From assembly GCA_038279365.1 (NCBI GenBank), contig JAYODI010000107.1, positions 1,534-16,547 on the forward strand: a stretch of 15,014 nt of DNA, in the 5' to 3' direction. How positions within the stretch are numbered: the first letter of the stretch is position 1; each line of letters starts with the position of its first letter. The stretch is from Candidatus Latescibacterota bacterium (GTDB taxonomy: Bacteria > Latescibacterota > UBA2968). Both the position numbers and the translations under genes were made by a program. The notes under the pieces are model-generated. The model had not been told where the DNA came from. It did no database searches and saw only the letters and a list, made by a program, of their open reading frames with translations. Of the stretch, positions 1-15,014 are shown piece after piece.

Positions 1-1115
1 TTGACAGCGAGGTCTTTTTCGACAAAGCCATTAAACCAAGGCAGGGTGAGTTCGACCAACGCAATGGCAAGACACATGGCCAGTAGCGACAATAAGATGG
101 ACTCGCTTAAAAATTGTCGGATGAGTTGAAAACGAAACGCGCCAACCACTTTGCGCATGCCCACTTCACGGGCTCGGTTGGCAGATCGTGCAGTGGATAA
201 GTTCATGAAGTTGATGCAGGCGATGAGGAGCACAAAAAAGGCGATGGCGGAAAATGCGTAAACGTAGATGATATCGCCATTGGGTTCTATTTCTGAAGAA
301 GCGTGAGAGTAGAGGTGAATGTCTTTTAGGGGCATGAGGTTGATTTTGGCATGATATTTTTCGACTGTTTCTTCACCCAAATGCTTTTTGGCAAATGTGA
401 GGAAAGGTGCTTCTAATGATTGTGGCGTCACATTTTCGGGTAATAAGACGTAGGTATAAACAGATCCTTCTCCCCAGTTTTCGAGCCGAAGTCGGTTAAA
501 TAGTTTGGGGGCAGCATTCATAGATCCAAAGAGATCGAATTGAAAATGCATGTTTTCGGGACGGTCTTGAAATACACCTGTTACTGTGAGCTCATGTTCA
601 TTGTCTAAGGTTAATACTTTACCGATGGGTTCTTCATTGCCAAAGTATTTGTGTGCAATTTTTTGTGTAATCACCACTGAGAAGGGTTCTAACAAAGCGG
701 TTTTGGCATCGCCTTTGATGAGTGGAAAGGTGAACACGTCAAAAACATTGGCTTCAGCCAAGAACGCACGGTTTTCGGTAAAGCGTTTTTCACCATATTG
801 CAAAACAGCGTTGGATTGGCTAAAGCGTACCGCTGTTAGGTTGGGCAGATCTGTTTTTAATGCTTCGGCTAAGAGATAGGGCCCCATCAGGCGTTGTCTG
901 AGTTCACCTGTTTGTGGGTTTTGGGTTTGTATGGCAATACGATAAATGCGGTTGGCATTTTGATGGTGTGTATCGTAACTCAATTCGTCTTGCACCAATA
1001 AGAGCATCAAAATGCAACATGTCATGCCAATGGCAAGGCCGAGGATGTTGATGAGAGAATAGCCTTTGTGGCGTCGTAAGTTTCGGATGGCAATGGTGAT
1101 ATAATTTTTGATCAT
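1..1115 (-). CDS. ABC transporter permease, MacB/FtsX family (5' part only; runs off the left edge)
   Basis: Absent from the ORF track because it is truncated. ATG at 1115 reads MIKNYITIAIRNLRRHKGYSLINILGLAIGMTCCILMLLLVQDELSYD, the typical N-terminus of large MacB-like permeases. Later it reads LLIACINFMNLSTARSANRAREVGMRKVVGA (FtsX domain motif). Starts 3 nt after the ABC ATPase stop. Confidence 0.93.
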   Translation of the reverse strand, partial: MIKNYITIAIRNLRRHKGYSLINILGLAIGMTCCILMLLLVQDELSYDTHHQNANRIYRIAIQTQNPQTGELRQRLMGPYLLAEALKTDLPNLTAVRFSQSNAVLQYGEKRFTENRAFLAEANVFDVFTFPLIKGDAKTALLEPFSVVITQKIAHKYFGNEEPIGKVLTLDNEHELTVTGVFQDRPENMHFQFDLFGSMNAAPKLFNRLRLENWGEGSVYTYVLLPENVTPQSLEAPFLTFAKKHLGEETVEKYHAKINLMPLKDIHLYSHASSEIEPNGDIIYVYAFSAIAFFVLLIACINFMNLSTARSANRAREVGMRKVVGAFRFQLIRQFLSESILLSLLAMCLAIALVELTLPWFNGFVEKDLAV

Positions 1116-1118
1116 GTG

Positions 1119-1814
1119 TTATTGTGCTTGTGAAGGTTGTTCTTTGATGTTTTCGGTGACCACGTGGCCATCGAAGAGATGGATGATGCGGTGTGCAAAG
1201 CTGGCATCGGTTGAAGAGTGTGTGACCATGACGATGGTGGTGCCGTTTTTGTTGAGTTCAACCAACAAGTCCATGACTTCGTTGCCGTGTGCCGAGTCGA
1301 GGTTACCGGTGGGTTCATCGGCTAAGATGATTTTGGGGTTTGAGATGACGGCGCGTGCAACGGCCACACGTTGTTGCTGACCACCTGAGAGTTGTTGGGG
1401 AAAATGTTTTTCACGGTGTTTGATGCCCATGTATTCCAAGGCTTCATCTACGCGTTGTTTGCGATCGGCACTGGGAATGCCGAGATACAAAAGTGGGAGT
1501 TCAACATTTTCTGCCACGGTGAGTTCGTCAATGAGATTGAAACTTTGGAACACGAAACCAATGTTTTGCTTGCGTGTGTTGGCGCGTTCGCGTTCGGTGT
1601 GTTTGGCGACTTCTTCGCCATTGATGTAATATTCGCCACTGCTTGGGTTGTCGAGCAAACCGAGAATGTTGAGCAAGGTGGATTTGCCACAGCCTGAAGG
1701 GCCCATGATGGCAACAAATTCGCCTTCGGTAATTTCAACATTGACGTTGTTGAGGGCGGTGGTTTCTACGTCTTCGGTGACGTAGACTTTTTGGAGGTTG
1801 ACGGTTTTGATCAT
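1119..1814 (-). CDS. ABC transporter ATP-binding protein (MacB/LolD-like)
   Basis: Walker A GPSGCGKS, Q-loop FVFQSFNL, signature LSGGQQQR, Walker B ILADEPTGNLD and H-loop VTH; AGGAG RBS upstream. Confidence 0.96.
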   Translation of the reverse strand: MIKTVNLQKVYVTEDVETTALNNVNVEITEGEFVAIMGPSGCGKSTLLNILGLLDNPSSGEYYINGEEVAKHTERERANTRKQNIGFVFQSFNLIDELTVAENVELPLLYLGIPSADRKQRVDEALEYMGIKHREKHFPQQLSGGQQQRVAVARAVISNPKIILADEPTGNLDSAHGNEVMDLLVELNKNGTTIVMVTHSSTDASFAHRIIHLFDGHVVTENIKEQPSQAQ

Positions 1815-1838
1815 TTAGAGGCTCCTTAAAAAGAGAGA

Positions 1839-1866
1839 CGGCAAACGGCAAATGGCAAATGGCAAA
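1839..1866 (+). repeat. Tandem heptamer repeat (YGGCAAA)x4
   Basis: CGGCAAA CGGCAAA TGGCAAA TGGCAAA read directly, 16 nt beyond the four-helix-bundle stop codon. Confidence 0.9.
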
Positions 1867-1882
1867 AGTAACAACAATTCGT

Positions 1883-2236
1883 TTACGTCTTTCGGATGAG
1901 GTTTGATAGTGCTGCGAATATATGATTGATTTGTTGTGCGATTTTAGAAATTTCAGGATCTGAGATGTAAGCAAGATTTTTTGCAATTTCAAGTTGTGTA
2001 TCCACTTCAACCAACGATGACCGTGCGATCTCGTAGAAACGCTTTCTTTCATTTACGGAACTTCTGGATGCACCTTCTGCAATATTTGAAGGTACCGAAA
2101 TAGCAGCTCTTCGAATTTGACTGGTTAATCCGTACATTTCAATTTGTGGAAATTGTTGGGTCATTTTGTAAATAGCGCTAACAAACTGAATACTCAGCTG
2201 CCAAGCTTGAAGGTTTTTGTGATTTAACTTGAGCAT
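1883..2236 (-). CDS. Four helix bundle protein (23S rRNA IVS protein-like family), 117 aa
   Basis: Motifs HKNLQAWQ, FPQIEMYGLTSQIRRAAISVPSNIAEGASR and ARSSLVEVDTQL are characteristic of the family. The start is placed at the ATG of MLKLNHK because the longer ORF start lies inside the repeats. Confidence 0.9.
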   Translation of the reverse strand: MLKLNHKNLQAWQLSIQFVSAIYKMTQQFPQIEMYGLTSQIRRAAISVPSNIAEGASRSSVNERKRFYEIARSSLVEVDTQLEIAKNLAYISDPEISKIAQQINHIFAALSNLIRKT

Positions 2237-2251
2237 TGATTGGTTGTGGAC

Positions 2252-2287
2252 TTTCCGCGTTTGCCGTTTCACATTTGCCGTTTCACT
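2252..2287 (+). repeat. Degenerate tandem heptamer repeat (TTTGCCG/TTTCACW), inverted relative to 1839-1866
   Basis: TTTCCGCG TTTGCCG TTTCACA TTTGCCG TTTCACT; TTTGCCG is the reverse complement of CGGCAAA. Overlaps the TGA stop of the adaptor gene. Confidence 0.8.
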
Positions 2288-3758
2288 GCTTCAAAATGAG
2301 TTTATCAATTTCTTCGTAATTTTCGTAAGAAGATGTGACAACGCGTTCGCCTGGCATGAGGCCTTCGAGCACTTCAAAATAGTCTGGGCTTTGGCGGCCA
2401 ATGCGCACGTCGCGTCGTGTGGCTTCTGTGCCCGATTCGTTGACGACAAAGACCCAGTTGCCACCTGTGGTTTGATAGAAGCCACCGCGAGCGAGCAATA
2501 AGGCTTCTGATGGGGCGTCGAGTTCGAGTTTGATTTGCATGGTTTGGCCACGTCGGATGTCTTTGGGTGGGTCGCCAACAAAGATCATGTCGACGTCAAA
2601 TTCACCGTCTTTGATTTCGGGGAAAACACGTCGAATGGTGAGGTTGTAGGTTTGACCTGCAAACTCGGTTGTGCCTTTGAGGCCAGGGACAATGCGTGCG
2701 ATGTAAAATTCATCGACGGGTACGGTGAGTTTGTATTCGTCGAGGACGTCTACTTGGCCAATATTGGTACCAGGGGTGATGGAGGCGCCAATATCGGCAC
2801 TGAGCTGAGAGAGTTGGCCTGTAATGGGTGCACGAATGGTTAAGTTTTCGAGCGGGCGACGCACATTATCCAATTGATATTGAATGCTGGCCGCACTTTT
2901 TTCTAAGGCTGTTAATCGGCTGATTTTGATGATGGAGTCTTGGCGCACAGTTTGGATCAAAAATTCTTTGAGTTTTTTGGCGTGTTCAAAGTTTTCTTGG
3001 GCGGTGAGGTATTTGTCTTTTGATTCCAAACCCCGTTCGTGAAGTTGTTTCACGCGGTTGTATTCACGTTGTTTTTGTTGAAGGTCTAATTCACCCTGCA
3101 TGAGTTGTTTCCGGTTTTGAATGGCTTGTGATTCTAAGTTGAGCCGGGTGTTTTCCATGTTGGTGATCTGATCAAAGAGGATTGCTTCCTGATTCATAAC
3201 GCGTTGCTCTGTGGCTGGATTAGACAGTTTTAGAAGGGGGGTGCCTTTTTCGACCATGGTGCCTTCTTCAAGATAGATTTCTTCTACTTGTCCACCTTCT
3301 AAAGCTGGGATATAGTGTGTTTGAAATGGCATGACCGTACCACGTCGCACGACAAATTCTTGGAAGGGACCACGGGTGACTTCGGAGATGGTGATGCGTT
3401 CTATTTGTACATTAAGCTTGGCACTGTGGTCGCCAAAAATGGCCATATAGATGACGGCTCCCACAAAGATTGTGGCAATGGCGATGCTGGCTACGCGTTT
3501 GAAGGTCCATTTGTTGACTTGGACTTTGCGGTCCATGCCGGTGCCGCTTTTTTCGGGTGTGGGCTGTTGCTGTTGGCCAGGTTTGTTTGCTGCACCGCTT
3601 AAAAAGCTGGGCACTTTTTTGGGGCCTGATGAACCTGATTGCAGGTTGACCACTTTGCCTTCTTTTTGTTTTGGGTTTTCTTCTGACACCATCATGTCCT
3701 TTGTCCTAATGGATGGGATATTTTTTTGAATGATAGGGATACTTTGGGTCATATCCAA
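2283..3758 (-). CDS. Efflux RND/ABC transporter periplasmic adaptor subunit (HlyD/MacA family)
   Basis: N-terminal TM helix (VASIAIATIFVGAVIYMAIF), lipoyl-like EGGQVEEIYLEEGTMVEKG, long coiled coil, IRAPITGQL, and C-terminal EVLEGLMPGERVV. Start uncertain (3758, 3752, 3695 or 3536). Confidence 0.92.
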   Translation of the reverse strand: MDMTQSIPIIQKNIPSIRTKDMMVSEENPKQKEGKVVNLQSGSSGPKKVPSFLSGAANKPGQQQQPTPEKSGTGMDRKVQVNKWTFKRVASIAIATIFVGAVIYMAIFGDHSAKLNVQIERITISEVTRGPFQEFVVRRGTVMPFQTHYIPALEGGQVEEIYLEEGTMVEKGTPLLKLSNPATEQRVMNQEAILFDQITNMENTRLNLESQAIQNRKQLMQGELDLQQKQREYNRVKQLHERGLESKDKYLTAQENFEHAKKLKEFLIQTVRQDSIIKISRLTALEKSAASIQYQLDNVRRPLENLTIRAPITGQLSQLSADIGASITPGTNIGQVDVLDEYKLTVPVDEFYIARIVPGLKGTTEFAGQTYNLTIRRVFPEIKDGEFDVDMIFVGDPPKDIRRGQTMQIKLELDAPSEALLLARGGFYQTTGGNWVFVVNESGTEATRRDVRIGRQSPDYFEVLEGLMPGERVVTSSYENYEEIDKLILKQ

Positions 3759-3770
3759 GGGTGAATCTGT

Positions 3771-4343
3771 TTATGTGCTTGTGTTCATTTGGGCGAGGGT
3801 CACTTTTTCAAGTTCGCTTTTGAGTTGGTGCTTGCCTCGGTGGAGCCATATTTTTACGGTGCCCAAAGGGACGTTGAGTTCTTGTACAATTTCTTGGTAA
3901 GAGAATTCTTTGATGTATCGCAACCAAACCGCACGCCGTTGGGGTTTGGGGAGGGCGCGAATGCTGTTTTGAACCCATTTTTTTTCTTCTTTGTGCAATG
4001 TGGTTTGTTCGGGTGTGGGGCATTGTTCGGGTACGTGTTGTTCGAGTTTGAGCTGTCCATTGCGCTGGGTGCGTAAACTGCGCAAGTGTGTGGTGCCCAC
4101 GTTGATGGCGATGCGTGTGAGCCAGGTGGTGAAGGCTGCATCACCACGAAAGCGTTGGATGCCCAAAAACGCTTTGACAAAAACGGTTTGTTGAAGGTCT
4201 TCCAAGTCATCGGTATCTTGAGCATAATGGGCCACGAGGGTGCGCACACGGGCTTGATGTTCTTTATAAAGGGTTGTAAAGGCATTTTTGTTTCCTGCTT
4301 GTGCTTGGTGTATGAGTATTTGGTCGTGCTGTAATTGAGACAT
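3771..4343 (-). CDS. RNA polymerase sigma-70 factor, ECF subfamily
   Basis: Region 2 (EDLQQTVFVKAF...FRGDAAFTTWLTRIAIN) and region 4 (LPKPQRRAVWLRYIKEFSYQEIVQELNVPLGTVKIWLHRGK); GAGG RBS. Confidence 0.93.
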   Translation of the reverse strand: MSQLQHDQILIHQAQAGNKNAFTTLYKEHQARVRTLVAHYAQDTDDLEDLQQTVFVKAFLGIQRFRGDAAFTTWLTRIAINVGTTHLRSLRTQRNGQLKLEQHVPEQCPTPEQTTLHKEEKKWVQNSIRALPKPQRRAVWLRYIKEFSYQEIVQELNVPLGTVKIWLHRGKHQLKSELEKVTLAQMNTST

Positions 4344-4398
4344 ATCAACCTCGCTGTGTGTTACAAAAATATGAAAAACAATAACACTTTAAATATAT

Positions 4399-4414
4399 AG
4401 CGAGTAGCGTGCCA
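4399..4414 (-). promoter_or_regulatory. Sigma-54 (-24/-12) promoter for the ECF sigma/efflux operon
   Basis: Minus strand reads TGGCACGCTACTCGCT, i.e. GG-N10-GC with a perfect TGGCACG -24 box, about 55 nt upstream of the ECF start and next to an NtrC-family gene. Confidence 0.8.
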
Positions 4415-4478
4415 AAAATTTAAAATTATGTTTTACATATAGTTAACGATTTTTTTGGCATTGGGATTGATTTTGGAA

Positions 4479-4517
4479 GTGTCCGATAATGATACAGGGG
4501 TGTCCGATAATGAACAC
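4479..4517. promoter_or_regulatory. Candidate enhancer (UAS) pair 1 for the NtrC-family activator
   Basis: GTGTCCGATAATGATACAG and GTGTCCGATAATGAACAC are imperfect palindromes (TGT-N10/11-ACA) starting 21 bp apart, 65-105 bp upstream of the minus-strand sigma-54 motif. Confidence 0.7.
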
Positions 4518-4608
4518 TGGGTCATTTTTTTGTTTACGAGAACATCAATTTATTTTGTTTGAGGAAAGAATTGAAGTTATTGGGTTGATTTTGAGTTGGG
4601 TTGCCTTC

Positions 4609-4774
4609 GGCGACCTACTTTTGTAACGACACAAAAGTAGGCAAAAAGTCGCCCCTCAAGTGCCGGGGAGGCTGATTTTCCGCAAATCTCTTTAGAGGGT
4701 GCTCACAGGAAAATAGCCTACGAGATTTGGAGGCGTTTTTGAGTGTGTCGGTGGATGGACAGTGCGGAAAATCA
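4609..4774. repeat. Structured palindromic element (MITE-like repeat or ncRNA candidate)
   Basis: Nested stems: GGCGAC/GTCGCC (4609-4614, 4648-4653), CTACTTTTGT/ACAAAAGTAG (4615-4624, 4631-4640), a perfect 12-bp TGATTTTCCGCA/TGCGGAAAATCA (4673-4684, 4763-4774) and CAAATCTC/GAGATTTG (4683-4690, 4722-4729). Confidence 0.6.
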
Positions 4775-4885
4775 TGATTGTTTTACGTGAGGGTTGTGTG
4801 GTTTTTTCAGCATTCTTAATATCCTAAATAAATAGGTAATGAGACAGTGTGCCTGAAAGGTTTTAGTCCGCAGGACTTTTCCATT

Positions 4886-4908
4886 GTAGTGCAGGAATTC
4901 ATTCCTGC
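4886..4908 (+). repeat. GTAG-type REP-like palindrome
   Basis: GTAG-T-GCAGGAAT-TC-ATTCCTGC, preceded by a small hairpin AGTCC-GCA-GGACT (4865-4877). Confidence 0.6.
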
Positions 4909-5023
4909 GCGATGGTGATGTGGGTACCGAAGTAATTTTTCAATCTCCATCATTTTGGCACGGTCGATTGGATAATGATTAAGGTCATTTTTTAACCCCC
5001 ATCATTTTGAATGACTTTTGAAA

Positions 5024-5062
5024 GTGTCCGATAATGATACAGGGGTGTTCGTTTTCGGACAC
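5024..5062. promoter_or_regulatory. Candidate enhancer (UAS) pair 2 for the NtrC-family activator
   Basis: GTGTCCGATAATGATACAG and GTGTTCGTTTTCGGACAC, with the same 21-bp phasing as pair 1. 5016-5048 matches 4471-4503 at 32 of 33 positions. Confidence 0.7.
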
Positions 5063-5160
5063 TTTCAATTTGGGGTGAGAGTGCGATTCGCGTTCTGCTT
5101 GACTTTTTAACATATTGTAACAAATATGGTTGGCGTAAAAATGGCCTTGTTGTGTGCAGT

Positions 5161-5176
5161 TGGCATATATTATGCG
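5161..5176 (+). promoter_or_regulatory. Candidate sigma-54 (-24/-12) promoter for the two-component operon
   Basis: TGGCATATATTATGCG is GG-N10-GC, about 100 bp downstream of UAS pair 2 and 60 nt upstream of the regulator ATG. Confidence 0.6.
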
Positions 5177-5236
5177 TTCTTGGGGTTGGGTAAAAGTCGT
5201 TTAGATAAAAGGATACGCAGGTGTTTGGAGAGGTTT

Positions 5237-6613
5237 ATGAAAGCATTTGATAAAATTTTGGTTGTTGATGATGACCAAGACGTGTTGTTGGCGGCGCGTT
5301 TGTTTTTGAAGCCACACGCCGAGCAGATTGTGACCGAGCCTGACCCCAATTTGATTCCGACGTTGTTGCAAGATGATACGTATGATGTCATTTTGTTGGA
5401 TATGAATTTTGCACAGGATGCCACCAGTGGCAAGGAGGGGTTTCATTGGCTCAAGCGTATTTTGGAAATTGACCCATCGGCGGTGGTGATTTTGATTACG
5501 GCTTATGGTGGGGTCGAAACGGCGGTGCAGGCGATTAAAGAAGGGGCTGTGGATTTTGTGCTCAAGCCGTGGCAAAATGAAAAGTTGTTGGCCACGTTGT
5601 CGGCGGCGTCTAAGTTGCACAAGTCACAGTTGGAGGTGGGGCAGCTTCGGGCTCAACAGGCTCAGTTGCGTGCCGACTTAGATCGGCAGTTTCCCGATAT
5701 GGTGGGGCGTTCTGCGGCCATTATGCAGGTGTTTGAGACGATTCAGAAGGTGGGGCAAACCGATGCCAATGTGTTGATTTTGGGTGAAAATGGTACGGGC
5801 AAAGATGCGGTGGCGCGTGCCTTACACAAACAATCACCGCGTGCCGATCAGGCATTTATTCGGGTGGATTTGGGTGCGGTGAGTGAGAGTTTGTTTGAGA
5901 GTGAGCTGTTTGGGCACAAAAAAGGTGCTTTTACTGATGCCAAAGAAGATCGGGCTGGGCGATTTGAGATTGCATCGGGAGGCACTTTGTTTTTGGATGA
6001 AATTGGCAATTTGTCTTTGCCGCTTCAGGCCAAATTATTAACGGTGCTCGAAACGCGCACCGTGACCCGTTTGGGCACCAATAAGGCCATTCCCATTGAT
6101 GTGCGTTTGGTGTGTGCCACCAATATGCCGTTGCACGAGATGGTTGGGCGCAATGAGTTTCGGCAAGATTTGTTGTATCGAGTGAATACGGTAGAGTTGC
6201 AATTGCCTGCTTTGCGCGAGCGATTGGACGATGTGCCACTGTTGGTGGAGAGCTTTTTGGAGACGTATGGCAAAAAGTATCACAAGCCACATATCAAGAT
6301 CCAATCGGGTGGGGTGGCGCGTTTGCAAGCGTATCATTGGCCCGGAAATATTCGAGAGTTGCAACACGCCATTGAACGCGCAGTGATTATGAATGAAAGT
6401 GGTGTTTTAAAAGCCGAAGATTTTTTGCTTACGCCCTCTGAGGTTCCCGTGGGTGGTGATGTGCATTTTGAAGATTTTAATTTGGAGCGGGTTGAAAAAA
6501 CAGTGATTCGCAAAGCCATTGACAAGTATCATGGCAACATCAGCCAAGCGGCCAAAGAATTGGGGTTGACCCGCAGCGCGCTTTATCGACGGTTGGAAAA
6601 ATATGGTTTATAG
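5237..6613 (+). CDS. Sigma-54-dependent response regulator, NtrC family (REC-AAA+-Fis HTH)
   Basis: REC domain (ILVVDDD, LLDMNF, KPW), [46 protein letters not shown], and [25 protein letters not shown]. Start at 5237 follows a GGAGAGG RBS; the ORF-track start at 5126 looks over-extended. Confidence 0.96.
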
Positions 6614-7946
6614 ACATTTTCGTTTGGTTTGCATTTTGCGCGTGATGTTGCTTAGTGCAACGGCGTATTTGTTTTTTTATTTGATCTTTCAAACAACCTA
6701 TTATGCCACGTTGGTCATTGTGGGCGCGTGGACCATCTATCAGGTGGGTGCATTGATTCATTATGTGGAGCGCACCAATCGCGATTTGACGCGTTTTTTA
6801 CAAGCGATTCGGTACGAAGATTTTTCTCAGTCGTTTAATTTGGGCACGGGGTTGGGGTCGGCATATACCGATTTAAAAGAAGCGTTTAATGATGTGCTCG
6901 ATGCGTTTCGAAAAACGCGGGCCGACAAAGAAGAACATTTTCAATATTTGCACACGGTGGTGCAACACATTGGCATTGGGTTGGTGTGTTTTGCGCCCAA
7001 TGGTCGGGTTGAATTGATCAACACGGCGGCACTGCGTTTGTTACGCAGACCCCATGTGCGAGATATTCGCGAGTTGGAAGCGTTTAGTAAACCGTTGGTA
7101 GATACGTTGTTAAAATTGCGTTCGGGCGAAAAGTCTTTGGTTAAAGTAGAAGACGATGATGAGTTGCTCCAACTGGTGGTGTATGCGACTGAATTGCGTA
7201 TGCGCGGCGAAACGTTTACATTGGCGTCGGTGCAGAATATTCAAAGTGAGTTGGAAGAGCAGGAGATGGAAGCGTGGCAAAAGTTGATTCGGGTGCTGAC
7301 GCATGATATCATGAATTCGATTACACCCATTTCTTCTTTGGCATCTACGGTGCGGGGGTTGGTGCCTCAAAAAGAAAATGGCACATTTGATGCAGAAGTG
7401 TTGGATGATGTACATATGGCCCTTGAAACCATTCAATCGCGCAGTCAAGGGTTGTTGCATTTTGTAGATACCTATCGCGAACTGACACGCATTCCCAAAC
7501 CCAATTTTCAAATATTTGCTGTGGCAGAATTGTTTACCCATATTCGCCAGTTGATGCGATCGGATTTGGAAGAAAAAAATATTGCGTTTCACACAGATAT
7601 TGTGCCAGAAACATTGGAGTTAACGGCTGACCCCGATTTGGTGGATCAGGTGTTGATCAATTTGTTGCGCAATGCGATGCAAGCCTTAGTGGGTCGTGAG
7701 GACGCGCGAATTGCTTTGACGGCGCATTTGGATCGCAGGGGGCGCGTGGTGATTCAAGTGCGTGACAATGGGCCAGGTATTTTGGCCGATGTACAAGAGC
7801 GCATATTCATCCCGTTCTTTACGACTAAGCGCGATGGCTCGGGTATTGGTTTGTCTTTGTCTCGGCAAATTATGCGGGTACACCGTGGAACGATTAGTGT
7901 GCAGTCGAGGCTGAATGAAGAAACAGTGTTTACATTGCGGTTTTAA
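6603..7946 (+). CDS. Sensor histidine kinase (two TM helices, PAS-like domain; NtrY-like)
   Basis: H-box LTHDIMNSITPI, N-box QVLINLLRNA, G1 DNGPG, F-box IFIPFFTTK and G2 GSGIGLSLS; overlaps the regulator by 11 nt. Confidence 0.95.
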   Translation: MVYRHFRLVCILRVMLLSATAYLFFYLIFQTTYYATLVIVGAWTIYQVGALIHYVERTNRDLTRFLQAIRYEDFSQSFNLGTGLGSAYTDLKEAFNDVLDAFRKTRADKEEHFQYLHTVVQHIGIGLVCFAPNGRVELINTAALRLLRRPHVRDIRELEAFSKPLVDTLLKLRSGEKSLVKVEDDDELLQLVVYATELRMRGETFTLASVQNIQSELEEQEMEAWQKLIRVLTHDIMNSITPISSLASTVRGLVPQKENGTFDAEVLDDVHMALETIQSRSQGLLHFVDTYRELTRIPKPNFQIFAVAELFTHIRQLMRSDLEEKNIAFHTDIVPETLELTADPDLVDQVLINLLRNAMQALVGREDARIALTAHLDRRGRVVIQVRDNGPGILADVQERIFIPFFTTKRDGSGIGLSLSRQIMRVHRGTISVQSRLNEETVFTLRF

Positions 7947-7967
7947 TAGGAAGGAAAGTGATTGATT

Positions 7968-8765
7968 ATGAACACCCTTATGAAAACAGATTTACAAAAA
8001 GAATATGAAGAAAAAGGATATGTGGTGGCACGCAATGCCATTGATGCCGATTTGGCGCAAGAGACTGTTGATCATGTGCATTGGTTGATAAAAAAATATC
8101 CCGATGTGCGGCCCGAACGGTTGCACCACAATTTATTGGCCAACGACCCGTTTATGCATCGTTTGGTGGGCGATGATCGGTTGTTGGATATTGCTGAACA
8201 ATTTATTGGGCCTAACATTGCTTTGTTTGCGGCACATTATATTGCCAAAAAACCAGAAACGGGCCAAGCTGTGCAATGGCATCAAGATGGGTCGTATTGG
8301 CCACTTGAGCCGATGGAAGTGACAACCTTGTGGGTGGCCGGTACTGATTCAACGATTGAGAATGGCTGCATGCGTGTGTTGCCAGGCACCCAAAATAATC
8401 ATTTGTTAAAACGCCGAGAGTTGATGGAATTGGATACGGAGAAATATGTTTTGGGTGTGGGGATTCGACCGGATCAGATTGATGAATCGGATGCGGTGGA
8501 TTTGGAATTGAAGGCGGGCGATATTTCGATTCACAACCCCAATATTATTCATGGATCAAATGCAAATACGTCAGACAAATGGCGCGTGGGTCTGACATTG
8601 CGCTATATTCCGACATCAACGTGGGTGAATAAAGACGGCCATGAAAACATTTTGTTGCGTGGTGAAAAAACAGAAGGCGTTGAGAATGTGTATATTAAAC
8701 GTCCTCGATTTGTAGACGGTGAACACATGCCCTTTCGGGGGTGTGAACTTTGGAATGCGTCTTGA
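7968..8765 (+). CDS. Phytanoyl-CoA dioxygenase (PhyH) family Fe(II)/2-oxoglutarate oxygenase
   Basis: GYVV..NAI N-terminus, WHQD iron motif, ENGCMRVLPGT, LKAGD and IIHGSNANTSDKWR. Start could be 7962, 7968 or 7980. Confidence 0.92.
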   Translation: MNTLMKTDLQKEYEEKGYVVARNAIDADLAQETVDHVHWLIKKYPDVRPERLHHNLLANDPFMHRLVGDDRLLDIAEQFIGPNIALFAAHYIAKKPETGQAVQWHQDGSYWPLEPMEVTTLWVAGTDSTIENGCMRVLPGTQNNHLLKRRELMELDTEKYVLGVGIRPDQIDESDAVDLELKAGDISIHNPNIIHGSNANTSDKWRVGLTLRYIPTSTWVNKDGHENILLRGEKTEGVENVYIKRPRFVDGEHMPFRGCELWNAS

Positions 8766-8824
8766 TACGTGAGGCTGTTTGTGTTACATTTGGAAAGGCA
8801 ATATGTGAATTAAGGAGATCTTAA

Positions 8825-9049
8825 ATGGAAACGACAACCCTTCAAATTCAAGTCAGTTCAGAAGCAGCACTGGCATATCGCAATGCTTCTAAAGAGCAAC
8901 AACGCAAGATGGATGCGTTGTTGAGCCTTAAGTTGTGCGATGTGGGGCGTTCCAAAAAATCTTTGGAAGATATTATGAGCGATATCGGTCAAAAAGCTCA
9001 AAGGCGTGGTATGACACCTGAAATTTTGGAATCATTATTGAATGAATGA
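8825..9049 (+). CDS. Putative antitoxin (74 aa) upstream of the PIN toxin
   Basis: AAGGAG RBS; C-terminal AQRRGMTPEILESLLNE resembles small PIN-partner proteins; overlaps the toxin start by 8 nt. Confidence 0.75.
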   Translation: METTTLQIQVSSEAALAYRNASKEQQRKMDALLSLKLCDVGRSKKSLEDIMSDIGQKAQRRGMTPEILESLLNE

Positions 9050-9456
9050 TTTTAAATATTTTGTGTTTGATACAAATGTGTTGGTGAGCGCACTGATTTT
9101 TGAAAATTCTAAAACCTGGCCTTGCATTTCGATTGGCTCTCGAAAGTGGTCAGGTTTTTTTATCTGTGCCTGTTTTAGAAGAATTAAACGATGTGTTGAG
9201 CCGAGAAAAATTTCAACGTTATATTTTATCGGACGACCGAGAAGTTTTTCTGGAAGCATTTATTGACCGAACGGTTATCATAGATACAGTAGAACAAATT
9301 TTAGATTGCCGAGATCCCAAGGATAATAAATTCCTTGAATTAGCTGTTAGTGGAAAGGCTGATTGTATCGTGAGTGGTGATGATGATTTGTTGATTCTGA
9401 ATCCTTTTCGAGGTATTGAAATATTGTCGCCTGACGAATTCTTGAAACGATTTTAA
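9042..9456 (+). pseudogene. PIN-domain toxin (putative TA toxin, PIN family), frameshifted
   Basis: The N-terminus FVFDTNVLVSALIFENSK is in one frame; the rest (PGLAF...CRDPKDNKFLELAVSGKADCIVSGDDDLL..PFRGIEILSPDEFL) is in the +1 frame. Removing one A from AAAA at 9111-9114 gives a 137-aa ORF. Confidence 0.85.
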
Positions 9457-10299
9457 TCATTTTGATTGTGATCTGGCCCTTTTTTTTATTTGTGTCTGCT
9501 TATATCGAGCAGGCATTTCTTTTTTACGCCAGTTTAAGAAGGTTTGTTCGTGTGCATCTCGGTTTTGTTTGGATGGTGGTGCAGGTATGTCAATGGTGCC
9601 GTAGGTGATGGTGGTTTGTTTGCGTGAGCGGGCCACAATTTCACCTTGGCTGATGATGAGGGTAACGCCCACATTGGCTTCGATGATGGGCACGCCATTT
9701 TCACGGGCACGTGCCAACACGGCTTTGTCTTGGGCTTTGGAACAAGAGCCAAATGATGGAATGAGCAAATAACGCGCACCATCTAAAACGGGGATGCGTG
9801 CAATGTCGGCGTTCCATCGGTCGTTGCAAATGAGGAATCCTGCGCGACCATAAGGTGTTTGAAAGGCACGGCTGTTTTTGCCCAGGCGATTGAACCACCA
9901 CGATGCGTGATAGCCTTCGGCCAATTGCATTTTGTGGTATTTGCCACGTATGCGTCCGGTTTGATCAATGAAGACAGCACAGTTGTACACATCTTTGTCA
10001 ATGGCTTCTGCCAATCCAAACGCAAGACACATGTTGAGCTCGCGGGCCAAGGCGCGGAATCGATTGATGACGGGGCTTTTGAGTGAAAGGGCAACGTCGC
10101 GCATTTGTTTGGCCGAAACTTCTCCGGCGATGATTTCGTTAACAACGTAGCCTTCTAATACGCCTTCAGGGCCCAATGCCAGTTGGGCACCCTTGGCCGC
10201 GGCTTGGCGAAACATGTCTTCTAATTGATTGGCATTGGATTCGAGGTCAAATTTTGTGGGGACAAAAGAGATGGCGGCAACGTTGAGTTGTTGAAACAT
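9457..10299 (-). CDS. Carbon-nitrogen hydrolase (nitrilase superfamily) protein
   Basis: Glu-Lys-Cys triad contexts: GPEG, GKYHKMQL and LICNDR; also YNCAVFID. Confidence 0.9.
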   Translation of the reverse strand: MFQQLNVAAISFVPTKFDLESNANQLEDMFRQAAAKGAQLALGPEGVLEGYVVNEIIAGEVSAKQMRDVALSLKSPVINRFRALARELNMCLAFGLAEAIDKDVYNCAVFIDQTGRIRGKYHKMQLAEGYHASWWFNRLGKNSRAFQTPYGRAGFLICNDRWNADIARIPVLDGARYLLIPSFGSCSKAQDKAVLARARENGVPIIEANVGVTLIISQGEIVARSRKQTTITYGTIDIPAPPSKQNRDAHEQTFLNWRKKEMPARYKQTQIKKRARSQSK

Positions 10300-10437
10300 G
10301 GTAGGGGCCTTTCTGGTCTGATGCTTTTGGTGGATTTTTGATGTTGCGTGTCTATATTAAGGTGATCATTTCAAAAGAGACAGTAGATTTTGTTTGGGTG
10401 TTTGAAACGAAAGCGCGAATAGCTCAAAGGGGTGTTT

Positions 10438-11391
10438 ATGAAAGCGGTTTGGACGGTTGGTGGTATTTTGGGTGACAAATGTGATGCCGTGGATTTTGTG
10501 GCCGATTTGGGTTTTGATACGATGGTGACAGGCAGTGTGTCACCTGATGTGATGGCACGTGCACGCGAGCGAGAAGTTCAGGTTGTGACAAATATTTTTC
10601 CATTTGCAGATGATGACTTTAAACGTGATGCACCCCATGCTTTGCAAAAAGTGCGCGATTATGAAAATCAACTGGCCAAATCATTTGAGGGTCAGGACTG
10701 GGAGAACTTGACGGCGGGGGCCTATCGCTGGCACCCGATATTGCTGGCACGTGATGGGATGTGTTTTGAACATGAAGAAACGAAGCAGGCGGTTCGAGCG
10801 CGCATTGAAAAGGCGCTGAGTTGGGCCGATGGCATTGCGTTGGATGGGTTTGGGTTTATGAATTATTATGCGTGCTTTTGTGATCGGTGTGAAGCCATTT
10901 GGGCAGAGATGAAGGCGAAGGAACCCGATAAGCCCGATTTGGATATTTTGGTGGAGATGTCAACGCAAACATTAGTTGATATTCATGAGATGATTTATGA
11001 CTTTGCCAAGTCGGTAGATGACAGTAAAATGGTGACCGATCATGTGTGGCCACCCTTTCGGCCCGATGAATATATTGGGCATAAGTTTAAACTGGATTAT
11101 TGTACACAAACGATTTCATGGTTTTACCCACCGGAGTGGCGGTTGGAGCGTGTGGCGTTTGAAGCGGCAGAGATGAAGCGATTGGAAGACACATCGGTCA
11201 ATCGGTTTGTGCCTTTTATTGGCATATATGACACGGGTGGTCATGTGCGCAGTGCAGAAAGACTTGCCAAAGAGTTGGAGATTGCCTTAACATACGGGGA
11301 GAATCGTGTGGTGGTGTCGCGCTTGACCACGCTTCAACAGCACACACACTTGGCAGACGTTGTCAAAAAAGCGTTTGAACAGAGTCGGTAA
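10438..11391 (+). CDS. Hypothetical protein, glycoside-hydrolase-like TIM barrel with a Cys cluster
   Basis: Long ORF with AGGGGTG RBS; MCFEH...DGIALD...CFCDRC resembles the Zn-binding loops of GH42/GHL-type barrels. The ORF is well supported; the function is tentative. Confidence 0.65.
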   Translation: MKAVWTVGGILGDKCDAVDFVADLGFDTMVTGSVSPDVMARAREREVQVVTNIFPFADDDFKRDAPHALQKVRDYENQLAKSFEGQDWENLTAGAYRWHPILLARDGMCFEHEETKQAVRARIEKALSWADGIALDGFGFMNYYACFCDRCEAIWAEMKAKEPDKPDLDILVEMSTQTLVDIHEMIYDFAKSVDDSKMVTDHVWPPFRPDEYIGHKFKLDYCTQTISWFYPPEWRLERVAFEAAEMKRLEDTSVNRFVPFIGIYDTGGHVRSAERLAKELEIALTYGENRVVVSRLTTLQQHTHLADVVKKAFEQSR

Positions 11392-11549
11392 GTATCAATA
11401 TGCAGGACGAATGACTTTGGTGTGTGCGTCCGGTTTCGGATGGCTTTAAACACGGGTTTGCCAAGAGGGATCGGGTTCATTTATATGACGTTTTCATTTG
11501 AATGGGCTTTTCATGTCGCGTAGGTTTTTTCTTGTTGTGGAGGAGGGTT

Positions 11550-12041
11550 ATGAAAAAAGGTGTGTATGCTGCCAGTTTTGATCCGGTGACCAATGGGCAC
11601 TTGTGGGTGATTGCACAGGCTGCACGGTTGTTTGATCAGTTGGTGGTGGCCATTGGGGTGAATCCAGATAAGGCGTATACATTTTCGATGGATGATCGGT
11701 TGGATTTGTTGCGTGAGACCACCTCCCAATTTGAAAACGTGGTGGTAACCAGTTATGAGCATCAGTTTTTGGTGAATTATGCGCGGTCTATTGAGGCCGA
11801 GTATATTGTGCGTGGTATTCGCACACAGGCCGATTATGAATATGAACGTGGTATGCGATATATTAACAGTGACTTGGATGCAAATATTACGACTCTTTTT
11901 TTGATGCCACCCCGTGAGATTGCCGAGATCAGTTCGAGTTTTGTGAAAGGACTGGTCGGGCCAGAAGGCTGGCGCGATGTGGTGAAGCGGTATGTGCCCG
12001 ATGCGGTCTATGAGAAGTTTTTGGAGCAATTTGGTGGGTAA
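11550..12041 (+). CDS. coaD: Pantetheine-phosphate adenylyltransferase
   Basis: YAASFDPVTNGH, NPDK..FS..DR, IVRGIR..DYEYE and ISSSFVK motifs; strong GGAGG RBS before the ATG at 11550. Confidence 0.9.
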   Translation: MKKGVYAASFDPVTNGHLWVIAQAARLFDQLVVAIGVNPDKAYTFSMDDRLDLLRETTSQFENVVVTSYEHQFLVNYARSIEAEYIVRGIRTQADYEYERGMRYINSDLDANITTLFLMPPREIAEISSSFVKGLVGPEGWRDVVKRYVPDAVYEKFLEQFGG

Positions 12042-12079
12042 TTTGAAAGATGATGAACATTTTTTAAAACGAGATGAAT

Positions 12080-12129
12080 CAAACATGCCCTGTTCTTTAA
12101 ATGTAGAACAGGGCATGTTTGTTGTTTTT
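12080..12129. terminator. Rho-independent terminator between convergent genes
   Basis: Perfect 17-bp stem CAAACATGCCCTGTTCT/AGAACAGGGCATGTTTG with an 8-nt loop, followed by TTGTTTTTT. Confidence 0.85.
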
Positions 12130-12517
12130 ATAATTGTGCGGGAGCCAATTTTAGAGCGCCGATGATTTGCATCAACATAAAGTCTGCAACGGCGAGGGCA
12201 ACAAGGGCAAAGACAATGAGGCCCGCTGTGGTAAAAGGTACCAAATCAAAAAGAAAGATGATCAGAGAACCCAAGACCCACAAACCGTCCATTGCACTGA
12301 GGTAATACACCTCGCCAATGCGAATGGGTTTGCGACGCAGGGCTATTACCAGTTGACCTGAAAAGGGCAAGAGTCCGATGCCAATGCCCATTAAAAGTGT
12401 GGCATTGGGAATGCCCATAAATGTGGCAATTTGTGAAGACGCCAAAATAAGTGCGAGACCGGTTATGCCAGAGAAGATGGCATTGCCCAGTAAGCCATAT
12501 TTTAAAAGGGTATTCAT
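12128..12517 (-). CDS. Small integral membrane protein (about 4 TM helices), function unknown
   Basis: Hydrophobic 129-aa ORF starting MNTLLKYGLLGNAIFSGITGL, with a GGAGG RBS upstream of the ATG at 12517. Confidence 0.85.
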   Translation of the reverse strand: MNTLLKYGLLGNAIFSGITGLALILASSQIATFMGIPNATLLMGIGIGLLPFSGQLVIALRRKPIRIGEVYYLSAMDGLWVLGSLIIFLFDLVPFTTAGLIVFALVALAVADFMLMQIIGALKLAPAQL

Positions 12518-12578
12518 ATGTAGCCTCCAAAGAGATGGATTTGCACGGTTGGGATACATTTTGTATATTTAAATATAC

Positions 12579-12659
12579 TTTTTACTATATATTTTTCAAG
12601 TAAAAAAATATAAATGCAGGTATGTTTTTTAAAAACAATCATATATTTTTCAAGTGATT
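12579..12659. promoter_or_regulatory. Candidate operator pair for the HxlR-family regulator
   Basis: Identical 15-mer ATATATTTTTCAAGT at 12587-12601 and 12641-12655, each with palindromic flanks (TTTTTACT...AGTAAAAA; AATCA...TGATT), in the divergent intergenic region. Confidence 0.55.
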
Positions 12660-12709
12660 ACGTTTTATTTTGTTCGAATGGTGTGTTTATTATCAAAAGC
12701 GAGGTGTTT

Positions 12710-13354
12710 GTGGCACGGTCTTATGGTCAGTTTTGCTCGCTTGCCCGCGCATTGGATATGGTGGGAGAACGGTGGACACTGTTGGTGATTCGCGATTTGT
12801 TGGGCGGGCCAAAGCGGTATAAAGATTTGCTTGGGAGTTTGGTGGGTATTGGCACCAATTTGTTGGCCAATCGGTTAAAAGAGTTGGAGGCGAGTGGTTT
12901 GGTGATACAAACAACATTGCCTCCTCCATTATCTGTGAAGGCCTATCAATTGACCGAACGGGGGCGTGCATTAGAGCCCAGTATTGTGGCATTGGCCGAT
13001 TGGGGTTTGTCATTGCTTGAAACGCCAAAAGGAAATGACCATTGGTTCCCACAATGGAATCATGTGGCGTTTAAGGCGCGTTTTCAAGCGGATGCTGCAA
13101 AGGGTGTGAAAGAGGCGTATGCATTTGTGATTGATGGATACCCGCATTATGTGGTGGTGAATGATGGTTCGATGCGGACGTTTGAAGGGGAGGCACCCAA
13201 TGCGGCTTTTACATTGACTGCAAGTCGGGAGTGTTTCTTGGGGGTGATCACAGGCGAGCAAACATTTGAAGAAGCGATTGCATGTGGCAACATCACATTG
13301 GAAGGCGATGTGGCGGCGTTTGAACGCTGTGGTCGTATTTTTGGGAATAGATAA
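12710..13354 (+). CDS. HxlR-family winged-HTH regulator with C-terminal SCP2 sterol-binding-like domain
   Basis: RSYGQFCSLARALDMVGERWTLLVIRDLLGGPKRYKDL...LANRLKELE...YQLTERGRAL; the C-terminus ends AIACGNITLEGD (SCP2-like). GTG start after a GAGGTG RBS. Confidence 0.92.
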   Translation: MARSYGQFCSLARALDMVGERWTLLVIRDLLGGPKRYKDLLGSLVGIGTNLLANRLKELEASGLVIQTTLPPPLSVKAYQLTERGRALEPSIVALADWGLSLLETPKGNDHWFPQWNHVAFKARFQADAAKGVKEAYAFVIDGYPHYVVVNDGSMRTFEGEAPNAAFTLTASRECFLGVITGEQTFEEAIACGNITLEGDVAAFERCGRIFGNR

Positions 13355-13378
13355 AGATTATTTTCTACAATAGGTTTT

Positions 13379-13419
13379 AAAAAAAGCGTCGCTCTCTAAA
13401 AAGAACGACGCTTTTTTTT
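13379..13419. terminator. Bidirectional rho-independent terminator
   Basis: AAAAAAAGCGTCG...CGACGCTTTTTTTT between convergent genes. Confidence 0.9.
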
Positions 13420-13436
13420 ATGGTTATCAGAATGGA

Positions 13437-14042
13437 TTACTCTGCTGTTAATGCTTTGATTGCTGAGATTGTATTTTCACTGTCTAATGCGGCTTTGACA
13501 CCTGTGTCTTTGTAAATGATTTTGCCATTTTTGCCAATGATAAAGGTCCATCGTTTTGCAGAGACCCCTCGGGTTAAGGAAAAGTCTTCGCCGTTTATGG
13601 TTTTATTGATGGTGCCACCTTTGCCCAAGGGCACGCCAAATGCCTTGGCAACGTTTCCTTCCGTGTCGGCCAAGAGTGTGAAATTGAGGTCGTTTACTTT
13701 CTTGAAGATGCGTTGACCTTCTACGGTGTCACCACTCACGCCAATGATTTGTGCGCCCAACTTTTTTAATGCTTCGCTATCGTCCCGATAGCTGACGGCT
13801 TGTCTGGTTCAACCACCTGTTAAAGCTGCAGGAAAAAAATAGACCACCAAGATGCTTTTGCCAATGTGATTATCCGATTTCCACAATTTGCCGCTGTCTG
13901 CTTTGGCTTGAAATGTGGGTGCTTTGTCGCCTATGTTGATTCCCAGTGTATCGGATGTGGCAGGTTCGTGTGTTTGTGCATTTGTGGATGGTGTAAGGAA
14001 AAGCAATCCCAATAACACAAATCCATAAAGTGTTTTTCTCAT
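13437..14042 (-). CDS. Selenocysteine-containing peroxiredoxin (BCP/PrxQ, AhpC/TSA family) with signal peptide, 201 aa
   Basis: ORFs 13809-14042 and 13437-13760 are in the same frame. Reading through TGA (13809-13811) gives VVYFFPAALTGG-U-TRQAVSYRDD...LGAQIIGVSGD, placing TGA exactly at the peroxidatic Cys of PxxxTxxC. Also has LNFTLLAD and RWTFIIG motifs. Confidence 0.9.
13771..13808 (-). promoter_or_regulatory. Bacterial SECIS-like hairpin
   Basis: The mRNA after UGA reads ACCAGACAAGCCGUCA-GCUAUCG-GGA-CGAUAGC-GAAGC: a perfect 7-bp stem (13776-13792) with a G-starting apical loop 23 nt after the UGA. Confidence 0.75.
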
Positions 14043-14109
14043 ATGATCTTCTTTCGTGAAAAATGGTTAGGATGTTTTTGAAGGCCTAATCTTGCAGATT
14101 GATTTGAAG

Positions 14110-14943
14110 CTATTTTTTAAGGTGTGTGTTGAGCCACGTGATCATTTCGCCCTGATAGTCAGGTGCATTTGGAGGGTTGCCAAACGTGGGGCCGTGTCCA
14201 CCCCCTGGAATGCGAACAAATTTGACGGTTGCACCCACGGTTTGAAGTGCTTTTTCCATGGCTTCGGCTTGGTTGATATGAACGGTGTCGTCGGCATCGC
14301 CGTGAATGAGGAGAAAGGGCGGTGCATCGGCAGAGACATAGGTGATGGGTGAGGCTTCAATGTGTCGGTGGTAGGATTCTGAAGATGTATCGCCGGGCTC
14401 TGGGTGTTCAAAGTCGAGAAAGGGTGTGGATTTTTCACGTAAGATAAAGTCTGTGGGTGCCGCACGTGCGACAACACATTGGACACGTGCACTTTCTTTC
14501 TCAATGGCATCTTCACTGCTTGGGTCACCTGCACCCTCTTGTAAACCGAGCATGCTTACCAAGTGACCACCCGATGAACCGCCTACTGCGCCAATGCGAT
14601 CTGGAGAGATGTTGTAGTCACTTGCATGATGGCGAATAAAACGCACGGCTCGGCGAGCATCTTCAACGGCTGCTGGGTAAACAAAACGCGGTAAGGCACG
14701 ATGGTTGATGGCAAAGACGGTATAACCTGCCGCGGTAAGTGTGGGTACATAAACACGTTGTTGCCCACCGTCTTTAAGTGCTTCGGCGTTCCACTCTAAG
14801 GGTGCGCGCCACCCACTGCCCGATATGAATAAAACGCCGTAACCATTTGGGTTTTTGGGGCGGTAGGCATCCATGAGCAAAGCCAGCCCTGAATACATGC
14901 CATAAACAATGTTCGATTCTACTGTGTGTTCGCCTTCGACCAT
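14110..14943 (-). CDS. Alpha/beta hydrolase (BD-FAE/acetyl-esterase-like)
   Basis: Nucleophile elbow GGSSGG, PPFLLIHGDADDTV (Asp), GGGHG (His) and DARRAVRFIRHHA; AAAGGAG RBS before the ATG at 14943. Confidence 0.92.
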   Translation of the reverse strand: MVEGEHTVESNIVYGMYSGLALLMDAYRPKNPNGYGVLFISGSGWRAPLEWNAEALKDGGQQRVYVPTLTAAGYTVFAINHRALPRFVYPAAVEDARRAVRFIRHHASDYNISPDRIGAVGGSSGGHLVSMLGLQEGAGDPSSEDAIEKESARVQCVVARAAPTDFILREKSTPFLDFEHPEPGDTSSESYHRHIEASPITYVSADAPPFLLIHGDADDTVHINQAEAMEKALQTVGATVKFVRIPGGGHGPTFGNPPNAPDYQGEMITWLNTHLKK

Positions 14944-15014
14944 GTTTTCTCCTTTGTGTGGGTGGTAAAGAAGCATGGTACGTTTCGTTGGGTGGTTTGT
15001 AAAGGGTATAAAAA

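Follow-up and report, generated by a model that had tools for sequence, protein, structure and literature searches.

A Latescibacterota gene interrupted by a single TGA very probably encodes an exported, cysteine-free selenocysteine peroxiredoxin of the BCP/PrxQ type

The window analyzed here is a stretch of 15,014 nucleotides from a Candidatus Latescibacterota bacterium (assembly GCA_038279365.1, contig JAYODI010000107.1). On its minus strand, translation table 11 yields two ORFs in the same frame: 14042..13809, which encodes 77 amino acids and begins with ATG, and 13760..13437, which encodes 107 amino acids and begins with TTG. Joined, they make a single frame of 201 codons (14042..13437, minus strand) that ends in a TAA stop and contains one internal TGA, at 13811..13809, as codon 78. 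There is no longer alternative start because the next upstream in-frame stop lies nine codons before the ATG. The features of the gene and its downstream flank are as follows.

13437..14042, minus strand: whole read-through gene for a BCP/PrxQ-type peroxiredoxin, assigned by its AhpC-TSA match, PDB sequence match, and predicted fold
13977..14042, minus strand: predicted Sec-pathway signal peptide, residues 1-22 (MRK, a hydrophobic core, and TNA, followed by Q23), called by a heuristic in a stretch of low pLDDT
13809..13832, minus strand: active-site motif P71-A-A-L-T75-G-G-U78 (PxxxTxxU), with P71, T75, and position 78 invariant in the subfamily alignment
13809..13811, minus strand: in-frame UGA, codon 78, at the peroxidatic residue, probably read as selenocysteine (homologue alignment, orthologues)
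13794..13796, minus strand: codon of Val83, the +5 position, which is Cys in 119 of 121 aligned rows
13776..13792, minus strand: SECIS-like hairpin GCUAUCG-GGA-CGAUAGC within codons S84-S89 (stem search, conservation)
13557..13628, minus strand: predicted beta-hairpin insertion, residues 139-162 (gap relative to 2ywn; modelled strands 139-149 and 152-162)
13551..13553, minus strand: codon of Arg164, the conserved peroxiredoxin arginine (R164-W165-T166 invariant in the subfamily alignment)
13379..13418, unstranded: strong hairpin between A and T runs, likely a two-way terminator (folding energy -24.3 kcal/mol, z = -8.0)

In the joined frame the residues around the TGA read VVYFFPAALTGG-U-TRQAVSYRDDS, the immediate context of the UGA being FFPAALTGG-U-TRQAV. 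The initial annotation had described two ORFs joined by one TGA at the Cys of a PxxxTxxC motif, a product with no Cys at all, Val at the place of the usual BCP resolving Cys (CxxxxC), and a gene that standard annotation would split. All of this was borne out: the TGA is the only one in the frame, the 201 amino acids of the window’s protein contain no Cys, the +5 position is Val83, and table 11 yields two ORFs. The Pfam AhpC-TSA match runs straight across the TGA, covering residues 37-177 (8.2e-27; 94 bits against a cut-off of 26).

Downstream of the gene, the 13379..13418 hairpin probably terminates both the peroxiredoxin gene and a convergent HxlR-type gene; a consensus terminator scan missed this hairpin and folding revealed it. 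The product of the convergent neighbor (12614-13354, plus strand) is a winged-helix regulator of the HxlR type whose C-terminal part is Alkyl_sulf_C (SCP2-like). Redox sensing is a property of some members of the HxlR family. Elsewhere in the window (1883-2272, minus strand), a gene of the 23S rRNA-intervening-sequence-protein family (PF05635) lies within an ABC/MacB-HlyD efflux gene cluster.

As to which residue belongs at codon 78, the homologues make a stronger case than the local stem does. We aligned the protein with its best 120 full-length database homologues, which are 47-60% identical to it and, where named, come from Planctomycetota, Latescibacteria, and Omnitrophota. As the initial annotation had anticipated for this column, the TGA position is Cys in 120 of the 121 rows, and apart from one protein (P0002) the homologues carry an active-site Cys. 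P0002, the 121st row, has Trp at this column; it stems from metagenome contig L090, which carries the same gene with TGA in its DNA, and therefore the public gene caller had applied a TGA=Trp code. One of the “Cys” rows, P0037, differs at two positions from the TGA-bearing L093 and represents either a true Cys allele or a Sec annotated in the source. Within the window, TGA terminates three of the 12 Pfam-supported genes as an ordinary stop, and it is not a general sense codon in this genome.

An AlphaFold2 model built from a 48-row alignment had a mean pLDDT of 90.2, with means of 54-61 over the first 30 residues, a drop that a leader would be expected to show. The top Foldseek matches were all BCP/PrxQ proteins, Xanthomonas PrxQ entries included (9a4d_B, 5epf, 3drn, 5enu, and 5iow; E values 5e-17 to 4e-14, TM-scores normalised to the target 0.84-0.91), and the best PDB sequence match was 3drn (2.2e-17). 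The predicted fold is thus that of BCP/PrxQ, a thioredoxin-type peroxiredoxin, in agreement with the type first assigned. The subfamily alignment shows no variation at P71, T75, position 78, or R164. R164, invariant within R-W-T-F, corresponds in 3drn to the Arg of “ARITFVID”. Residues 139-162 are modelled as a 24-residue beta-hairpin, an element that is conserved throughout the exported subfamily but has no counterpart in solved BCP/PrxQ chains.

In a six-frame search, unselected and covering 41 genomes (40 relatives besides the window’s own), orthologues turned up in three of the relatives: G002 (79% identity), G001 (76%), and G007 (53%, from another genus). All three have exactly one TGA, at the same codon, and the same hairpin. 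Phylum-wide, the gene was detected at E <= 1e-30 in only four of the 168 genomes searched, these three and the window’s own. Over the 120 codons downstream of the TGA, comparison with L048 gave 32 synonymous-only and 18 replacement differences, and comparison with L049 gave 42 and 53, respectively. Both halves of the gene are under purifying selection. Decay of the downstream frame and an unconserved hairpin in close relatives, which the initial annotation had named as signs against a selenoprotein, were not seen; TGA, frame, and hairpin were kept in all orthologues found.

The hairpin after the UGA, GCUAUCG-GGA-CGAUAGC (13792..13776), is a perfect 7-bp stem that starts 16 nt after the UGA and has its loop 23 nt after it, just as first described. 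We sampled 11154 TGA triplets of this genome and found a perfect stem of at least 7 bp with its loop 16-37 nt downstream at 179 of them (1.6%). The 66-nt region as a whole folded no better than shuffles (z = -0.18), and only the local stem is notable in it. The window’s clade has five distinct sequences, and the 17 nt of the hairpin do not differ among them. Relative to the 53%-identical L049, the codons of conserved degenerate residues are identical in five of five cases inside the hairpin as against 32 of 87 outside. The hairpin encodes a conserved peptide (S/G-Y-R-D-D-S) and therefore its conservation is partly at the level of the protein. As it is invariant in the window’s clade, there is no covariation there, and the support it receives is that of synonymous-site conservation.

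Other Sec clades have hairpins over the same codons, some slightly further 3′, with complementary changes in the two arms: GGCUUC/GAAGCC in L079, GGAUUC/GAAUCC in L058, and GGUUUC/GAAAUC in L060, L061, L066, and L070. A common SECIS consensus was rejected for the set of 39 distinct Sec sequences, since arms and loop sizes vary among clades. We also rejected the idea that the hairpin is shifted by 6 nt in the window’s clade, as several other clades have hairpins over the same codons. A weakly discriminating control was provided by the DNA of Cys forms: a perfect stem of at least 7 bp occurred in none of 14 Cys forms versus nine of 40 Sec forms, and the mean best-hairpin energy was -9.3 versus -13.2 kcal/mol, with G+C content differing between the two sets. 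Rfam had no match at the hairpin and, in the intergenic region, only sub-threshold terminator-like matches. At 3 nt, the GGA loop would be a small one for SelB to bind. The 13792..13776 hairpin is a stem-loop directly 3′ of the UGA, as a SECIS element should be, and a putative site of SelB binding.

The window’s genome (46% G+C) has selA, selB, selD, and tRNA-Sec clustered at C34:31069-36920, so that the search for selA, selB, selC, and selD proposed in the initial annotation found all four above their curated cut-offs.

selA, contig C34: 592 bits, curated cut-off 268
selB, contig C34: 379 bits, curated cut-off 242
selD, contig C34, itself with one in-frame TGA: 367 bits, curated cut-off 125
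tRNA-Sec, contig C34: 68 bits, curated cut-off 47

The selA and selB matches contain no in-frame stops. As far as genes can show, this genome is able to insert selenocysteine.

The same genome (G000) contains further genes of related type. A second TGA-interrupted BCP-like gene, at C93:59328-59636 (minus strand), reads FYPRASTGG-U-TAEGL and has neither a leader nor a Cys at +5; it is likely a cytoplasmic Sec-peroxiredoxin. Two Prx-like U-x-x-C candidates were also found, one at C16:32793-33191 (minus strand; GHW-U-PHC) with a signal-peptide-like leader and one at C134:59407-59724 (plus strand; ANW-U-GYC).

The window’s stretch was present, whole or in part, in 20 of the 23 sequencing runs listed, from 12 estuary, marsh, and marine metagenome studies. 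The TGA is carried by independent assemblies, namely L090, L085, and a contig of DNA run X4. On the other hand, the sole contig of DNA run X5 (marine, depth 4.7) has two plus-strand changes, T>C at 13809 and C>T at 13804, which on the coding strand give TGG (Trp) at the Sec codon and R80K; it otherwise has two further differences over 713 nt. There is thus at least one natural variant without the UGA. The initial annotation had named reads with TGT or TGC in place of TGA as a ground for refutation; the X4 contig has TGA, and the TGG of the X5 contig is not a Cys codon. Of all the observations, only the X5 contig speaks against the Sec reading, and its TGG may be a natural loss-of-function allele. 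Contigs from two RNA runs (X18 and X20) match the downstream half of the gene, over 13518-13782 and 13493-13643. They stop short of the UGA and are therefore silent on the upstream half; as evidence of transcription of the gene they are weak at best.

Since Sec forms are cut in protein databases, we scanned DNA for the pattern PA..TGG-TGA-T[KR]QA, which had 10 matches on genome contigs and 40 on metagenome contigs. Four of these 50 (L047, L051, L053, and L077) were rejected as chance matches where the gene is absent, leaving 46 real Sec-form loci. The resolving Cys is kept (UT[KR]QAC) in 38 of the 46, four of them on Planctomycetota genome contigs. In the other eight, all members of the window’s clade (L046, L048, L049, L056, L072, L085, L090, and L091), the +5 residue is V, I, or Q. 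Pattern scans of this kind could find TGA forms only and are therefore uninformative on how frequent Sec forms are. In an unselected sample of 301 Planctomycetota genomes the subfamily occurred in 15, of which 13 had Cys forms only and two had a TGA form (G171 and G168, the latter being the genome on which the search was centered). Exported Sec forms of the BCP/PrxQ subfamily are common. One Planctomycetota gene (L050, at G171:C11:15875-16903) encodes a pair of PrxQ domains in a single frame, with a TGA (Sec) at the active site of the first domain and Cys in the second; the database protein P0003 is the part of this gene that follows the TGA.

The +5 column of the homologue alignment is Cys in 119 of the 121 rows, the two exceptions being the query and P0002, and among Sec forms the loss of the resolving Cys is found only in the window’s clade. 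The clade is not wholly cysteine-free, as a Ser located 110 residues past the Sec is replaced by Cys in L072 and L091. We built two trees, each from a quick IQ-TREE search, unrooted, with SH-aLRT support only and with the active-site column masked. For the first, of 101 rows, we took every second listed Cys protein (59 rows) and each distinct Sec form that was near-complete. In it the seven Sec rows without a resolving Cys formed one group (support 81; 99 for the inner six rows), nested in a starred group of 18 rows whose other members are Cys forms and a second, separate U-x4-C clade. At least four Sec/Cys changes were forced by well-supported branches.

Close homologues had suggested a link to selenium, since all 119 Cys rows and all 14 Cys-form DNA sequences keep the resolving Cys. 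Widening the search to 1.84 billion cluster representatives gave a list of 149 proteins, 48 of which were motif-less or fragments. The 103 motif matches in the remainder comprised 78 Cys forms with a Cys at +5, 24 Cys forms without one, and one protein with Trp at the active site; six of the 24 contain just one Cys overall. The proposal that selenium allowed the loss of the resolving Cys was therefore rejected as a rule: distant Cys-type relatives also lack this residue, and so selenium is unnecessary for its loss. In the second tree, of 128 rows, the Cys forms without a resolving Cys had at least three separate origins and the window’s clade was one group (support 98). Path lengths to the window’s clade were at least 1.57 for these Cys forms and 0.74-1.0 for proteins that keep the resolving Cys. 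As the former lie far off in the tree, the loss in the window’s clade is a separate event. The window’s protein is a 1-Cys-type (here 1-Sec) member of BCP/PrxQ. A resolving Cys, at +5 or else in helix 3, is typical of this subfamily without being obligatory, and a protein that lacks it is still within the family.

The N-terminus of the protein (MRKTLYGFVLLGLLFLTPSTNA) opens with a basic stretch, goes on to a hydrophobic core (mean Kyte-Doolittle hydropathy 2.8 over 10 residues), and has T-N-A before Q23; by this heuristic it looks like the cleavable signal peptide that had been proposed. The same hydropathy test was passed by 37 of 38 distinct Sec-form leaders, so the whole subfamily appears to be exported. 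We found no conserved redoxin beside the gene, either in the window’s neighborhood or at L027, L028, L029, L082, and L094. The upstream gene encodes a BD-FAE esterase in the window, L027, and L028, and a sulfatase on L029, L082, and L094. These sulfatases (L029:2-1447, L082:1-435, and L094:1231-1620) adjoin the Sec-PrxQ gene at three loci in two clades; the adjacency may be chance in sulfatase-rich genomes. The window’s genome has a single DsbD_TM gene, on C31, of the DsbD/CcdA type of membrane electron carrier.

These features suggest how the protein could be made and could work. SelB with Sec-tRNA(Sec) would be recruited by the hairpin 16 nt past the UGA, and codon 78 would be read as Sec. 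Judging from its leader, the pre-protein would be exported through the Sec pathway and cleaved after Ala22, giving a periplasmic or secreted product. As a peroxidase, its selenolate, placed by Thr75 and Arg164, would attack a hydroperoxide and become selenenic acid. The protein has neither a resolving Cys nor any other, so the oxidized selenium must be reduced from outside. The reductant would most likely be an exported redoxin of the thioredoxin fold, using either a dithiol or a selenol-thiol pair and fed by the single DsbD/CcdA-type carrier; the exported U-x-x-C redoxin encoded on C16 is a candidate. It could be speculated, quite tentatively, that the envelope runs a glutathione-peroxidase-like cycle with one selenol, in which an exported redoxin resolves the selenenic acid. 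This would amount to an extracytoplasmic selenium-to-selenium relay, perhaps with the cell’s own U-x-x-C selenoprotein as partner. In such a cycle the enzyme, being cysteine-free, could not be disulfide-locked by the periplasmic oxidizing Dsb machinery.

We consider it very probable that 14042..13437 encodes an exported Sec-containing peroxiredoxin of the BCP/PrxQ type that ordinary gene calling splits. One other explanation of the split is a pseudogene, in which a nonsense mutation struck a former Cys-peroxiredoxin and left a 77-residue fragment or no product. Table 11 does yield two ORFs, and the TGG contig shows that the codon can mutate in nature; however, orthologues of 53-79% identity retain the TGA, both halves are under purifying selection, the genome has the complete Sec machinery, the hairpin is kept at synonymous sites, and 38 further loci of the subfamily have a TGA here (in a scan that could detect TGA forms only). 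The pseudogene reading is very improbable and close to refuted. Less probable still, in our estimate, is an ordinary amino acid at the UGA, either Trp or Cys, inserted in place of Sec through near-cognate decoding or because the genetic code is altered. The Trp in the public translation of the L090 gene (P0002) and the Trp encoded by the X5 variant would fit such decoding, but TGA ends three of 12 Pfam-supported neighbors, selA and selB match without in-frame stops, and Trp as the peroxidatic residue would inactivate the enzyme, which is at odds with its conserved catalytic set.

If the protein is an exported PrxQ-fold selenoprotein, its main job may still be something other than the bulk removal of peroxide: it could be a selenol relay or sensor, or a reductase of oxidized envelope proteins or small molecules. 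The lack of a resolving Cys would make turnover wholly dependent on a partner, the 24-residue beta-hairpin insertion could be a surface that binds a partner or substrate, and the genome’s other Sec/Cys peroxiredoxin-like genes could handle peroxide. We regard this as improbable, because the full peroxidatic set (P71, T75, U78, and R164) is invariant across the subfamily, the closest relatives are ordinary C-x4-C PrxQ proteins, and thiol peroxidase activity has been measured for the exported BCP/PrxQ protein PprX according to the accessible part of the source (PMC3322552).

The founding case of a Sec-peroxiredoxin is reportedly PrxU of Eubacterium acidaminophilum, from the work of Sohling in 2001. 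The window’s protein is unlike PrxU in that NCBIfam NF040737 gives it 37.6 bits against a cut-off of 270, and it is no PrxU equivalog. “Peroxiredoxin (Prx)”, COG1225 (Bcp) / PF00578 with the motif TxxU, is a catalogued prokaryotic selenoprotein family according to the available portions of two papers (PMC9312934, PMC13188914), and the available portion of another counts 12 members and five Cys-to-Sec events (PMC1794560). Like this family, as far as these excerpts describe it, the window’s protein has the UGA at the peroxidatic Cys of PxxxTxxC, a predicted peroxiredoxin fold, and a putative SECIS directly after the UGA. On the other hand, its export leader, its 24-residue insertion, and its lack of Cys are unmentioned for catalogued Sec-Prx in the available text of the three papers (PMC9312934, PMC13188914, PMC1794560), and the BSepDB paper (PMC13326102) does not mention peroxiredoxin.

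A closer resemblance is to the exported U-x4-C PrxQ selenoproteins of Planctomycetota and of soil, sediment, and water metagenomes, which share with the window’s protein 47-60% identity, the leader, the insertion, the Sec position, and the hairpin codons. The difference is that all 38 of those loci keep the +5 Cys, whereas the window’s clade has V, I, or Q. The 1-Cys BCP/PrxQ relatives also have no Cys at +5, but they use Cys where the window’s protein would use Sec. PprX of Caulobacter crescentus is an exported BCP/PrxQ peroxiredoxin whose reductant is TlpA; TlpA receives its electrons from ScsB, and DsbD can substitute and can reduce PprX as well, as the accessible part of that study reports (PMC3322552). 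Like PprX, so far as it is described there, the window’s protein would be a signal-peptide-bearing BCP/PrxQ enzyme of the envelope that relies on an exported thioredoxin-like reductant. Unlike the window’s protein, PprX uses Cys, together with a resolving Cys placed otherwise than in E. coli BCP, in the same portion of the study (PMC3322552). We found no description in the literature of an exported Sec-PrxQ without a resolving Cys, and our searches on Latescibacteria selenocysteine, PrxQ resolving cysteine, and selenenic acid returned nothing on this subfamily.

The window’s gene belongs to the broad catalogued Sec-Prx family. Each of its ingredients is known separately, and the loss of the resolving Cys is the particular point; no new class of system is opened by the finding. 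For annotation, it means that table-11 calling splits this gene, and the same is expected for many exported Sec-PrxQ genes of Planctomycetota and of sediment and soil metagenomes. For the family, the subfamily is a natural comparison set of C-x4-C, U-x4-C, and U without a resolving Cys. Such a set could show what selenium contributes to rate and to over-oxidation resistance, and by what route an exported peroxidase is recycled without a resolving residue.
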